IMG/VR virus record: IMGVR_UViG_2740892439_000020
Location: 1 to 15,118 of that record
Length of the DNA: 15,118 nucleotides
DNA from: a virus
Taxonomy: Duplodnaviria; Heunggongvirae; Uroviricota; Caudoviricetes
Reading direction: 5' to 3' (one strand)
How positions within the stretch are numbered: position 1 is the first letter of the stretch; every line of letters begins with the position of its first letter. The notes beneath the pieces were generated by a model. That model saw only the letters and a list, made by a program, of their open reading frames with translations, had not been told where the DNA came from and did no database searches. Positions 1 through 15,118 of the stretch are shown here, one piece after another. The position numbers and the translations under genes are program-made.

Positions 1-192
1 TCAGGAGCATTTCTGATTAACGCCACCGTTAAGAATCCACCCTTCAACAGCTTCACGAAGGTATGATTTGGGGTGGGTTCTGACTGGCTTCGGAAATCCG
101 TGGCGTTTGGTATAGTTCCAGATTGTCTGACGTGATGAAACACCGAGCTTGTTCATCACTTCTTTCTCAGGAATCAGGCTGGTATCGGTCAT
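1..192 (-). CDS. xis: excisionase-like small DNA-binding protein (Xis/AlpA-type HTH)
   Basis: 63-aa ORF; ATG at 190-192 with GGAGA 6 nt upstream; basic HTH-like sequence; sits at the distal end of the leftward early operon where lambdoid phages carry xis; its stop codon is the first triplet of the window, so int would lie outside. Confidence 0.55.
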   Translation of the reverse strand: MTDTSLIPEKEVMNKLGVSSRQTIWNYTKRHGFPKPVRTHPKSYLREAVEGWILNGGVNQKCS

Positions 193-206
193 CTTAATTC
201 TCCAGG

Positions 207-231
207 CAAAAATAAACCGCCATATAGCGGC
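207..231 (-). terminator. hairpin + T-tract element (minus-strand RNA GCCGC-UAUAUG-GCGGU then UUAUUUUUG) just upstream of the xis RBS
   Basis: 4-5 bp GC stem with 6-nt loop followed by T-run on minus strand; member of a repeated element family (see findings). Confidence 0.3.
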
Positions 232-271
232 TCTATCAGATATGAACAGGCCTCATCGAGTGTGAGGCGGG

Positions 272-616
272 TTAGTCCTTGCGTAGTTCGCTGATTCTTC
301 TGTAAGTCTCTGGTGCTTTGTTCCCGTACGTCTTCATTTCAGACTTCAACAGAGCAACGAGTGAATCCCATTCGTTGAGGATTCCTTTGAATGCCGGAAC
401 GCGCTTTGCAACCTTGTCGAATGAATCTCTGATTTCTGGAATCTGCTCAACAAGTGCAACGCATCGCCGGAAGTCTGCTGCGTCATGTGGAGCGCCGAAG
501 CTATGACCATAGATATTCTTTTTCAGGCCACATGCGATTGAGGCAAGAGTTGCGCTACTGATGCCAACATCGCCAGTCGATTGCCATTTCAAAACCTTCA
601 TAGCCAAATCTGACAT
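272..616 (-). CDS. hypothetical phage protein (114 aa)
   Basis: ORF in track 272..643; start moved to ATG 614-616 (MSDLAMKV...) because it has GGAGA 6 nt upstream, whereas the first 9 codons of the longer ORF are a translation of the terminator-like hairpin. Confidence 0.5.
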   Translation of the reverse strand: MSDLAMKVLKWQSTGDVGISSATLASIACGLKKNIYGHSFGAPHDAADFRRCVALVEQIPEIRDSFDKVAKRVPAFKGILNEWDSLVALLKSEMKTYGNKAPETYRRISELRKD

Positions 617-627
617 TTCTTGTCTCC

Positions 628-651
628 AATAAAAAACCGCCATCAGGCGGC
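628..651 (-). terminator. hairpin + T-tract element (minus-strand RNA GCCGCC-UGAU-GGCGG then UUUUUUAUU)
   Basis: perfect 5-bp GC stem CCGCC/GGCGG (637-650), 4-nt loop, U-run; lies at the junction of two small genes. Confidence 0.4.
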
Positions 652-810
652 TTGGTGTTCTTTCAGTTCTTCAATTCGAATATTGGTTATGTCTGCATGT
701 GCTGTCTGCGCCCATAGCATCCAGTGGTCATAGCAGTCATTGATGTTCTCTGCTTCGATAACTCTGTTGAATGGCTCTCCATTCCATTCACCTGTGACTC
801 GAAAGTGCAT
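643..810 (-). CDS. hypothetical small protein (55 aa, MHFRVTGEWNGEPFNRVIEAENINDCYDHW...)
   Basis: ORF not in the six-frame track (under 60 aa); ATG 808-810 with GGAGA 6 nt upstream; TGA at 643-645. Confidence 0.4.
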   Translation of the reverse strand: MHFRVTGEWNGEPFNRVIEAENINDCYDHWMLWAQTAHADITNIRIEELKEHQAA

Positions 811-823
811 TTATCATCTCCAT

Positions 824-846
824 AAAACAAAACCCGCCGTAGCGAG
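824..846 (-). terminator. putative rho-independent terminator
   Basis: minus-strand stem CUCGC/GCGGG (one G-U) followed by UUUUGUUUUAU, immediately upstream of the RBS of the 643..810 gene. Confidence 0.35.
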
Positions 847-850
847 TTCA

Positions 851-878
851 GATAAAAGAAATCCCCGCGAGTGCGAGG
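851..878 (-). terminator. putative rho-independent terminator downstream of the 899..1180 gene
   Basis: minus-strand 6-bp GC-rich stem (CCUCGC/GCGGGG, one G-U) with 4-nt loop followed by AUUUCUUUUAUC. Confidence 0.4.
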
Positions 879-898
879 ATAGTTACTTGTTCATATTA

Positions 899-1180
899 TT
901 AATCGTCAATGTATTTTGAGCATTGTGGGCAATCATCAATCCCACAATACGATTCATATGCATCCTTTATTGCGTCGCGGGCTTCAGTAAGAGTATTGAA
1001 TAAGTTGCAGCTATTATCTTTTTGATATAGGTAAGTTCCTAATTTATAAGCAGAAGAAGCATCATTTCCGCTGTCTAAAATTACATCGTTATGGATTCTG
1101 CACCTTGCAAGAACTCCTGATCCCATAAGGGTCTGCATAGCCCATTGCTCTTGATCTTCACACAAATCATGAATGCTCAT
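899..1180 (-). CDS. small Cys-containing protein (93 aa), possibly Ea8.5-like putative zinc-binding protein
   Basis: ORF 899..1198 in track; start moved to ATG 1178-1180 (MSIHDLCED...) which has GAGAGGTG upstream; C-terminal CGIDDCPQC motif; coding region is visibly AT-rich versus flanks; position corresponds to the ea8.5 slot of lambda. Confidence 0.45.
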   Translation of the reverse strand: MSIHDLCEDQEQWAMQTLMGSGVLARCRIHNDVILDSGNDASSAYKLGTYLYQKDNSCNLFNTLTEARDAIKDAYESYCGIDDCPQCSKYIDD

Positions 1181-1294
1181 TTCAACACCTCTCTTCACGT
1201 TTCACACACGTTAAGATTAACAGTGTTTTTACATGCTTTGGAAGATTTATTTTATAAAAACTCTTTTAATACAAATAGATATAATAGTTCACTA

Positions 1295-2065
1295 TTATAG
1301 CTCCTTTAATCGAGGCGGTTCTGGTAGAGGCATCCAGTGGGTTACCTCTTTGAGATACAGGTCTTCGCCATCACCGTCATCCCAAGTTGGATTGCCATCA
1401 TTAAACCAGTCGCCATATACGCCGACCTGAGTGTTGGGGATGTTTGGTGGGTAGTTGTTTTTAAAGTCAGCTGCTAACACATAGCATTGTCGCTCTCCCA
1501 TTTCTGGCATTCGCTCACTACAGCTTATCCAACCATCCGGAGTTACCGGAGAATTGCCAGACAGCTCGTTCAACTTGTAAGTTTGGCTTACAGGTTCGGC
1601 TTCCAGTTCTGCAATGCGCTTCTCTGCGGCTTCCAGCTTCTCGCGCATATCATCAACGTACTCGACCAGAGATCCGCCAGCAGGAATTTCGCACTCCTCG
1701 ACCAGTTGGAAGTAGATATCAGCTGCGGACCGTGTGTTGCTATGCCTAGCGTCGCCCATCTCACCTTCACGAAGAGCATCGCGTTCTGCGGTAAGATTGG
1801 CTATTTTGCTGTCTTTGCCTTCCAGCTCAACACGCAGTTTCCCTACCGTTAGCGCAATATCCTCGTTCTCCTGATCGCGGAGTTTGATGTATTGCTGGTT
1901 TCTTTCCCGTTCATCCAACAATGCCAGCGCGATATCTGGCGAAAAGTGCTTCATAAAATCGTTAAGCGCATTAATTCGCTGATCGAAAGGCATTACAGGT
2001 GCTTCACCAGCAATTTTTGTTTTTTCAGCGATTTCACGAAGCTTTTGATAATCAATCTTGCTCAC
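1295..2065 (-). CDS. Ead/Ea22-like protein with predicted coiled-coil middle and C-terminal DUF551-like domain
   Basis: 256-aa ORF, GTG start at 2063-2065; central heptad-like charged region (LEAAEKRIAELEAE); C-terminal W...RMPE...VTHWMPLPEPP signature typical of DUF551. Confidence 0.55.
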   Translation of the reverse strand: MSKIDYQKLREIAEKTKIAGEAPVMPFDQRINALNDFMKHFSPDIALALLDERERNQQYIKLRDQENEDIALTVGKLRVELEGKDSKIANLTAERDALREGEMGDARHSNTRSAADIYFQLVEECEIPAGGSLVEYVDDMREKLEAAEKRIAELEAEPVSQTYKLNELSGNSPVTPDGWISCSERMPEMGERQCYVLAADFKNNYPPNIPNTQVGVYGDWFNDGNPTWDDGDGEDLYLKEVTHWMPLPEPPRLKEL

Positions 2066-2306
2066 TGGTTGCCCCCTGCTTTTCTGCCTTCAACACCATG
2101 TGCGAACCATCATCCAGCTCCCACGCGATCTCACCACCTTCAGCCATGACCAGTCGCCACACCAATTGAGCAGCCTCATTGGTAACATCACGACCTGGAT
2201 CATTGCCAACGCGCATACGCCCACCTTCAACATCGCGCATTTTTGCCAGCATGATAGTTTTTGATAGCGGTGAAAAACCAAGCTGTAGTCGTGCTGAATT
2301 ACTCAC
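2052..2306 (-). CDS. hypothetical small protein (84 aa)
   Basis: ORF 2052..2333 in track; start moved to GTG 2304-2306, which has a strong AAAGGAGG 6 nt upstream; overlaps the next gene start by 14 nt. Confidence 0.45.
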
Positions 2307-2469
2307 TGGTTGCCTCCTTTGCGCACATCGCATTCAGATATTTGTTTTTATTCACTGATGGAAAAGAATTTCTCTTAAGCAATTCCTCTCTCGATGGCAT
2401 TGGCTTTACGCGTTGGCGAATAATCATTTCTGCCGGAAGAATGCCGGGATTGTATGCAAGTCCTCTCAT
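2299..2469 (-). CDS. hypothetical small protein (56 aa)
   Basis: part of track ORF 2299..2502; ATG 2467-2469 (MRGLAYNP...) has GAGGAA 7 nt upstream; alternative start at 2484-2486 overlaps the upstream gene. Confidence 0.35.
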
Positions 2470-2479
2470 GGTAAATTCC

Positions 2480-2776
2480 TCAGTCATTACTGATAGCGCC
2501 ATAGCGTGAGCGGTAATTACGCAGGCGCGGGTCGATATATTCAGGGAAGTGGGTATATGTGGCTTTGCGGAATGGTCGGATTGATGTTTCGTTTATTCGG
2601 TCTTTTTCCTGTTTTTCTGCGAGTTGTATATCGCGTCGGTACTTCCGTTCTTCTTTTGTTTCTGGTGGCAGAGCAAGAAACGCGTCGAGATTATTCTTGA
2701 TATTTTCCAGCACCTCCGATATGGAATTGCCGGAACAGCGGCGCGGGTCGTCCGCACCATATAGAGGCGCTGGCAT
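2480..2776 (-). CDS. hypothetical phage protein (98 aa)
   Basis: ATG 2774-2776 with AGGAGA 6 nt upstream; starts 15 nt downstream of the exonuclease stop. Confidence 0.5.
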
Positions 2777-2792
2777 GGTTTTCTCCTGTTGA

Positions 2793-3341
2793 TTATTTAG
2801 CTAACTTTTTCCAGATCGCTGAAACGTATTTGGCTTGGTGAATGGCATCATCAAGCGCGTTGTGGCGAGTTCCTTTGAATGGCATATCTCGCTTAGGGTC
2901 GAATCCTATTACCTTCCCAAGTTCGACGATTGTTCTTACGTCGCGGTCATTCCACCACTGCCACGGAACTGGCTGCCCTGTCAGCGAATAACTGTTTCGG
3001 AGAATAACGCAGTCAAATGATGCTCCATTCCCCCAAACCTGAACGAATTTGTGGTTAGCGTTCTTTATGATGAATTCAGATAACCATGAAAGAGCCGTTG
3101 AAAGCTCCTGAGTGTTGCTGGTTAGCGATTTTCTGGCTTCTTCACTCTGTTCCAGCCACCATAAAATCGTTGAAGCGTCAGGACGCGCCCGATATCGCAT
3201 TGATGACTCAAGCGAGATATTTACCGAGAACTCTTCTCCTGTTTCTCCGGTATTCGGGTCAAAGAATACCGCCCCAATAGAAATAACTGGCGCATATGGC
3301 CCGTTGCCCATTGTTTCAAGGTCAACCATTAAGTGATTCAT
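2793..3341 (-). CDS. DEDDh-family (DnaQ-like) 3'-5' exonuclease
   Basis: 182 aa; Exo I motif MVDLET, Exo II WGNGASFDCVIL, Exo III HNALDDAIHQAKY; AAGGA RBS. Confidence 0.75.
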   Translation of the reverse strand: MNHLMVDLETMGNGPYAPVISIGAVFFDPNTGETGEEFSVNISLESSMRYRARPDASTILWWLEQSEEARKSLTSNTQELSTALSWLSEFIIKNANHKFVQVWGNGASFDCVILRNSYSLTGQPVPWQWWNDRDVRTIVELGKVIGFDPKRDMPFKGTRHNALDDAIHQAKYVSAIWKKLAK

Positions 3342-3349
3342 GTAAGTCC

Positions 3350-3856
3350 TTAAATTGCGTGAATAGCGTGACGAGGGAAGGGGAGAGTTACTGGTGCAAA
3401 GGGTATATCGTCGTCAAAATCCATCGGTGGTTCGTTGTGTTGTGCTGGTGATGATTGCTGCTGTGGCTTCTGTGATTGCCTGCTGGCTGCTTGTTGTTTG
3501 CTGTCGCCAATTCCGCCAAGCATTTGCATCACGCCATTAATTCCGACATGAACCTCGGTTGTGTAACGGTCTTGCCCTGACTGGTCTTTCCACTTTCTGG
3601 TTCTCAGCATTCCCTCGAAATAAATCTGATCACCTTTTTTCACATACTGCCCCACGACCTCAGCCAGTTTCCCGGATACAGCAACACGATGCCATTCAGT
3701 CAATTCCTTTTGCTCGCCAGTATTTTTATCTCGCCATTGTTCTGACGTGGCTATTGTCAGGTTAGCGAACGCTGTACCTGATGGTGAGTATCGAACTTCC
3801 GGGTCTTGTCCTACCCGACCAAGGATAATCACCTTATTTACGCCTCTGCTTGCCAT
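3350..3856 (-). CDS. ssb: single-stranded DNA-binding protein (SSB)
   Basis: 168 aa; N-terminal OB-fold region nearly colinear with E. coli SSB ([33 protein letters not shown]), Gly/Gln-rich linker, acidic C-terminal tail DFDDDIPF. Confidence 0.9.
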
Positions 3857-4564
3857 TTATGCCGCCTGTTTTAGTTCGTTAACTCTGATGTTCATTACCT
3901 GAACGCATTTAGCCTGCGCCTCCTCATTGCCAGCCATTAATTGCCAGTCACGCTGATAACGCTCGATGAGTTTTTTCTTGTCAGTTTCTGTTGACGCATA
4001 ATCGCTGAAGTCTTTCAGGATTTGTTCGCAGTCAACCGATGGAGATTTCTGGTTGGTATTTTCTGGTGATGGTTTGTTATCTGATGCTGGTATTGCCCAT
4101 CCCGGCAGCGATGGAGGGAGCCAGTAAAATCCTGTTCCATCCTTCAGTTTTGCCCTGTGCCACCCCTGCTTTTTATCGAGAGATGTTTGTGCGAAACCTT
4201 CCTCAAGGTTATACAGATACCGACCGATTCCCCACTGAACGGCAGCGCGCTTCATTGCACCGGAACGACCACCTTTGACGGCTTCTACCTGCGTGTTTTC
4301 AGCAGCATCCCATTTGGTTACCCATTCGGAATCAATCTTTATTGATATGCCGCATTCAACGCCTCCGTTGTTGGGAATATCGCGGTATTCATTGCGCCAT
4401 CCTGCTTTTCCGCAAACATCGTCCAGGCGTTTCATGATTGCCCGGTTCGTGACATAAGCCAGCACCATAGCCCACACTTTGCCATCGCGTGTTTTACCGC
4501 TTTGCTGTATTCGCCATTCGATATCTTCAGGGCCGAATGGCTCATCGAATTTATTCAAATCCAT
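3857..4564 (-). CDS. single-strand annealing protein (Rad52/Erf-like recombinase)
   Basis: 235 aa; directly abuts ssb (TAA then ATG); N-terminal annealase-like region with RAAVQWGIGRYLYNL motif; GAGGTGA RBS; sub-family assignment uncertain. Confidence 0.65.
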   Translation of the reverse strand: MDLNKFDEPFGPEDIEWRIQQSGKTRDGKVWAMVLAYVTNRAIMKRLDDVCGKAGWRNEYRDIPNNGGVECGISIKIDSEWVTKWDAAENTQVEAVKGGRSGAMKRAAVQWGIGRYLYNLEEGFAQTSLDKKQGWHRAKLKDGTGFYWLPPSLPGWAIPASDNKPSPENTNQKSPSVDCEQILKDFSDYASTETDKKKLIERYQRDWQLMAGNEEAQAKCVQVMNIRVNELKQAA

Positions 4565-4651
4565 AATTCACCTCAGAATGGACATGGCCCAAGGAAATAA
4601 CGCTGATTTAATACTTCAGTCTTTGCCGCATTTAAAAATACGCGAACACCT

Positions 4652-4822
4652 TCACGATCTCCCTTCTGGCGATACATTAACGCCTGCTGCGTGTACATGC
4701 GTCTCTGTAACTTGCTCTCCTTCACTGTGGTTGCGAGTGACATGAATATCTCCTTCGTTACCGATTAATTCTTTCATCTGACGAATGAATTCTTCGTCTG
4801 ACCAGTTATCTGTAAAACTCAT
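4652..4822 (-). CDS. hypothetical small acidic protein in the kil position (56 aa)
   Basis: ATG 4820-4822 overlaps the cIII-like stop as ATGA; part of track ORF 4652..4852. Confidence 0.4.
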   Translation of the reverse strand: MSFTDNWSDEEFIRQMKELIGNEGDIHVTRNHSEGEQVTETHVHAAGVNVSPEGRS

Positions 4823-4989
4823 GGACGGCCTTGTTGTTTCAAAATATCCCAAAGCTTTTCGAGCAAACTTTTCATTCTTGGTTGTTTAAAGTCTGCTCCG
4901 GTTAAAATGTTTTTTCGTGAATGCTGTACCGATAAAATCGGGTTGAAAGGGCGAACCGATGCCGCCCCTGCAATAGCGAACTGTTGCAT
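4819..4989 (-). CDS. cIII: CIII-like protein (FtsH/HflB inhibitor family), 56 aa
   Basis: ATG 4987-4989 with AAGGAG 7 nt upstream; N-terminal MQQFAIAG and C-terminal SLLEKLWDILKQQGRP resemble lambda CIII (MQYAIAG...ESLLER...RLIDILNQPGVP); the track ORF extends further 5' without an RBS. Confidence 0.55.
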   Translation of the reverse strand: MQQFAIAGAASVRPFNPILSVQHSRKNILTGADFKQPRMKSLLEKLWDILKQQGRP

Positions 4990-5051
4990 AGGATGCTCCT
5001 TCTGTTTGATTACATAACGAAAACGCCTCGAGTGAAGCGTTATTGGTATGC

Positions 5052-5079
5052 ATATAAAAAATCCCTCACACTGGAGGGC
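5052..5079 (-). terminator. putative rho-independent terminator (tL-type) upstream of cIII
   Basis: minus-strand stem CCCUC/GAGGG with 6-nt loop followed by AUUUUUUAUAU. Confidence 0.45.
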
Positions 5080-5141
5080 AAAGAAGATTTCCAATAATCA
5101 GAACAAGTCGGCTCCTGTTTAGTTACGAGCGACATTGCTCC

Positions 5142-5169
5142 GTGTATTCACTCGTTGGAATGAATACAC
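5142..5169. repeat. perfect 9-bp inverted repeat GTGTATTCA-N10-TGAATACAC
   Basis: read directly from sequence; intergenic between the membrane protein gene and cIII; no U-tract on the minus (transcribed) strand. Confidence 0.6.
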
Positions 5170-5196
5170 AGTGCAGTGTTTATTCTGTTGTTTATG

Positions 5197-5224
5197 CCAA
5201 AAATAAAGGACGATTATGCGGCCT
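5197..5224 (-). terminator. weak hairpin + UUUAUUUUUG element just after the membrane protein gene stop
   Basis: imperfect stem on minus strand followed by the same T-tail decamer seen at 207-216 and 5719-5728. Confidence 0.25.
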
Positions 5225-5228
5225 GAAA

Positions 5229-5678
5229 TTACTTAACCAATGATGCTGCATATTCGATAAGATAAAGTTTTGGGGCCAGCCAAATTTTTAACCAAGTCAT
5301 ATTGGTTACTACACCAATAATAAAAATCCCCCACAGAGTCAAAACTCCAACCAATGGCATGATAAGAAGGTTAATATCTCCTTTGCTATCCCAAACCATT
5401 GTCGGCCTGTATTTGGGATTTCCCCTCTCCCATGAGTATCCTTCATCACCGATTTTACCTGTCTCAACTCTTTGGCACTGCTTCTTCATAAACCAGAAAA
5501 CCAGTGGGATTGTTAGAATGGCTATTAATGTTTTAATCAGACTGTCAACCATATTCCATAGCAGCAACTGATGAACAACATCAGGAATCTGTGCTTGGCT
5601 AAATGAAACAGCAGCATCTATTCCATTGCTGGCTTTTTGCAGTAGTTCTACGAGAATCTTGTTTGCTTGTTCTTCCAT
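5229..5678 (-). CDS. predicted inner-membrane protein with two transmembrane helices (149 aa); possible superinfection-exclusion-type protein
   Basis: hydrophobic segments LIKTLIAILTIPLVFWFM and LLIMPLVGVLTLWGIFIIGVV; ATG 5676-5678 with AAGGTGA upstream; sits between N and cIII; function is inference only. Confidence 0.5.
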   Translation of the reverse strand: MEEQANKILVELLQKASNGIDAAVSFSQAQIPDVVHQLLLWNMVDSLIKTLIAILTIPLVFWFMKKQCQRVETGKIGDEGYSWERGNPKYRPTMVWDSKGDINLLIMPLVGVLTLWGIFIIGVVTNMTWLKIWLAPKLYLIEYAASLVK

Positions 5679-5718
5679 ATATCACCTTGATTGTAATAAG
5701 CATGAAATTATTTACGGA

Positions 5719-5746
5719 CAAAAATAAAGGCCACCATCAGGCAGCC
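5719..5746 (-). terminator. hairpin + T-tract element (tL1-type) between N region and membrane protein gene
   Basis: minus-strand 7-bp stem GGCUGCC/GGUGGCC (two G-U), loop UGAU, then CUUUAUUUUUG. Confidence 0.4.
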
Positions 5747-5817
5747 TTGTAGTTCTGTTTACCAAGTTCTCTGGCAATCATTGTCGTCGTTCGTATTGTC
5801 CACACCATTGATTTTTA

Positions 5818-5904
5818 TCAATAGTCGTAGTCATACGGATAGTCCTGGTATTGTTCCATCACATCCTGAGGATGCTCTTCGAACTCATCAAATTCTTCTT
5901 CCAT
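5818..5904 (-). CDS. 28-aa highly acidic mini-protein (MEEEFDEFEEHPQDVMEQYQDYPYDYDY)
   Basis: not in ORF track; ATG 5902-5904 with GAGGTGA 3-5 nt upstream, immediately after the N stop codon. Confidence 0.3.
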   Translation of the reverse strand: MEEEFDEFEEHPQDVMEQYQDYPYDYDY

Positions 5905-5912
5905 ATCTCACC

Positions 5913-6212
5913 TCAAATAAGTGGTTTACTGCCTAATTTCATTTTCTGGCGACCAACACAAGTCACACCCATTTCACTGCGTGGCTTGCGGTAGTAAATA
6001 CGATTCTGTTTACGCTCGATTTCTTCTGCCTTCTTGCAGCGAAGGCTTCCGAGTGATGCTGCTTTGTCTGCTCTGACGCAACCAGAGAGCTTTAGCGCAA
6101 TTTTTCGCGCCAGTGCTTCATTACTGCGTCGCTCGGCAATAAGTTCTGCTCTGCGAGCTTTGTAGCGGCTTTTTGCCGTACCTTTGGATTCTTTCCAGAC
6201 AATGGTTACCAT
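5913..6212 (-). CDS. N: antitermination protein N (phi21-type arginine-rich motif)
   Basis: ATG 6210-6212 with AAAGGAG 6 nt upstream (track ORF starts at 6242 without an RBS); N-terminal ARM GTAKSRYKARRAELIAERR as I recall for phage 21 N; first gene downstream of pL/nutL. Confidence 0.7.
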   Translation of the reverse strand: MVTIVWKESKGTAKSRYKARRAELIAERRSNEALARKIALKLSGCVRADKAASLGSLRCKKAEEIERKQNRIYYRKPRSEMGVTCVGRQKMKLGSKPLI

Positions 6213-6322
6213 GATGGTCTCCTTTAAGTGGCTTTGGCGCATGACGCGTCGAGGTGCTTATCTTCTCGATCGCTGTCTTGCAGCTGCAATTCGCGCCATC
6301 CCCAAAACCACTCAAGTTCTGG

Positions 6323-6363
6323 TCTCAACGGTTAGGTTGAGAGTCCGTCGATGTTAAAGAGCC
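6323..6363 (-). promoter_or_regulatory. nutL: nutL site: boxA (GCTCTTTAACA) and boxB hairpin (UCUCAAC-CUAACC-GUUGAGA)
   Basis: boxA consensus-like 11-mer at 6352-6362 on minus strand, then a perfect 7-bp stem hairpin at 6323-6342, between pL and N. Confidence 0.65.
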
Positions 6364-6404
6364 TGCCAATCTGTTCCGTTTGGCTTCCAGCGTCCTGCTG
6401 ATGG

Positions 6405-6464
6405 CTTAAATTTAAGACTTCTTAATTTATTGGTCAAGTGCATTTTTGAAGAAAACTTAATTTT
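6405..6464 (-). promoter_or_regulatory. pL promoter with OL operators
   Basis: minus-strand -35 TTGACC (6432-6437), 17-nt spacer, -10 TAAATT (6409-6414); P22-type operator-like 18-mers with TTAAG/CTTAA half-sites at 6410-6427 and 6445-6462; 12-bp perfect palindrome CTTAAATTTAAG at 6405-6416. Confidence 0.5.
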
Positions 6465-6500
6465 ATGGGCGTGAATTTAGTTTGTCTTTGATTTTTAACG

Positions 6501-6528
6501 GGAAATAAAAAAGGGGCGAAAGCCCTTA
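6501..6528 (-). terminator. putative terminator immediately after the repressor gene
   Basis: minus-strand GGGC-UUUC-GCCC hairpin followed by CUUUUUUAUUU, starting at the repressor stop codon. Confidence 0.4.
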
Positions 6529-7176
6529 AGGAAGGTTTGCTAGCTTGGCATCAACGACAACGCCAATGATTTTACAGTTCCCATTGATTTCAATCATTGG
6601 GTATTGTGGATTGAGTGGTTTCAGGAATTTTCTACCGGCATCAATAACTAACTTTTTGAATGTCGCCTCGTTTTCTCCTTCAAGTTTGGCGACTACCAGC
6701 TTTCCATTACGTGGTTCGACTTCTGGGTCGACGAGAATAATCATCCCCTCAGGAATACTCAGTCCTGCCGGGGCAGTCATTGAATCGCCTTTAACGTCGA
6801 GCCAAAAAGAGTCTTCAGAACAATCTACCGTTGTGTCGTACCAGTTATCTATTGCACGCCTATGATATGGCTCTACAGCTTCCATCCAACATCCTGCGCT
6901 TACCCAACTAATTAGAGGATATGAACCTCTTGGATCATGCCTGCTGTGATAGGCAATGTTTGAAAGACTATCCTCTCCTTTCAACAGGTAATCAGGGGAG
7001 CACTGCAAAGCCTTGGCTAAGGCCAATAGGTTTTCGCCATTGGGCTCAGTTTCAGATCGCTCCCATTGGGAAATAGCAACATTAGACACGCCAACCATCT
7101 TGCCAAGGGCAGCCTGCCTAATCTTGAGTTCTTTTCTGCGAGCGCGAATACGCTCACCCATCAGTTGTGTATTCAT
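6526..7176 (-). CDS. c2: prophage repressor, C2/CI type (N-terminal HTH, C-terminal LexA-like S24 self-cleaving domain), P22 C2-like
   Basis: 216 aa; N-terminal domain (MNTQLMGERIRARR..QAALGKMVGVSNVAISQWERSE) matches my recollection of the P22 C2 DNA-binding domain; C-terminal Ser-Lys peptidase region (GDSMTAPAG...KLVVAKL...TFKKL); divergent from cro across an operator region. Confidence 0.85.
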   Translation of the reverse strand: MNTQLMGERIRARRKELKIRQAALGKMVGVSNVAISQWERSETEPNGENLLALAKALQCSPDYLLKGEDSLSNIAYHSRHDPRGSYPLISWVSAGCWMEAVEPYHRRAIDNWYDTTVDCSEDSFWLDVKGDSMTAPAGLSIPEGMIILVDPEVEPRNGKLVVAKLEGENEATFKKLVIDAGRKFLKPLNPQYPMIEINGNCKIIGVVVDAKLANLP

Positions 7177-7245
7177 AGTTAAGACATCTTAAATAAACTT
7201 GACTTAAGATTCCTTTGGTGGATAATTTAAGTGTTCTTTAATTTC
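7177..7245. promoter_or_regulatory. OR operator region with pR (and divergent pRM)
   Basis: three 18-bp P22-type operator-like sites of form ANTNAAG-N4-CTTNANT at 7177-7194, 7202-7219, 7225-7242; pR -35 TTGACT 7199-7204 and -10 GATAAT 7221-7226 on plus strand. Confidence 0.6.
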
Positions 7246-7256
7246 GGAGCGAGTCT

Positions 7257-7442
7257 ATGTACAAAAAAGATGTTATTGACCACTTCGGAACCCAGCGTGC
7301 TGTTGCTAAAGCACTAGGCATTAGCGATGCAGCAGTCTCTCAGTGGAAAGAAGTTATCCCAGAGAAAGACGCCTATCGATTGGAAATCGTTACAGCTGGC
7401 GCCCTGAAGTATCAAGAAAGTGCTTACCGCCAAGCGGCATAA
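7257..7442 (+). CDS. cro: Cro repressor (P22 Cro-like)
   Basis: 61 aa; GGAG RBS; HTH QRAVAKALGISDAAVSQW; sequence matches my recollection of P22 Cro; divergent from repressor. Confidence 0.85.
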   Translation: MYKKDVIDHFGTQRAVAKALGISDAAVSQWKEVIPEKDAYRLEIVTAGALKYQESAYRQAA

Positions 7443-7449
7443 GCAAATT

Positions 7450-7489
7450 GCTCTTTAACAGTTCTGGCCTTTCACCTCTAACCGGGTGA
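7450..7489 (+). promoter_or_regulatory. nutR: nutR site: boxA (GCTCTTTAACA) and boxB hairpin with CUAACCG loop
   Basis: boxA 7450-7460 identical to the nutL boxA; boxB stem UCACC/GGUGA at 7472-7489 shares the CUAACCG loop sequence with nutL boxB. Confidence 0.6.
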
Positions 7490-7498
7490 GCAAACATC

Positions 7499-7525
7499 AG
7501 CGGCAAATCCATTGGGTGTGCCGCT
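7499..7525 (+). other. 7-bp inverted repeat AGCGGCA-N13-TGCCGCT (candidate tR1-region structure, no U-tract)
   Basis: read from sequence between nutR and the cII-like gene; lambda tR1 is rho-dependent, which is consistent with absence of a T-run. Confidence 0.3.
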
Positions 7526-7557
7526 ATAACTCAATATCAATATAGGAAAATTAACAA

Positions 7558-7854
7558 ATGGCACAAGCAAGCTACAGCAAGCCAACACAGCGAGAAATTG
7601 ATCGCGCTGAAACTGATTTACTCATCAACCTGTCAACGCTTACCCAGCGCGGTCTGGCAAAGATGATTGGCTGTCATGAATCGAAGATAAGCAGAACGGA
7701 CTGGAGGTTTATTGCTTCGGTCTTGTGTGCTTTCGGAATGGCATCAGACATCAGTCCGATTAGCAGGGCTTTTAAGTATGCGCTTGATGAAATCACAAAG
7801 AAAAAATCCCCGGCCGCCACCGAGGATTTTAAGCAAATTGATATGCAATTCTGA
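7558..7854 (+). CDS. cII: CII-family transcriptional activator
   Basis: 98 aa; HTH region and C-terminal KKKSPAATEDFKQIDMQF resemble lambda CII (NKKRPAATERSEQIQMEF); follows cro and nutR. Confidence 0.75.
   Translation: MAQASYSKPTQREIDRAETDLLINLSTLTQRGLAKMIGCHESKISRTDWRFIASVLCAFGMASDISPISRAFKYALDEITKKKSPAATEDFKQIDMQF
7567..7580 (-). promoter_or_regulatory. candidate CII-binding site of pRE (TTGC-N6-TTGC direct repeat)
   Basis: minus strand reads TTGCTGTAGCTTGC inside the 5' end of the cII-like gene, the position and form of the lambda pRE activator site. Confidence 0.45.
7797..7826 (-). terminator. oop-type antisense terminator within the 3' end of the cII-like gene
   Basis: minus-strand hairpin (7807-7826) followed by AUUUUUUCUUUG; same location as the lambda oop RNA terminator. 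Confidence 0.45.
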
Positions 7855-7886
7855 GGGAATTACTGGATCAATCCACAGGAGTAATT

Positions 7887-8048
7887 ATGACAAAACGTCG
7901 TAAGAAATACCAGGAAAAAGAAGAGATTCGACACCCTGATTCACCTGAGGGATTAGTGGTAGCCGCAGCAAATAACAGGGCGTTCGCAGAGCGCCTTGTT
8001 GGTGTTTACAGACTAGCCAAAGCAGGAGTGAAACATGGGCGTCGTTAA
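7887..8048 (+). CDS. small basic protein (53 aa, [53 protein letters not shown])
   Basis: not in ORF track; ATG 7887-7889 with AGGAG 6 nt upstream; ends 14 nt inside the O-like gene. Confidence 0.45.
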   Translation: MTKRRKKYQEKEEIRHPDSPEGLVVAAANNRAFAERLVGVYRLAKAGVKHGRR

Positions 8049-8796
8049 GTTAGCTGATTACAGGCCTCAACTGGAGGTCGTGGAGCATCGCGTGGCAGAT
8101 ACCGAAGATGGTTTCATGCGCGTTGCTAACGAGATTACCGACAGTCTGCTGATGGCTGATTTAACCGTCCGGCAGTTGAAGGTGATGCTCGCTATCATGC
8201 GCAAGACATACGGATTCAATAAGCCGATGGATCGACTCACAAACACGCAGATAGCAGCCATGACAGGTATTCATCACACTCATGTTTGCGCTGCCAAGCG
8301 CCAGCTTATCGAGCGTAAATTCCTCATTGCTGATGGCGTGAAAATCGGAGTGAACAAGGTGGTTTCTCAGTGGATTAGCCAGGACAGCTTAACATTAGCT
8401 AAAACAGCTAATAAAACATTAGCCGAGTCGGCTAATGGGTATAAGCCAAGTCAGCTAAACACAAAAGACAATATACAAAAGACAATAAATACAAATACCC
8501 CCTTACCCCCTAACGGGGGCGGCGATTGGCAGGTTAAACCTGAACGTCGCAAGGCAGAACGAATCGACTACGAATCCTTCCTGAACGCCTACAACGCCGA
8601 AGTCGGTGACAGACTTCCACACGCTGTTGCGGTCAACGAGAAACGCAAACGCCGCCTGAAGAAAATCATCCCGCAACTGAAAACGCCAAACGTGGACGGT
8701 TTCAGAGCGTATGTCAGGGCGTTTGTGCATCAGCCAAGCCGTTTTACTTCGGAGACAACGACACTGGCTGGACGGCAGATTTTGATTACCTGCTGA
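8035..8796 (+). CDS. O: replication initiation protein, lambda O-like N-terminal domain (possibly 3'-frameshifted, see findings)
   Basis: 253 aa as read; AGGAG RBS; N-terminal region [37 protein letters not shown] resembles lambda O (DLTKRQFKVLLAILRKTYGWNKPMDRITDSQ); iterons inside the gene. Confidence 0.8.
8394..8500. repeat. candidate replication origin: ATTAGC/GCTAAT iteron-like palindromes followed by an AT-rich tract
   Basis: palindromes ATTAGCT-AAAAC-AGCTAAT (8394-8412) and ATTAGCCGA-G-TCGGCTAAT (8418-8436), a degenerate third copy near 8441-8458, then AT-rich 8459-8500; inside the O-like coding region as for ori-lambda. Confidence 0.5.
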
Positions 8797-8851
8797 GGGA
8801 AGATTCGTTAACGGGAGTACGGGAAGGGAAGTTTGCAGACAGGGGGATAGC

Positions 8852-10228
8852 ATGAGACAGGATATCGAAGCGAGCGTTATCGGTGGCCTGCTGATTGGTG
8901 GATTAACACCAACTGCCAGTGACGTTCTGGCAACGCTTGAGCCGGAAGCGTTTTCAATTCCGCTCTACCGGAAAGCCTTCGAGGTTATCCGCAAGCAGGC
9001 GAGAAACAGAAACCTAATCGACGCGCTGATGGTTGCCGAGGCGTGCGGAGAGGAGCATTTCACGTCAATCCTGATGACCAGCAAAAACTGCCCGAGCGCC
9101 GCAAACCTGAAGGGATATGCCGGAATGGTCGCGGATAACTATCACCGCCGTCTGGTGCTGGAAATCATGGATGAAATGCGTGAACCAATTCAGAGCGGAA
9201 CCATCGATACATCGAGTCAGGCGATGGACGAGCTTGTAAAGCGTCTTTCAGCCATCAGAAAGCCCCGTGACGAGGTTAAACCTGTACGGTTAGGGGAAAT
9301 CATCACTGACTACACTGACACGCTTGACAGGCGTCTGAGGAACGGAGAAGAGTCAGATACCCTGAAGACCGGAATCGAAGAACTTGATGTCATCACCGGA
9401 GGGATGAACGCGGAAGACCTGGTGATAATCGCTGCCCGTCCTGGCATGGGGAAAACCGAACTGGCGCTGAAGATTGCCGAAGGCGTTGCAAGCCGCGTTA
9501 TTCCTGGTTCTGACGTCCGGCGCGGAGTATTGATTTTCTCAATGGAAATGAGCGCATTGCAGATTGCAGAGCGAAGCATTGCCAACGCCGGGAGGATGTC
9601 GGTTAGCGTACTGCGAAATCCTGCATCGATGGATGACGAAGGCTGGGCGCGTGTTGCTAACGGCATGAGTCAGCTTGCAGATTTGGATGTATGGGTAGTC
9701 GATGCCTCGCGGTTATCGGTCGAAGAAATACGCTCAATCGCAGAACGACACAAACAGGAAAATCCAAACCTGTCACTCATCATGGCGGATTATCTTGGCC
9801 TGATTGAGAAGCCGAAAGCAGACCGCAACGACCTCGCAATTGCTCACATCTCCGGAAGCCTGAAGGCGATGGCGAAAGACCTGAAAACGCCTGTTATCTC
9901 CCTAAGTCAGCTTTCGCGCGATGTTGAGAAGCGACCAAACAAACGCCCGACAAACGCAGATTTGCGTGATTCAGGAAGCATTGAGCAGGACGCAGACTCA
10001 ATCATCATGCTCTATCGGGAAGCGGTATATGACGAGAACAGTAGCGCCGCGCCATTTGCTGAAATCATCGTGACGAAAAACCGTTTTGGCTCGCTTGGTA
10101 CGGTTTACCAGCGGTTCTGTAACGGACATTTTGTTGCATGTGACCAGGATGAAGCCAGACAGATTTGCACAGCATCAAATGCACCCGCTGCACGTGGCAG
10201 ACGATATGCACAAGGGGCTGACGTATGA
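8852..10228 (+). CDS. DnaB-family replicative DNA helicase (P22 gene 12-like, replaces lambda P)
   Basis: 458 aa; DnaB N-terminal domain; Walker [13 protein letters not shown]; Walker B and RecA-fold motifs ([18 protein letters not shown]); follows the O-like gene. Confidence 0.9.
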
Positions 10229-10253
10229 CCATCTACATCACTGAGCTAATAAC

Positions 10254-10286
10254 AGGCCTGCTGGTAATCGCAGGCCTTTTTATTTG
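10254..10286 (+). terminator. rho-independent terminator (tR2-like) after the helicase gene
   Basis: perfect 8-bp stem AGGCCTGC/GCAGGCCT with 8-nt loop followed by TTTTTATTT. Confidence 0.65.
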
Positions 10287-10300
10287 GGGGAGGGTAAATC

Positions 10301-10507
10301 GTGGCTGAGTTAATTTTCTCTGCATTGAGGATTCTTGGTGCTATGTGGATGGTGGCGACGTTCATTGTGGTTGCCAGCAGTTTTGTCCGGTTGGTAGGCG
10401 AAGGTAAAGACCTGGTGGGTGTGCTTTTCGGTAGCATTTTCCTGTGGGTGATTATCGGTGTTGCGCCTGTCGCTGTAGCAAAAATGGCGTGGCGTTTTGT
10501 GAGTTGA
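10301..10507 (+). CDS. small membrane protein with two predicted TM helices (68 aa)
   Basis: GTG start 10301-10303 with GGGGGAGGG 6 nt upstream; hydrophobic segments MWMVATFIVVASSFV and VLFGSIFLWVIIGVAPVAVA. Confidence 0.45.
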   Translation: MAELIFSALRILGAMWMVATFIVVASSFVRLVGEGKDLVGVLFGSIFLWVIIGVAPVAVAKMAWRFVS

Positions 10508-10524
10508 ACTGATGGTAAGTACCG

Positions 10525-10845
10525 ATGGACGAATCAAGAAAGCAGTTTGAAGAAAGCTGGTTGCGACGTGGGGGCGAATCTTCAGACCTTATCCGTTACC
10601 CTGAAAATCACCATGAAATTGGCAGCGGTAATATTGGTGGTCAATACGTGATGGTCGATGTTCAAGGCCACTGGCAAACGTGGCAGGCATCGCGATCAGC
10701 TATTGAAATAACCGCGCCAAAGTTTATCGACAGCAGAGAAGCATTAGCCAAAGGGTTTACTGTTGATTATTCCAATGGCTTCGGTGATGCAATGGATGCT
10801 TATGAGGAAAACATCCGCGCTGCTGGAGTCAAATTGAAGGAGTAA
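10525..10845 (+). CDS. hypothetical phage protein (106 aa)
   Basis: ORF with coding-like composition between helicase and ninB; weak RBS. Confidence 0.5.
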   Translation: MDESRKQFEESWLRRGGESSDLIRYPENHHEIGSGNIGGQYVMVDVQGHWQTWQASRSAIEITAPKFIDSREALAKGFTVDYSNGFGDAMDAYEENIRAAGVKLKE

Positions 10846-10847
10846 CG

Positions 10848-11258
10848 ATGAAGCAAACAATCTTCCTCCGAAGTAAGCAACAACAGCAAGCCGCAATAAA
10901 TGCCATCCTCGCAACACCACTCGATAAAGACAAGCCAGTCACCATCCGCATTACTGACTACAAGCGCAATCTTGACCAGAACGCAAAATTTCACGCGATG
11001 CTGGCGGATATCGCTCGTCAGGTTCAATGGTGCGGCAAATGGTTAAAACCGGAACAGTGGAAGGTTTTGTTGATTAGCGGTCATGCAGTGGCAACAAAAC
11101 AGGAAGCTGATGTTTTGCGCGGCCTTGAAGGCGAATTCGTCAACATTCGCGAAAGCAGCGCGCAGATGAGCGTGAAGCGTATGGCAAGTCTGATCGAGTA
11201 CACAACAGCCTGGGCTATTGGTCAGGGTGTCAGATTTACCGACAGGAGGTACGAATGA
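10848..11258 (+). CDS. ninB: NinB (Orf-family recombination mediator)
   Basis: 136 aa; AAGGAG RBS; similarity to lambda NinB/Orf ([25 protein letters not shown] vs lambda LDQNRKLWACLGDVSRQVEWHGRWL). Confidence 0.8.
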
Positions 11259-11431
11259 GACGACAGCGACGAAGTATCACCGACATAATCTGCGAAAACT
11301 GCAAATACCTTCCAACGAAACGCTCCAGAAATAAACGCAAGCCAATCCCAAAAGAATCTGACGTAAAAACCTTCAATTACACAGCTCACCTGTGGGATAT
11401 CCGGTGGCTAAGATATCGTGCGAGGAAATGA
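11255..11431 (+). CDS. ninE: NinE
   Basis: 58-aa ORF not in track; ATGA overlap with ninB stop; AGGAGG RBS; [30 protein letters not shown] matches my recollection of lambda NinE. Confidence 0.75.
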
Positions 11432-11787
11432 CAATGGATTATTCACAGTTAAGTGATTTTGAAATTAACAGAATGGTAGGAGACATAATTTTTAAAGGCC
11501 TTTGGGCAAGTAAACCGGAAACATCAGGGAATAACACCAACAAATGGTATTACGGAAATGCTGATACAACTTTTGAGCCATTAAACCCTTTACCTGACTA
11601 CTGCAATGATCCTAGCGCCTCATGGCCGATTATTGAGAAATACAGGATTAGCATTATCAATCTCGATGAAGACGAGTGGGGTGCACGTGGTGTGGCCGAC
11701 TGTAAATCTAAGCGAGCTATACATGAAAATTCCCTCCGCGCCGCCATGATTGTCTTTCTCATGATGCAGGACGCCAATAATGCTTAG
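11428..11787 (+). CDS. NinX-like hypothetical protein (about 118 aa)
   Basis: ATG 11428 overlaps the ninE stop as ATGA (alternative ATG 11434 with GAGGAAA RBS); track ORF starts further upstream at GTG 11392 inside ninE; position between ninE and ninF as for P22 ninX. Confidence 0.55.
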
Positions 11788-11956
11788 CCCATCCCAATCC
11801 CTCCAATACCAGAAAGAAAGCGTCGAGCGGGCTTTAACGTGCGCTAACTGCGGTCAGAAGCTGCATGTGCTGGAAGTTCACGTGTGTGAGCACTGCTGCG
11901 CAGAACTGATGAGCGATCCGAATAGCTCAATGTACGAGGAAGAAGACGATGGCTAA
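11780..11956 (+). CDS. ninF: NinF
   Basis: 58-aa ORF not in track; [40 protein letters not shown] (Cys-rich) matches my recollection of lambda NinF; overlaps both neighbours. Confidence 0.75.
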
Positions 11957-12560
11957 ACCAGCGCGAAGACGATGTAAAAACGATGAATGTCGGGAATGGT
12001 TTCACCCTGCATTCGCTAATCAGTGGTGGTGCTCTCCAGAGTGTGGAACCAAGATAGCACTCGAACGACGAAGTAAAGAACACGAAAAAGCGGAAAAAGC
12101 AGCAGAGAAGAAACGACGACGAGAGGAGCAGAAACAGAAAGATAAACTTAAGATTCGAAAACTCGCCTTAAAGCCCCGCAGTTACTGGATTAAACAAGCC
12201 CAACAAGCCGTAAACGCCTTCATCAGAGAAAGAGACCGCGACTTACCATGTATCTCGTGCGGAACGCTCACGTCTGCTCAGTGGGATGCCGGACATTACC
12301 GGACAACTGCTGCGGCACCTCAACTCCGATTTGATGAACGCAATATTCACAAGCAATGCGTGGTGTGCAACCAGCACAAAAGCGGGAATCTCGTTCCGTA
12401 TCGCGTCGAACTGATTAGCCGCATCGGGCAGGAAGCAGTAGACGAAATCGAATCAAACCATAACCGCCATCGCTGGACTGTCGAAGAGTGCAGGGCCATC
12501 AAGGCGGAGTATCAGCAGAAACTCAAAGACCTGCGAAATAGCAGAAGTGAGGCCGCATGA
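11949..12560 (+). CDS. ninG: NinG (Rap-family recombination-associated endonuclease)
   Basis: 203 aa; Cys-rich N-terminus and lysine-rich region as in lambda NinG; gene order. Confidence 0.85.
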
Positions 12561-12763
12561 CGTTCTCAGTAAAAACCATTCCAGACATGCTCGTTGAAGC
12601 ATACGGAAACCAGACAGAAGTAGCACGCAGACTGAAATGTAGTCGCGGCACGGTAAGAAAATACGTTGATGATAAAGACGGGAAAATGCACGCCATCGTC
12701 AACGACGTTCTCATGGTTCATCGCGGATGGAGTGAAAGAGATGCGCTATTACGAAAAAATTGA
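12557..12763 (+). CDS. ninH: NinH
   Basis: 68 aa; ATGA overlap with ninG stop; matches lambda NinH in length and HTH-like sequence. Confidence 0.8.
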
Positions 12764-13406
12764 TGGCAGCAAATACCGAAATATTTGGGTAGTTGGCGAC
12801 CTGCACGGATGCTACACGAACCTGATGAACAAACTGGATACGATTGGATTCGACAACAAAAAAGACCTGCTTATCTCGGTGGGCGATTTGGTTGATCGCG
12901 GTACAGAGAACGTCGAATGTCTGGAATTAATCACATTCCCCTGGTTCAGAGCTGTACGTGGAAACCATGAGCAAATGATGATTGATGGCTTATCAGAGCG
13001 TGGAAACGTTAATCACTGGCTGCTTAATGGCGGTGGCTGGTTCTTTAATATCGATTACGACAAAGAAATTCTGGCTAAAGCTCTTGCCCATAAAGCAGAA
13101 GAACTTCCGTTAATCATCGAACTGGTGAGCAAAGGTAAAAAATATGTCATTTGCCACGCCGATTATCCTTGTGATGAATACGAGTTTGGAAAGCCAGTTG
13201 ATCATCAGCAGGTAATCTGGAACCGCGAACGAATCGGCAACTCACAAGACGGGATCGTGAAAGAAATCAAAGGCGCGGACACGTTCATCTTTGGTCATAC
13301 GCCAGCAGTGAAACCACTCAAATTTGCCAACCAGATGTATATCGATACCGGCGCAGTGTTCTGCGGAAACCTCACATTGATTCAGGTACAGGGAGAAGGC
13401 GCATGA
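12741..13406 (+). CDS. ninI: NinI serine/threonine protein phosphatase (lambda PPase family)
   Basis: start moved to ATG 12741 (GGAGTGAAAGAG RBS) from track start 12666; metallophosphatase motifs GDLHG, GDLVDRG, GNHE, GHT. Confidence 0.9.
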
Positions 13407-14026
13407 GACTCGAAAGCGTAGCTAAATTTCATTCGCCAAAAAGCCCGATGATGAGCGACTCACCACGGGCTACGGCTTCTGACTCTCTTTCCGGTACTGA
13501 TGTGATGGCTGCTATGGGGATGGCGCAATCACAAGCCGGATTCGGAATGGCTGCATTCTGCGGTAAGCATGAACTCAGCCAGAACGACAAACAAAAGGCT
13601 ATCAACTATCTGATGCAATTTGCACACAAGGTATCGGGGAAATACCGTGGTGTGGCAAAGCTTGAAGGAAATACTAAGGCAAAGGTACTGCAAGTGCTCG
13701 CAACATTCGCTTATGCAGATTATTGCCGTAGTGCCGCGACGCCGGGGGCAAGATGCAGAGATTGCCACGGTACAGGCCGTGCGGTTGATATAGCCAAAAC
13801 GGAGCAGTGGGGGAGAGTTGTTGAGAAAGAGTGCGGAAGATGCAAAGGTGTCGGCTATTCAAGAATGCCAGCAAGCGCCGCATATCGCGCTGTAACGATG
13901 CTAATCCCAAACCTTACTCAACCCACCTGGTCACGCACTGTTAAGCCGCTGTATGACGCTCTGGTGGTGCAATGCCACAAAGAAGAGTCAATCGCAGACA
14001 ACATTTTGAATGCGGTCACACGCTAG
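13403..14026 (+). CDS. Q: late-gene antiterminator Q (lambda Q type)
   Basis: 207 aa; ATGA overlap with ninI stop; zinc-binding CRDCHGTG...CGRCKG motifs; sequence matches my recollection of lambda Q; followed by a lambda-type pR'. Confidence 0.9.
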
Positions 14027-14068
14027 CAGCATGATTTCCACGGATGGCAACATATTAACGGCATGATA

Positions 14069-14110
14069 TTGACTTTTTGAATAAAGTTGGGTAAATTTGA
14101 CTCAACGATG
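14069..14110 (+). promoter_or_regulatory. late promoter pR' with overlapping qut (Q-utilisation) site
   Basis: -35 TTGACT 14069-14074, 17-nt spacer, -10 TAAATT 14092-14097; region nearly identical to lambda pR' as recalled. Confidence 0.75.
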
Positions 14111-14132
14111 GATAAATGCACTCGTTAAATAA

Positions 14133-14167
14133 AGCCTGAGTTAATAGCTCGGGGCTTTTTGCGTTTT
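14133..14167 (+). terminator. rho-independent terminator about 30-60 nt downstream of the pR' start (tR'-like, would give a short 6S-like RNA)
   Basis: 8-bp stem with one bulge (AGCCUGAG/CUCGGGGCU), 7-nt loop, then UUUUUGCGUUUU. Confidence 0.5.
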
Positions 14168-14303
14168 AATCACGACCTTTCTGAAAGCACATCAAACCAA
14201 ATACCAGACAGACAAAAATAATCACCTTATCCGCTGTGGCTACGGTGCGGTGTGCTTTGCATAAAAGAAAACCAGCGCAATGGCTGGCTTCGTGAAAGCG
14301 GGT

Positions 14304-14342
14304 GGCAAGAGGTTGCGCTAACAACCTCCTGCCGTTTTGCCC
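14304..14342 (+). other. strong stem-loop (12-bp stem, one mismatch) followed by GTTTTG in the late leader upstream of S
   Basis: GGCAAGAGGTTG-CGCTAA-CAACCTCCTGCC read from sequence; possible attenuator/terminator or RNA processing structure. Confidence 0.5.
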
Positions 14343-14385
14343 TTATTCCTAATTAAATAGAGCAAATCCCTTATTGGGCTAAGAC

Positions 14386-14709
14386 ATGAAGATGCCAGAA
14401 AAACATGACCTGTTAGCCGCCATTCTCGCGGCAAAGGAACAAGGCATCGGGGCAATCCTTGCGTTTGCAATGGCGTACCTTCGCGGCAGATATAATGGCG
14501 GTGCGTTTACAAAAACAGTAATCGACGCAACGATGTGCGCCATTATCGCCTGGTTCATTCGTGACCTTCTCGACTTCGCCGGACTAAGTAGCAATCTCGC
14601 TTATATAACGAGCGTGTTCATCGGCTACATCGGTACTGACTCGATTGGTTCGCTTATCAAACGCTTCGCTGCTAAAAAAGCCGGAATAGAAGATGGTGGA
14701 AATCAATAA
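14386..14709 (+). CDS. S: holin S (lambda S107/S105 dual-start class I holin)
   Basis: 107 aa; Met1-Lys2-Met3 dual-start motif; three TM segments; small CCC-TTATT-GGG hairpin (14368-14378) just upstream as for the lambda sdi structure. Confidence 0.9.
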
Positions 14710-15118
14710 TCAACGTAAGGCGTTCCTCGATATGCTGGCGTGGTCAGAGGGAACTGATAACGGACGGCAGAAAACCAGAAATCATGGTTATGACGTCATT
14801 GTTGGCGGAGAGCTATTCACTGATTACTCCGATCACCCTCGCAAACTTGTCACGCTAAACCCCAAACTCAAATCAACAGCCGCCGGACGCTACCAGCTTC
14901 TTTCCCGTTGGTGGGATGCCTACCGTAAGCAGCTTGGCCTGAAAGACTTCTCTCCGAAAAGCCAGGACGCTGTGGCACTGCAACAGATTAAAGAGCGTGG
15001 CGCTTTACCGATGATTGACCACGGTGATATTCGTCAGGCTATCGACCGTTGCAGCAATATCTGGCTTCACTGCCGGGAGCTGGTTATGGTCAGTTCGAGC
15101 ATAAGGCTGACAGCCTGA
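14693..15118 (+). CDS. R: endolysin R (lytic transglycosylase), C-terminus altered by an apparent 1-bp deletion frameshift
   Basis: overlaps S by 17 nt as in lambda; residues 1-123 match lambda R ([35 protein letters not shown]...); final 18 codons are out of frame relative to lambda R and end at the last triplet of the window. Confidence 0.85.

Follow-up and report, generated by a model that had tools for sequence, protein, structure and literature searches.

The original mapping of the lambda terminators tL2a and tL2b was reportedly the work of Luk and Szybalski in the early 1980s. Boundary or linker sequences of lambdoid phages, i.e., short, conserved sequences between unrelated modules that were proposed to be recombination sites, are said to go back to Susskind and Botstein, and Clark et al. 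2001 reportedly dealt with those of HK620. Morons are a concept attributed to Hendrix and colleagues. They were defined as independent transcription units (PMC3594210). In T4-type phages, each PeSL element joins a strong sigma-70 early promoter to a stem-loop (Arbiol et al. 2010, PMC2839356). PeSLs recur as stem-loop terminators among small, dispensable genes of a plastic region, and genes are shuffled by recombination between the copies (PMC2839356). In lambda, the Hfq-dependent small RNA PreS (also LPR1; about 88 and 68 nt, target dnaN) was seen by northern blot and RIL-seq as an abundant RNA of the lytic cycle, and its 3' end is tL2a (bioRxiv 10.1101/2024.10.31.621285).

The DNA analyzed here (the window) is a viral sequence of 15,118 nucleotides (IMGVR_UViG_2740892439_000020:1-15118), and all genes and hairpins described below lie on its minus strand. 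The elements consisting of a hairpin and a T-run in the leftward early operon of this lambda-like phage are very probably ordinary transcription stop signals. The best reading, which we regard as highly likely, is that they are terminators that can be passed only with N, that they bound accessory-gene cassettes, and that they are sites of cassette exchange. Judged by homology, several of them are direct counterparts of already known lambda signals and, thus, are not new. The promoter pL (TTGACC, 6437-6432), the nut site and the N gene (5913-6242) are located in the region 5913-6437. The nut site nutL is of the phage-21 type, with boxA GGCTCTTTAACA at 6363-6352 and boxB TCAAC-CTAACC-GTTGA at 6340-6325, labeled after the corresponding site in phage 21. 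N and a nut site with both boxes thus follow the promoter and precede the first terminator, the arrangement of an N-antiterminated operon.

In the proposed mechanism, the phage is a mosaic lambdoid one whose N and nutL are of the phage-21 type, and the elements would act as Rho-independent terminators for sense-strand transcription of its pL operon. In the absence of N, pL transcripts would halt at the hairpin 5727-5748, or else at the following ones, leaving cIII/kil, xis and the accessory and recombination genes silent. In the presence of N at nutL, RNA polymerase would pass all terminators. Every terminator would end one accessory-gene cassette, and the cassettes would have been put together by recombination within short sequences common to the terminators. 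An earlier, sequence-only reading had offered two alternatives, N-conditional terminators insulating accessory genes or a short repeated element that marks module junctions. Each of the two is partly borne out, and each is an idea that was established before. The former is partly supported by the terminator-like form of the elements, the tL2A/tL2B matches, and the presence of nutL and N upstream.

The coordinates and sequences that had been given for the elements were borne out, and folding of the minus-strand RNA, which had been proposed as a check, yielded stable stems at all hairpins named earlier with the exception of 5197-5224. Six hairpins form stem-loops as expected for Rho-independent terminators, with energies of -9.9 to -13.9 kcal/mol, i.e., 214-233 (-10.8), 634-653 (-13.4, z -3.4), 830-849 (-11.0), 861-880 (-12.1, z -4.8), 5022-5041 (-9.9) and 5727-5748 (-13.9). 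The hairpin 5063-5078 was weaker (-7.8 kcal/mol). At 5197-5224 the stem had been suspected to be weak, and the folding result of -4.3 kcal/mol (z -0.1) showed that there is no meaningful stem. The terminator features are completed by a U-run that directly follows the stem in the transcript, by the sense orientation and by the position right behind a stop codon.

The terminators had also been called unusually dense. A re-implemented terminator scan (at least 7 pairs, at least 4 G-C pairs) detected 6 strong sense sites in 1-6300, compared to 0.17 +/- 0.40 in 300 shuffled sequences, none of which reached 6, and a single strong site on the antisense strand. Per stretch of about 6.1 kb, 60 non-redundant related loci had a mean of 3.15 sites on the sense strand (range 0-6) and 0.73 on the antisense strand, a sense bias of 4.3-fold. 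The density is thus high in comparison to shuffled DNA, but it is typical of lambdoid pL operons, and the present window is at the top of the normal range. Substitutions among the relatives retained the pairing at several stems. One stem pair of 830-849 varies between U-A, U-G and C-G, a compensatory change from C-G to U-A occurs in the hairpin 5022-5041 in 9 loci, and in a variant of the hairpin 5727-5748 two wobble pairs are replaced by Watson-Crick pairs. Among singleton variants, counted on unique sequences, stem-breaking changes were as frequent as stem-keeping ones.

By alignment, four hairpins are counterparts of lambda hairpins located after ral (5727-5748), between ea8.5 and orf55 (861-880 and 830-849), and after orf55 (634-653). 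The hairpins 861-880 (AUCCUCGC-ACUC-GCGGGGAU) and 830-849 (GAACUCGC-UACG-GCGGGUUU) form tandem terminators at 820-880 between ea8.5 and the orf55-like gene (643-810), corresponding to lambda 29305-29356. The hairpin 634-653 belongs to the element E2 (626-653), which consists of the stem-loop AAGCCGCC-UGAU-GGCGGUUU and a U-run and corresponds to lambda 29109-29128. Its loop contains the UGA stop codon of the orf55-like gene, and the homology to lambda ends within E2, at position 627. The exact 20-mer of E2 was found in more than 120 IMG/VR contigs, attached to several differing downstream modules.

The element E1 (207-233) is a paralogue of E2. It comprises the hairpin GAGCCGC-UAUAUG-GCGGUUU (214-233), which matched in the scan with 8 pairs, and the tail UUUAUUUUUG, and it lies 14 nt ahead of the start codon of xis. 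E1 precedes this xis in all 17 of 17 IMG/VR contigs. Both GGAGA-N6-ATG starts that had been noted next to the elements were found; that of xis reads GGAGAATTAAGATG, and that of the gene with its start at 616 reads GGAGACAAGAAATG. Between E2 and E1 lies a cassette (234-625) with the gene 272-616, which encodes a protein of 114 aa of unknown function (phrog_1229). The hairpins on either side of this gene are paralogues that both carry ATGGCGGTTT. The cassette is missing in relatives in which the E2 hairpin adjoins xis, and six of the fetched loci contain an E2/E1 hybrid hairpin, which matches the E2 side until ATGGCGGTTT and the E1 side beyond it, with identity on each side. Right behind the stop codon of the gene 272-616 there is an additional hairpin lacking a U-run, the linker hairpin GCCUCA-CACUCGA-UGAGGC (248-266). 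It is kept ahead of E1, and at least three unrelated gene ends were found upstream of it.

A second example is the region around the gene 5229-5678, which encodes a predicted membrane protein of 149 aa (phrog_3054). In comparison to lambda, 509 bp are inserted at 5210-5718, and the GC content of this insert is 38.7% versus 45.4% for the operon. The alignment of lambda, CUS-3 and the window revealed a 12-bp direct repeat, caaaaataaagg, on either side of the insert, at 5198-5209 and 5719-5730. On one side lies E4 (5719-5748), the hairpin AAGGCUGCC-UGAU-GGUGGCCUU with the tail UUAUUUUUG, a counterpart of lambda 34080-34095. E4 is located at the 3' end of a ral pseudogene and is the first intrinsic terminator past N. 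In lambda, two pairs of the ral hairpin are broken, and, thus, termination may be poor at this site there. On the other side lies E3 (5198-5224), AGGCCGCAUAAUCGUCC followed by UUUAUUUUUG, the decayed terminator of the inserted gene. Its hairpin is mutated here and intact in relatives, in which it has the form AGGCCGCAUAGUCGGCCU (CUS-3 and many loci). The gene would have entered together with its own terminator and would have been joined in at CCTTTATTTTTG, so that the tail would have been duplicated.

Like a moron, the gene 5229-5678 represents extra DNA relative to lambda, has a lower GC content and has its own terminator in relatives, which is decayed here. Morons, however, have their own promoter, whereas a consensus scan detected nothing promoter-like ahead of 5678 or of 616. 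Unlike morons, the gene therefore does not form a transcription unit of its own, and it probably depends on pL and N. In the same two upstream regions, inspection by eye found only a -10-like TACAAT, which has no matching -35.

The same hairpins recur beside varying genes in related loci, as the sequence-only reading had suggested for module boundaries; the decamer caaaaataaa of that reading is not a motif in its own right. The hairpin 861-880 was found behind at least six clearly unrelated upstream sequences, and the intact form of E3 behind at least three unrelated genes. The numbers of flank clusters (upstream x downstream) were 12 x 4 for 861-880, 5 x 11 for E4, 6 x 4 for 5022-5041, and 7 x 8, in 20 combinations, for the linker hairpin. 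One short sequence between differing flanking modules is also what characterizes boundary/linker sequences, although the boundary sequence bsq5 in the CUS-3 record is 502 bp long, lies between N and cI, and is not located at a terminator hairpin. Of 831 alignment ends, 27.1% fell into the hairpin regions, which make up 7.1% of the sequence, a 3.8-fold enrichment of homology breakpoints, and gene junctions that lack a hairpin showed a 2.2-fold enrichment; both values are descriptive and not tests, because the related loci are not phylogenetically independent. As the latter junctions are also hot spots, the hairpins are not specific markers of module junctions. Breakpoints also cluster inside the ea22-like gene and the N gene, and the most promiscuous junction of the operon is an overlap of ribosome-binding site and start at 2301-2320; clustering without hairpins shows that these are not required for exchange.

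It is conceivable, and proposed here only tentatively, that the hairpin and U-run units are preferred crossover points for the exchange of accessory genes in lambdoid early operons, acted on by the annealing recombinase of the phage itself. In that case they would represent a lambdoid counterpart of the T4 PeSL cassettes that lacks the promoter. PeSLs belong to another phage group and have a sigma-70 promoter fused to the stem-loop, while the scan found no promoter part here. If this is true, one signal of 25-40 nt stops transcription, sets RNA 3' ends (PreS) and serves as the 'linker' that the modular theory of phage evolution proposes. The varying flanks, the hybrid hairpin, the 12-bp repeat around the insert and the gene remnants beside hairpins (3' ends of ral in this window and of orf55 in HK620) would likewise fit units that act mainly as DNA linkers for cassette swaps by homologous or short-homology recombination, with termination being incidental, and lambda Red promotes recombination between diverged sequences (PMC2327257). 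This alternative is unlikely, since a DNA linker does not need a T-run on one side, yet the sense-strand bias is 4.3-fold. In addition, substitutions keep the RNA pairing, including G-U pairs that are mismatches on the other strand, tL2a makes an RNA 3' end in lambda, and junctions without hairpins swap equally or more.

The next region contains the counterparts of tL2a and tL2b. The hairpin 5063-5078 (element 5053-5078) matches lambda 33931-33952 and the feature tL2A of HK620 (NC_002730.1, gccctccaatgtgagggccttttt); a C-to-A change at the base leaves its stem with 5 bp. The hairpin 5022-5041 (element 5012-5041), AACGCUUC-ACUC-GAGGCGUU with a U-run, is located directly upstream of cIII and matches lambda 33493-33512 and the HK620 feature tL2B (aacgcttcacgagaggcgtttt). 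Homology and synteny thus agree for both. In lambda the two terminators are separated by ea10, whereas ea10 is absent here and they adjoin each other upstream of cIII, as in HK620. The hairpin 5022-5041 had been overlooked in the sequence-only reading.

The tL2a counterpart would additionally form the 3' end of a PreS counterpart of about 88 nt, which is placed at 5055-5142, with an approximate 5' end, according to the location and size in lambda (bioRxiv 10.1101/2024.10.31.621285). The segment 5051-5209 is 97.5% identical over 161 nt to the lambda ral-ea10 interval (33920-34080), above the threshold of at least 92% identity to the lambda ral-ea10 sequence ending at tL2a that defines PreS conservation (bioRxiv 10.1101/2024.10.31.621285). 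It was found in 331 phage records, with at least 95% identity in 328 of them. As in lambda, the putative RNA would end at tL2a, but ea10 is missing and an additional gene cassette lies upstream. Directly 5' of the PreS counterpart lies a long conserved hairpin (5136-5175) of 14 bp, extendable to 17. A 149-nt segment containing it folds at -44.9 kcal/mol (z -4.1), its G-U pairs are valid on the minus strand only, and a mismatch is repaired in two natural variants. It may be a processing structure.

This structured segment, 95-99% conserved upstream of the tL2a counterpart, the PreS 3' end in lambda, and the retention of E4 despite the ral pseudogene agree with the view that the hairpins are mainly RNA 3'-end or processing structures, which stabilize upstream messages or define PreS-like 3'-derived small RNAs and are not transcription gates. 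This is nevertheless very unlikely for the set as a whole, because an upstream non-coding segment fit for the body of a small RNA exists at only one of the seven intact hairpins, the other hairpins lie between a coding sequence and the next ribosome-binding site, and an Rfam search of 1-6600 yielded no family match. Moreover, the roles as terminator and as 3'-end structure are not exclusive.

The last feature is the decamer caaaaataaa (CAAAAATAAA), for which the exact copies at 207-216, 5198-5207 and 5719-5728 of the plus strand were confirmed. A chance likeness of T-rich tails, or small mobile copies of the REP/MITE type, is an extremely improbable explanation: T-rich terminator tails are alike, and the excess weakens when one mismatch is allowed (6 versus 2.6), but 200 dinucleotide-shuffled sequences had 0.09 +/- 0.30 exact copies and never the three seen here, two copies belong to a homologous duplication, the third lies within the tail of the E2 paralogue E1, and all have one orientation and particular flanks. 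The class of mobile small repeats was rejected; the copies are on the sense strand only, each bound to specific flanks, and neither terminal inverted repeats nor dispersed copies of the repeat were found elsewhere in the window. The elements had been taken for a single repeat family, which turned out not to be the case. By sequence comparison, 214-233 shares its descent with 634-653, as does 5197-5224 with 5719-5748, and in addition to these two pairs there are separately inherited lambda-type terminators. Insertion of accessory genes at these signals would account for the recurrence of the common tail. The decamer recurs because the 12-bp direct repeat flanks the insert and because the hairpin 214-233 is paralogous to 634-653, and this pattern suggests that it is largely a scar of cassette insertion.

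The window comes from a lambdoid phage or prophage of mosaic make-up. Its minus strand carries a P22/21-type repressor gene (6526-7176), followed by pL (TTGACC, 6437-6432) and by what we take to be a phage-21-type nutL, with boxA at 6363-6352 and boxB at 6340-6325. Next come the N gene (5913-6242), orf28 and a broken ral, a membrane-protein gene of unknown function (5229-5678), cIII (4819-4989) and, after cIII, a recombination block with Erf, SSB, exonuclease and Abc2. The left end carries an Ea22/DUF551 gene, ea8.5 (899-1180), a lambda orf55-like gene (643-810), a gene of unknown function (272-616) and an AlpA-type xis (1-192), all on the same strand. The nearest phage records for the first 7.5 kb, mEp235, N7, CUS-3 and lambda imm21, cover 32-59% each, in several pieces. 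Parts of 1-900 were found in 2,775, and parts of 5000-5950 in 2,278, of the 5,426 complete E. coli genomes compared; the whole arrangements, at a coverage of 80% or more, were present in only 155 and 54 genomes, respectively, with no identical copy of either and best identities of about 97-98%.

Repeated hairpins with U-rich tails had been described for this minus strand, together with a plus-strand decamer, caaaaataaa, at 207-216, 5198-5207 and 5719-5728. Inspection of the sequence confirmed the decamer, the hairpins and both GGAGA-N6-ATG starts, and the three decamer copies compare with 0.09 expected. RNA folding of the minus strand yielded stable stems at 214-233, 634-653 and 5727-5748, whereas the proposed element at 5197-5224 was unfolded (-4.3 kcal/mol, z -0.1). 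With 830-849, 861-880, 5022-5041 and 5063-5078 the stable minus-strand folds number seven in all, and the stem at 5022-5041 is an addition to the earlier list. A looser fold-based predictor over-called (30 minus-strand sites) and was replaced by a strict rule requiring at least seven pairs and at least four G-C pairs. With this rule, six terminator-like sites were detected on the sense strand of 1-6300, compared with 0.17 +/- 0.40 in shuffled sequences, and one on the antisense strand; the loop was 4 nt long in all six sense sites. In three hairpins the stem is capped by CACUCG (257-262, 868-873 and 5029-5034, minus strand), an ACUC loop on a C-G pair; the hexamer CACTCG is only mildly over-represented in the window (11 vs 5.8). 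Two other hairpins have a UGAU loop that includes the upstream gene's stop codon, preceded by Ala-Ala codons.

The sequence-only reading is correct, and the features that it describes are ordinary and for the most part known. A lambda counterpart was found for every intact hairpin except 214-233. The hairpin 634-653 corresponds to lambda 29109-29128, at the end of orf55 and just before xis, the tandem pair 830-849 and 861-880 to 29305-29356, between ea8.5 and orf55, and 5022-5041 to 33493-33512, before cIII. The counterpart of 5063-5078 is lambda 33931-33952, before ea10, and that of 5727-5748 is 34080-34095, at the end of ral, with the stop codon in the loop. Two pairs are disrupted in the lambda version of the ral hairpin, which is probably a weak terminator. 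The lambda records J02459 and NC_001416 hold no terminator features; the HK620 reference record has tL1, tL2A-D and tL3 in the pL operon, and tL2A is the counterpart of 5063-5078 and tL2B that of 5022-5041.

In 60 non-redundant relatives, 3.15 strong sense-strand sites were found per pL operon of about 6.1 kb, and 0.73 antisense sites. Pairing was kept in common variants: in the tL2b family C-G is replaced by U-A in nine loci, a stem pair of the 830-849 family is U-A, U-G or C-G, and in one variant of the ral-end hairpin two wobble pairs have become Watson-Crick pairs. Pair counts were taken from clean families only; variant matching at up to four mismatches drew non-homologous or register-shifted hairpins for the element at 626-653 and for 5063-5078.

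Multiple intrinsic terminators within the lambda pL operon are already established, and the general properties of N antitermination have been described (PMC4496710). The most likely role of the hairpins of the window is that of intrinsic terminators conditional on N. Transcription beyond N would first be stopped at 5727-5748, cIII and kil would be guarded by the tL2a and tL2b counterparts, and the left-end accessory genes and xis by the tandem pair 830-880, then by 634-653 and 214-233.

The approximately 150 nt upstream of 5063-5078 fold into a strong structure (-44.9 kcal/mol, z -4.1) and are present in 331 phage records, with at least 95% identity in 328; among the fetched related loci, the upstream flank forms one cluster and the downstream flank nine. 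Judged by sequence, the segment is the counterpart of a lambda sRNA described only recently, LPR1/PreS, at about 5055-5142 on the minus strand. Lambda PreS is an Hfq-bound RNA of about 88 nt with a processed form of 68 nt, which lies between ral and ea10 and has its 3' end at tL2a; it is made during the lytic cycle and activates the translation of dnaN (bioRxiv 10.1101/2024.10.31.621285). Because 5063-5078 matches the PreS terminator, at least one of the elements listed in the sequence-only reading is a published RNA 3'-end site in lambda. The only Rfam match, a spurious miRNA, came from searches of the whole window at the gathering threshold and of 1-6600 at E values of up to 1; PreS is evidently absent from the library used. 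A conserved hairpin of 14-17 bp (5136-5175) precedes the predicted PreS counterpart on the minus strand; its G-U pairs function on this strand only, and one mismatch is repaired by two natural variants. It may be a processing structure that frees the sRNA from the pL transcript. The tL2a/PreS terminator has an A directly after GAGGG (5062-5063), where nearly all relatives have C, and this A cuts the stem of the tL2a counterpart from 6-8 bp to 5 bp.

The repetition of the decamer was traced to two pairs of elements. On the left, the hairpins 214-233 and 634-653 have AGCCGC...ATGGCGGTTT in common. Six fetched loci (L015, L056, L068, L098, L108 and L192) contain instead a single hybrid hairpin, which is identical to the orf55 side through ATGGCGGTTT and to the xis side beyond it, and gene 272-616 is missing. 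Since the identity switches at ATGGCGGTTT, the two configurations would be one recombination event apart, within 10 bp of shared 3'-arm sequence.

On the right, the lambda arrangement is a ral hairpin whose tail, CCTTTATTTTTG, leads directly into the PreS region. This junction sequence is duplicated in the window, at 5719-5730 after the ral hairpin and at 5198-5209 before the PreS region, and the 509 bp between the copies, of lower GC than the operon (38.7% vs 45.4%), carry gene 5229-5678. In CUS-3 and many metagenomic relatives, the homologue of this gene ends with an intact hairpin, AGGCCGCATAGTCGGCCT, and the same tail, whereas the copy in the window has two substitutions, and the change from CGGCC to CGTCC destroys the stem; 5197-5224 is thus the degenerate remnant of a terminator, which would be backed up by the tL2a and tL2b counterparts about 120-190 nt downstream on the transcript. 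The neighboring ral is a pseudogene (5737-5834, minus strand): from the ATG at 5834 the frame reads MTTTIDKNQWCGQYERRQ and then a stop, the BLAST coordinates indicate a deletion of about 104 nt compared with lambda ral, and the 3' end (…TIRTTTMIARELGKQNYKAA) is kept in another frame, with the terminator behind it intact.

Module junctions are indeed marked by hairpins, as had been suggested. The exact 634-653 hairpin links orf55 to lambda xis, to the 272-616 gene and the xis of the window and, among others, to a P22-like att/promoter region; 861-880 has at least six unrelated sequences upstream, and both flanks vary at 5022-5041, 5727-5748 and the tail-less linker hairpin 248-266. For a comparison of breakpoints, 80 loci were fetched through the N protein, a choice independent of the hairpins. 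Regions near hairpins make up 7.1% of the sequence and hold 27.1% of 831 alignment ends, a 3.8-fold enrichment, although these breakpoint and flank counts include related genomes and are descriptive only. The marking is not unique to hairpins, however, as hairpin-free gene junctions were enriched 2.2-fold; gene interiors were depleted (0.59-fold). In a scan of flank diversity, the most promiscuous site of the operon was 2301-2320, a ribosome-binding-site/start overlap (13 x 13 clusters). Its flanks are the most diverse and it has no hairpin, and it is therefore a hairpin-free "boundary sequence". A direct repeat, ctcactggttgcc, occurs at two consecutive gene junctions (2062-2074 and 2303-2315) and reads on the minus strand as GGCAACCAGTGAG, a ribosome-binding site with a GTG start. 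The ea22-like and N genes are internally mosaic. The 114-nt AT-rich spacer (1181-1294) upstream of the low-GC ea8.5 (38.3% GC) has a perfect TATAAT, no evident -35 and no homology breakpoint in the 80-locus comparison.

Terminator-bearing cassettes (morons), conserved lambdoid boundary sequences and T4-type stem-loop cassette recombination (PeSLs) are already established. A promoter scan found no promoter in the cassettes of the window, and thus, strictly defined, they belong to neither the morons nor the PeSLs. A mobile repeat was rejected on copy and strand-scan evidence.

The new content is modest, namely that two cassette joins at shared terminator sequence have been reconstructed explicitly. 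The duplicated sequence shows the limits of two accessory-gene cassettes, and these are alignable, concrete lambdoid cases of joining at 10-14 bp of common terminator sequence. They are relevant to the long-standing debate on the origin of phage mosaicism, from short conserved linkers or from random joining followed by selection; as the controls show terminators to be one of several kinds of shared junction, the cases do not settle it. The practical value lies in annotation, i.e., of the tL2a, tL2b and putative PreS counterparts and of the ral pseudogene.

In lambda and HK620, the counterpart of 634-653 directly precedes the TTGC repeats to which cII binds at the integrase promoter. TTGC-N6-TTGC starts right after the terminator U-run in HK620 (L222, 10650-10715) and in mEp235 (L002, 1440-1480); the hairpin ahead of it is the 634-653 counterpart in HK620 and a different one in mEp235. 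As the cII sites abut the U-run in both phages, the terminator and the cII-dependent promoter form one compact unit. In HK620, orf55 is reduced to its last approximately 45 nt before the hairpin. The C-terminus of Erf (…VMNIRVNELKQAA, 3857-3900) resembles that of the orf55-like protein (…ITNIRIEELKEHQAA, 643-690, both minus strand), a resemblance that may be fortuitous or go back to an old exchange of 3' ends; no hairpin follows erf. A terminator-like hairpin with a U-run (AAGGGC-UUUC-GCCCCUU, 6511-6527, minus strand) overlaps the cI stop codon at the position of HK620 tIMM. Lastly, after the helicase gene, at the position of HK620 tR2, the plus strand carries the hairpin AGGCCTGCTGGTAATCGCAGGCCT followed by TTTTATTT (10254-10277), and its stem scores on the minus strand, too.

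Follow-up and report, generated by a model that had tools for sequence, protein, structure and literature searches.

The window analysed here, a 15,118-nt stretch of the virus record IMGVR_UViG_2740892439_000020, is the early region of a lambdoid prophage. All genes in its first 7 kb lie on the minus strand, and this leftward arm encodes a cI-like repressor (6526-7176(-)), an N-like protein (5913-6242(-), with a weak Pfam N_peptide match at E = 2e-4, below the cut-off), a Rad52-like recombinase, SSB, an Rv2179c-like exoribonuclease, an Ea22/DUF551 protein and an Ea8.5-like protein, and then carries ORF55, ORF114 and xis. The rightward arm, on the plus strand, carries cII, O, a DnaB-type helicase gene, nin genes and Q. 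Based on the gene order of the leftward arm, ORF55 and ORF114 are the last accessory genes before xis (Table 1). The window starts exactly at the stop codon of xis, and int falls outside it.

Further features of the leftward arm were observed upstream of the two genes. The Rv2179c-like 3'-5' exoribonuclease gene (window 2793-3341(-), 182 aa, Pfam E = 2.9e-73) follows immediately after those for SSB and the Rad52-like recombinase, in the place that exo occupies in lambda. A very AT-rich spacer of ~100 nt (~33% GC, window 1199-1300) separates the Ea22/DUF551 and Ea8.5-like genes, and neither a promoter nor an Rfam family was found in it. The GC content of the Ea8.5-like gene (35-40%, compared with 44-50% for ORF55 and ORF114) suggests that it is a separately acquired module.

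Table 1. Genes, start sites and hairpins at the xis-proximal end of the leftward arm (window coordinates; hairpins written on the minus strand).
Feature	Position	Strand	Description
xis	1..192	(-)	63-aa short AlpA/excisionase-like HTH gene; GGAGA-N6-ATG start at 190-203
Hairpin between ORF114 and xis	214..233	(-)	GAGCCGCT-ATAT-GGCGGTTT, then ATTTTT; 8 pairs, 4 GC
Stem-loop directly after ORF114 stop	250..268	(-)	GCCTCA..TGAGGC, without T-run; conserved in 434 and 1717
ORF114	272..616	(-)	114 aa; equivalent to phage 434 ORF114, HK022 gp32, phrog_1229
ORF114 ribosome-binding site and start	614..627	(-)	GGAGACAAGAAATG; GGAGA-N6-ATG; mosaic breakpoint at ~627
Junction hairpin	634..653	(-)	AAGCCGCC-TGAT-GGCGGTTT, then T-run TTTATT; 8 pairs
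ORF55	643..810	(-)	55 aa; equivalent to lambda orf55/lambdap35, 434 ORF55, phrog_676
ORF55 ribosome-binding site and start	808..821	(-)	GGAGATGATAAATG; GGAGA-N6-ATG
Second hairpin upstream of ORF55	830..849	(-)	GAACTCGC-TACG-GCGGGTTT, then TGTTTT; conserved in lambda, 434, 1717
tL4-equivalent hairpin	861..880	(-)	ATCCTCGC-ACTC-GCGGGGAT, then TTCTTTT; coincides with tL4 feature in HK022 (X51962) and 434 (M60848)
Ea8.5-like gene, upstream neighbour	899..1198	(-)	Pfam Lambda_ea8_5, E = 1.1e-15

Gene layout and terminator-like hairpins upstream of xis

The two small minus-strand ORFs described in an earlier note on this DNA were confirmed at the coordinates in Table 1, as were the GGAGA-N6-ATG start context that it had ascribed to both, the terminator-like hairpin that it had placed across their junction, and the identity of their neighbours as xis downstream and an Ea8.5-like gene upstream. 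The GGAGA-N6-ATG context, which is common to the starts of ORF55, ORF114 and xis, occurs at five sites in the window against 0.47 expected, and none of 200 shuffles reached five. Codons with synonymous changes outnumbered those with nonsynonymous changes in four of the six close comparisons made for ORF55 and ORF114, and the two are independent, conserved coding genes of the leftward early operon. For the Ea8.5-like gene, the alignment to phrog_6325 begins at residue 7, and the probable start is the ATG at 1180. The xis product matched Pfam Phage_AlpA at E = 0.0032, below the curated cut-off, and phrog_66 ("excisionase and transcriptional regulator") at E = 1.9e-8; its counterparts in related prophages are named as AlpA-family or HTH regulators and lie beside an integrase gene. 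Among the closest relatives (locus L008 342-1692), the AlpA-type xis and the integrase gene converge from opposite strands and overlap at the 3' end of xis, whereas in lambda int follows xis on the same strand.

A longer reading of ORF114 (123 aa, from the ATG at 643) had also been mentioned, with an overlap between the ORF55 stop codon and this start. The overlap exists, but the string is TGATG on the minus strand (TGA 645-643, ATG 643-641, one base shared) rather than the ATGA originally given. The ATG at 643-641 sits inside the four-base loop of the junction hairpin and has no ribosome-binding site, and divergent full-length ORF114 homologues all start with MSDLAMK. Therefore, the 123-aa reading was rejected and the 114-aa reading is taken as the gene.

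Four minus-strand sites show what is expected of a Rho-independent terminator, namely a GC-rich stem-loop with a T-run behind it on the transcribed strand, so that four terminator-like hairpins fall within ~670 nt (214-880). Across positions 1-2200, the scan returned seven terminator-like sites against 2.0 ± 1.5 expected. In folding, the junction hairpin (653-634) reached -13.4 kcal/mol (z = -2.6) and the tandem hairpins upstream of ORF55 (880-861 and 849-830) reached -25 kcal/mol together (z = -3.9); the hairpin at 233-214 (-10.8 kcal/mol) had a z of only -1.0 and is thus not more stable than shuffled sequence. The stem-loop directly after the ORF114 stop reached -9.2 kcal/mol (z = -3.4). The junction hairpin covers the last codons and the stop of ORF55, is identical to the hairpin that immediately precedes the cII site and xis in lambda, and is the part of the locus with the widest distribution among records. 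The 233-214 hairpin has the position of t'I in phage 434. From their sequence, and from annotations in other records, we infer that these hairpins may act as terminators and may do so in an N-dependent manner.

No sigma-70-like promoter was found in 1-2200 on either strand, compared with 3.3 in shuffled sequence, in a scan that detects near-consensus sites only and that a weak or activator-dependent promoter could escape. Rfam and tRNA scans of the region found nothing.

Counterparts in other phages and exchange at mosaic junctions

The locus is already known, with both ORFs annotated in phages 434 and HK022 and orf55 alone in lambda. The order in GenBank M60848 (phage 434) is tL4, ORF55, ORF114, t'I, xis and int, and HK022 carries the same pair (X51962; AF069308 gp33 and gp32). 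Order and orientation of the two ORFs in these phages agree with those in the window, at ~95-97% DNA identity, and the tL4 hairpin, the second hairpin upstream of ORF55 and the ribosome-binding sites are also the same. However, 434 and HK022 have lambda-type xis and int genes after a cII site, whereas the window has an AlpA-type xis, as do Stx phages 1717 and 2851 and mEp234. The sequence of the hairpin after ORF114 also differs between 434 and the window. Between the two ORFs, the 434 hairpin (locus L007 515-550) has a stem mismatch (GGAGG, versus GGCGG in the window) and a longer T-run, suggesting that termination between ORF55 and ORF114 may differ between phages.

Lambda had been described as lacking well-characterised genes at this place; it has orf55 (lambdap35, 29118-29285), the last ORF of the exo-xis region and known by that name in the literature on the region (PMC3824215). 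The window protein is 95% identical to the lambda protein (NP_597778) over 55 aa, and the tandem hairpins upstream of the gene and the hairpin overlapping its stop codon are the same. The match to lambda takes in ORF55 and this hairpin and stops where the T-run ends (window 627); from there lambda continues directly into cII-binding repeats (TTGC-N6-TTGC) and xis, whereas in the window ORF114 is inserted.

Breakpoints recur in many records at window positions 238/242, 271, 627/628, ~641 and ~694. In phage 1717, tL4 and the second hairpin are kept and the sequence then passes from TTTTATGGAGA directly to CAAGAAATG and straight into ORF114, ORF55 and its hairpin having been lost exactly between two copies of TTTTAT(T)GGAGA. 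For P22-like phages, only window 609-689 is common, comprising the final 45 nt of ORF55 with the hairpin, followed by the ribosome-binding site and ATGTCAGA; eaC then takes the place of ORF114 after codon 3, and the eaC product also starts with MSD. The linker of hairpin, T-run and GGAGA is thus more widely common than either ORF55 or ORF114. A stretch of ~80 nt (window 609-694) takes in the 3' end of ORF55 together with the hairpin, its T-run, the ribosome-binding site and the opening codons of whichever gene follows. It is 97-100% conserved in many phages without either ORF, including P22 and phage L (before eaC), HK620, Sf101 and 933W-like Stx phages, and seems to serve as a portable junction.

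Lambdoid mosaicism, both moron-type and linker-mediated, involves single-gene units and short conserved boundary sequences. The genes in the window resemble such units in being single genes bounded by terminators and exchanged at short conserved boundaries, and in having their own terminator and a presence/absence pattern between conserved neighbours. They differ in that no module-internal promoter was detected: a moron would have its own promoter active in the lysogen, and no near-consensus sigma-70 site was found here. The linker in the window pairs a terminator with a ribosome-binding site, compared with promoter and terminator in moron-type mosaicism.

The earlier note had treated ORF55 and ORF114 as a two-gene accessory cassette, possibly toxin-antitoxin-like, and had named co-occurrence across prophages as one check, and a lack of conservation of the pair as a refutation; conservation of the pair was lacking. 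Among 5,426 complete E. coli genomes, ORF55 was detected in 2,195, ORF114 in 915 and the adjacent pair in 296 (~13% of ORF55 genomes and ~32% of ORF114 genomes). Phage records gave a similar result, with ORF55 in 87, any ORF114 relative in 279 and the adjacent pair in 22. Lambda has only ORF55, Stx phage 1717 only ORF114, and phages of Vibrio, Klebsiella and Yersinia as well as actinobacterial phages carry relatives of ORF114 but no ORF55. A type II toxin-antitoxin system is expected to be conserved as an adjacent pair, to have its own promoter with no terminator between the genes, and to show homology to a toxin or antitoxin family. Here most copies of either gene lack the other beside them, no near-consensus sigma-70 promoter was found in 1-2200, the junction hairpin intervenes, and neither protein matched such a family in Pfam, NCBIfam or PADLOC, so that neither the cassette nor the toxin-antitoxin suggestion is supported. 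The term accessory stands: each of the two genes is found in some lambdoid phages and missing from others that are otherwise similar, and the exo-xis region in which they lie is reported to be dispensable for growth (PMC6213356). As first flagged, the locus thus matters little, being a near-identical copy of annotated ORFs whose pairing fails.

Protein families of ORF55 and ORF114

In agreement with the first reading of the two proteins as lacking a recognisable domain, neither had a match in Pfam, NCBIfam or PADLOC at E ≤ 1. Sequence and profile searches of the PDB with both gave non-significant matches only, none of them a toxin or antitoxin.

ORF55 is a 6.5-kDa acidic protein (pI 4.9) that aligns with phrog_676, a PHROG family of unknown function, over profile positions 1-55 of 55 (E = 1.7e-38). 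Homologues reach down to 38-51% identity, and the distant ones lie near N and away from xis. Its AlphaFold2 model (mean pLDDT 89.2) is beta-beta-alpha-beta, with strands at 2-9, 12-19 and 41-49 and a helix at 23-36. The best fold matches are PurS and the ribosomal protein eL20 rather than phage inhibitors, and the fold type is also found in AcrIE2, p56 and Dmd. A profile comparison (hhalign) with a sequence taken to be that of T7 Gp2 gave a probability of 1.7%. No sequence relationship to Gp2, p56, AcrIE2 or Dmd was detectable, and non-phage proteins of the same topology scored higher. The same three-strand, one-helix fold was predicted for lambda Orf55 in a 2021 modelling paper, in which the protein was proposed, speculatively, to modulate RNA polymerase in the manner of T7 Gp2 (Donaldson 2021, PMC8614690). 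Because the Gp2 profile comparison was negative, this idea draws on a generic fold and stays speculative.

ORF114 is a basic protein (pI 9.2) with 94.7% identity to 434 ORF114 and ~95% to HK022 gp32, and aligns with phrog_1229, also a PHROG family of unknown function, over profile positions 1-113 of 116 (E = 4.8e-51). The AlphaFold2 model has seven helices (mean pLDDT 93.6). A profile search among 50%-identity cluster representatives recovered 2,851 relatives at E ≤ 1e-3, and 661 at E ≤ 1e-10, from both temperate and virulent phages, including those of Vibrio, Klebsiella, Salmonella, Yersinia (PY54), Mannheimia, Arthrobacter and Clavibacter. All database names in the family are "hypothetical", no family member matched Pfam, a profile of 72 divergent sequences returned only noise against the PDB, and no literature was found under the ORF name, accession or terminator name. 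The neighbourhoods of 14 distant relatives are arrays of small early genes, sometimes beside SSB, a DUF3799 exonuclease or RdgC, and no consistent neighbour gene was found across these 14.

Seven residues are invariant across the 72 sequences (S20, P43, D45, D48, R51, C52 and W83) and five more are near-invariant (W11, G18, S21, L55 and P60); the family-invariant residues are all present in the window protein. A reading of the invariant residues as an active site was considered. D45-P-x-D48 and S20-S21-x-T resemble helix N-capping boxes, and positions occupied by Trp, Pro and Gly look structural, so catalysis is not implied. We think it unlikely that S20, D45, D48, R51 and C52 form a catalytic or ligand-binding site, beyond capping helices, in this large unnamed family, which is found in phages of both Proteobacteria and Actinobacteria; if they did, it could be a new family of early phage enzymes or small-molecule or nucleic-acid binders, for example in counter-defence.

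Extensions fused to the ORF114 domain are diverse and unannotated, save for one fusion with a CCA-adding enzyme. In this 558-aa protein (P0256, locus L026 37-1713), a phage tRNA nucleotidyltransferase (CCA-adding enzyme) is followed by a C-terminal ORF114-type domain; it was found on one 1.9-kb contig in one sample only. The fusion hints at a link between ORF114 and tRNA repair, and as a clue to function we set it aside as too thin, coming from a single short contig. Two relatives carry a tandem double ORF114-type domain (P0154 and P0284; locus L018 5001-5735), which hints at a dimer as the possible working form of the single-domain protein. Chimeras in which part of ORF114 is joined in frame to pieces of other early genes, namely those for Kil, ERF recombinase, DUF550 pyrophosphohydrolase or Ea22 (P0015, P0017, P0032, P0053 and P0311), are encoded by many E. 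coli prophages and look like deletion scars of decaying prophages.

Proposed single-gene modules and rival explanations

The probable explanation, in our view, is that ORF55 and ORF114 are two independent single-gene mosaic modules at the promoter-distal end of a leftward early (pL-type), N-antiterminated operon, and not a functional pair. Each module consists of a strong ribosome-binding site of its own (GGAGA-N6-ATG), a small ORF and a terminator-like hairpin with a T-run leading straight into the GGAGA of the next gene, and modules are gained, lost or replaced at this repeated hairpin/T-run/GGAGA linker. Since the scan revealed no internal promoter, and with four hairpins in ~670 nt, the two genes would probably be expressed only when an N-like antiterminator makes early transcription terminator-resistant, during infection or induction, and the hairpins may keep unmodified transcription away from xis. 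With the final codons of ORF55 lying in the junction hairpin, a ribosome that reaches the end of ORF55 should weaken this hairpin and so couple read-through into ORF114 to the translation of ORF55. As to function, our best though tentative guess is that ORF55 binds and modulates a host protein, its modelled fold being of a type seen in small phage-encoded inhibitors, and that ORF114 is an early accessory factor working by itself in host takeover or DNA metabolism.

Several other explanations were weighed against two independent modules. A toxin-antitoxin-like or obligate two-protein system, in which acidic ORF55 neutralises or partners basic ORF114, would account for the small-upstream, larger-downstream layout with its one-nucleotide stop/ATG overlap in the long reading, for the opposite net charges of the proteins and for the recurrence of the pair in some phage records and E. 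coli genomes. It is barely credible given that most copies of either gene lack the other beside them, that many phages without ORF55 have members of the ORF114 family, and that the overlapping ATG lies in a hairpin loop; with a terminator between the genes, no promoter-like site before them and no toxin, antitoxin or defence family match for either protein, this reading is unsupported. Where both proteins are present, their opposite charges (pI 4.9 and 9.2) leave room for a physical interaction. Lysogenic-conversion "morons", expressed from the resident prophage to the benefit of the host, are also very improbable: single genes bracketed by terminators between conserved neighbours are the classic moron signature, but no promoter-like site was found in 1-2200 on either strand, the genes are oriented with the repressed early operon, and relatives of ORF114 also occur in virulent phages.

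More room is left for specific functions of the individual proteins. One or both might tune the lysis-lysogeny decision or the timing of excision, like other exo-xis genes; the position immediately upstream of xis and the effect of the whole exo-xis region on lysogenisation and induction (PMC3824215) speak for this. However, the published effects concern the region as a whole and not orf55 alone, a genome-wide lambda CRISPRi screen did not cover lambdap35, and xis is not the neighbour of distant ORF55 homologues or of most ORF114 relatives, so such a role is in our judgement unlikely. That ORF55 inhibits or modulates host RNA polymerase as T7 Gp2 does, as proposed by Donaldson (2021), is a still less likely option, given the hhalign probability of 1.7% obtained with the sequence taken as Gp2. 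For counter-defence, in which either protein, ORF114 especially, would disable a bacterial immune system early in infection, the early-operon position, small size and presence/absence polymorphism are all suggestive, as are Ral and Lar-like anti-restriction genes neighbouring in the same operons, the occurrence of the ORF114 family, within arrays of small early genes, in temperate as well as virulent phages from several phyla, and the fold type that ORF55 has in common with AcrIE2, p56 and Dmd; we regard it as possible, though on the whole rather unlikely.

Read as two independent modules, the locus shows cleanly, at base resolution, how lambdoid phages shuffle accessory genes at a repeated linker of terminator and ribosome-binding site. 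ORF114, in turn, represents a very large early phage family without a Pfam model, a name or a structural relative, and this makes it a reasonable target for experiment.

Follow-up and report, generated by a model that had tools for sequence, protein, structure and literature searches.

An ea8.5 homologue in the early left region

The window, by which we mean the whole stretch of 15,118 nucleotides that was analysed, is the early region of a lambdoid/P22-like prophage. Its leftward genes include a cI-type repressor (6526-7176), an N-like gene, an Erf/Rad52 gene (3857-4564) and genes for an SSB, a 3'-5' exonuclease and an Abc2 anti-RecBCD protein. They continue with DUF2737, DUF7446 and Ea22/DUF551 (1295-2065) and end with an excisionase-like ORF at 1-192. 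The present analysis concerns a small gene at 899..1180 and the tract upstream of it. The original prediction had placed this gene in the slot held by ea8.5 in lambda and had read it, together with its AT-rich upstream tract and two hairpins that follow it, as an independently expressed moron. The features of the locus, in the direction of leftward transcription, are the following.

1295..2065, minus strand: upstream neighbour, an Ead/Ea22 coiled-coil protein with a C-terminal DUF551 domain (Pfam)
1281..1309, minus strand: best sense-strand sigma-70-like match, TTAAAG-17-TATTAT, a candidate only (PWM score 9.2)
1277..1302, both strands: near-perfect palindrome of 26 bp, AGATATAATAGT-TC-ACTATTATAGCT (inverted-repeat search)
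1216..1270, both strands: inverted repeat with 16-nt arms (1216-1231 and 1255-1270; 14 matches) and a 23-nt spacer (inverted-repeat search)
1181..1294, minus strand: AT-rich leader or intergenic tract that accompanies this ea8.5 allele (GC statistics)
1186..1193, minus strand: Shine-Dalgarno sequence GAGAGGTG, read from the sequence, with a GAGG core at 1191-1188, 7 nt 5' of the ATG
899..1180, minus strand: ea8.5-family gene, 93 aa from the ATG, encoding an acidic CHCC zinc protein
851..880, minus strand: intrinsic terminator 1, equivalent to lambda t3 (stem 880-861, U-tail 860-851; terminator scan and RNA fold), with a hairpin identical to that in lambda
820..849, minus strand: intrinsic terminator 2, equivalent to lambda t4 (stem 849-830, tail 829-820; terminator scan and RNA fold)
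643..810, minus strand: downstream neighbour, a homologue of lambda orf55 (phrog_676), part of the backbone with the terminators

The gene thus lies in the early-left operon at the position of ea8.5, between the Ead_Ea22/DUF551 gene and the orf55/xis block, and in this respect the prediction of a real small gene in the lambda slot was borne out. A GTG at 1198, which would lengthen the product to 99 aa, was considered as an alternative start and dropped, because the solved protein described below and lambda Ea8.5 both start at the ATG. The product is acidic, with a computed pI of 4.3. In a set of about 50 related loci the pN/pS ratio of the gene is approximately 0.34, and this polymorphism shows that it is under purifying selection. 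DNA matching 880-1300 is present in 111 of 5426 E. coli genomes, at an identity of at least 99%, with 91 of them spanning most of that interval, and also in 50 IMG/VR contigs.

The claim that the gene and its upstream tract are lower in GC than their flanks was checked with a GC scan, and the composition was found not to be uniform. The GC content of the span 899-1294 is 35.1%, whereas the window averages 47.0% (z = -3.1). Only 0.2% of 396-bp intervals reach so low a value, and the minimum for the entire window starts at 890. Within this span the gene has a GC content of 38.3% and a GC3 of 31.9%, against 43-50% for GC3 in ten neighbouring genes. The intergenic tract 1181-1294 stands at 27.2%, and the 96-bp portion 1199-1294, which had been singled out as very AT-rich, is indeed so, at 24.0% (z = -4.0). 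The coding sequence of lambda ea8.5 is similarly low in GC (38.7%), and the value here may reflect the history of the family rather than a recent import.

Two minor features of the coding sequence were noted. In two loci (L005, which is E. coli E3, and L073), an IS2-family insertion cuts this ea8.5 allele short at window position 985. In addition, an antisense sigma-70-like site, TTGATA-17-TATAAG, lies inside the gene at 1022-1050 on the plus strand. Its PWM score of 11.55 is the third best in the window and ranks with the pR'-, pL- and pR-like sites discussed below; the conserved T that ends the -10 hexamer is missing, and on the plus strand no terminator lies downstream of the site. This may be a spurious intragenic promoter of the kind that is typical of AT-rich DNA.

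The product is identical to a protein of known structure

All 93 residues of the product are identical to residues 9-101 of PDB entry 2M7A, and at the protein level nothing distinguishes the two. The structure was reportedly described by Kwan et al. in 2013 (Biochemistry 52:3612). The text of the PDB entry names the protein as ORF ECO111_1119 of E. coli O111:H- str. 11128, "similar to bacteriophage lambda ea8.5". The passages on this structure in PMC8614690 and PMC7093339, which cite Kwan 2013, give the fold of 2M7A/Ea8.5 as a hybrid of homeodomain and zinc finger. An AF2 model of the product (pLDDT 86) superposes on 2M7A, and among PDB entries as of 2026 it matched 2M7A (E = 4e-10) and 2M7B, with nothing beyond these two at E below 1. 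Judging from this model, the fold still seems to be without other solved relatives in the PDB as of 2026. The small zinc-binding fold that had been proposed from the Cys and His residues is therefore already at hand as an experimental structure. The gene is already known, down to the identical solved structure, and its novelty is low.

The comparison with lambda Ea8.5 likewise upheld the original assignment. Pfam PF20735 (Lambda_ea8_5) was matched with 58.4 bits, above the gathering threshold of 27, and residues 14-99 of the 99-aa reading cover positions 1-90 of the 90 in the profile. Lambda Ea8.5 (lambdap36, 29374-29655) is also an acidic protein of 93 aa, and its gene lies in the same slot between ea22 and orf55 with the same twin terminators downstream; the two proteins can be aligned over their full length but are only 39% identical. 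A more distant member, PP_3909 of P. putida KT2440 (PDB 2M7B), has the same fold and ligand pattern, with an identity of 22% and a different host and phage background. A word-indexed protein search reached only near-identical proteins, whereas an exhaustive HMMER search reached the family and returned 89 cluster representatives. Two HMMER matches, of 1784 and 1668 aa, were discarded as false positives due to repeats or low complexity.

An alignment of 63 family members contains only four invariant columns, C27, H30, C84 and C87. Since these alone are invariant, the zinc site is best read from the alignment as CxxH...CxxC, a pattern that lambda Ea8.5 shares. The motif CGIDDCPQC, which had been taken to suggest zinc binding, is present and supplies C79, C84 and C87, but it is not itself the zinc site: C79, its first cysteine, is a glycine in lambda and is therefore no ligand candidate.

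Taken by itself, an ORF that is short and AT-rich, and for which a PHROGs search yields only families without known function, might be no gene at all but a chance ORF in AT-rich spacer DNA. This has virtually no probability and is already refuted. The protein was expressed and its structure solved (2M7A), the family numbers 89 cluster representatives in which the zinc ligands are invariant, the polymorphism data reveal purifying selection and a good Shine-Dalgarno sequence stands in front of the ORF. Its identity as an ea8.5 homologue cannot reasonably be refuted. Neither the locus tag nor the WP accession nor the Pfam name retrieved anything in a literature search. PADLOC found no defence-system match for Ea8.5, the orf55 homologue or the 123-aa ORF that lies further downstream, and for the Ea22-like protein it gave a PbeC match below threshold and nothing else.

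The gene and its leader as a cassette

The comparison of related phages shows that ea8.5 is one of several possible occupants of its slot. The same position holds an ASCH gene in L006, where it overlaps the DUF551 gene without a gap, a lambda-type ea8.5 behind a 202-bp gap in L007, P22 eag in L008 and a DUF4752 gene in phage mEp213. In phages N7 and HK140 the slot is empty, and the anchors equal to window positions 885 and 1314 are 48 bp apart, compared with 429 bp in the window. In both phages the DUF551 gene runs almost straight into the terminators, so that relative to these two phages ea8.5 and its leader are an insert of about 380 bp. In N7 (L021, about 1606-1660) the first 11 codons of an ASCH gene (VANLQLAVKGE) are fused to the TAA that precedes hairpin t3. 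This ASCH remnant would be a deletion scar, which implies that the slot was once occupied there.

The edges of homology delimit the insert. On the upstream side recombination has its edge in the last 15 or so DUF551 codons (1295-1345), and the edges of homology there cluster at 1337-1348, 1557-1559 and 1607-1647. In the 49 intact loci out of 51 the upstream edge lies at 1337 at least, inside the last DUF551 codons, and no mosaic breakpoint was found between 1181 and 1336 in any of these 49; the two exceptions (L071 and L073) are truncations. On the downstream side the edge is usually at 627/628, and in a few loci at 813-852, while in comparison with other phages homology breaks at the TAA(C) just 5' of the first hairpin. 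A boundary of homology with lambda inside the 3' end of ea8.5, suggested by a BLAST match extending to 945, was rejected; codon by codon the identity in this stretch is only 63-83%, and the sharp boundary is the stop codon. From these edges, the gene and its 114-bp AT-rich leader appear to travel together as a single mobile cassette of low GC; in other phages the slot is empty or carries unrelated genes. The exchange would take place by recombination in the last DUF551 codons and at the TAA(C) that immediately precedes terminator 1.

The gap of 114 bp is unusual for this operon, in which six gene junctions upstream range from -35 to +16 bp. The lambda allele also has a long upstream gap, of 191 bp, but at 39% GC rather than 27%, and the two leaders have no similarity.

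The twin terminators belong to the backbone

The two minus-strand hairpins that had been reported after the gene are both real, although the ranges first given for them, 851-878 and 824-846, are a few bases off the stems at 880-861 and 849-830. An RNA fold of 905-811 forms both hairpins and is more stable than shuffled sequences (z = -3.06), and t3 and t4 have been predicted before in lambda (Bloch et al. 2014, Table 4). The further claim that they are flanking signals of the gene itself was not borne out by the comparison of slot variants. Terminator 1 is kept in 48 of the 51 loci, and in other phages the hairpins persist without ea8.5, standing 3' of an ASCH gene, of a DUF4752 gene or directly of the DUF551 gene. 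Because the same hairpins follow other cargo or an empty slot, they are assigned to the orf55/xis backbone and form no part of the cassette; being present with or without ea8.5, they provide no evidence for a self-contained unit.

Positions 780-885 are 96% identical to lambda 29255-29360, and the interval 627-885, which comprises the orf55 homologue and both hairpins, is 95-97% identical in lambda and in many lambda-like phages. Some part of 600-2100 is matched in 3519 of the 5426 complete E. coli genomes, and among the E. coli matches listed 627-885 is the part matched most often. The likely role of the terminators, which we infer from their position, is to stop transcripts that are not antiterminated before they enter orf55, xis and int; xis and int would be shielded by them from transcription initiated within the slot.

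Further hairpins occur downstream. The 123-aa ORF at 272-643 has an ATG at 616 that is preceded by a GGAG ribosome-binding site, and its PHROG match begins at residue 10, so that this ATG is probably the start. With a start at 616, the hairpin at 653-634 (lambda t5) is intergenic and does not overlap the start codon. A fourth terminator-like hairpin is located at 233-214, and with it a terminator stands behind every one of the small genes distal to Ea22.

Family members in the nin region

Genes of the Ea8.5 family are also found in the rightward nin region, between the replication genes and NinB/NinG/Q (L009, L014, L015, L016 and L017), and the position between ea22 and orf55 is thus not universal for the PF20735 family. 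In L015 and L016 the Ea8.5-family gene directly follows Ea22/DUF551 genes, which means that the pairing of DUF551 and Ea8.5 recurs in two different operons. The enterobacterial nin-region genes of the family are preceded by AT-rich gaps of 111-286 bp, and their GC content is below that of their surroundings. A terminator stands just after the stop codon in three of the four distinct nin homologues (L014, L015/L016 and L017), with unrelated sequences; in L009 none was found at this position.

In L017 the 286-bp AT-rich upstream gap contains a near-consensus promoter, TTGTCA-17-TATAAT, at 2457-2485 on the minus strand. It has a PWM score of 15.5, matches 11 of 12 positions in the strict scan and points away from the Ea8.5 homologue, which suggests that this gap may be a divergent promoter region. 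Another family member, the 343-aa protein P0034, is called as a C-terminal fragment of a tyrosine recombinase fused to an Ea8.5-like domain. The fusion is probably an artefact of gene calling; it again puts the Ea8.5 family beside an integrase.

The leader and the search for a promoter

If ea8.5 has a private promoter, it is presumed to lie in the leader, 1181-1294. A strict sigma-70 scan of 1..3000 on both strands returned no sites. With a PWM the best sense-strand match, at 1309-1281, scores above the 99.99th percentile of window positions, but 30% of composition-matched shuffles of the tract reach the same score (p about 0.3), and the antisense strand of the leader has an equally good score. 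The method recovered likely promoters elsewhere: as a positive control, the sites at 14069 (+), 6437 (-) and 7199 (+) were among the four best matches of the window. We take their hexamers (TTGACT/TAAATT, TTGACC/TAAATT and TTGACT/GATAAT, respectively) to be those of lambda pR', a pL-like site and pR. The leader of lambda ea8.5 has a lower PWM score than the present one. Bloch et al. (2014), citing ribosome profiling by Liu et al. (2013), count ea8.5 among the genes that non-induced lambda lysogens express. This report covers the lambda allele only, and the lambda leader is unrelated in sequence to the leader here. Because the lambda leader scores worse despite its reported expression in lysogens, promoter scans have little power for this question. 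An independent transcript of ea8.5 in the present prophage is a plausible hypothesis.

The leader carries inverted repeats that are not random. The palindrome at 1277-1302 extends over the stop codon of the gene upstream and contains -10-like hexamers on both strands; an equally good short-loop inverted repeat occurred in 2 of 500 composition-matched shuffles. The longer repeat at 1216-1270 was reached by none of 500 shuffles, and it is absent from the minimum-free-energy fold of the RNA. This fold itself is of no unusual stability relative to shuffles (z = -1.36). A search of Rfam with 1..3000, at E up to 1, found no family above threshold; a mir-277 match with 20.9 bits, against a gathering score of 43, was taken as chance. 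Inspection of the leader by eye found no LexA or CRP boxes. Polymorphic sites comprise 4 of 114 in the leader and 7 of 53 synonymous sites in ea8.5 (Fisher p = 0.038, with all copies close relatives), weak evidence that the leader may be under constraint. The matches in the 111 E. coli genomes show 99% identity or more, which leaves almost no comparative power on the leader.

How ea8.5 is likely to be expressed

We favour the reading, which we hold to be probable but well short of assured, that the gene is an "EPEC-type" allele of lambda ea8.5 in a cargo slot, forming one cassette with its AT-rich leader and expressed both by read-through from pL and from a weak private transcript. The slot of lambdoid/P22-like prophages is bounded by the Ea22/DUF551 gene on one side and by the block of twin terminator, orf55 and excisionase on the other. 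During lytic growth, as the layout of the operon and what is known of lambda suggest, ea8.5 would be transcribed from pL along with the rest of the N-antiterminated leftward operon. While the prophage is repressed, a weak leader promoter would probably give rise to a short private transcript, and this would be stopped at 851-880 or 820-849, before orf55 and xis.

Others may prefer to see in ea8.5 an ordinary delayed-early gene of the pL operon that has no promoter of its own, with the AT-rich gap as a mosaic joint and the terminators as operon punctuation that is overridden by N antitermination. We regard this as a real possibility, albeit one about which we are somewhat doubtful. It agrees with the empty result of the strict promoter scan and with PWM matches that remain at the level of shuffles and are equal on both strands. 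The terminators, common to all slot variants, fit it as well, lambda ea8.5 is equally low in GC, and the literature treats the exo-xis genes as transcribed from pL. Against it speaks the expression of lambda ea8.5 in non-induced lysogens, as reported by Bloch et al. (2014). The leader is also more conserved than synonymous sites and holds two non-random inverted repeats. Moreover, the other slot cargo that was examined (ASCH) comes without a gap, whereas both ea8.5 alleles bring 114-202 bp with them, and the nin-region homologues repeat the gap and, in three cases of four, the terminator. One might also suppose that the leader is mainly a regulatory element rather than the seat of a simple promoter. 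As such it might consist of paired operators, in the 26-bp palindrome, to which a DNA-binding protein of phage or host attaches, or else be a nucleation site for H-NS silencing, or an RNA leader that controls the translation or stability of ea8.5 in the pL transcript. The two inverted repeats, which exceed 498-500 of 500 shuffles, the overlap of the palindrome with -10-like hexamers on both strands and the low polymorphism of the leader would all be consistent with this notion, as would its GC content of 24%, which in general is typical of H-NS targets. We nevertheless consider it improbable, given that the RNA fold is no more stable than shuffles, that no Rfam family scored above threshold and that the binding protein is only hypothetical. 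All copies of the leader are moreover close relatives, none divergent enough for covariation.

Allied to the last idea is a more specific one, that the leader, palindrome and 16-nt inverted repeat included, serves specifically to control ea8.5, as a promoter-operator pair or an H-NS-gated promoter from which the repressed prophage makes Ea8.5 while the twin terminators insulate xis and int. This appears unlikely to us on present evidence. Were it true, Ea8.5 would be a lysogenic-conversion factor that tunes host replication or the cell cycle, and not a lytic early protein.

Under the reading that we favour, with a cassette served by pL and by a weak private transcript, the proposed designation of the gene as a moron is only partly apt. 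Morons of lambdoid phages, as defined by Juhala and Hendrix, include lom and bor of lambda. Like these, ea8.5 adds DNA between two genes that lie side by side in related phages, it has a deviant composition and a terminator lies immediately downstream; the reported expression of the lambda homologue from a repressed prophage (Bloch et al. 2014) adds to the resemblance. What was found at this locus, then, is an insertion between otherwise adjacent genes together with a composition shift, and this part of the moron signature stands. The remainder is less secure: the terminators are part of the backbone and persist in phages with an empty slot, and the promoter prediction produced no strict site and a PWM candidate that is no better than shuffles. 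A further difference is that the cassette is co-oriented within the early-left operon, so that expression by read-through is guaranteed in any case.

Possible function of the protein

To our knowledge, Ea8.5 ranks among the few lambda proteins left whose structure is solved and whose mechanism is not known, and the current understanding of it is unchanged by these results. The product is a 93-aa acidic protein that binds a single zinc through Cys27, His30, Cys84 and Cys87. By homology with lambda Ea8.5, it may restrain both the initiation of host replication and the cell cycle and dampen cII-dependent promoters. Published work on lambda attributes to the exo-xis region an inhibition of host DNA replication and a synchronisation of the cell cycle, and to ea8.5 a lowered activity of paQ and pI. 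The structure authors propose protein partners instead of DNA for Ea8.5, and the acidic pI of 4.3 fits this published view that it binds proteins and not nucleic acid. By analogy, the present protein would most likely act through protein-protein contacts rather than by binding DNA. Int, Q and Ren have been reported as yeast two-hybrid partners of Ea8.5, which was flagged as promiscuous in such a screen, and MinE has been reported as a further partner (PMC8614690).

Follow-up and report, generated by a model that had tools for sequence, protein, structure and literature searches.

The closest described counterparts of the locus presented here are the recombination (Rec) modules of lambdoid phages. 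With P22, the Abc2 protein renders RecBCD Chi-independent and raises degradation of the 5' strand, feeding the phage annealase, according to the model of Murphy (PMC9836394; PMC5928155). The modules of both P22 and HK620 function without any phage nuclease, as described in a survey by Zheng and colleagues (Genome Research, 2025; PMC12315714) and in PMC5928155, and with HK620 the last six residues of the phage SSB were found to stimulate annealing (PMC5928155). The survey explicitly describes DnaQ-like nucleases within lambdoid Rec modules; there, 3'-5' ssDNA exonucleases are said usually to inhibit recombination, and the authors flag the presence of such a nuclease in an annealase pathway as curious. 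DexA, a related exonuclease of phage T4, takes part in intron homing, which is itself one kind of double-strand-break repair (PMC12153337).

A stretch of 15,118 nucleotides from a virus of the Caudoviricetes (IMG/VR record IMGVR_UViG_2740892439_000020), hereafter the window, was analysed following an original prediction, made from its sequence, of a recombination module pairing an annealase with a 3'-5' exonuclease. The region proves to be an ordinary and previously described Rec module, that of a lambdoid prophage of E. coli, and it is of the P22/epsilon34 type. Annotations of such modules in several sequenced phages date back to 2008-2012; the modules are common among E. coli prophages and were catalogued by the 2025 survey. 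Nor is the arrangement new: the annotations of epsilon34, g341c, mEp235 and mEpX2 already include it, and PMC12315714 discusses it.

Organization of the Rec module

The central claim, that of a phage module combining a DEDDh exonuclease, a single-strand annealing protein (SSAP) and its own SSB, was borne out, with the gene identities assigned by profile matches; the SSAP is of the Rad52 superfamily and the exonuclease is a predicted DEDDh enzyme. Neither of the two outcomes named beforehand as refuting the prediction, loss of the DEDDh residues or an annealase outside the SSAP families, was observed. The three ORFs are complete and begin with ATG, their coordinates on the minus strand are exactly those given, and they are as tightly packed and co-oriented as proposed, with 8 nt between the exonuclease and ssb genes and 0 nt between ssb and the SSAP gene. 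The true extent of the module is larger, comprising also a small ORF and abc2 (Table 1). The small ORF is homologous to Sf6 gp29 and mEp235_033; similarity to P22 Arf was sought and none was found. Over positions 2400-4800, nucleotide identity is 97.2% with mEp235 and mEpX2 and 87.7% with epsilon34, and 113 of 5,426 complete E. coli genomes contain the ssb-exonuclease junction.

Table 1. Features of the Rec module and of related genes in the window.
Feature	Position	Strand	Remarks
Rec module	~2480-4743	-	Small ORF, Rad52-type annealase, SSB, DexA-like predicted 3'-5' exonuclease, Abc2
Probable xis-like ORF	1-192		End of early-left operon
Abc2 anti-RecBCD protein (98 aa)	2480..2776	-	Predicted functional counterpart of Gam; 16 nt downstream of exonuclease
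Predicted DEDDh 3'-5' exonuclease (182 aa)	2793..3341	-	Rv2179c-like/T4 DexA-like; optional single-gene cassette
Phage SSB (168 aa)	3350..3856	-	Bacterial-type OB fold, Gln/Pro-rich linker, internal DFDDDIPF
SSB C-terminal extension (15 codons)	3353..3397	-	After IPF tip, then stop
DFDDDIPF motif (aa 146-153)	3398-3421	-	Sequence
Rad52-family SSAP (235 aa)	3857..4564	-	PF04098, phrog_1097, fold search
SSAP C-terminal domain (aa ~176-235)	3860-4039	-	Three-helix, P22-Erf type
SSAP N-terminal annealing domain (aa 4-136)	4157-4555	-	Followed by disordered linker
Small ORF (56 aa)	4573..4743	-	8 nt upstream of SSAP, at P22 arf position; phrog_1723 E 4.5e-34
N gene	5913-6242		Early-left operon
Candidate PL promoter	6409..6437	-	Early-left operon (N, cIII, then Rec module); TTGACC-17-TAAATT, pattern match only
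NinB/Orf recombination mediator	10848..11258	+	PF05772 E 3.9e-55, phrog_72; nin region, outside module
NinG/Rap junction-specific endonuclease	11949..12560	+	PF05766 E 4.2e-91, phrog_171

The early-left operon is wholly in view, from N to the probable xis-like ORF, and it encodes no 5'-3' exonuclease; the candidate PL is found a short way downstream of the gene for the repressor. As had been proposed, homologues of lambda exo, bet and gam are absent from the window by Pfam, PHROG and tblastn searches, which likewise detected no YqaJ/RecE 5'-3' exonuclease, RecT, Abc1 or Arf. The accompanying statement that no Gam-like gene is evident overlooked abc2, which lies just beyond the three ORFs then considered. 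The encoded protein matches PF11043 (E 3.5e-44) and phrog_656 (E 1e-49), shares 70% identity with P22 Abc2 along its full length, and retains both the PpiB-binding Pro68 and the IRPFRKA motif. NCBIfam offered no model for Abc2, the SSAP or the exonuclease. Beyond the module, NinB/Orf is part of the recombination toolkit of the phage. Chi sites number 0 in the window against 0.41 expected at 15 kb, a count that is hence uninformative.

The annealase and its C-terminal domain

The domain search suggested with the original prediction places the SSAP in the Rad52 superfamily: its N-terminal domain matches PF04098 (Rad52_Rad22) with an E value of 2.3e-26 and a score of 93 bits (cut-off 20.3), the protein matches phrog_1097 (E 9e-130), and PF04098 was present in 120 of the 120 SSAP homologues listed. 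When the AF2 model (pLDDT 82.5) was compared with the PDB using Foldseek, the best 16 matches were all to Mgm101 or human RAD52 (probability 0.95-1.0); the two-domain build of the model keeps the TM scores modest. Searching the PDB by sequence returned WW-domain matches only, which were rejected as spurious, and the family placement thus rests on Pfam and the fold search with the AF2 model.

The C-terminal domain (CTD) is 65% identical to the C-terminus of P22 Erf (E 2.5e-31). Among 88 loci, an Erf-type CTD and an Abc2-like gene were both present in 50 and both absent from 33, the five exceptions consisting of three truncated loci and two in which no Abc2 was detected. The link is not obligatory, however, because HK620 pairs Abc2 with a Sak4 annealase devoid of an Erf-type CTD (PMC5928155).

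The exonuclease and its linkage to SSB genes

Assignment of the exonuclease is based on a match to PF16473 (Rv2179c-like; E 2.9e-73; 245.7 bits, cut-off 27) that covers positions 1-177 of the 177 in the model. Alignment with 18 homologues recovered all five residues expected of a DEDDh enzyme, as had been predicted: D7 of the Exo I D-x-E motif is invariant and E9 is present in 17 of the 18, while D110 of Exo II and both H160 and D165 of the Exo III H-x4-D motif are invariant. T4 DexA is the closest solved relative, being the best PDB match by sequence (8kel, E 9.5e-14) and ranking first in a Foldseek search with the AF2 model (pLDDT 93.4; TM 0.80), ahead of RNase T, Orn, REXO2, Cap18 and Cas2-DEDDh, in keeping with an RNase-H-like DEDD fold. 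The equivalent of DexA W152 is W130, and an Asp, D148, adjoins the position of D169.

Positions 2789-3349 of the window are missing from HK75 with exact flanks, amounting to a single-gene indel, and the ssb-abc2 junction of the HK75 type is about 2.5 times as common in E. coli genomes as that of ssb with the exonuclease gene (284 against 113). The exonuclease is, then, dispensable to the module. Where its close relatives do occur, they sit essentially always directly after an SSB gene within Rec modules. Thus, among 51 IMG/VR loci encoding an exonuclease at least 70% identical to that of the window, an intact SSB gene lies immediately upstream in 48, involving SSB-1 in 46 and a non-homologous SSB-2 in two. 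The annealase core at these loci is of the Rad52 type in 37, Erf in four, a Sak4 of the HK620 type in two, and a 288-aa Sak4-like ATPase in five. Homologues of 58-63% identity are found outside Rec modules; some adjoin xis/int together with genes for YfdP, a DndB-like protein and a dNMP phosphatase, and others belong to a P2/186-like early operon that also encodes Dam and a nucleoside deoxyribosyltransferase-like product.

Optional but linked to SSB across four annealase cores, the exonuclease would most likely be a genuine accessory trimmer of 3' ends and no replacement for a 5'-3' exonuclease. The original prediction held the pairing of an annealase with a 3'-5' exonuclease to be mechanistically distinct from Red and RecET; read in this way, the exonuclease would be a resection nuclease standing in for lambda Exo or RecE and generating 5' tails for the annealase. 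Both the lack of a 5'-3' exonuclease gene in the operon and the tight packing and consistent linkage of the exonuclease gene with those of the SSAP and SSB are in keeping with such a role, but the adjacent abc2 provides an established route to 5'-3' resection through RecBCD (PMC9836394), modules of SSAP, SSB and Abc2 exist more often without the exonuclease than with it, and those of P22 and HK620 need no phage nuclease (PMC5928155; PMC12315714). With Abc2 present and the exonuclease dispensable, we consider this substitution unsupported and very unlikely.

Greater weight, though still on the unlikely side, is given to the possibility that the gene is an independent cassette (moron) with no role in recombination, whose product excludes superinfecting phages with modified DNA, as does EcD (HREX), or scavenges nucleotides from host DNA, as does T4 DexA. 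An optional gene bounded as an exact single-gene indel would suit a moron, as would the relationship to DexA with W130 and D148 at or beside the corresponding positions, the protection against T4 afforded by an E. coli DexA homologue (PMC12153337), and the company that distant homologues keep outside Rec modules with genes of nucleotide metabolism and DNA modification. Clade-A exonucleases, however, always follow an SSB gene, even where this encodes the non-homologous SSB-2 and the junction differs, no promoter-like site that might serve expression in a lysogen was found on the minus strand within 2300-4600, and PADLOC returned only a weak generic DEDDh match. Identity with the published anti-T4 EcD was itself rejected because the cloning primers for EcD encode different termini (MIDTET... 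and ...TIPETYD). An action on RNA, whether in removal of RNA primers, of R-loop RNA or of short oligoribonucleotides during phage replication, is judged improbable. PF16473 is named after an exoribonuclease (Rv2179c-like) and RNase T, oligoribonuclease and REXO2 are among the structural neighbours, but RNase T trims the 3' ends of DNA too, the solved protein nearest in sequence and in fold alike is DexA, a DNA exonuclease, and the genomic neighbours handle ssDNA. The constant adjacency to SSB genes together with the natural variants with and without the exonuclease make its role in the annealase pathway easy to test.

The SSB and its internal acidic tip

The SSB matches PF00436 (E 1.6e-36; 125 bits, cut-off 26) and TIGR00621 (ssb; 166.9 bits, cut-off 53.95). 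The alignment with E. coli-type SSB chains (7f2n, 1eqq; E 2e-59) runs end to end over residues 1-153, and residues 1-115, the OB-fold domain, align with E. coli SSB structures. The original description of a full SSB with a canonical DFDDDIPF tail holds for the protein and for the motif, but not for its position at the C-terminus: 15 conserved residues precede the stop codon, and the Phe of the IPF tip consequently has no free carboxylate. This extension, of the pattern P[VA]TLPFPRH[AT]IHAI, is identical in epsilon34, HK75 and mEp235 and is found in 404 of 5,426 E. coli genomes. A search of the literature on an extended SSB tail found nothing.

In epsilon34, the extension is 100% identical while the remainder of ssb is 11% diverged, a pattern that might reflect conservation merely as a mosaic junction at the DNA level. 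This explanation was set aside, as more diverged copies of the extension change mainly synonymously (synonymous/non-synonymous changes of 7/0, 4/0 and 4/1 at loci L067, L058 and L062, respectively), which makes constraint on the peptide the more likely. By burying IPF, a selected extension might "blind" the phage SSB to the host SSB interactome, such that SSB-coated 3' tails would bypass ExoI, RecQ, RecO and PriA and pass instead to the phage annealase, by way of its shuffled Erf-type CTD, and to the DexA-like exonuclease. We regard this as a distinctly doubtful proposal; if true, rewiring of the SSB tail, rather than exonuclease polarity, would be the distinctive feature of the module. Pairs of SSAP and SSB are of practical interest for recombineering, and a cognate SSB with a masked host-interaction tip could differ from those tried.

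Proposed mechanism

On balance, and by a small measure, we favour a P22-type system that hijacks RecBCD over one of the Red/RecET kind, in which Abc2-modified RecBCD would perform resection and the exonuclease would be accessory. For such a system we infer the following biochemical steps. Leftward transcription from PL during lytic growth would supply Abc2, which would bind host RecC and cause RecBCD to ignore Chi and degrade the 5' strand, leaving 3' ssDNA tails; this step is proposed here because the protein is 70% identical to P22 Abc2, with which it has been established. The phage SSB would coat the resulting ssDNA, and the Rad52-fold annealase would pair it with complementary ssDNA, its Erf-type CTD probably serving as an adaptor to the Abc2-RecBCD complex or to an SSB. 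Resection would not be the task of the DEDDh exonuclease, which would most likely trim 3' ends, whether non-homologous tails or flaps of annealed intermediates or else 3' overhangs that would keep RecBCD from entering.

Comparison with known systems

As with lambda Red and Rac RecET, recombination in this phage would be driven by an SSAP encoded in the early-left operon, and RecBCD would be neutralised. The window differs from those two in lacking YqaJ/RecE, Bet/RecT and Gam, and in that RecBCD would probably undergo modification and not a block. The exonuclease shares the DEDDh fold and catalytic residues with T4 DexA (8KEL/8KEN) and E. coli EcD (HREX), but identity with DexA is only about 25% and the extra loops of the latter, including the S87/D90 tetramer interface region, are absent.

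With P22, arf-erf-abc1-abc2 occupies the same slot of the PL operon, flanked by kil/cIII on one side and orf56 on the other, and 70% identity of Abc2 and 65% of the Erf CTD link the two modules. In contrast to P22, the annealase core of the window is Rad52_Rad22 instead of Erf, Abc1 and Arf are absent, and the SSB and DEDDh exonuclease are found at the position of abc1. In HK620, a cognate phage SSB likewise adjoins the annealase (Sak4) and Abc2, but both its RecA-like annealase and its DUF669-like SSB are non-homologous to those of the window. In the Sak4-SSB-2 modules of Providencia prophages, which are related to that of HK620, the SSB gene is directly followed by this same exonuclease.

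HK75 has the SSAP, Abc2 and an SSB with the same extended tail, without the exonuclease. Sf6 has the SSAP and Abc2 in common with the window, and in it the IPF codon of ssb is immediately followed by an inserted HNH endonuclease gene; because of this insertion, the Sf6 SSB ends canonically and a 14-aa tail closes the HNH protein. An origin of the SSB extension as the native end of the HNH endonuclease, fused to ssb by deletion, was rejected because with HNH homologues from elsewhere (e.g., I-KsaII) the alignment to Sf6 gp26 is confined to its residues 1-137.

By gene content, the module fits the class of anti-RecBCD protein, SSB, nuclease and SAP termed the 'ES18 class' in PMC12315714. The window as a whole is that of a mosaic lambdoid prophage, with only approximately 50% of the 15 kb common to any one phage. 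Gene order in the module is identical to that of mEp235 and mEpX2 of E. coli and of epsilon34 and g341c of Salmonella, its order and spacing equal those of epsilon34, and from the modules of these four phages nothing substantive differs.

Organization of the recombination module

The window represents a lambdoid early region, from either a phage or a prophage, and its recombination (Rec) genes lie within the early-left operon. The original prediction, made from the sequence alone, had identified three co-oriented ORFs here, encoding an annealase-like protein, an SSB, and a DEDDh exonuclease; each was found exactly where it had been placed, on the minus strand and with gaps of 8 or 0 nt. The accompanying remark that no Gam-like gene was evident did not hold: Abc2, the anti-RecBCD protein of P22, is encoded 16 nt downstream of the exonuclease (PF11043, E = 3.5e-44; 70% identity to P22 Abc2, with Pro68 kept), and hence a functional analogue of Gam is present just beyond the region considered. 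Mediator and resolvase functions are supplied from elsewhere in the window by NinB/Orf and NinG/Rap. A pattern scan identified a PL-like site upstream of the Rec module and no promoter-like site within it; on this basis, the module should be expressed in lytic growth.

This gene arrangement is already known from the literature and database annotation. The 2.4-kb block at 2400-4800 has 97.2% identity to mEp235 and mEpX2, and 87.7% to the Salmonella phages epsilon34 and g341c; all four records hold the same five genes, with the labels Rad52/22 protein, SSB, exonuclease, and Abc2. Among 5,426 complete E. coli genomes, 137 contain at least 80% of the block, and in these PGAP names the products "Rad52/Rad22 family DNA repair protein," "ssb," "3'-5' exonuclease," and "phage anti-RecBCD protein." A survey of 325 lambdoid phages defined a class composed of anti-RecBCD, SSB, nuclease, and SAP; DnaQ-like nucleases were stated usually to inhibit recombination, and the epsilon34 DnaQ gene was considered very likely to be a legitimate Rec module member from its tight packing (Zheng, Casjens, Davidson, Amundsen and Smith, Genome Res 2025; PMC12315714).

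Several neighboring features were also recorded. The 149-aa ORF between N and cIII belongs to phrog_3054 and has no Pfam match; the slot it holds is typical for a moron or exclusion gene. The overlapping pair of small ORFs upstream of the annealase occupies the position of P22 arf, and the 56-aa ORF of the pair (4573-4743) is a member of phrog_1723 (family label "recombinase"), for which no similarity to P22 Arf was found. The 256-aa Ead/Ea22-DUF551 protein gave piecemeal matches to 18 PHROG families, suggesting extensive mosaicism in this early-left gene. Chi (GCTGGTGG) was absent from both strands of the whole window, a count that is not significant at this length (0.41 expected). It has been reported to be scarce in lambdoid phages with an anti-RecBCD gene, with which the zero count is consistent.

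Features of the early region (positions in the window)
Feature	Position	Strand	Remark
Early-left operon		minus	N-like antiterminator, 149-aa ORF, cIII, small ORFs, Rec genes, DUF2737, DUF7446, Ead/Ea22-DUF551 protein, ea8.5-like protein, xis-like ORF
xis-like ORF (probable)	1-192	minus	
256-aa protein	1295-2065	minus	N-terminal region Ead/Ea22-like; C-terminal DUF551 domain
Abc2	2480-2776	minus	98 aa
Insertion relative to HK75	2789-3349		single gene
Exonuclease	2793-3341	minus	182 aa
SSB	3350-3856	minus	168 aa
Last 46 nt of ssb	3350-3395	minus	
DFDDDIPF plus 15-aa extension of SSB	3353-3421	minus	
Annealase	3857-4564	minus	235 aa
C-terminal domain of annealase	3860-4039	minus	aa ~176-235
Overlapping small ORFs	4573-4743, 4652-4852	minus	upstream of annealase
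Terminator-like hairpins	5078-5063, 5041-5022		downstream of 149-aa ORF, within cIII ORF
149-aa ORF	5229-5678	minus	
Terminator-like hairpin	5748-5727		precedes 149-aa ORF
N-like antiterminator	5913-6242	minus	
P22 C2-type repressor	6526-7176		
cro, cII, O, DnaB-like helicase, NinB, NinG, NinI, Q, holin		plus	
NinB/Orf	10848-11258	plus	
NinG/Rap	11949-12560	plus	

The annealase and its C-terminal domain

Membership of the annealase in an SSAP family was borne out by Pfam, homologues, and fold, all of which assign it to the Rad52 family. It matched PF04098 (Rad52_Rad22; E = 2.3e-26), this domain was present in all 120 homologues among the matches listed, and the 16 best structural matches to its model were yeast Mgm101 and human RAD52. 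Its C-terminal three-helix domain shares 65% identity (E = 2.5e-31) with the C-terminus of P22 Erf (3255-3872 of comparison locus L102), and the same domain is carried elsewhere by Erf-like and 288-aa Sak4-like (RecA-fold) cores (loci L055, L057, L063, and L069). Across 88 loci, the domain and an Abc2-like gene were both present in 50 and both absent from 33; the five exceptions comprised three truncated loci and two without detectable Abc2. We infer that the Erf-type domain would have been shuffled among annealase cores as a partner-interaction module, possibly one that contacts Abc2-RecBCD. HK620 provides a counter-example, with Abc2 beside a Sak4 that lacks the Erf-type domain (PMC5928155).

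The extended tail of the SSB

The SSB (PF00436, E = 1.6e-36) had been credited with a canonical DFDDDIPF tail. The motif spans residues 146-153, at the point corresponding to the end of E. coli SSB, and 15 residues still follow. In structures of SSB-partner complexes, the carboxylate of the terminal Phe takes part in recognition; on this basis, the internal IPF of the window SSB would represent a non-canonical tip. A literature search found no description of this 15-aa tail, the element encoding which was detected in 404 of 5,426 E. coli genomes and at further comparison loci (L002, L003, L004, and L058-L067). The window and epsilon34 agree at every one of the last 46 nt of ssb (100% identity) but have 56 differences over the remaining gene. 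Changes in the tails of diverged loci (synonymous/non-synonymous) numbered 7/0 at L067, 4/0 at L058 and L059, 4/1 at L062, and 8/5 at L063; being mostly synonymous, they suggest that the tail peptide itself is under constraint. The tail is unnecessary for the presence of the exonuclease, since at four loci (L052, L056, L066, and L068) the SSB upstream of the latter ends canonically at IPF.

The same 46 nt form the end of the HNH endonuclease gene of Sf6 (gene 26; 2178-2657 of locus L004), which lies directly after the IPF codon of ssb, where Sf6 SSB stops. Elsewhere, homologues of this HNH protein (the homing endonuclease I-KsaII among them) align to its residues 1-137 only; the tail thus belongs to ssb, and the HNH gene is an apparent insertion after the IPF codon. 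In Sf6-type phages, HNH reads into the former ssb tail, such that SSB acquires a canonical end and a 14-aa tail ends the HNH protein, which looks like invasion of ssb by a homing endonuclease.

The exonuclease as a member of the module

The exonuclease matched PF16473 (E = 2.9e-73), and its DEDDh catalytic set, as originally predicted, was retained on alignment of 18 homologues (57-87% identity): D7, D110, H160, and D165 do not vary, while 17 of the 18 keep E9. The closest structural match to its AF2 model (pLDDT 93.4) was T4 DexA (TM 0.80, E = 9e-12), followed by RNase T, oligoribonuclease/REXO2, Cap18, and Cas2-DEDDh; DexA was also the sole match in a sequence search of the PDB.

Compared with HK75, the exonuclease gene is inserted exactly, as a single gene, after the stop codon of ssb and before abc2. 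This site is taken by an HNH endonuclease gene in Sf6-type phages, and some phages have HNH and exonuclease together. Within complete E. coli genomes, 113 genomes had the ssb-exo junction and 284 the direct ssb-abc2 junction. Relatives were examined in the best 80 IMG/VR loci by similarity, using a recombination-protein panel and PHROG searches; many of these loci are related, so that the counts do not represent independent events. Of these 80 loci, 51 encoded an exonuclease with at least 70% identity, and an intact SSB gene lay immediately upstream in 48 (46 of the bacterial type, SSB-1, and two of the non-homologous HK620 type, SSB-2); the other three comprised one locus truncated by the contig end, another that retains an SSB remnant, and a third that lacks SSB. 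In this sample, the annealase preceding SSB had a Rad52 core in 37 cases, Erf in four, HK620-type Sak4 in two, and the 288-aa Sak4-like ATPase (phrog_1366) in five, and a Providencia prophage has the same order of Sak4, SSB-2, and exonuclease. Because the exonuclease is found behind SSBs of two unrelated types and together with four annealase cores, its recruitment is difficult to attribute to junction homology alone. Locus L037 has an 89-aa C-terminal ssb remnant (5723-5992) with exonuclease and Abc2 kept; no annealase was detected at that IMG/VR locus, apparently a decayed module.

Members of a second clade, with 58-63% identity, are encoded outside Rec modules (L005-L008, L012-L014, L018-L019, and L070-L099; L009-L011), in agreement with the "sporadic" DnaQ genes of the survey (PMC12315714). 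One of its settings is near xis/int with YfdP, DUF2303, DndB-like, ParB-like, and dNMP-phosphatase genes; another is a P2/186-like early operon, where it adjoins a nucleoside deoxyribosyltransferase-like gene and Dam. Such surroundings hint that the clade has a different role, in nucleotide or DNA-modification metabolism.

Proposed function of the exonuclease

The original prediction was largely correct as observation and half right as interpretation: the exonuclease does belong to the module, and its proposed role as substitute for a 5'-3' exonuclease is disfavored by the presence of Abc2 and by modules without the exonuclease being the commoner form. That the gene is an unrelated cassette, for defense or nucleotide scavenging, is a less favored reading. 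A DexA homologue from E. coli, EcD, does degrade 5hmC DNA and confers protection against T4 (PMC12153337); however, EcD and the window exonuclease are different proteins, PADLOC returned nothing specific for the latter, and its strict position after ssb favors a connection with recombination. Activity as an RNA exonuclease, in line with the family name, is possible but is made less likely by the similarity to DexA and by neighboring genes that handle ssDNA. On balance, the exonuclease is most likely a genuine, though accessory, component of a P22-type module that hijacks RecBCD.

P22 Abc2 binds to RecC, prevents a response to Chi, and enhances degradation of the 5' strand (PMC9836394, PMC5928155); in Murphy's model, it is further proposed to deliver the 3' ssDNA to the phage's annealase (with structural support in PMC9836394; also PMC5928155). 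The module most likely acts likewise, with Abc2-modified RecBCD providing 3' ssDNA for the annealase. This ssDNA would be coated by the phage SSB, which presumably aids the annealase in the way demonstrated for the non-homologous pair of HK620 (PMC5928155). The exonuclease would serve as an accessory 3'-end processor, either trimming non-homologous 3' tails or flaps once strands have annealed, or blunting 3' overhangs for RecBCD entry. DexA, its closest characterized relative, prefers ssDNA and participates in a type of double-strand-break repair, intron homing (PMC12153337). The Rec layout is common to P22 and the window, whereas the annealase core is Rad52 where P22 has Erf, and ssb and exo replace abc1.

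Follow-up and report, generated by a model that had tools for sequence, protein, structure and literature searches.

What is carried between the gene of the antiterminator N and cIII in this phage, and could it serve the exclusion of other phages? The initial annotation of the window (the whole stretch of DNA analysed, 15,118 nucleotides of IMG/VR record IMGVR_UViG_2740892439_000020) described here a membrane protein of 149 aa and an acidic mini-ORF insulated by terminators, and proposed the membrane protein as a candidate superinfection-exclusion or abortive-infection determinant. We found that the gene of the membrane protein does lie between an N of the phage 21 type and a cIII homologue. 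The claim that such a slot carries host-interaction genes also held: genes of this accessory kind are indeed found in it, as the remnant of ral shows.

Composition of the segment between N and cIII

On balance, we regard the segment as a routine mosaic piece of the leftward early (PL) operon of a lambdoid or P22-like phage, lying on the minus strand. The order of elements on this strand is N, lambda orf28, a deleted ral, the ral terminator, a 521-bp cassette with the 149-aa gene, PreS with tL2a, and cIII (Table 1); the identities of these parts are firm. In the window, N opens the PL operon; its DNA matches N of imm21/phage 21, and its stop codon occupies positions 5913-5915. The PHROG match of the cIII homologue covers residues 36-91 of an extended ORF (4819-5094).

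Table 1. Features of the segment and its flanks, in the order of transcription from PL (positions in the window).
Feature	Position	Strand	Evidence
Antiterminator N gene, phage 21 type, 99 aa	5913..6212	-	phrog_271, E = 9.6e-37; Pfam N_peptide
Homologue of lambda orf28 (lambdap47), 28-aa acidic, Tyr-rich small protein	5818..5904	-	27/28 residues identical; phrog_16060, E = 4.6e-18
ral (restriction alleviation) pseudogene	5737..5834	-	alignment with lambda, imm21 and Sf6 ral and with the lambda Ral translation
Intrinsic terminator overlapping the ral stop codon (TGA 5739-5737)	5719..5748	-	9-bp stem and T-tract
521-bp insertion relative to lambda and phage 21, carrying the 149-aa gene	5210..5730	-	alignments and the sequence itself
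149-aa predicted inner-membrane protein, two TM segments, Sf6 gene 34 / PHROG 3054 family	5229..5678	-	phrog_3054, E = 2.8e-64
Degenerate hairpin and T-tract, a copy of those of the ral terminator, at the insertion's 3' end	5199..5224	-	aligns with lambda ral terminator
Homologue of lambda PreS (LPR1), Hfq-dependent sRNA (5' end approximate)	5055..5145	-	100% identity, over the aligned stretch, with the ral-ea10 intergenic region of lambda
cIII homologue (FtsH inhibitor), next PL gene downstream	4819..4989 (approximate)	-	phrog_550, E = 4e-22

The orf28-ral-tL2a/PreS segment of lambda (33.9-34.36 kb) is matched in orf28, in the start, the 3' end, the stop codon and the terminator of ral, and in the downstream intergenic region, which is 100% identical and includes tL2a. 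The two loci differ in that here ral has a 103-bp frameshifting deletion, the 521-bp cassette stands between the ral terminator and PreS, and orf28 comes straight after N, an arrangement shared with phage 21, the sieB/tL1 segment of lambda being missing. The orf28 gene, the dead ral, the ral terminator and PreS/tL2a are already-known lambda biology, and these known parts correct the picture of an insulated exclusion module. The uncharacterised part is the 149-aa protein.

The boundaries of the insertion are clear from the alignments, and it is flanked by a 12-bp direct repeat of the terminator's T-tract, CCTTTATTTTTG, present at 5730-5719 and again at 5209-5198. The upstream copy belongs to a structure that had been noted (at 5719-5746) as a terminator between the two ORFs. 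It was confirmed as a strong intrinsic terminator, with a hairpin at 5748-5727 and a T-tract reaching 5719 (dG -17.6 kcal/mol, z = -4.4; none of 200 shuffled sequences was as stable). The insulating role assigned to it did not stand, since this is the terminator of ral itself, conserved in lambda, phage 21 and Sf6.

The further terminators reported past the membrane gene fared differently from one another. The first hairpin (5224-5199) is degenerate, with dG of -5.1 and z of +0.29, and 121 of the 200 shuffles folded equally well; it is not a credible terminator. The next ones found by the terminator scan, at 5078-5063 and 5041-5022, are credible, and the former is tL2a of lambda. The PreS homologue, whose transcription is predicted from sequence, ends at this tL2a (hairpin 5078-5063, U-tract 5061-5056 in the terminator scan); the Sf6 record labels the homologous hairpin tL2A. 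The PreS sRNA has been described in bioRxiv 10.1101/2024.10.31.621285. Its homologue lies just downstream of the originally annotated segment (5197-5912). A search of positions 4700-6600 against Rfam, which holds no PreS model, returned no family.

The ral pseudogene and orf28

The deletion of 103 bp inside ral has its junction at about 5795/5794, at a CAAT microhomology. The resulting frameshift reduces the intact reading frame, some 66 codons long, to an 18-aa stub (5834-5778). In E. coli PK12, this allele carries the PGAP label 'antirestriction Ral family protein, frameshifted'. We observed the identical deletion in 10 of 80 near-identical IMG/VR loci and, judged by undivided alignment, in phage E212. 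The pseudogene, which had been overlooked, extends from inside the mini-ORF towards the terminator.

The mini-ORF had been described as having a good ribosome-binding site beside N, and this was borne out: it starts 8 nt past the N stop codon, behind a GAGGTGA site. It overlaps the ral start by 17 nt, exactly as orf28 does in lambda. Outside this overlap, 13 of the 15 variable sites of orf28 are third codon positions (p = 3e-5). The substitution pattern identifies orf28 as a real coding sequence under purifying selection, with constraint at the protein level. The 28-aa product had no match in Pfam, NCBIfam or PADLOC (PADLOC-DB 2.0 at E <= 1).

Of the 80 loci, 25 have a ral, either intact or deleted, and 24 of these also have orf28; the other 55, with the membrane gene but no ral, all lack orf28. 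Since orf28 travels with ral and is missing from these 55 loci, there is no link between it and the membrane gene, which is independent of both orf28 and ral. Pairing of the mini-ORF and the membrane gene as a functional unit was therefore rejected.

The same distribution raises the question of whether orf28 works together with Ral, perhaps as an acidic mimic or cofactor directed at type I restriction enzymes, rather than as an independent peptide. The two genes occur together in nearly all ral-carrying loci and orf28 was never seen without ral; moreover, their overlap is compatible with translational coupling, the small protein is constrained, and 13 of its 28 residues are acidic. However, physical overlap alone could explain the linkage, and here orf28 is intact while ral is broken. 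In lambda, CRISPRi knock-down of orf28 caused no plating defect, though in a host that lacked type I restriction (PMC10695390). We consider the partnership unlikely and keep a role of orf28 as an acidic cofactor of Ral as a possibility, secondary to the reading of the membrane protein proposed below. A constrained gene tied to ral still offers a cheap, testable lead on the incompletely understood mechanism of Ral.

The membrane protein and its family

The initial description of a 149-aa protein with two TM segments and a soluble N-terminus was correct: hydrophobic stretches span residues ~46-64 and ~106-124, and the N-terminal 45 aa are not hydrophobic. The hmmscan match to phrog_3054 runs over residues 1-149 and profile positions 1-137 of 137, and all 99 aligned relatives match the same PHROG. 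Sf6 gene 34, HF4s_0037 ('TM helix-containing protein') and GALLYPH_30 stand in the corresponding slot, with N/ral on the upstream side and the tL2a boundary sequence on the downstream side, and their products have the same two-TM architecture. The product of Sf6 gene 34 has 140 aa compared to 149 aa here, with ~50% identity to the Sf6-type allele.

The gene 34 family comprises 1879 clusters at 50% identity, and the identical 149-aa sequence was found on at least 1000 contigs. With pN/pS of 0.16 and an internal stop in none of 50 alleles, the 149-aa gene is a real gene under purifying selection. Homologues occur in virulent N4-like, rV5-like and jumbo phages as well as in temperate ones, and for the 177 phage records with a homologue the named hosts are all Proteobacteria. 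The genomic positions vary. N4-like phages have the gene in early or middle regions, and one rV5-like phage carries it too. It stands directly behind the holin, lysozyme and spanin genes in Pantoea prophages, and between Rz and the terminase gene in PhiR46_1; it also appears inside structural operons and in replication or nin-type regions. It behaves like an accessory, horizontally mobile, autonomous single-gene cassette. The protein is among the commoner uncharacterised phage membrane proteins, shared by temperate and virulent phages and kept under selection.

Searches for a function gave a uniform picture. The 149-aa product had no match in Pfam or NCBIfam (Pfam-A at E <= 1). For all 99 aligned relatives, Pfam gave only scattered chance matches to unrelated TM families, while PHROGs gave only unannotated or 'membrane protein' families. 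Every database name among the annotated homologues was 'hypothetical' or 'phage transmembrane protein'. In the literature on phrog_3054, Sf6 gene 34/gp34 and lambdoid early-left membrane proteins, we found no functional study. Membership in the family carries no mechanism, as no member has a known function. Learning the function of the gene 34 family would allow thousands of phage genomes to be annotated, and a general tactic at the level of the envelope might come to light.

The AlphaFold2 model had a mean pLDDT of 85. A Foldseek search with this model against PDB gave no match, the fold search of BFVD returned only uncharacterised phage proteins, and a profile search of PDB sequences with the family gave only GPCR TM noise. 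The family alignment shows an unusual pattern: the N-terminal 45 aa and the C-terminal APKLYLIEYAA helix are conserved, while the TM segments and the loop between them vary.

A topology prediction, suggested earlier as a check, gave two TM segments in an N-out/C-out arrangement by the positive-inside rule. The flanks of the inter-TM loop are richer in K/R than those of the termini in 130 of the 143 family representatives. Within 8 residues after TM1, K/R averages 2.4, compared to 0.5 before TM1. It is fairly likely that the protein forms a helical hairpin with a basic cytoplasmic loop and periplasmic conserved ends, namely the acidic 45-aa N-terminus and a C-terminal WLKIWxAPKLYLIEYAAxLxK helix. 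This predicted topology comes from the positive-inside rule only, and the 45-residue N-terminal tail would have to cross the membrane without a signal peptide. The restriction of the named hosts to Proteobacteria fits a periplasm-directed role.

Expression and possible roles

We scanned the 40 nt between the end of the T-tract (5719) and the ATG (5678) for a sigma-70 consensus and found no promoter. The consensus scan is crude, and a weak promoter is possible; a candidate read directly in the sequence is TTGTCC-17-TATTAC (8 of 12). Upstream of homologues in other slots, the scans likewise gave no convincing consensus promoter. In some genomes the family gene is on the strand opposite to its neighbours, and in that orientation it must carry a promoter of its own.

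The relatives of this locus point to the PL transcript. In phage HF4s, 8 nt separate N and the membrane gene, and in at least 9 of the 80 near-identical loci an N-type ORF ends 8 nt upstream of the membrane gene. The junction of ribosome-binding site and start, GAGGTGAtATATGGAAGAA, is common to orf28 and the 149-aa gene and precedes either one. PL is repressed in lysogens. Because of the 8-nt spacing behind an N-type gene in relatives, the membrane gene is best read as an early PL gene, repressed in the lysogen, rather than as a prophage-expressed moron. N would let RNA polymerase pass the ral terminator, and the membrane gene would then be transcribed as part of the PL transcript. A gene transcribed from PL only with N would therefore be an early lytic-cycle gene, silent in the repressed prophage. 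Quite probably, the membrane gene here lacks its own promoter and is made in this way, after N-dependent read-through.

Lambdoid morons, such as HK97 gp15 and lambda bor, offer a partial parallel. As with these, one accessory gene is present or absent between conserved flanks (here as the 521-bp insertion relative to lambda and phage 21), and the gene 34 family is found at typical moron sites. On the other hand, the cassette has no detected promoter or functional terminator of its own and would depend on PL and N. No consensus promoter was found in it and its 3' hairpin is no better than shuffles, though sequence alone could miss weak or non-consensus promoters.

Spelled out in full, the original proposal would be a SieB-type superinfection-exclusion or Abi moron, terminator-insulated and expressed from the prophage to protect the lysogen. 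The slot does house sieB and ral in lambda and P22, and the abortive-infection protein SieB is likewise a membrane-associated accessory protein of lambdoid phages from the N-ral neighbourhood. In addition, the gene encodes a small inner-membrane protein and forms a mobile single-gene cassette at classic moron sites (behind Rz or within late operons, in one case on the opposite strand). The profile comparisons gave no sign of kinship: as an HHpred-type check, hhalign of the 149-aa family gave probabilities of 0.1% with lambda SieB and 0.5% with P22 SieB, all values for lambda SieB, P22 SieB, P22 SieA and P22 gp17 were below 1%, and no PADLOC-DB 2.0 defence model was matched at E <= 1. The layout differs as well. 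According to the record annotation, sieB has a promoter of its own, runs against PL and is expressed in the lysogen; the 149-aa gene is on the PL strand, with no promoter-like site between terminator and ATG, and in many relatives it is joined to the N transcript by the 8-nt spacer, as far as expression can be read from the DNA. Furthermore, the upstream terminator belongs to ral, the downstream one is degenerate, and the family extends to N4-like, rV5-like and jumbo phages that are virulent and do not form lysogens. The proposal was thus not supported, and we consider it improbable.

Resemblance to P22 SieA and T4 Imm, which are also small single-gene inner-membrane proteins and which prevent DNA from entering the cell, is by analogy only, although this is the functional analogy that seems to us the likeliest. 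The imm gene of T4 belongs to the early genes of a virulent phage. In SieA there are three TM segments, together with a cytoplasmic FxRYPxEAxxFNK motif (PMC10883804). The 149-aa protein has two TM segments, lacks this motif, and aligned to SieA with an hhalign probability of 0.3%.

Tentatively, we favour a role of the 149-aa protein as an autonomous accessory protein whose target during lytic growth may be a conserved component of the envelope in a cell that is already infected. Its most likely effect would be to hinder DNA entry of a secondary phage or another envelope-level attack, in the manner of T4 Imm and not of SieB. As a point against this role, the conservation of the termini across very different phage morphotypes speaks against a target in the injection apparatus of one phage. 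More speculatively still, the gene 34 family could be an unrecognised and very widespread class of single-gene envelope modifiers, whose periplasmic conserved termini would engage a conserved host envelope component and block secondary DNA entry or other envelope-level attack in lytic growth. If so, these proteins would be general 'lytic-cycle immunity' proteins.

Two other accounts of the protein were weighed against this envelope-directed role. In the first, the topology would be the opposite one, N-in/C-in, and the target of the conserved terminal helices would be a host factor, itself conserved, in the cytoplasm or close to the membrane, such as a protease, a protein of cell division or a defence effector bound to the membrane. 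The protein would then serve host takeover or counter-defence in the way of cIII and Kil. Early expression next to cIII and kil homologues and the presence of the family in early regions of virulent phages agree with it, and the conservation of the termini among Escherichia, Vibrio, Pseudomonas and Ralstonia phages points to a host rather than a phage target. We nevertheless find this account doubtful, since the positive-inside rule favours N-out/C-out in those 130 of 143 members, the gene is also found in late operons, and no partner or homologue is known. Least probable, to a degree that makes it very hard to credit, is a component of lysis timing (a holin, an antiholin or a lysis regulator). 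Small size, two TM segments and the positions behind the lysis genes in Pantoea prophages and PhiR46_1 would suit such a component. However, no holin family of Pfam or PHROGs was matched, the gene is distant from the lysis genes, in early regions, both in the window and in most relatives, and lambdoid and P22-like phages already own complete lysis cassettes. Moreover, holins conserve their TM segments, which in the 149-aa family are the variable parts.

The ral-orf28 segment downstream of N

The window showed mosaic matches to lambdoid and P22-like phages (e.g., mEp235, HK544, Gally and Kapi1), and the segment 5197-5912 is a part of their early-left operon, transcribed from PL on the minus strand.

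Features of the PL operon around the segment 5197-5912, in gene order
Feature	Coordinates	Strand	Remark
cI/C2-type repressor	6526-7176		first in the listed order
N, phage-21-type	5913-6212	-	phrog_271 and Pfam N_peptide
orf28 counterpart (28 aa)	5818-5904	-	start 8 nt past the N stop
ral pseudogene	5737-5834	-	from alignment with lambda, imm21 and Sf6
149-aa ORF	5229-5678	-	
Putative PreS (LPR1) homologue	about 5055-5145	-	ends at tL2a, hairpin 5078-5063
cIII homologue	about 4819-4989		after the segment
Small recombination-cofactor-like ORFs			after cIII
Erf/Rad52-type recombinase	3857-4564		last in the listed order

A DNA search with 5750-5925 found the ral gene of lambda, 21, P22, Sf6 and many other phages; in most records the matches came as two pieces over about 275 nt, not 176 nt. 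Aligned with lambda, imm21 and Sf6, the window retains the ral start (ATG, 5834-5832), the 3' end with the stop codon (TGA, 5739-5737) and the terminator, while an internal 103 bp are absent, with the deletion junction at a CAAT microhomology. The deletion shifts the frame and leaves an 18-aa stub in comparison with intact Ral. In E. coli PK12, NCBI PGAP gave this allele the name 'antirestriction Ral family protein, frameshifted'. Phage E212, to which the 5750-5925 query aligned as one undivided piece, appears from this match to carry the same deletion, and the allele was present in 10 of 80 related IMG/VR loci. In E. coli genomes the whole 801-bp query had a one-piece match in most of those listed and two pieces where ral was intact. 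Since all three sources match accordingly, the deletion is no sequencing artefact. We also observed the dead-ral allele in numerous E. coli prophages, whether or not the 149-aa gene was present; it persists at such frequency with orf28 intact. The terminator reported upstream of the 149-aa ORF was recovered as a strong one, at 5748-5727 plus a T-tract (9-bp stem, dG -17.6 kcal/mol, z = -4.4).

The 28-aa ORF does have the good ribosome-binding site ascribed to it (GAGGTGA). By its translation it is lambda orf28 (34271-34357, complement; MEEEFEEFEEHPQDVMEQYQDYPYDYDY), with 27 of 28 residues the same; in the lambda record orf28 shares 17 nt with ral (34087-34287) and is annotated as hypothetical. 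Lambda orf28 was scored non-essential in a CRISPRi screen (PMC10695390). Judged by its variation, orf28 is a real coding sequence: with the stretch shared with ral set aside, 15 sites varied among 12 distinct alleles, 13 of them third codon positions (binomial p = 3e-5), and the few amino-acid replacements were for the most part conservative. We found orf28 in 24 of 25 ral-carrying loci, with ral intact or deleted, and in none of the 55 loci having the membrane gene without ral; therefore, orf28 goes with ral and is not linked to the membrane protein.

A 521-bp insertion carrying an Sf6 gene 34 homologue

Compared to lambda and phage 21, the 149-aa gene is a 521-bp insertion exactly after the ral terminator, with the 12-mer CCTTTATTTTTG at either end (5730-5719 and 5209-5198) and a degenerate copy of the terminator hairpin at its 3' end. 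Beyond the second repeat, identity to the lambda ral-ea10 intergenic region is 100%. On this alignment the invariant segment upstream of cIII (about 5055-5145) corresponds to lambda PreS, which places the insertion site between ral and PreS; Rfam 15 has no model for PreS. Lambda PreS, about 88 nt long and located between ral and ea10, is an Hfq-dependent sRNA that ends at terminator tL2a and up-regulates host dnaN (bioRxiv 10.1101/2024.10.31.621285). In the Sf6 record the homologous hairpin is named tL2A and a 'boundary sequence' is placed there. The 'further terminator-like elements' in the initial annotation are real only in part: the hairpin directly 3' of the 149-aa ORF is no more stable than shuffled controls (z = +0.29), and real terminators follow at 5078-5063 and 5041-5022; with the segment read as PreS ending at tL2a, these elements would largely be the PreS terminator. 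The alignments with lambda end short of the terminator-like hairpin 5022-5041 (8-bp stem and T-run, minus strand), which is found immediately before the start of cIII, inside an extended ORF (4819-5094).

The slot of the 149-aa gene is that of Sf6 gene 34, the HF4s 'TM helix-containing protein' and Gally GALLYPH_30, and the protein matched PHROG 3054 (the Sf6 gene 34 family, function unknown) over its full length (E = 2.8e-64). By homology and position the gene is thus an inserted cassette of this family. No Pfam family covers the protein. An exhaustive search for relatives produced 1879 clusters at 50% identity (E <= 1e-3); nearly all listed members have 120-180 aa, without domain fusions. 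The identical protein was present on at least 1000 contigs, named only 'hypothetical protein' or 'phage transmembrane protein'. Among close relatives pN/pS was 0.16, and none of 50 alleles had stops.

The two TM helices claimed for the protein agree with hydrophobic segments at about residues 46-64 and 106-124. The AlphaFold2 model is confident (pLDDT 85), with helix 2-69, loop 70-105 and helices 106-125, 128-134 and 136-148. Conservation is concentrated in the N-terminal 45 residues (L9, F26, P32, V34, Q37-L39, W41) and the C-terminal approximately 20 residues (I132, A135-K137, L140, E142, invariant Y143, A145, L147); TM1, the loop and TM2 are variable. In 130 of 143 family representatives, K/R residues are more numerous in the flanks of the loop than in those of the termini (on average 2.4 just after TM1 compared to 0.5 before it), and the net charge of the N-terminal segment is about -4. 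By the positive-inside rule, this K/R distribution puts the loop in the cytoplasm and both ends in the periplasm, an N-out/C-out topology that we consider fairly probable. Within the loop, residues about 90-101 carry a semi-conserved P-T-x-x-x-D-x-x-G-D/E motif just before TM2, which resembles a cation-binding loop; D..G[DENS] occurs in 35 of the 143 representatives.

Besides the PL slot, members of the family are located in Pantoea prophages directly after the genes for holin, lysozyme and spanin, in PhiR46_1 between Rz and a terminase gene, in a P22-like late operon between genes 4 and 10, and inside the structural module, on the opposite strand, of a Vibrio myophage. Others adjoin head-tail connector genes, lie in a replication/nin-type region, or, in N4-like phages, occupy early/middle regions near genes for RNA polymerase II, dUTPase or thymidylate synthase; one is found in an rV5-like phage. 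Ralstonia jumbo phage RsoM2USA (MG752970.1) matched the protein in three separate places; therefore, paralogues of the family exist side by side in one virulent phage. The named hosts are Proteobacteria without exception. Such a spread is that of an accessory function that one gene provides on its own, dispensable and useful in lytic growth too.

Expression and possible role of the 149-aa gene

A promoter scan from the terminator to the ATG of the 149-aa gene detected no sigma-70-like site; by eye, the stretch has only TTGTCC-17-TATTAC (8/12, without the final T). In HF4s the gap between N and the gene is 8 nt, and at least 9 of the near-identical loci have the same 8-nt distance from the end of an N-type ORF to the membrane gene. 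Thus, the gene would be within the PL transcript, and its N-dependent early expression is quite likely. In the window, where the ral terminator precedes it and makes it dependent on N, it would be delayed-early; in HF4s-like phages it would be immediate-early.

Among the 80 near-identical loci, the junction CCACTTATTTGAGGTGAtAT-ATGGAAGAA stands ahead of either orf28 or the 149-aa gene, depending on the locus; the two genes share the beginning ATGGAAGAA, so the RBS/start region acts as a module junction. The 17-19-nt sequence (A/G)AGGTGA(T/G)ATATGGAAGAA precedes both genes (window 5902-5915 and 5676-5690, minus strand; related loci L014-L093) and joins N to either of them in relatives; it looks like a short recombination linker swapping modules at the start codon.

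The initial annotation proposed a SieB- or Abi-type exclusion determinant. Its observations largely stood, several parts having been mis-identified; the exclusion assignment found no support, given the probable PL-type expression, the lack of any PADLOC match, and hhalign probabilities of only 0.1-0.5% for the family profile against lambda SieB, P22 SieB, P22 SieA and P22 gp17. The gene does not fit the description of SieA, with its three TM segments and cytoplasmic FxRYPxEAxxFNK motif (PMC10883804), nor that of sieB, which in the lambda and P22 records has its own promoter and is transcribed against PL. PL is repressed in the lysogen. With the 149-aa gene probably on the PL transcript, this counts against a prophage-expressed SieB-like determinant, which we regard as improbable. 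The gene is real, selected, two-TM, mobile and accessory, and unrelated to known exclusion or defence families; fold searches for the protein were uninformative.

As a tentative guess, the conserved periplasm-facing termini might interact with a conserved component of the infected cell's envelope, which could impede DNA entry by secondary phages or some other attack at the envelope; the likeness to T4 Imm is one of analogy and not of family. A host-takeover or counter-defence factor facing the cytoplasm seems unlikely. A lysis-timing protein, which would suit the Pantoea members directly after lysis genes and the PhiR46_1 member after Rz, is very improbable. Most parts of the segment are known lambda elements, and the membrane protein is a member of a catalogued, uncharacterised family; the interest rests on the abundance of this family, its odd conservation pattern and the orf28-ral link.

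In the E. coli PK12 prophage, a close relative, a gene for a 'BstA C-terminal domain-containing protein' is located between N and the repressor (4025-4930 of locus L009). BstA is a known prophage abortive-infection family. In the window, the interval from N (6212) to the repressor (6526) holds no BstA-type gene. Upstream of the gene for the Erf-type recombinase, two small overlapping ORFs (4573-4743 and 4652-4852, minus strand) matched PHROGs 1723 and 2123, each with the label 'recombinase'; the ORFs are counterparts of HK97 gp42/42.1 and Sf6 genes 29/30 and probably recombination cofactors.

Follow-up and report, generated by a model that had tools for sequence, protein, structure and literature searches.

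The region from position 5913 to position 7854 of the window, by which we mean the whole 15,118-nt stretch of tailed-phage DNA under analysis (IMG/VR record IMGVR_UViG_2740892439_000020), carries a repressor and a Cro protein of the phage P22 type next to an N antiterminator of the phage 21 type, and the question is whether two immunity systems were joined at this locus or whether the entire region was acquired as one block. A preliminary description had considered the former, proposing that a P22 immunity was joined to the N and nut sites of phage 21 within these limits. The comparison with reference phages evidences a distinct scenario. Phage 21 (OL657228, 33641–35542) aligns with positions 5913–7813 as a single unbroken piece at 99.2% identity, and the same one-piece match at 99.2% results for λ imm21 (OM418625) and for DE3, the prophage of BL21(DE3). 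Together with mEp235 (JQ182731) and phiv205-1 (MN340231), these two are 99.0–99.5% identical to 5913–7813, and in mEp235 and phiv205-1 this level is maintained over 5902–7896, including the HK97-type 3′ end of cII, phiv205-1 reaching 99.5% over that range; for 5913–7813, mEp235 is at 99.3% and phiv205-1 at 99.5%. As identity to one reference, phage 21, is uniform over 5913–7854, the proposed mosaic fails for this stretch and stands only for its flanks. From the sequence, it is nearly certain that 5913–7854 corresponds to the classical imm21 segment, the immunity and early antitermination region of coliphage 21 in intact form, within a lambdoid phage or prophage that drew its remaining modules from different lineages.

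The elements in common with phage 21 comprise N, nutL, pL/OL, the repressor, OR/pR, cro, nutR and cII codons 1–81, and all genes of the immunity region are intact. From pL through nutR, base-by-base pairwise alignment with phage 21 yields two differing positions, with zero differences in the OL and OR regions. Indeed, the OL1–3, OR1–3, boxA-L, boxA-R, nutL, nutR and pRE elements annotated in OL657228 each fall on identical window sequence. The differences amount to three N residues, all in the C-terminal third of the protein (V66I, S75R and I90M), one synonymous change in the repressor gene and one base fewer in a terminator hairpin. The module is found at a coverage of at least 80% in 229 of 5426 complete Escherichia coli genomes.

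The repressor gene (6526–7176, minus strand) encodes a 216-residue prophage repressor of the phage 21 cI and P22 C2 family, composed of an N-terminal helix-turn-helix domain (HTH_3, PF01381, 6.4e-17), which matches PDB 1ADR/2R1J, and a C-terminal Peptidase_S24 domain (PF00717, 1.2e-30). It is 100% identical in amino acid sequence to the phage 21 protein and 94% to P22 C2, in agreement with the C2-type assignment made earlier. Aligning the protein with P22 C2 and λ cI shows no variation at residues A94–G95, S132 and K175, which we take to correspond to the λ cleavage site Ala111–Gly112 and to the catalytic Ser149 and Lys192. A stretch identical in P22 C2 and in the window repressor, SNVAISQWERS, is presumably the recognition helix. 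Cro (7257–7442, plus strand) belongs to the P22_Cro family (PF14549, E = 5.7e-28), being 100% identical to its phage 21 and 98% to its P22 counterpart. On the question of shared specificity, Botstein and Herskowitz reportedly found in 1974 that P22 immC and phage 21 are co-immune, which the identical SNVAISQWERS stretch and the near-identical operators would fit; none of the accessible literature that we searched states a shared immunity specificity of the P22 c2 and phage 21 repressors.

The operators flank this gene on both sides. A search with the pattern ANTNAAG-N4-CTTNANT places OL1 at 6410–6427 (no mismatch) and OL2 at 6445–6462 (one mismatch), and a weak, degenerate OL3 with three mismatches is assigned to about 6475–6492 by homology to the phage 21 annotation. 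OR3 (7177–7194), OR2 (7202–7219) and OR1 (7225–7242) are identical to those of phage 21; relative to P22 there are four base differences in OR, OR1 and OL1 being identical. The promoter scan identified pL on the minus strand (6409–6437), with a −35 hexamer TTGACC at 6432–6437 and a −10 hexamer TAAATT, its start corresponding in the phage 21 annotation to about 6402, and pR on the plus strand, with the −35 at 7199–7204 and the −10 at 7221–7226; the hexamers of both promoters overlap operators. Right after the repressor gene, a terminator scan revealed a terminator-like hairpin (6511–6527, minus strand); phage 21, whose annotation gives it as a terminator, has CCCC here in place of the CCC of the window. 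Between the repressor stop codon (6526) and the pL −35 hexamer there are 88 bp, close to the roughly 90 bp estimated before, and the rex genes are absent from this interval, as had been noticed.

The gene for N (5913–6212, minus strand) encodes a phage 21-type antiterminator of 99 residues (PHROG 271, N-like). Its start at 6212 is set from the phage 21 annotation and an AAGGAG ribosome-binding site, a longer 109-residue reading frame making use of an upstream ATG. The arginine-rich motif (ARM), at residues 11–29, had been associated with phage 21 N, and this is borne out: residues 8–29 (ESKGTAKSRYKARRAELIAERR) are 100% identical to chain A of PDB 1NYB, the φ21 N peptide–boxB complex. Over its length the protein shares 97% of its residues with the N of phage 21 and 99% with that of phiv205-1, its C-terminal RNA polymerase-binding tail matches chain N of 6GOV, and a match to the Pfam N_peptide family falls below the cutoff.

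Upstream of terminators, the transcripts from pL and pR both contain a boxA followed by a boxB with a CUAACC loop. On the left these are boxA-L (GGCTCTTTAACA; 6352–6363, minus strand), read in the sequence, in agreement with the phage 21 annotation and conserved with P22, and the nutL hairpin UCUCAAC[CUAACC]GUUGAGA (6323–6342, minus strand), which has a 7-bp stem and a hexaloop, folds at −9.3 kcal/mol (z = −2.67) and is identical to the annotated phage 21 nutL stem-loop. On the right, boxA-R (TGCTCTTTAACA; 7449–7460, plus strand) was read in the same manner and agrees with the phage 21 annotation, and the nutR hairpin UCACCU[CUAACC]GGGUGA (7472–7489, plus strand), obtained as a centroid fold, has a hexaloop on a stem of 6 bp closed by a U·G pair and is identical to annotated phage 21 nutR. 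The loop had been given as CUAACCG; the two hairpins do share it, but it is the hexaloop CUAACC, the G being the 3′ stem-closing base. With Rfam gathering thresholds, no match was obtained anywhere in the window, a result of little weight as Rfam may lack models for nut/boxB or oop elements.

These findings support a matching of N to the nut sites, with phage 21 specificity. The specificity matching pointed out in the preliminary description is right, but the pattern is an old one, already in print (Franklin 1985). Gally, CUS-3 and N7 retain the immunity block with yet another matched pair of N motif and boxB, the Gally-type boxB being UCCCGC[CGAAAU]GCGGGA; in these phages the N ARM and both boxB hairpins change as a set around a block that extends from one boxA to the other. 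The presence of a P22-like repressor beside a 21-type N was published by Franklin (1985, J Mol Biol 181:75, as cited in PMC9074901) and by Cilley and Williamson (2003, RNA 9:663, as cited in PMC4509934). The relation to λ is one of layout: the order N–nutL–pL/OL–repressor–OR/pR–cro–nutR–cII is the same, as are the S24 C-terminal domain, in which the residues for cleavage and catalysis are conserved, the polymerase-binding tail of N and boxA. However, λ cI is 34–35% identical to the window repressor, its Cro is of another family, its operators have 17 bp and another sequence, its boxB elements have GAAGA/GAAAA pentaloops, and rexA/rexB lie downstream of cI.

The cII activator gene (7558–7854, plus strand; Phage_CII, E = 2.7e-33) marks the right end of the block. 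Its codons 1–81 are identical to phage 21 and its last 17 codons are of HK97 type, which sets a junction at about 7789; amino acid identity is 89% to the phage 21 protein and 99% to that of HK97. A predicted cII binding site of pRE, TTGC-N6-TTGC, is found at 7567–7580 on the minus strand (reverse complement TTGCTGTAGCTTGC), where the annotations of phage 21 and mEp235 also have it. The terminator scan further detected an oop-type antisense terminator, with a 12-bp stem and a T run, inside the 3′ end of the gene (7803–7830, minus strand), at a position equivalent to the oop terminator of the P22 annotation.

The direct results concern sequence identity, domain content, the enrichment of operators, the folding of the hairpins and the limits of the modules, and the binding and regulatory activities that follow are all taken over from phage 21 and P22, where they have been studied, on the grounds of near-identity. 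By this analogy, the LexA-like repressor would bind the 18-bp operators OL1–3 and OR1–3 and switch off pL and pR, conferring immunity to phages with 21-type operators, and RecA-stimulated self-cleavage at Ala94–Gly95 via the Ser132/Lys175 pair would lead to prophage induction. Cro would occupy the same operators, committing the phage to the lytic pathway. The N protein expressed from pL would bind through its arginine-rich helix the CUAACC-loop boxB in the nutL and nutR transcripts and, with boxA and host Nus factors, would allow RNA polymerase to read through the downstream terminators. The cII protein probably activates pRE at the TTGC-N6-TTGC site inside its own 5′ end, and a putative antisense RNA of oop type would end inside the 3′ end of the same gene.

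The junctions that are real and recent lie on either side of the switch, one near 5795 and the other, in the 3′ end of cII, near 7789. On the left, the window departs from phage 21 in that ral is cut to an 18-codon stump, followed by an unrelated gene for a 149-residue membrane protein (orf149); this and the other small open reading frames have no meaningful PADLOC or Pfam match. On the right, phage 21 continues with λ-type O/P, whereas the window is of HK97 type from the last 17 cII codons onwards: positions 7528–10256 (cII–gp53–O–P, the last being DnaB-like) are 97.6% identical to HK97, with 99% amino acid identity for the helicase and 100% for gp53, and differ from it by a one-nucleotide deletion at 8733 that puts the final ~40 residues of the O-like protein out of frame. 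The replication genes had been described as P22-like; they are indeed DnaB-type, but are only 80.9% identical to those of P22. Similarly, the λ-like character ascribed to nin/Q/S/R holds for ninG–ninH–ninI–Q (97.5%) and S/R (96.7%) but not for NinB, which is 40% identical to the λ protein and of mEp235/HK620 type. mEp235 also shares the abc2/exo/SSB/Rad52 block (2303–4822, 96.8%) and Q–S–R (98.3%); it differs in a Nun gene adjoining a variant N C-terminus (N 78% identical to the window), and both mEp235 and phiv205-1 have a different O, a different DnaB-like helicase (31–32% amino acid identity) and a nin region that differs in parts. No phage record or complete E. coli genome covers at least 80% of the whole window. 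The module shuffling proposed earlier is therefore correct for the window as a whole, a lambdoid mosaic in which different blocks have different best references, but does not extend into 5913–7854; the combination consists of imm21, the HK97-type cII 3′ end and O/DnaB-type P, a mEp235-type recombination block, λ-type ninG–Q–S–R and the orf149 gene.

With the flanks so assigned, we have considered whether the block itself could be a recombinant, with P22-derived repressor, Cro and operators joined to phage 21 N and nut, one junction falling between N/nutL and pL and the other between cro and nutR. Breakpoints relative to P22 do exist: P22 immC is similar to the window, at 83.6% nucleotide identity, only over 6348–7460, that is, between the boxA elements, boxA-R being the final element in common and the homology ending exactly at both boxB hairpins. 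What the two share is the repressor family, Cro, the operator pattern, the pL/pR layout and the boxA elements. In the gene comparison of phage references the window N has no P22 match; the N of P22, gp24, is 21% identical and has a different ARM (GNAKTRRHERRRKLAIER), the P22 boxB loops are GACAA pentaloops as opposed to CUAACC, so that neither the gp24 ARM nor the GACAA loop is seen here, and in P22 sieB separates N from ral. However, phage 21 has the same breakpoints and the window is contiguous with it at 99.2% straight across, which indicates that they are ancestral to the imm21 lineage and do not reflect an event in this genome. The shared block is also nearer to phage 21 (100% in both proteins) than to P22, and the OL657228 record, of a phage 21 from Paris sewage of the 1950s, gives no hint of a laboratory recombinant with P22. 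We thus regard such a joining as very unlikely. Less probable still, to the point of being negligible, is that the operator and boxB likenesses arose by chance in AT-rich intergenic DNA. The energy of the nutR hairpin is unexceptional taken alone (z = −1.31), and with two mismatches allowed the operator pattern has 12 matches against 8.4 expected, with no enrichment, hence the use of at most one mismatch. At that threshold, however, the P22-type pattern recognized earlier has five matches (6410, 6445, 7177, 7202 and 7225) against a chance expectation of 0.59, none of 200 shuffles reaches five, all five flank the repressor gene, and the sites coincide base for base with the annotated operators and nut sites of phage 21.

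A further possibility concerns the present state of the element, which may be defective. Private single-G deletions, both outside the immunity region, frameshift the replication initiator (O-like, 8733) and the endolysin R (15063); the frameshifted O allele has no exact match in IMG/VR and GTDB representative genomes, whereas the intact allele is found in at least 120 IMG/VR contigs, and ral is truncated. This could be read as an imm21 module in a decaying, non-inducible prophage, the switch now serving only as an immunity cassette retained by the host. However, the three one-nucleotide deletions, at 6523, 8733 and 15063, are all in runs of G or C, which is typical of sequencing or assembly error, the immunity genes show no damage, and a window devoid of structural genes and attachment sites is no gauge of the completeness of the element, so that we consider this reading unlikely. 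Somewhat more doubtful is the notion that the locus holds anything new; at most this would be bookkeeping, with known modules in an unseen combination, and perhaps a recently inactivated prophage in which the O and R frameshifts leave an intact imm21 as immunity cassette only.

Returning to the reading as classical imm21, the region, its P22-like repressor and Cro and its φ21 N–boxB pair have been known since the 1980s and form no new mosaic: being an almost exact copy of the coliphage 21 immunity and N region in an ordinary patchwork lambdoid prophage, the stretch represents textbook biology. It carries little weight as a discovery, and its value lies in the correction of where the recent junctions lie.

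The window represents the early region of a lambdoid element, either a phage or a prophage, with a xis-like gene, ea-type early genes and an abc2/exonuclease/SSB/Rad52-type recombination block in its left part, a gene for a 149-aa membrane protein, a ral stump, an orf28 homologue and then N, repressor, cro and cII in the middle, and to the right an O-like initiator and a DnaB-like helicase, followed by nin genes, Q, S and the beginning of R. The interval under study (5913–7854), bounded by the stop codons of N and cII, had been described as P22-type immunity joined to N and nut sites of phage 21 type, and the elements then named are all found in the sequence. N (5913–6212, minus strand, 99 aa) is identical over residues 8–29, which include the arginine-rich motif, to the phage 21 N peptide of the structure with boxB RNA (PDB 1NYB), and its C-terminal tail resembles that of λ N (6GOV chain N). 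The repressor (6526–7176, minus strand) combines HTH_3 and Peptidase_S24 domains, residues 1–76 being almost identical to the solved N-terminal domain of P22 C2, and Cro (7257–7442) matches the Pfam family P22_Cro. The operator pattern ANTNAAG-N4-CTTNANT occurs at five sites with at most one mismatch (0.59 expected by chance; none of 200 shuffles reaches five), all within the two intergenic regions either side of the repressor gene; these are OL1, OL2, OR3, OR2 and OR1, OL3 being degenerate, and the pL and pR hexamers overlap operators. Rex genes are absent, the repressor stop codon and the −35 of pL lying 88 bp apart with a terminator-like hairpin in between. The two boxB hairpins take the proposed fold; however, their shared loop is a hexaloop, CUAACC, the seventh base (G) assigned to it closing the stem.

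The proposed joining of P22 and phage 21 modules is not borne out. When the interval is compared by megablast with 50,697 phage records, phage 21 (OL657228), λ imm21 and prophage DE3 give one unbroken match of 99.2% over 5913–7813, and the wild imm21-type phages phiv205-1 and mEp235 reach 99.3–99.5% across the full interval, whereas the P22 match is restricted to 6348–7460 at 83.6%. Base-by-base alignment with phage 21 from pL to nutR reveals only two differences, a synonymous change and one base in the terminator hairpin, and amino acid identity is 100% for repressor and Cro and 97% for N. The regulatory sites annotated in phage 21 (OL1–3, OR1–3, boxA-L and boxA-R, the nutL and nutR stem-loops, pL and the cII site of pRE) all fall on identical window sequence. 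Judged by sequence, the unbroken match, the identical sites and the limited P22 similarity make the interval the classical imm21 segment, with no P22/21 junction inside it. In OL657228 the repressor is annotated as 573 nt (34255–34827, 190 aa), and the full 216-aa frame (to 34905) is open, identical to the window repressor and collinear with P22 C2, so that the deposited start looks to give too short a gene. The same record labels its three OR operators OR2, OR2 and OR3.

Junctions are found at the edges of this segment. Phage 21 similarity fades at about 5795 on the left, in the ral/orf28 area, and at about 7789 on the right, roughly at cII codon 82. From there on the window is of HK97 type (7528–10256, 97.6%), phage 21 of λ type; positions 7803–7830 (minus strand) hold an oop-type antisense terminator. 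The two phages checked for it, mEp235 and phiv205-1, share the HK97-type cII end. At 80% coverage or more, the interval is carried by both and by 229 of the 5426 complete E. coli genomes, so the version seen in the window is widespread. Beyond the replication genes, the description of nin, Q, S and R as λ-like holds for ninG-ninH-ninI-Q (97.5%) and S/R (96.7%) but not for NinB (10848–11258, plus strand), which is of mEp235/HK620 type, with 95–97% identity to mEp235 and phiv205-1 and just 40% to the NinB of λ, P22, 21 and HK97, so that the nin region is itself a patchwork. Between ninE and ninF, orf131 (11392–11787) has 50% identity to the P22 ninX region. No single phage record or complete E. 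coli genome was found to cover 80% of the window, which is normal for lambdoid phages.

To the left, the ral stump (5781–5834, minus strand, MTTTIDKNQWCGQYERRQ*) has 18 codons versus 66 aa in λ, and the equivalents of λ 34152–34225 are absent between short overlapping blastn matches, a pattern that suggests an internal deletion. Next to the stump, the orf28 homologue (5821–5906, minus strand) is intact. Just beyond a terminator-like hairpin (5727–5748, minus strand), the pL operon carries orf149 (5229–5678, minus strand), a conserved predicted membrane protein of PHROG 3054 (unknown function). Phages Gally, HF4s and Stx2_EH2086 have copies with 99% identity and HK639 one with 58%; phage 21, P22, λ, HK97, mEp235 and phiv205-1 lack it, and it has no Pfam or PADLOC match. 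Its moron-like position prompts the guess, and only a guess, of a role in superinfection exclusion.

Three private one-base deletions, two of which frameshift essential genes, are all homopolymer contractions in G/C runs. At 8733, in the O-like gene (8035–8796, plus strand), one G replaces the GG of HK97 and puts the final ~40 residues of the initiator protein out of frame, and the ORF consequently ends at 8796 without overlapping the helicase start at ~8855; this allele has no exact match in IMG/VR or in GTDB representative genomes, and the intact allele is present in at least 120 IMG/VR contigs. At 15063, in the R endolysin gene (plus strand, from 14693 up to the end of the window), GG versus GGG in λ, HK97 and mEp235 frameshifts the C-terminus, and at 6523, in the hairpin of the terminator that follows the repressor gene, CCC stands against CCCC in phage 21 and phiv205-1. 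Their shared character suggests either sequencing error or a recently decaying prophage.

From the identity to studied systems, we infer that the repressor would bind the OL and OR operators and silence pL and pR, with Cro contesting the same operators. RecA-dependent induction would be expected, since the S24 domain retains the Ala-Gly cleavage site and the Ser/Lys dyad. N would bind the boxB hairpins in nascent RNA and, with boxA and host Nus factors, allow terminator readthrough, and cII would activate pRE at TTGCTGTAGCTTGC (7567–7580, minus strand). Botstein and Herskowitz reportedly described in 1974 an immunity specificity common to P22 immC and phage 21, in agreement with the identity to P22 of the repressor stretch SNVAISQWERS, OR1 and OL1.

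At a deeper level the preliminary description is right, but what it describes is phage 21 itself. In alignments with P22, tight homology runs from boxA-L through pL/OL, c2, OR/pR and cro to boxA-R and collapses exactly at each of the two boxB hairpins. Gally, CUS-3 and N7 share this immunity block (97% amino acid identity for repressor and Cro) and the middle and C-terminal parts of phage 21 N, but a third arginine-rich motif, DDNARNRRRARRQAQREQ, and a third boxB, UCCCGC[CGAAAU]GCGGGA, at both nutL and nutR, with a recombination junction inside N right after the motif, at about residue 33. These three pairs indicate that the N-terminal motif of N changes jointly with both boxB loops, while the immunity block that these surround is conserved. 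The pattern is an old one, already in print (Franklin 1985, J Mol Biol 181:75, as cited in PMC9074901), and is consistent with the structural work of Cilley and Williamson (2003), as cited in PMC4509934. The finding is already known, the interval being a near-exact copy of a founding model system of molecular genetics that is common in E. coli genomes, and the use of the analysis lies in the corrected interpretation and in the placing of the real junctions.

Follow-up and report, generated by a model that had tools for sequence, protein, structure and literature searches.

The stretch of DNA analyzed here, referred to as the window (15,118 nucleotides), is the early region of a mosaic lambdoid phage or prophage. 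Between its cII-like gene and its O-like replication initiator gene it very probably carries two adjacent and partly interleaved elements of a lambdoid early-right operon, namely a pO-oop-tO antisense RNA cassette of the lambda kind and a real protein gene of the HK97 gp53 family. The oop cassette and the gp53 gene are both already known in lambdoid phages, from public annotation and from the work of Hayes et al. (2012; PMC3349717). To these, sequence comparison adds two small points: codons 8–11 of the small gene are synonymously invariant at the predicted -35 of pO, and gp53 and the opening nine codons of the initiator gene move together, in combination with at least three initiator types that differ in their N-terminal domains. 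The genes of the region are as follows.

6526..7176, minus strand: P22-c2-type repressor
7257..7442: cro
7558..7854, plus strand: cII-like transcriptional activator gene of the HK97 cII type (Pfam Phage_CII, E=2.7e-33; phrog_191)
7887..8048, plus strand: small gene of 53 aa, HK97 gp53 family (phrog_1331)
8035..8796, plus strand: O-like replication initiator of the HK97 gp54/P22 gp18 type (Pfam Phage_rep_O, E=4.7e-33)
8852..10228: DnaB-type helicase

The DNA of positions 7558-8100 was found to be 98.3% identical to that of HK97 and 97% identical to that of several Stx2 phages, in whose records the three genes are named cII, gp53 or ‘hypothetical protein’, and O. The immunity region to the left of gp53, however, is of the P22-c2 type in the window and of the HK97 type in HK97, a difference that represents ordinary lambdoid mosaicism. 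A 109-aa ORF with an arginine-rich stretch (KSRYKARRAELIAERR) occupies, on the minus strand to the left of the repressor (5913..6242), the position of an N-type antiterminator. For tests of conservation, approximately 240 related loci were gathered from viral contigs and phage records. The best 80 loci of the first scan were all 100% identical in protein and uninformative for dN/dS, and two further scans used divergent members as seeds for that purpose.

The elements of the antisense RNA that overlap the end of the cII-like gene are the following.

7803..7830, minus strand: tO intrinsic terminator hairpin, with a stem of 12 bp (5 of them G-C) and a 4-nt GGCG loop, identified by consensus scan
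7833..7876, minus strand: 5' stem-loop of the oop-like RNA, present in both the RNAfold MFE and centroid structures
7797..7876, minus strand: predicted oop-like antisense RNA of ~80 nt, by homology to lambda oop

A hairpin with a U-tract on the minus strand at 7797-7826, within the 3' end of cII, had been reported in a preliminary description of this DNA. Such a structure is present and lies inside the last 58 nt of the cII-like ORF, whose TGA stop codon is at 7852-7854, but the reported coordinates miss the outer 4 bp of the stem, which runs from 7830 to 7803. The stem is followed by TTCTTTGTGA, with the U-run at 7802-7797 of the minus strand. Terminator-like sites are not enriched in the region as a whole (6 against 3.0 ± 1.9 in shuffled sequences) and, this count being unremarkable, the case for a terminator rests on homology and conservation. 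The tO site itself is not a product of chance, as is indicated by its fold energy, its alignment with lambda oop and its conservation with covariation.

Conservation of the terminator was assessed with an energy-based finder, which called a hairpin of -8 kcal/mol or better that is followed by a T-tail and has its end 60-106 nt away from the ATG of the small ORF. With this approach a minus-strand hairpin and T-tail were identified in 132 of the 135 distinct contexts upstream of the small ORF, represented by 61 different hairpin sequences, and the mean energy of the hairpins was -18 kcal/mol. Among the controls, 42 of 405 shuffled sequences and one of 135 plus strands were positive. A hairpin is also present in the three contexts that failed, with an interrupted T-run. 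The energy-based finder was used in place of a stricter one, which misses bulged stems and called 94 of the 135 contexts. Across 16 terminators of the lambda/HK97 type, 94% of the cells are paired, compared to 40-57% when the partner strand is slid, and compensatory changes affecting both sides are found at five of the 12 stem pairs; the window, for instance, has UC..GA where lambda has CG..CG. As a result of these changes to the stem, cII differs in its final residues (RPAATER in lambda, SPAATED in the window), and these have been reported to be dispensable for activity (PMC3349717).

The pO-oop-tO segment of the window shares its position and strand with that of lambda, being antisense to the 3' end of cII, at ~75% identity. 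The window RNA is identical to the 77-nt lambda oop at 58 of 80 aligned columns. The alignment with lambda is colinear from the 3' end of cII through GGATC.ATC.ACAGGAGT.ATTATGACAAA before similarity stops at 7894/7895, and the lambda oop RNA is the complement of the block shared with the window. An 82-nt minus-strand RNA was predicted to fold at -30.4 kcal/mol, in comparison to -17.8 ± 3.2 kcal/mol for shuffled sequences (z = -3.9; none of 200 as good), and the window RNA and lambda oop both fold into a 5' hairpin followed by the terminator hairpin, with a z of -3.9 each. The 5' hairpin of lambda lies at the place that matches 7833..7876 of the window, although the window RNA, as predicted from its sequence, pairs there in a shifted register. 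The two RNAs are also of similar size (~80 and 77 nt) and overlap cII to a similar extent (58 nt in the window, with the stop codon included, and 55 nt in lambda). By these comparisons of sequence, fold and covariation, the hairpin is a homolog of the lambda oop terminator, as had been proposed. The presumed origin of the RNA in the spacer that separates cII from its right-hand neighbor is also in agreement with lambda homology and with a -10 hexamer common to both phages; the predicted 5' end is near the G at 7876 (7873-7876) and the predicted 3' end is in the U-run near 7797-7800.

The records of related phages support this identification. In that of HK629 the homologous stretch is labeled ‘similar to coliphage lambda oop RNA’, that of P22 marks an ‘oop terminator’ and an ‘oop promoter’ at the homologous sites, and in that of Sf6 the block is labeled as boundary sequence bsq5. 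An oop RNA has been observed by RNA-seq in P22-infected cells, as 63-nt reads with a 5' end equivalent to position 7873 of the window (PMC13397905), and has been detected in the transcriptome of the BTP1 prophage (PMC7067206). Searches of Rfam at gathering and permissive thresholds returned only chance sub-threshold matches on the window hairpin; the oop region of lambda itself gave no match either, Rfam having no oop model, and the null result on the window is thus uninformative.

We infer the production of the RNA in the window, and the manner of its action, from lambda. A sigma-70 promoter pO on the minus strand (-10 at 7889..7884 and -35 at 7912..7907, the latter in codons 7-9 of the small ORF) would start an RNA of ~80 nt near 7876, which would stop at the hairpin and U-run of 7830..7797. 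Its complementarity would extend over the final 58 nt of cII and the spacer beyond it, as far as 1 nt from the Shine-Dalgarno sequence of gp53. By pairing with the pR transcript over 7797-7876 it would direct cleavage by RNase III, lower CII and favor lysis. In lambda, oop is reported to lower CII by way of RNase III, which cuts the cII-O transcript (Krinke and Wulff, 1987). Convergent firing of pO may also damp transcription from pR into the origin, and transcriptional interference between pO and pR has been documented in lambda (PMC3985674).

To the right of this RNA, the small ORF begins with an ATG at 7887 and ends with a stop codon at 8046-8048. Two signals on the plus strand are associated with it.

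7877-7881, plus strand: Shine-Dalgarno sequence AGGAG of the small ORF, 5 nt before its ATG and the same as the ribosome binding site of lambda gene O
8024..8048, plus strand: coupling junction, with the initiator Shine-Dalgarno sequence AGGAG (8024-8028), the initiator ATG (8035) and the 14-nt overlap ATGGGCGTCGTTAA of the two genes

The preliminary description of this ORF, as one of 53 basic-rich residues with an AGGAG ribosome binding site and a 14-nt overlap with the start of the O-like gene, is correct in its coordinates. It was mistaken, however, in regarding the ORF as unlisted, as this is gene 53 of HK97, annotated since the HK97 genome record and now in approximately 100 phage records (among them those of HK97, Sf6, ES18, HK629 and HK75). 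The product matches phrog_1331 over residues 1-53 of 53 (E=1.4e-37) and is 100% identical to HK97 gp53, Sf6 gp42 and many ‘hypothetical proteins’, with ES18 gp58 being of the same family. The gene itself shows no difference from that of HK97, where it likewise has cII on its left and the initiator, overlapping by 14 nt, on its right. Homologs with identities ranging from 62 to 98% are found in phages and prophages of Escherichia, Salmonella, Shigella, Cronobacter, Enterobacter, Citrobacter, Lelliottia and Erwinia.

The ORF has been conserved in related phages as a protein-coding sequence. It is intact in all 222 loci recovered, which comprise 85 distinct DNAs and 52 distinct proteins of 52-55 aa, and the differences in length are small and of whole codons only. 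Synonymous differences greatly exceed nonsynonymous ones (pS ~0.65, pN ~0.16), giving a dN/dS of ~0.13 where it could be estimated, synonymous sites being saturated. The numbers of variable columns at the first, second and third codon positions are 37, 31 and 54, and in most of the sequences the five alternative reading frames are interrupted by stop codons. Purifying selection is strong at residues 20-48, where synonymous sites vary freely. Synonymous variation is low at alignment codons 49-57, which corresponds to the initiator's own Shine-Dalgarno sequence and start. Judged by these patterns of substitution, 7887..8048 is a real protein gene. Translation had been argued for earlier from the strength of the ribosome binding site. 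That conclusion is borne out by marks of a translated gene such as the low dN/dS and a Shine-Dalgarno core that 45 of 47 distinct leaders retain in spite of their differences. The ribosome binding site alone is a weaker argument, since it and the ATG are those of lambda gene O, inherited with the boundary sequence, and it is the evolutionary evidence that carries the claim.

No relatives of gp53 were found in Pfam, in a PDB sequence search or with Foldseek against viral models. A profile search of 1.84 billion representative proteins returned 24 proteins, all of them small members of the gp53 family, and did not connect it to any larger family; a literature search for ‘HK97 gp53’ returned only unrelated gp53 proteins. 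In the AlphaFold2 model, which is of moderate confidence (mean pLDDT of 68), residues 1-20 are unstructured and residues 21-29 and 31-49 form helices. As modeled, ~30 helical residues follow a basic and disordered tail at the N terminus.

Some indication of the role of gp53 comes from its neighbors. The same gp53 protein occurs 3' of activators of the lambda, HK97 and P22-c1 types. The initiators 3' of gp53, on the other hand, all start with MGVVKLADY(R), after which there are at least three different N-terminal domains, one of them Phage_rep_O and the others, the HK629 type and a type found in loci L233 and L007, having no Pfam match. This start is encoded by the first 30 nt of the initiator gene, at 8035-8064 in the window and likewise in loci L002, L005, L007, L091, L233 and others. 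Codons 7-10 of the initiator vary synonymously, which indicates that the MGVVKLADY leader is conserved as a peptide. A common start followed by diverse domains points to a mosaic joint ~30 nt inside the initiator gene, with gp53 and the leader moving as a unit. By its associations, gp53 is thus linked to its right-hand neighbor, the initiator, and not to cII on its left. An accessory factor of the replication-initiation module would be, at most, a tentative guess at its role, made from position alone; lambda has no gp53, and P22 has a non-homologous ORF in its place.

A role for gp53 as a modulator of the lysis-lysogeny choice and not as a replication factor, acting for example on CII stability or on oop/pO, appears improbable. 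The protein is small and helical in its AlphaFold2 model, would be translated, like cII, from the early pR message, and its gene adjoins cII and contains pO; in spite of this, it segregates with the initiator and not with cII, following activators of three types with 61 different terminators, while a constant association is seen between its 3' end and codons 1-9 of the initiator.

In the preferred reading, that of a translated protein gene, gp53 would use the ribosome binding site and ATG that serve gene O in lambda, would be translated from the pR transcript and, by ending 14 nt inside the initiator gene, would be translationally coupled to it. Of 220 loci, 218 retain the 14-nt overlap ATGGGCGTCGTTAA. 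This degree of conservation, together with a start region that is the start of lambda gene O and the fact that lambda needs no such protein, would also suit an ORF that is a translated leader only, in which ribosomes are handed from the lambda-O-type start to the initiator by termination and reinitiation and the peptide has no function. Such a role is nonetheless unlikely from the sequence data, as a separate AGGAG precedes the initiator ATG by 6 nt, the peptide is under strong purifying selection at residues 20-48 with synonymous sites free, and the length changes are all small and in frame. A programmed +1 frameshift fusing gp53 to the initiator, which lies in the +1 frame, was also considered and rejected; the sequence ...CGT CGT TAA contains no slippery site, and the initiator is provided with a Shine-Dalgarno sequence and ATG of its own.

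The putative promoter of the oop-like RNA overlaps the start of gp53 and consists of the following elements.

7889..7884, minus strand: pO -10 hexamer CATAAT, identical to that of lambda at the homologous position
7892-7891, minus strand: upstream TG of pO (extended -10)
7907..7912, minus strand: predicted pO -35 TGGTAT, 17 nt upstream of the -10 and inside codons 7-9 of the small ORF
7908..7919: 12-nt block TACCAGGAAAAA, codons Y8, Q9, E10 and K11 of the small ORF, without synonymous variation

Read on the plus strand, the -10 hexamer is ATTATG and includes the ATG of the small ORF, and the earlier statement that this ORF is antisense to the oop promoter therefore holds. In lambda, the same hexamer, with the same TG, also lies over the start codon of the next rightward gene, which is O in lambda and the small ORF in the window. 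The P22 record assigns its oop promoter to a hexamer identical with the -10 of the window. The sequence to the right of position -19 has been replaced relative to lambda, such that the window has a -35 of TGGTAT within gp53 in comparison to TTGAGT within gene O. The predicted -35 matches the consensus at two of six positions and pO was not called by a consensus scan, and activity of pO in the window would rely on the TG-extended -10.

A number of observations from other loci bear on this -35. In P22 the annotated -35 of pO, TGGTCA, sits at the position of that of the window despite an unrelated ORF. At least 62 of 74 distinct promoter segments keep TGGTAN followed after 17 nt by the -10, the variants of which at this spacing are CATAAT, TAAAAT, TAGAAT and CATACT. 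In some loci the -10 hexamer is 3 nt further from the ATG and the ORF is one codon shorter, with the 17-nt spacing unchanged. Loci in which the peptide differs here (MARKRRFFKREEE) have TTGAAA-17-CATTAT at the position of pO. Lastly, codons 8-11 of gp53 have an entropy of 0 in 66-80 of the 85 distinct sequences, compared to 0.8-1.0 for flanking two-fold codons, and this frozen block (7908-7919) falls on the predicted -35 and on 7 nt adjoining its upstream side. The position in P22, the kept spacing, the TTGAAA variants and the frozen codons are together suggestive of a genuine -35, though the synonymous invariance could stem from another constraint on the DNA or RNA, for example a feature of the mRNA or the CCAGG site of Dcm.

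It might alternatively be proposed that pO is dead following replacement of its -35, that no oop RNA is made, and that the hairpin has been kept for another role, as a stabilizer of 3' ends or a weak bidirectional terminator of rightward cII transcripts. The poor match of TGGTAT to the consensus, the failure of the scan to call a promoter and a short T-run after the hairpin on the plus strand too are compatible with this. The direct RNA evidence comes entirely from phages of the orf48 type, and P22 and BTP1, in which oop RNA has been seen, have at the gp53 site an unrelated ORF, orf48, with the better -35 TGGTCA. We regard a dead pO as very unlikely given that the -10 and TG motif are identical to those of lambda, the 17-nt spacing to TGGTA holds when the -10 moves, synonymous sites are frozen at the -35, the terminator geometry is found on the minus strand in 132 of 135 contexts against one of 135 on the plus strand, and the 5' hairpin of the RNA has also been kept.

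The end of similarity to lambda at 7894/7895 corresponds to position -19 of pO and separates its -10 from its -35. The same joint inside pO occurs in a lambda/P22 hybrid (Hayes et al., 2012; PMC3349717), which suggests that the -19 position is a recurrent site of recombination. As lambda homology ends 8 nt after the ATG and the protein has no Pfam, PDB or structural relatives, the small ORF could be thought a chance by-product of a mosaic joint between the start signals of lambda O and the leader of a P22-gene-18-type initiator, but as far as sequence analysis goes this is refuted by its intactness in 222 of 222 loci from phages of Escherichia, Salmonella, Shigella, Cronobacter, Enterobacter, Citrobacter and Erwinia, by the excess of pS (~0.65) over pN (~0.16) and by the stop codons in the other frames of most sequences.

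A more specific and doubtful proposal within the preferred reading is that gp53 is a dedicated small regulator of replication initiation. The -35 of pO, gp53 and initiator codons 1-9 (MGVVKLADY) would then form a cassette compatible with three or more kinds of origin-binding domain, with codons 8-11 of gp53 serving a dual purpose, encoding protein and providing the -35 of the convergent promoter of oop. Were this the case, expression of gp53 and of the initiator would be mechanically tied to the synthesis of oop.

The layout of cII, oop, a small ORF, O and P has been described previously, with homologs of gp53 named (Hayes et al., 2012; PMC3349717). The window represents a further instance of this layout, as found in Sf6, with the conserved block GGATCAATCCACAGGAGTAATTATGACAAA present and a lambda-type joint at position -19 of pO, and no difference from it was found. 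In P22 the corresponding place is occupied by orf48, which is similarly a small basic ORF (48 aa) with its ribosome binding site and ATG in the common boundary sequence, contains the -35 of pO and overlaps the start of the initiator gene 18. It has no detectable homology to gp53 (hhalign probability of 0.05, E=0.83) and is thus a positional analog only. The overlap with the initiator is 8 nt in P22 compared to 14 nt in the window, and the P22 initiator begins with MSNLATV as opposed to MGVVKLADY. The ‘orf48’ of Silas et al. follows a numbering of its own and is irrelevant to orf48 of P22.

Annotation of this DNA should include a minus-strand oop RNA gene (pO, oop, tO) at 7797-7912 and should give the 53-aa ORF the name of an HK97 gp53-family protein. 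Many lambdoid phages, those encoding Shiga toxin included, have gp53 as a strongly conserved early gene product, which is coupled, as predicted above, to the replication initiator. If gp53 were to tune replication or the lysis-lysogeny choice, this would bear on the induction of toxin phages.

The O-like gene of the window is 98.4% identical to gene O of HK97, with one G missing near 8732-8733 (CATCAGGCC becoming CATCA-GCC). This 1-nt deletion shifts the frame, giving an initiator of 253 aa compared to 273 aa and leaving a gap of 55 nt before the helicase gene in place of an ATGA overlap; it represents either a defective prophage initiator or a sequencing error. The replication origin lies inside the gene at 8374-8500. 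It is comprised of four 18-nt palindromic iterons (ATTAGCnnnnnnnGCTAA) with a spacing of 20-24 nt (8374-8458), followed by an A/T-rich stretch with a 14-nt tandem repeat (8461-8488). The two ‘terminator-like’ matches that the scan placed at 8437..8405 are these iterons and not terminators.

In the genome record of BTP1 (LT714109) the gap of 173 nt between the cII-like gene and O is unannotated. It contains an ORF (30566..30712) identical to orf48 of P22, with the same ribosome binding site and boundary sequence. In the RefSeq record of P22 (NC_002371) orf48, at 1850..1996, is named ‘tail protein’. This is probably a propagated mis-annotation, such a function being implausible for a 48-aa ORF of the early operon located between oop and gene 18.

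Follow-up and report, generated by a model that had tools for sequence, protein, structure and literature searches.

The window, that is, the whole stretch of 15,118 nucleotides of viral DNA analysed here, carries on its + strand an O-like replication initiator ORF that, as read, extends from position 8035 to 8796 and codes for 253 aa. It is followed on the same strand by a gene for a DnaB-family replicative helicase of 458 aa (8852 to 10228). The start of the O-like gene is overlapped by a small upstream ORF of 53 aa similar to HK97 gp53 (7887 to 8048, + strand). A 162-nt CDS, also of 53 aa, occupies the same position in the relatives and is annotated as 'similar to HK97 Gp53' in HK446 and HK544. 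The O-like product matched the Pfam family PF04492 (Phage_rep_O) at residues 19-113 with E = 4.7e-33 and 114 bits, against a cut-off of 28.7, and also TIGR01610, with 97.7 bits against a cut-off of 45.5. The helicase matched TIGR00665 (DnaB, E = 1e-99) and TIGR03600 (phage_DnaB, E = 7.9e-93), both below the curated cut-offs.

A repeat search revealed two features inside the O-like gene: four iteron-like direct repeats of about 18 nt on the + strand (8374 to 8458; ATTAGCyrrrrCrGCTAA, with a spacing of 20-24 nt) and, 3' of them, an A/T-rich 14-nt tandem repeat (8461-8488). From their sequence, the iterons and the A/T-rich repeat are probably the replication origin, and the same arrangement, with iterons inside the initiator gene, is found in lambda O and P22 gene 18 (PMC8022706). 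The O-like gene is a lambdoid replication initiator of the HK97 gp54 / P22 gp18 type, which is already well known. Such an initiator would combine an N-terminal origin-binding domain with a helical C-terminal domain, and its gene would contain the iterons and be translationally coupled to that of the phage DnaB-type helicase, as in the case of P22 gene 12. The window shares with P22 genes 18 and 12 the gene order, the DnaB-type helicase and the iterons within the initiator gene. The P22 gene is, however, a different allele, with a C-terminal domain about 60% identical and with iterons that differ according to the literature, whereas the gene of the window is of the HK97 type. With lambda O it shares the Phage_rep_O/TIGR01610 N-terminal domain and an origin located within the gene and followed by an A/T-rich stretch. 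Lambda differs in that it uses the loader P, which captures the host DnaB, whereas here the downstream gene itself codes for a DnaB-family helicase.

The O-like frame, as read, ends at the stop codon 8794-8796, and 55 nt (8797-8851) separate this stop from the helicase ATG at 8852. A second frame, closed upstream by a TGA at 8607-8609, runs without a stop from 8610 until the TGA at 8853-8855, and this last codon overlaps the helicase start as ATGA. On both points the sequence agrees with an earlier note on this DNA, made from the letters alone. The ATGA overlap is absent for the zero frame and exists for the -1 frame only. From this arrangement, the same note had proposed that a mutation or a sequencing error has shifted the frame of the gene, with a true form of 273 aa coupled to the helicase through ATGA, or that the true C-terminus is made by a shift, and it had placed the lesion in a run of four Ts at 8742-8745. 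An antisense ORF of 116 aa also spans this region on the minus strand (8503-8853) and is probably a by-product of the coding strand.

The megablast search with 8035-8855 returned matches in 183 phage and 717 E. coli records. The best full-length matches, at 98-99% identity, cover 822 nt where the window has 821, and the top 40 E. coli matches likewise span 822 nt. An uninterrupted gene of 822 nt and 273 aa is present in HK446, phage 2851, HK544, 80 IMG/VR loci, the top 40 E. coli prophage hits and the closest relative of the window (L212). In HK446, phage 2851, HK544 and the E. coli prophages the product is named 'replication initiation O-like', 'similar to HK97 Gp54' or 'replication protein', and its stop codon overlaps the helicase start. 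Among the 83 loci that were fetched, 82 have a 273-aa ORF ending in ATGA, the exception being phi330, and the last 45 aa are identical in 80. The refutation envisaged in the earlier note, homologues ending like the 253-aa ORF, did not materialize: the homologues carry the tail of the alternative frame. The frameshift proposed for the gene is therefore borne out by its intact form in the relatives.

The closest relative is 98.5% identical to the window over 5991-11436 (5.4 kb), with just two gaps, at 6525 and 8733. It has an identical helicase protein and an intact initiator gene. The comparison with HK97 gp54 and HK446 gp44 (273 aa; the helicase is gp55 in HK97) gave a similar picture, with 98-99% nucleotide identity over the whole gene, the 162-nt upstream ORF, the iteron block, the C-terminal sequence and the ATGA overlap with a 458-aa helicase in common. 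The difference is that the window lacks one G at 8733 and has a 253-aa product with a nonsense tail of 20 residues. In phi330 (L002; phage vB_EcoS_phi330, PV189401.1, positions 1501-2321) the gene also has 821 nt and is split into CDSs of 549 and 165 nt; there the frameshift lies elsewhere in the gene, in a proline/glycine-rich linker.

The alignments locate the break precisely. A lone gap at 8733 was observed against HK446, phage 2851, phi330, HK544, mEp235 and E. coli prophages, as well as against loci L084, L086, L087, L001, L003, L208, L212, L213 and L215, and at this site the reading frame is continuous in every relative checked. The single gap falls in a GG doublet, with CATCAGGCCAAGCCGTTTTAC in the relatives aligned to CATCAG-CCAAGCCGTTTTAC in the window. 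What the window lacks is thus a G next to G8733 (8733 to 8734, + strand; CATCAGGCCAAG in the relatives, CATCAGCCAAG in the window), 9 nt 5' of the T run. The run of four Ts is indeed present at 8742-8745 (+ strand), but it is not the lesion, since all 83 fetched loci have GG and then TTTT at these positions, and the gain or loss of a T suggested before has to be abandoned. A repair in the T run gives a protein of the right length with a wrong junction, PSRF instead of AKPF, so that the sequence ...HQPSRFYFGD... derived in this way is not a real one. When one G is added to the window, the result is a 273-aa protein whose tail is identical to that of the relatives. Residues 1-233 of the 253-aa ORF are thus authentic and its last 20 are out of frame, while the segment from 8733 to 8855 (+ strand) codes in the -1 frame for the authentic C-terminal 40 residues. 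Through the break, these 40 conserved residues give way to 20 meaningless ones, and the gene loses its link to the start of the helicase, to which it is normally joined translationally by the ATGA overlap.

The tail had been described as protein-like, and the comparisons go far beyond chance in this respect, as it is nearly identical to the C-terminus of hundreds of homologues. Using the last 108 residues of the repaired protein as a query, we found homologues whose identity went as low as about 45% in the protein database and 31-36% in phage genomes. P22 gp18 is 60% identical at residues 3-105 of this query, an alignment that covers most of the tail. The stretch lost through the frameshift, with a motif ending in ..REG, is the best-conserved part of the C-terminal domain and is kept in homologues down to about 45% identity. 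This motif as a complete C-terminus is absent from the zero frame and present in the -1 frame only. Accordingly, the ORF as read matches PHROG 345 only at profile positions 1-262 of 297, and the repaired C-terminus matches positions 189-295.

The nucleotide substitutions point in the same direction, as 15 of the 19 variable columns of the tail are, in its frame, third codon positions. The window's own tail departs from the consensus four times, always at a third position, and in the three cases that were checked by codon the residue is unchanged. In the structure prediction, the tail belongs to a confidently predicted helical domain, and the search among solved structures returned no sequence or fold match for the C-terminal domain. 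The patterns of conservation and substitution indicate that the tail frame encodes the real, selected C-terminus of the O-like protein. We also considered the tail as an independent small ORF, as it is annotated in phi330, and rejected this candidate because the tail frame contains no ATG, GTG or TTG. No + strand ORF of at least 30 aa ends at 8855.

A selected tail in a second frame could in principle be reached by a functional two-frame layout, either through a -1 ribosomal slip, for instance of tRNA-Phe on T_TTT at 8742-8745, or with the 253-aa form as a deliberate second product. A -1 shift anywhere in 8610-8796 would enter the tail frame. In addition, with a T in front of TTT (8743-8745), a codon of the zero frame, one tRNA would be able to pair again in the -1 frame, and the slipped protein would depart from the wild type by only three residues (PSR for AKP). 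Nevertheless, an X_XXY_YYZ heptamer was found nowhere in the O frame. The frame offers single-codon re-pairing sites only; the sole candidate near the lesion is a single-tRNA slip on T_TTT, and its P-site codon CGT is unable to re-pair. The downstream RNA (8746-8850, 105 nt) is unremarkable in its folding, at -22.6 kcal/mol against a mean of -19.9 for shuffled sequences (z = -1.10), and 27 of 200 such sequences reach an equal or lower energy. Moreover, this downstream sequence is the same in relatives with a continuous frame. Of the matching records, which number over 800, none shows the two-frame layout, and the deleted version is without an exact match in three contig collections. Slippage during transcription, for its part, would need a run longer than four Ts. 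Altogether, the proposal that the C-terminus arises through a translational shift finds neither a heptamer, nor a notable downstream fold, nor a relative with the same layout in its favour, and we reject a functional layout of this kind as extremely improbable.

The deletion is private to the window. In the phage and E. coli genome collections, none of the records extends over as much as 80% of the window. A 32-mer spanning it has no exact match among IMG/VR viral contigs, GTDB representative genomes and JGI metagenome contigs. A 71-nt query over the site hit 703 E. coli and 111 phage records, none of them at 99% identity or more, and the matches listed for this query span 72 nt, with 71 of 72 positions matching and one gap. 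The 253-aa product has no exact counterpart in a collection of about 15 billion proteins. Two other products of the window, the frameshifted endolysin and the altered DUF2737 protein described below, are likewise missing from this set, whereas an intact neighbouring ORF of 106 aa is present in it exactly. The 458-aa helicase of the window is found as an exact protein on 149 contigs.

To place the missing G in context, we compared the whole window with its relatives and counted isolated single-base indels within otherwise well-matched sequence. The window has seven private 1-nt indels. All of them are deletions, each shortening a run of G or C of 2-4 bases, and one of the seven affected runs is a run of five in some relatives. 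Three deletions change the product of a gene. At 2324, CC became C (+ strand), which alters the last seven codons of the DUF2737 gene (ORF 2299-2502, minus strand); the protein ends in ...NAMWRKGGKQ or ...NAMWRSGKK in the relatives and differs in the window. At 8733, GG became G, which frameshifts the O-like gene. At 15062, GGG became GG, which frameshifts the endolysin gene (ORF 14693-15118; ATATCTGGGCTTCA in the relatives, ATATCTGGCTTCA in the window), and its product is reduced from 158 aa in the relatives to 141 aa. At this last site, the normal form is carried by at least 120 viral contigs and the deleted form by not a single one.

The remaining deletions are non-coding. The change from CCCC to CCC at 6525 lies in an arm of the hairpin GGGGCGAAAGCCCC, just beyond the repressor stop, and the change at 14134 is from CCC to CC. 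At 14370 (CCCC to CCC) and 14379 (GGGG to GGG) the deletions affect the first and the second arm, respectively, of one hairpin, CCCCTTATTGGGG, which lies immediately 5' of the holin start (14386). When four relatives were compared with one another in this manner, a single isolated 1-nt indel was detected. The window contains 59 A/T runs of at least five bases, and all of them are unaffected. G/C runs account for 18% of the positions in the window and for 39% of its homopolymer positions, and, as computed from the run counts, the probability that seven of seven random hits fall in G/C runs is about 7e-6, or about 1.4e-3 if the hits are limited to homopolymer positions.

We also noted the position of the window's edges. 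The window starts at the stop codon (1-3) of a minus-strand 63-aa AlpA/Xis-like ORF, and it ends (15116-15118) at the stop of the frameshifted endolysin ORF, which is the last codon of the window because the deletion at 15062 shifts the frame. The fact that both edges are located at ORF stops suggests that its limits were probably set by gene calling on the uncorrected sequence.

The seven deletions could be real mutations, in which case the window would derive from a defective or decaying prophage or from a laboratory mutant, with an initiator that lacks its last 40 residues and its coupling to the helicase, and with the endolysin and DUF2737 genes truly frameshifted. The window sequence as given is unambiguous. 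Other deposited records hold frameshifted copies of the gene, phi330 among them, although in a different place. Prophages often decay, and a decaying prophage could carry several frameshifts; within one 15-kb stretch, three essential or conserved genes are affected. The character of the changes speaks against this explanation, as each of the seven private indels removes a base from a G/C run and the A/T runs are spared. Decay is not expected to be so base-specific, nor to trim both arms of a hairpin (14370 and 14379) by one base each. Furthermore, there are no insertions, nonsense mutations or IS elements in the window, and every other ORF has the same length as its homologue. Because the tail substitutions of the window are all at third positions of the tail frame, there has been no drift since the supposed inactivation. 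Finally, none of the deletions that were tested is shared with any other sequence. We therefore regard a real pseudogene as unlikely, and as the second choice after an artefact.

An alternative in which the phage truly lacks the G and yet is viable would need either an unprogrammed -1 slip of tRNA-Phe on CGU_UUU_A (8740-8746) or a truncated initiator that works with an uncoupled helicase, and it appears hardly credible.

We infer that the seven-site pattern arose from sequencing and not from mutation. An artefact is favoured because the pattern is base-specific, restricted to deletions and independent of run length, and because both arms of one hairpin are shortened. A classic cause of such dropouts is the G/C compression of older gel-based sequencing, and either this or the undercalling of short G/C homopolymers would have dropped single bases at the seven sites. 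Counting against an artefact, two of the affected sites are runs of two bases, which are not classic homopolymer-error sites on any modern platform. The lesion is private to this record and the same type of error recurs in it beyond natural variation, so that the case resembles the coding sequences known to be interrupted by sequencing errors, in which a private single-base indel of a recurrent error type hits a conserved gene and is absent from close relatives. In one deposited genome, a significant share of the interrupted coding sequences were sequencing errors, according to a passage of PMC1852416. On balance, the missing G is most probably a systematic sequencing artefact. Since it is one of seven G/C-run dropouts, the real phage most likely encodes the normal 273-aa protein.

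These results matter for annotation quality. The 253-aa O-like protein, the 141-aa endolysin and the altered C-terminus of the DUF2737 protein should not be propagated as real variants, and about seven positions in G/C runs have to be corrected in the record. The gene is a known one, and its break, most likely an error of sequencing, is not new biology. A real deletion would mark merely a defective prophage, which is common.

The comparison of the relatives also bears on the organization of the initiator itself. On the contigs with the identical 458-aa helicase, the upstream initiator is always intact and ends in ATGA, in a form of either 273 or 295 aa. In loci L208 to L217 (about 9117-10004 compared with 9183-10004), the two forms of the initiator differ in their N-terminal/origin part. 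The C-terminal residues, about 110 in number, are essentially the same in both, which amounts to a shuffling of modules inside the initiator gene. In the lambda O-P system, a two-domain logic applies, in which the C-terminal part of O recruits the helicase machinery. Given this precedent, and the constant pairing with the same helicase over two N-terminal modules, the C-terminal domain of the O-like protein would be the part that engages the helicase. The presence of the same C-terminal segment of about 110 residues on two N-terminal/origin modules, whenever the identical helicase follows, fits a C-terminal domain that is matched to its helicase.

Follow-up and report, generated by a model that had tools for sequence, protein, structure and literature searches.

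The start of a lambdoid nin region: the mini-gene ninA with the terminator tR2 inside it, and an optional gene for a predicted membrane hairpin

The nin genes of lambdoid phages have been described as a 'chain of interlinked genes' (Kroger & Hobom 1982), chained by ATGA overlaps according to that work as it is cited in PMC8022706. In lambda, the gene order is P-ren-ninA/tR2-ninB, with ninB directly after ninA, and the entire nin region is dispensable. Expression of the ninR genes is confined to the lytic cycle and comes from pR (PMC7166090). Lambda tR2 terminates with an efficiency of ~0.8-0.9 at a distance of 18-30 nt or more from the upstream stop codon, and is suppressed by ribosomes that stop in its immediate vicinity; the initiation site of lambda ninA works in a reporter and was described as 'not weak', and ninA translation reduces tR2 efficiency by just ~10%, the hairpin being 30 nt from the AUG (PMC4824070). 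Genes labelled ninA, with tR2 inside them, are present in the records of P22 (X78401), HK620, Nil2 and SPN9CC, and tR2 is annotated by name in P22, Nil2 and HK620. In lambda, P22 and HK620 (X78401, AF335538, AJ413274), ninA has an ATGA overlap with the preceding gene, which is ren in lambda and a DnaB-type helicase gene in the other two, and its stop codon overlaps the next start.

We analysed a stretch of 15,118 nt from a Caudoviricetes virus (the window) and found the same organization behind a gene for a DnaB-type helicase. The relevant features are as follows.

8852..10228, + strand: DnaB-like replicative helicase gene (Pfam DnaB_C, E = 2e-77; Pfam DnaB, E = 5e-13; phrog_19), ending in TGA at 10226-10228
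10212..10217, + strand: Shine-Dalgarno-like AAGGGG for ninA, 7 nt 5' of the ATG and within the helicase coding sequence
10225..10308, + strand: ninA, 27 codons, ATG at 10225 and TGA at 10306-10308, running through tR2 (phrog_5907 profile match, E = 1.3e-18, over residues 1-26)
10254..10286, + strand: intrinsic terminator tR2, hairpin AGGCCTGC/TGGTAATC/GCAGGCCT at 10254-10277 followed by the T-tract TTTTTATTT at 10278-10286, corresponding to ninA codons 10-21
10286..10294, + strand: Shine-Dalgarno sequence GGGGGAGGG of the 68-codon gene, immediately 3' of the T-tract, with 6-7 nt between it and the GTG
10301..10507, + strand: 68-codon gene of phrog_1165 for a predicted two-helix membrane hairpin, GTG at 10301 and TGA at 10505-10507
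10525..10845, + strand: 106-aa ORF, next in the gene chain (phrog_343, E = 3e-28)
10848..11258, + strand: ninB/orf recombination mediator (Pfam NinB, E = 4e-55)

We consider it highly probable that this is a standard start of a lambdoid nin region, in which a ninA bridge containing tR2 is followed by an optional cassette gene for a small protein predicted to form a helical hairpin in the inner membrane, the expression of this gene being gated by N and coupled to translation of ninA. The overall arrangement is ordinary and already known from the annotation of related phages: the layout in SPN9CC is identical, with a 27-aa ninA that overlaps a 68-aa gene by 8 nt, and ninA of HK620 is likewise 27 aa long. 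A homologue of the 106-aa ORF (38% identity, E = 1e-7), 92 aa long, follows ninA in other phages through a direct GTGA junction. In lambda, the slot between tR2 and ninB that the 68-codon gene occupies here is empty. An earlier reading of this DNA, made from the sequence only, had placed lambda ren in this slot, which is incorrect: ren lies upstream of ninA/tR2 and ends where ninA starts. Ren is likewise the product of a small, non-essential gene near tR2 in the pR operon, but it is a soluble 96-aa protein encoded on the other side of the terminator; neither of our two ORFs matches the Ren family phrog_142 at E <= 1.

The 27-aa ORF is ninA, a long-known lambdoid mini-gene that contains tR2 and forms the first link in the chain of overlapping genes of the nin region. 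Over positions 10225-10290 (66 nt, through GGGGGAG), the window is the lambda ninA/tR2 segment, hairpin and T-tract included, apart from one synonymous base (ATC versus ATT), and the protein encoded by the first 22 codons is identical to that of lambda. Beyond this point NinA ends in RVNRG here and in RGKS in lambda, because the downstream partner differs. The sequence-only reading had correctly located the ORF and its ATGA overlap with the helicase stop (10225-10228), and had rightly called it hydrophobic (a 20-residue core; GRAVY 1.14). The AAGGGG motif has an anti-Shine-Dalgarno duplex energy of -8.1 kcal/mol; a value of -8 is reached by ~3% of random 17-mers from the loci.

The terminator, which that reading had described as 'tR2-like' and placed at 10254-10286, is tR2 itself, and the range covers exactly its hairpin and T-tract. 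The hairpin has eight pairs, six of them G-C, with a predicted energy of -15.1 kcal/mol, and the whole element is identical to lambda tR2. A generic terminator scan of the region showed no enrichment (four sites against 2.9 expected), and the fold of an 86-nt segment is unremarkable (z = -0.89); we regard the terminator as more than a chance hairpin because it is identical to the lambda segment. The distance from the helicase stop to the tR2 hairpin is 25 nt.

The sequence-only reading had also allowed that the 27-aa ORF might be a chance reading of the terminator, that is, an open frame that happens to cross tR2 and is never translated, with tR2 being all that matters. The hairpin arms and the T-tract (GGC CTG ... 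GCA GGC CTT TTT ATT) fix the identity of most residues, PGAP annotation does not call ninA, and dN/dS has little power at so high a level of nucleotide conservation. However, comparison with other tR2 copies leaves the chance-frame explanation scarcely credible. The ninA ATG lies 30 nt 5' of the hairpin core in 134 of 141 surveyed copies, and the conserved island, which spans ~70 nt, begins exactly at this ATG. Seven unrelated upstream contexts each supply a Shine-Dalgarno-like motif (duplex energies of -5.9 to -11.6 kcal/mol) and, overlapping or abutting the ATG, a stop codon; as -5.9 kcal/mol is reached by ~10% of random windows, the chance of finding such a motif in all seven is ~1e-7. At the other end, the start codons of eight or more unrelated downstream genes lie at the ninA stop or no more than 8 nt from it, through about seven distinct and independent junctions (among them ATGA, GTGA, GTGGCTGA, ATGGTTAA and TAAATG), for which we estimate a chance probability of ~1e-7. 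The L269 variant has no such overlap, its ninA stop being 16 nt before the next start.

The frame also persists when the hairpin is exchanged. At least three different hairpins, all of the same seven-codon length, are found within ninA, and the frame is open in each of them, including the HK97-type and L269-type versions. HK97 Gp56 and HK022_56 share with our ninA the ATG, the first ten codons (MTIYITELI(T/A)G), the position after a helicase gene and an overlap of the stop with the following gene; in HK97 a different hairpin (GGGGCTA.../...TAGCCCC plus T6) fills the same seven codons. Codons 2-10 of ninA have seven synonymous and six non-synonymous variants, a weak excess of synonymous change (p = 0.03). 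The lambda start is, moreover, active in a reporter (PMC4824070), and by analogy with lambda we expect ninA to be translated in vivo. The failure of PGAP to call ninA is best seen as an annotation gap, and the locus is useful for calibration: a very small hydrophobic ORF around a terminator has the look of an artefact, yet here is a real gene with a long-established name.

In HK022, a homing-endonuclease gene separates the first ten ninA codons from the hairpin; the ORF enters the leader of this insert, an HNH endonuclease gene, with the tR2 hairpin ~660 nt further on. Because of this natural disruption, and because the nin region is dispensable in lambda, the ninA bridge is not essential. The HK022-type 34-aa variant is not an example of a peptide selected without the terminator: it is the 5' end of ninA fused to the leader of the inserted HNH/AP2 endonuclease gene.

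The near-identity of the 70-nt ninA/tR2 island might be due mainly to its use as a shared homology patch for recombination between lambdoid modules, with its coding capacity being secondary. Precisely at the ATG, conservation goes up from ~0.55 to 0.99, to fall again after GGGGGAG; the genes on both sides are unrelated among phages; and ~420 phage records and 2052 of 5426 E. coli genomes contain the island, which appears to be the insertion site of the homing endonuclease. A pure patch, however, would need neither a Shine-Dalgarno motif in each upstream partner nor a stop/start overlap with each downstream partner. We regard recombination as the main cause of the conservation as possible but doubtful; it is compatible with the bridge explanation and does not replace it. 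A scan of contigs for divergent ninA/tR2 copies returned mostly lambda DNA contaminating unrelated assemblies.

A further possibility, also compatible with our preferred explanation, is that NinA has a function of its own, beyond coupling, as a single-pass membrane micro-protein. The hydrophobic core is suggestive, as is the N-terminal MTIYITELI(T/A)G that is present in all classes of ninA, in which codon 8 is represented by five synonymous Leu codons and codon 9 changes only conservatively (I/V/M). In addition, the seven hairpin codons encode neither charge nor proline in any of three hairpin versions (LLVIAG, AIYTVA and LSATIG). Yet the C-terminal tail varies freely with the junction (RGKS, RVNRG, RGKCG, RVIGGFKK, GGEK), and RNA structure is the conserved feature of the middle segment, because its sequence changes completely with the hairpin. 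The splitting of the ORF in HK022 and the dispensability of the nin region also argue against such a function, which we hold to be unlikely. The stem variants that were seen are synonymous and preserve wobble pairing, but since six of the eight possible wobble-preserving transitions are synonymous in any case, they do not discriminate. Scans for synonymous-diverged or hairpin-variant copies yielded only a handful, which does not suffice to tell selection on the RNA from selection on the peptide.

Leader-peptide attenuators, too, consist of a short ORF with an intrinsic terminator behind it, and ninA could be imagined as a leader peptide that tunes tR2, with translating ribosomes melting or masking the hairpin and so setting the level of read-through. 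The trp and pyrBI attenuators similarly have a short ORF just before or across an intrinsic terminator on the same transcript, an Rfam search gave a match to Trp_leader at 10213-10283, and ribosomes stopping very near tR2 do suppress it (PMC4824070). The Rfam match, however, is weak (E = 0.43; 18.4 bits against a gathering score of 41), and at gathering thresholds Rfam returned nothing. Unlike these attenuators, ninA/tR2 has neither an alternative antiterminator structure nor regulatory codons; the sequence 5' of the ATG differs among phages, which leaves no room for a conserved antiterminator pairing. Furthermore, tR2 read-through would be set by N and nut rather than by ribosome position: silencing the lambda ninA start shifts tR2 efficiency by only ~10%, since just 30 nt separate the AUG from the hairpin (PMC4824070). 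Attenuation by ninA is thus very improbable.

The sequence-only reading had proposed that genes just past the terminator could be expressed conditionally on read-through. Two further features of the window fit this proposal.

5913..6242, - strand: gene for an N-like antitermination protein (phrog_271, 'anti-termination protein N-like', E = 3e-37)
7449..7490, + strand: nutR-like site between cro and cII, with a boxA-like sequence TGCTCTTTAA at 7449-7458 (by pattern match) and a short hairpin TTCACCTCTAACCGGGTGAG at 7471-7490

The hairpin at 7471-7490 may resemble a boxB of the phage 21/P22 type. No promoter-like site was found between the helicase gene and ninB. Since the window carries both the N-like gene and the nutR-like site, expression of the 68-codon gene is most likely gated by N-dependent read-through of tR2 and coupled to translation of ninA, which agrees with the literature on the ninR genes (PMC7166090). 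Judging from the identity with lambda tR2, polymerase that starts at pR without N would stop at tR2, leaving transcripts that end inside ninA with no stop codon, and nothing downstream would be made. N-modified polymerase would read through, with the factor supplied by the N-like gene. Ribosomes finishing the helicase gene would then restart at the ATGA, translate ninA through the hairpin and stop at the UGA at 10306-10308. As the ninA stop lies 5 nt past the GTG, and as the GTG is preceded by the Shine-Dalgarno sequence GGGGGAGGG, the 68-codon gene would be translated by coupling or re-initiation, as expected from lambda. The result would be a non-essential, putatively two-TM protein made in the delayed-early phase, in the lytic cycle only.

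The 68-codon GTG ORF is a real, conserved gene under purifying selection. The position given for it by the sequence-only reading, its 8-nt overlap with the ninA stop (GTGGCTGA, 10301-10308) and its G-rich ribosome-binding site all agree with our analysis, and the same G-run lies 5' of every downstream gene that follows tR2. The product matches phrog_1165 over its full length (E = 7.4e-37, residues 1-68 of a 68-position profile) and is matched by 199 protein clusters; the 120 E. coli cluster representatives listed among these are 85-99% identical to the allele in the window. All 31 collected alleles have 68 codons, with dN/dS of 0.36-0.41, and no other sense frame is open across them. The SPN9CC homologue has ATG at the position of the GTG, and distant homologues with 30-37% identity retain W16, F47, W49, G53, K61 and W64.

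The suggestion that this protein has two TM segments is consistent with its hydropathy and its structural model. Kyte-Doolittle peaks fall at residues ~4-29 and ~36-60, and AlphaFold2 places helices at residues 2-33 and 38-67 (pLDDT 89.8). The protein is thus predicted to consist of a pair of hydrophobic helices with a short polar turn between them, and may insert in the inner membrane as a helical hairpin. The proteins of phrog_1165 in other records (HK022_58, SPN9CC_0027, Stx2-86 gp69 and WP_000818841.1) match over their full length of 68 aa, have the same position after ninA/tR2 with an overlapping start, and show no notable difference; all are annotated as 'hypothetical protein'. No relative of the protein was found in Pfam, NCBIfam, PADLOC or the PDB, and a search for related loci starting from its distant homologues found nothing. 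No holin PHROG is among its matches at E <= 1, and the gene is in the early operon rather than in the late lysis cassette; the window has a holin of its own.

14386-14709: the window's own holin

The sequence-only reading had named exclusion or membrane targeting as candidate functions, and the protein might be an effector of superinfection exclusion, defence or host killing. It is a small two-TM protein, by prediction, in a variable cassette slot. In other phages this slot is taken by small membrane proteins that are unrelated to it: one of 108 aa with a TM at its N-terminus, a DUF4752 protein of 90 aa and a hydrophobic one of 60 aa. The gene is also frequent among prophages, those of Stx phages included, and was found in 539 of the 5426 complete E. 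coli genomes. However, it has no match in Pfam or NCBIfam, neither ORF has a match in PADLOC at E <= 1, and neither a PDB sequence search nor a BFVD fold search with the 68-aa model gave informative relatives. Exclusion genes usually act in the lysogen. The 68-codon gene should be silent there, because it has no promoter-like site of its own and lies behind tR2 in the repressed pR operon, and its expression in the lysogen is unlikely. We therefore judge the effector reading to be quite unlikely. Our best guess is that its target is a host inner-membrane function while the phage grows lytically. About one in ten complete E. coli genomes encode the protein, as do many Stx-converting phages.

A broader and more speculative proposal, which we consider improbable, is that the ninA/tR2 island is dual-coded, with selection keeping an uncharged TM-like peptide across at least three hairpins, every pR transcript that is not antiterminated becoming a non-stop message and NinA fragments being natural substrates of tmRNA, and that the small membrane proteins sharing the slot are interchangeable lytic-phase effectors. 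If this were true, decay of the message for the replication genes would be tied to N status.

Some annotations at this locus need to be read with care. 'NinA' labels in our tblastn table might be taken as a name for the 68-codon gene; they belong to the overlapping 27-aa ORF (HK620 and SPN9CC records), and this name was rejected. Two antisense ORFs, at 10246-10437 and 10310-10537, were likewise set aside, as they are open in only about two-thirds of alleles. The HK620 record omits the 68-codon gene, and the mEp235 record starts it at an internal ATG.

The window, which best matches mEp235, HK544 and HZ41, represents the early-right operon of an E. coli phage or prophage of mosaic, lambdoid make-up. 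Its features, in gene order, are these:

First in order, minus strand: N-like antiterminator gene
Thereafter: CI-like repressor gene, then cro, cII and O-like initiator
7449-7490: nutR-like site between cro and cII; boxA-like TGCTCTTTAA, then a short hairpin, TTCACCTCTAACCGGGTGAG
8852-10228: DnaB-type helicase gene, after the O-like initiator
10225-10308: ninA (27-aa ORF), its start forming ATGA with the helicase stop
10254-10277: tR2 hairpin, 8 pairs, -15.1 kcal/mol, followed by TTTTTATTT
10301-10507: 68-aa GTG ORF, 8-nt overlap with ninA, GGGGGAGGG in front
10525-10845: 106-aa ORF, phrog_343
Downstream: ninB, ninG, NinI-like phosphatase, Q and holin, in that order

We take the nutR-like site to resemble the phage 21/P22 type rather than that of lambda. 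The C-terminal half of the 106-aa ORF is homologous to a 92-aa gene (38% identity, E = 1e-7) which in other phages is joined straight to ninA via a GTGA overlap.

Neither a generic terminator scan nor a fold z-score was significant alone; the decisive point is that window positions 10225-10290, tR2 included, are identical to the lambda ren-ninB interval bar one synonymous base, which identifies the 27-aa ORF as ninA and bears out the tR2-like terminator of the sequence-only reading. That reading was also accurate on the coordinates, the ATGA overlap, the hairpin, the 8-nt overlap, the G-rich ribosome-binding site and the hydrophobic character of the ORFs. The ORF matches phrog_5907 (E = 1e-18), and 'ninA' with 'terminator tR2' inside it is annotated at the same position in P22 (X78401), Nil2 (AJ413274), HK620 (AF335538), where it is likewise 27 aa, and SPN9CC, which has the layout of the window: a 27-aa ninA overlapping the 68-aa gene by 8 nt. 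The arrangement of ninA, tR2 and a hypothetical phrog_1165 gene is thus already known and annotated. Lambda differs, and not as had been proposed: ren lies upstream of ninA/tR2 rather than in this slot, and no gene stands between tR2 and ninB, whose start is overlapped by the stop of ninA. In both lambda and P22, ninA counts among the nin genes that are not essential (PMC8022706; PMC3349717), and PMC8022706 credits Kroger & Hobom 1982 with describing how nin genes are chained through ATGA.

The 27-aa ORF had been suspected of being a chance reading of the terminator. We rejected this on the basis of conservation across 141 tR2 hairpins drawn from reference phages and viral contigs; in 134 of these the ninA ATG precedes the hairpin core by 30 nt. 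Conservation rises from ~0.55 to 0.99 exactly at this ATG and drops past GGGGGAG, delimiting an island of ~70 nt. In all seven unrelated upstream contexts a stop codon overlaps or abuts the ATG, and a correctly spaced Shine-Dalgarno-like motif is present, with anti-SD duplex energies of -5.9 to -11.6 kcal/mol; as ~10% of random windows reach -5.9 kcal/mol, the joint probability for the seven is roughly 1e-7. At least eight unrelated genes follow ninA (ninB, the 68-aa gene, and 108-, 92-, 71-, 65-, 90- and 60-aa genes), and each family begins at a start codon that overlaps or directly adjoins the ninA stop; the junctions are of about seven kinds (ATGA, GTGA, GTGGCTGA, ATGGTTAA and TAAATG among them; chance estimate roughly 1e-7). 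The present analysis thereby adds a quantitative case for ninA as a selected coupling frame.

Within ninA codons 2-10, synonymous variants are weakly over-represented (7 at 7 synonymous sites, against 6 at 20 non-synonymous sites; P = 0.03, binomial test), and five Leu codons are in use at codon 8. The first ten codons are common to other small ORFs; for example, HK97 Gp56 (locus L145, 904-1002) has a different hairpin, GGGGCTA.../...TAGCCCC plus T6, instead of the tR2 stem, and one contig (L269, 1202-1290) has a compensated inner stem, AGGCCTATC/GATAGGCCT. Each of these hairpins takes up exactly the seven codons that hold the tR2 hairpin and leaves the frame open. The encoded residues are entirely different (LLVIAG, AIYTVA, LSATIG), yet the pairing persists, so the primary constraint on this segment is on RNA structure; since all three versions lack charged residues, some constraint on the peptide may exist as well. 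Recurring single-base stem variants are synonymous and wobble-preserving alike and do not discriminate between the two, since 6 of the 8 possible wobble-preserving transitions are synonymous in any case. A sub-threshold match to the Rfam Trp operon leader (10213-10283; 18.4 bits against a gathering threshold of 41, E = 0.43) can probably be put down simply to the generic combination of a short ORF with a terminator. One contig (L272, ~11558, reverse strand) carries two extra T in the tR2 T-tract, a natural frameshift variant that fuses ninA in frame to a 108-aa membrane protein.

In HK022 (L002, AF069308; 811-1530) and in ~22 viral contigs ('class 3'), ninA is interrupted after codon 10, ahead of the tR2 hairpin, by an inserted gene for a 203-aa HNH_3 + AP2 endonuclease. 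The 5' end of ninA there becomes a 34-aa ORF overlapping the endonuclease start by ~20 nt, and the endonuclease stop falls 1 nt ahead of the hairpin. The ninA/tR2 island, which is highly conserved, has the appearance of a homing site.

The 68-aa ORF is a genuine gene: its product matches phrog_1165 (E = 7e-37) and 199 protein clusters, nearly all 68 aa long among the 120 matches listed. The gene occurs in 107 phage records, 48 of which are Stx2a-converting phages; among 5426 complete E. coli genomes, 539 carry it. All 31 collected alleles retain 68 codons (dN/dS 0.36-0.41), and in none of them is another sense frame open. Distant homologues (30-37% identity) retain W16, F47, W49, G53, K61 and W64; they are encoded in other lambdoid-like phages, where they follow the replication genes. 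Three features support the GTG start: the Shine-Dalgarno sequence, a stop codon in frame 3 nt ahead of the GTG, and, in Salmonella phages, an ATG in its place that still overlaps the ninA stop, as ATGGTTAA. Consistent with the two transmembrane segments proposed earlier, the protein has two hydrophobic segments and is predicted by AlphaFold2 to form a helical hairpin (pLDDT 89.8); it had no match in Pfam, NCBIfam, PADLOC or PDB, and the model had no meaningful structural neighbour. Every annotating record names it a hypothetical protein. In mEp235 (L001, 1625-1783) it is annotated from an internal ATG, giving 52 aa; in HK620 (L267, 701-904) it is unannotated; and in E. coli E2863 (L266, 1201-1280) PGAP calls it but never ninA. 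Elsewhere (L014, L029, L255 and others) the slot after tR2 holds various unrelated small membrane proteins, such as a 108-aa protein with an N-terminal transmembrane segment (MADWQIPIIILAG...), a 90-aa DUF4752 protein and a very hydrophobic 60-aa protein (MVNAFICSLF...); soluble proteins also occur there.

By analogy with lambda, unmodified polymerase would halt at tR2, whose hairpin lies 25 nt past the helicase stop codon; lambda tR2 with its native upstream sequence has an efficiency of ~0.8 at 18 bp and ~0.9 beyond 30 bp (PMC4824070). Transcripts terminated there would finish within ninA, without a stop codon. Polymerase modified by N would pass tR2; the window has the N-like gene and the nutR-like site, and no promoter-like site was found from the helicase gene to ninB, in keeping with the proposed dependence on read-through. 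Ribosomes leaving the helicase gene could restart at the ATGA and traverse the hairpin via ninA, terminating 5 nt beyond the GTG start of the 68-aa gene, which would then be translated by coupling, helped by its G-rich Shine-Dalgarno sequence. In a lambda tR2 reporter study the 'translation initiation site of NinA' was found 'not weak', as silencing it restored upstream reporter levels, and ninA translation cut tR2 efficiency by only ~10%, the short distance of 30 nt between AUG and hairpin accounting for the small effect (PMC4824070). Given N read-through and coupling to ninA, the 68-aa protein is most likely a delayed-early product of the lytic cycle only, with which reported ninR gene expression is consistent (PMC7166090). 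A role in exclusion is less likely, as the gene has no promoter of its own and no defence-family match.

Of the 19 genome-contig hits, 14 (L124, L127, L129-L135, L137, L138, L140-L142) share 99.9-100% identity with lambda, and for 12 the identity is exactly 100%. Their host labels include Pseudomonas, Oceanobacillus, Bradyrhizobium, Psychrobacter, Pseudoxanthomonas, Shewanella, Nocardioides and Chromatium, among others, and many lie on ~48.4 kb contigs or have ~1x coverage. These hits in unrelated taxa are contaminating lambda DNA in public assemblies.

Follow-up and report, generated by a model that had tools for sequence, protein, structure and literature searches.

A frameshift in the lambda-type endolysin gene R of an Escherichia coli prophage, very probably a homopolymer sequencing error

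Does the lysis gene R of a mosaic lambdoid/P22-like prophage carry a genuine truncating lesion, or did the frameshift that closes its reading frame arise when the DNA was sequenced? The question is raised by the far end of the window, by which we mean the whole stretch of 15,118 nucleotides analysed here (IMG/VR record IMGVR_UViG_2740892439_000020). The window contains the early and late-regulatory half of the prophage: a leftward recombination operon (a Rad52/Erf-like protein, SSB, an exonuclease, an anti-RecBCD protein and DUF2737), next a P22 C2-like repressor, Cro and CII, then O and a DnaB-like helicase, the nin genes with a NinI phosphatase, and finally Q, S and R. The features surrounding the frameshift are as follows.

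13403..14026, plus strand: Q late antiterminator, 207 aa, intact; PHROG Q-like match, E = 6.6e-83
14368..14378, plus strand: hairpin just upstream of the dual-start codons of S, both arms one base short
14386..14709, plus strand: S holin/antiholin, 107 aa, intact, overlapping the start of R; PHROG holin/anti-holin match, E = 2.3e-40
14693..15118, plus strand: R, lambda-type endolysin / lytic transglycosylase, 141 aa as recorded (124 native and 17 out-of-frame residues, then TGA)
15063..15064, plus strand: GG run, short by the one base whose loss shifts the R frame (counted below as the deletion at 15062); relatives have GGG

Up to codon 124 (Trp124, TGG at 15062-15064) the R ORF reads as lambda R, its last residues in the lambda frame being ...NIW; there follow 17 unrelated residues and a TGA (15116-15118) that is the final triplet of the window. 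An earlier note on this DNA had described the ORF in just these terms, adding that one extra G after 15064 would give the continuation of lambda R and that the window has TGGCTTC where lambda has a longer run. The ORF and its translation bear this out. When the other frame is followed from 15064, the product agrees exactly with the corresponding part of translated lambda R (NC_001416 45493-45969), and the lambda C-terminus given in the note is correct. An alignment of the R DNA of the window, lambda, an E. coli ST540 prophage and phage HZ41 contains a single gap, with TCT-GGCTTC in the window and TCTGGGCTTC in the others; in place of TGGCTTC, lambda and each relative inspected have TGGGCTTC. 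The loss of 'about 35' C-terminal residues put forward in the note comes to 34 by comparison with lambda R, which is 158 aa long and of which the window ORF keeps 124 native residues, and the recorded ORF stops 51 nt before the normal end. Stop codons coincide with both ends of the window, which indicates that the window was cut at gene calls; the frameshift accounts for its ending at a premature TGA.

Judged by its sequence, the R DNA belongs to the lambda R-type endolysin family (annotated in RefSeq as GH24 or GH104), although the ORF as recorded is a partial one. In the recorded protein the match to the PHROG endolysin profile runs from residue 3 to residue 124 and no further. With one G restored and the 51 nt downstream taken from the source contig, the product matches PDB 1AM7 over 1-157 with 98% identity and 3 differences (E = 2.7e-104); an NCBIfam scan returned no family match for either the recorded or the repaired R. 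The similarity to lambda-type R is not a matter of chance, because the DNA is 96.5-99.1% identical to R genes in the 70 records listed. The 24 residues around the N-terminal motif ...LAWSEGT... are the same in the translated window R as in lambda R, and they include the residue that we take to be the catalytic glutamate, Glu19 in lambda R.

The arrangement of the genes is likewise that of lambda (R structures PDB 1AM7 and 3D3D), with the order Q-S-R-Rz, the S/R overlap and the overlap of the R stop with the Rz start common to both. The window ORF differs from lambda R in leaving the frame after Trp124, in the substitutions G63A and R110H, and in a terminal ...IEA for ...IDV. The source contig runs past the window for 80 nt, which read ...ATTGCAAAATTCAAAGAAGCTGGCGGAACGGTCAGAGAGATTGAGGCATGAGCAGAGTAACC...; in the shifted frame the rest of R is undamaged (...DSLIAKFKEAGGTVREIEA*), and R passes into Rz, whose start is normal, via the usual ATGA overlap. 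Downstream of Q, the positions of holin, endolysin and spanin are accordingly occupied by S, R (start 14693, overlapping S) and Rz (start ATGAGCAGAGTAACC, just past the window).

Relatives of the window carry the longer run at this site. The extra base is present in 30/30 phage records and 40/40 E. coli records, these being the best 30 of 122 and the best 40 of 2780 matched. The closest lambdoid/P22-like E. coli prophages considered (mEp235, HK544 and those in ST540 and Ecol_AZ147) share 97-99% DNA identity with the window over the nin region, Q, S and R, yet differ from it in having a 158-aa R and longer G/C runs at each window site covered. An extra G stands at the R site in 104 of 106 covering loci, a set that is enriched for the wild type in that some 120 loci were retrieved by the GGG pattern; the unbiased measure of absence comes from other searches. 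The exact 27-mer with GG gave no match in IMG/VR and none in 185,579 species-representative genomes (the 28-mer with GGG, the wild-type pattern, gave at least 120), and the deletion was found in none of the 822 complete E. coli genome records, from a set of 5,426, that were matched by a 70-nt probe centred on the site (best identity 97.2%). No record contained the exact 141-aa R product or the exact 253-aa O product.

Besides the source, one carrier was found among JGI/ENA metagenome contigs: L128 (ENA OPYQ01004834), from human gut, in which GGG has also become GG. This contig is 1,024 bp long with 0.535x coverage (from its name), its R allele is a different one, 97% identical to the window R, and its Rz contains another homopolymer indel, CCC to CCCC. 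The occurrence of the same loss in L128 could mean that the G run of R is a natural mutational hot spot, prone to slippage. Given its low coverage and the additional indel in Rz, we judged L128 unreliable as evidence of a natural deletion allele, and its own loss of a G in R is probably an error.

Positions 2741-15118 of the window are 100% identical to contig JUDV01000037.1 (40,529 bp) of assembly GCA_001630855.1, E. coli RCE01, a contig that was traced by way of the exact NinI sequence, in which Ile104 is private, and of the frameshifted DUF2737 product. JUDV00000000 is the record of strain RCE01, obtained from a Crohn's disease patient (PMC5517970; BMC Genomics 2017, 18:544). The RCE01 libraries were sequenced by Ion Torrent PGM (318 chip, 200-bp kit) and assembled with MIRA 4.0, and the authors state that homopolymer errors led to artificial frameshifts and that their HomoHomo tool cuts artificial indels 'by the factor of about 2.5' only (PMC5517970). 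A reduction of only about 2.5 leads one to expect residual artificial frameshifts in the JUDV record.

The prophage adjoins sbcB, with a 392-aa tyrosine integrase (window 1-643, and 12450-13628 of L151, the source contig). Other mosaic lambdoid prophages occupy the sbcB site in other E. coli, for example strain 2016C04-116 and isolate AJ5. The source contig breaks off about 30 nt into Rz (L142 12379-12458, 80 nt past the window), as is typical of short-read assemblies when a genome has several lambdoid prophages that share a lysis cassette. Another contig must therefore carry the packaging and structural genes of this prophage.

When the whole window was compared by blastn with its close relatives, seven private 1-bp indels were found (2324, 6525, 8733, 14134, 14370, 14379 and 15062), all of them deletions and all within G/C runs. 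Those other than the R site are as follows.

2324, minus strand: CC to C (on the coding strand, GG to G), close to the 3' end of the DUF2737 gene; longer run in 2/4 comparators (the other two alignments begin here)
6523..6525, plus strand: CCCC to CCC, directly past the stop of the repressor gene (6526..7176, minus strand); longer in 3/3 loci
8733, plus strand: GG to G, inside replication gene O; longer in 13/13 loci
14135..14136 (deletion site 14134), plus strand: CCC to CC, Q-S intergenic region; CCC in 22-23 of 24 covering loci
14368-14370, plus strand: CCCC to CCC, upstream of S, 5' arm of the hairpin; longer in about 81 of 85 covering loci
14376-14378 (deletion site 14379), plus strand: GGGG to GGG, upstream of S, 3' arm of the hairpin; longer in about 81 of 85 loci

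The well-covered regions of the window contain no private single-base insertion, and no larger indel or IS element is among the private events. Gaps in divergent or mosaic stretches (near 627, 2673-2701, 3441-3550, 4617-4621, 11769 and 11980) were not counted. A 2-bp GG 'insertion' after 269, which separates the 123-aa ORF at 272..643 (minus strand) from a 114-aa version, was considered as a further error and rejected, the same protein being encoded in 16 independent contigs, as befits a natural allele.

Two of these deletions repeat in other genes what is seen in R. The ORF of gene O (8035..8796) tracks the reference O protein to residue 233, then goes off frame and falls 59 nt short of the normal stop at 8855; past 8733 the other frame reads AKPFYFGDN... 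as far as that stop, overlapping the helicase start at 8852. The frameshift in O is very probably the same artefact as that in R. In the DUF2737 gene (2299..2469, minus strand), the normal C-terminus ...NAMWRKGG(N/K)Q is replaced after the loss of one G from GG, and the frameshifted product occurs in one contig in the whole collection, JUDV01000037.1.

An eighth deletion lies in the chromosomal flank on the same contig, where GGG has become GG in yeeZ (CATCAGGGCATCC to CATCAGGCATCC; position 19983 of L151); the extra base is present in 12/12 of the closest complete E. coli genomes listed. This flank (integrase, sbcB, yeeD/E, plaP, yeeY, yeeZ) is 99.9% identical to the complete genome of isolate AJ5, with 7 mismatches in 7.7 kb and the one gap. 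Since yeeZ is a conserved host gene, such deletions extend beyond the prophage; their density is higher in the prophage (7 in 15.1 kb) than in the flank (1 in 7.7 kb), but not significantly so (Poisson estimate, P ~0.14). Of the eight deletions, R, O, DUF2737 and yeeZ carry one each, and the other four lie in intergenic DNA; written with the G strand up, seven of the eight show a G run followed by C. If deletions were placed at random, the probability that 8/8 would lie in G/C runs is ~1e-6, and, given placement in homopolymers, the probability that 8/8 would be in G/C is ~6e-4. A/T runs outnumber G/C runs in the window, yet G/C runs alone are affected, some of them only 2-3 bases long.

The balance between deletions and substitutions is also unusual. 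In wild-type E. coli, natural mutation yields roughly ten times as many substitutions as indels. The best-sampled 2.4 kb of the window (12750-15118, at least 15 comparators) contain 4 private deletions and 2 private substitutions, and 14341-15118, with at least 50 comparators, 3 deletions and 1 substitution. The nearest relatives, L139 and L141, from other assemblies that encode the same NinI protein, are 99.64% identical to the window over 11814-15118, with 8 mismatches and, as their only gaps, the four private 1-bp deletions of that stretch, and encode a 158-aa R.

The single-base homopolymer deletions of the window, in coding and non-coding DNA alike and with artificial frameshifts as their result, resemble the Ion Torrent PGM under-call errors of Bragg et al. 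2013 as these are cited in PMC5517970. Set against that error class, the window is peculiar in showing deletions only, in G/C runs only, and in part in runs of 2-3 bases. Reference-guided correction or the flow order may have shaped which errors remain. We know of no exclusive association of Ion Torrent errors with G/C. A miscall at methylation motifs, of the nanopore type, was rejected: none of the eight contexts is a Dcm (CCWGG) or Dam (GATC) site, and the platform is Ion Torrent.

How, then, should the frameshift in R be read? If the 1-bp deletion were genuine, this would be a cryptic, decaying prophage, defective in lysis and replication, with R, O and DUF2737 frameshifted and with a truncated R that, deprived of the last 34 residues of its fold, is predicted to be inactive. 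The deposited sequence does read so; decay by frameshift is established as common in prophages, a frameshift in O as well is what would be expected of a prophage no longer under selection, and the loss seen in L128 leaves room for slippage at this run in vivo. We consider such a lesion very unlikely, however, for deletions of this type have also struck the conserved chromosomal yeeZ and G/C runs at four intergenic sites, every one of the eight events removes a base from such a run, with no insertions, larger indels or IS elements alongside, and private indels exceed private substitutions, whereas in natural mutation spectra the reverse holds. The remainder of R, as well as Rz, S, Q and other genes, is intact, and the platform is known for exactly this artefact, its residual errors being admitted by the authors (PMC5517970). 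That the deletions are real as a set, the sbcB-site prophage of RCE01 having been hit by -1 slippage at G runs in R, O, DUF2737 and the hairpin upstream of S, seems to us very unlikely. A third reading, in which full-length R would be produced by programmed +1/-1 ribosomal frameshifting or by slippage of the transcribing polymerase within the G run, draws its sole support from the downstream frame, which is fully open and conserved. Two G bases do not make a slippery site, such recoding is needed by none of the thousands of R homologues (GGG and a single 158-aa ORF are found throughout), and deletions of the same kind are seen at unrelated sites, coding as well as non-coding, so that recoding is scarcely credible.

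By far the best account is that the truncation of R is an Ion Torrent homopolymer under-call, and we hold this to be highly probable, although the mis-call at the R site itself is reached by inference. On this platform a homopolymer gives one flow signal, and its length is estimated from the size of that signal. Reading a GGG run as GG would yield exactly the 1-bp deletion in R, and the under-call would have survived correction into the deposited RCE01 draft (JUDV01000037.1). The artefact is favoured because the platform has acknowledged residual frameshifts, because there are seven further private G/C-run deletions, and because the allele is absent from relatives of good quality. Both hallmarks of a flow-platform artefact are found here, namely a known error in homopolymer length and several private homopolymer indels, one of them in a conserved host gene. 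The earlier note had offered two explanations; that of a homopolymer sequencing error stands, on the strength of the Ion Torrent PGM draft, the seven other deletions and the missing allele, and these same observations leave the decaying or lysis-attenuated prophage unsupported.

The hairpin upstream of S calls for similar caution. In relatives it has the form CCCC-UUAUU-GGGG, and its predicted energy is -3.5 kcal/mol as recorded, vs -6.8 in AZ147 and -9.7 in lambda. The lambda equivalent is presumably the sdi structure, which sets the holin/antiholin ratio, and a real change here could alter the timing of lysis. The loss of one base from each arm more likely represents two further under-called 4-base runs.

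These results suggest that frameshifted phage lysis genes in drafts from flow-based platforms (Ion Torrent, 454) need read-level support before prophage decay or lysis attenuation is called. A general test can be framed against near-identical relatives, by asking whether private 1-bp indels cluster in homopolymers, whether they exceed private substitutions and whether they affect conserved host genes too. Should the lesion in R be true after all, it would add one more defective lambdoid prophage, a common thing of modest interest; should the deletions as a whole be real, they would point to a mutator lineage prone to G/C-run deletion, or to a domesticated, lysis-disabled prophage in Crohn's-disease-associated E. 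coli. Under the preferred reading, an under-called G run, the real phage DNA most likely encodes an intact 158-aa lambda-type lytic transglycosylase R, as its sequence predicts, followed by Rz/Rz1, and the Q-S-R-Rz lysis cassette of the phage is most likely intact. By its sequence R is a lytic transglycosylase gene of the usual lambda R type, set in a lambdoid lysis cassette of the usual kind, and its 'truncation' is very probably not biological.
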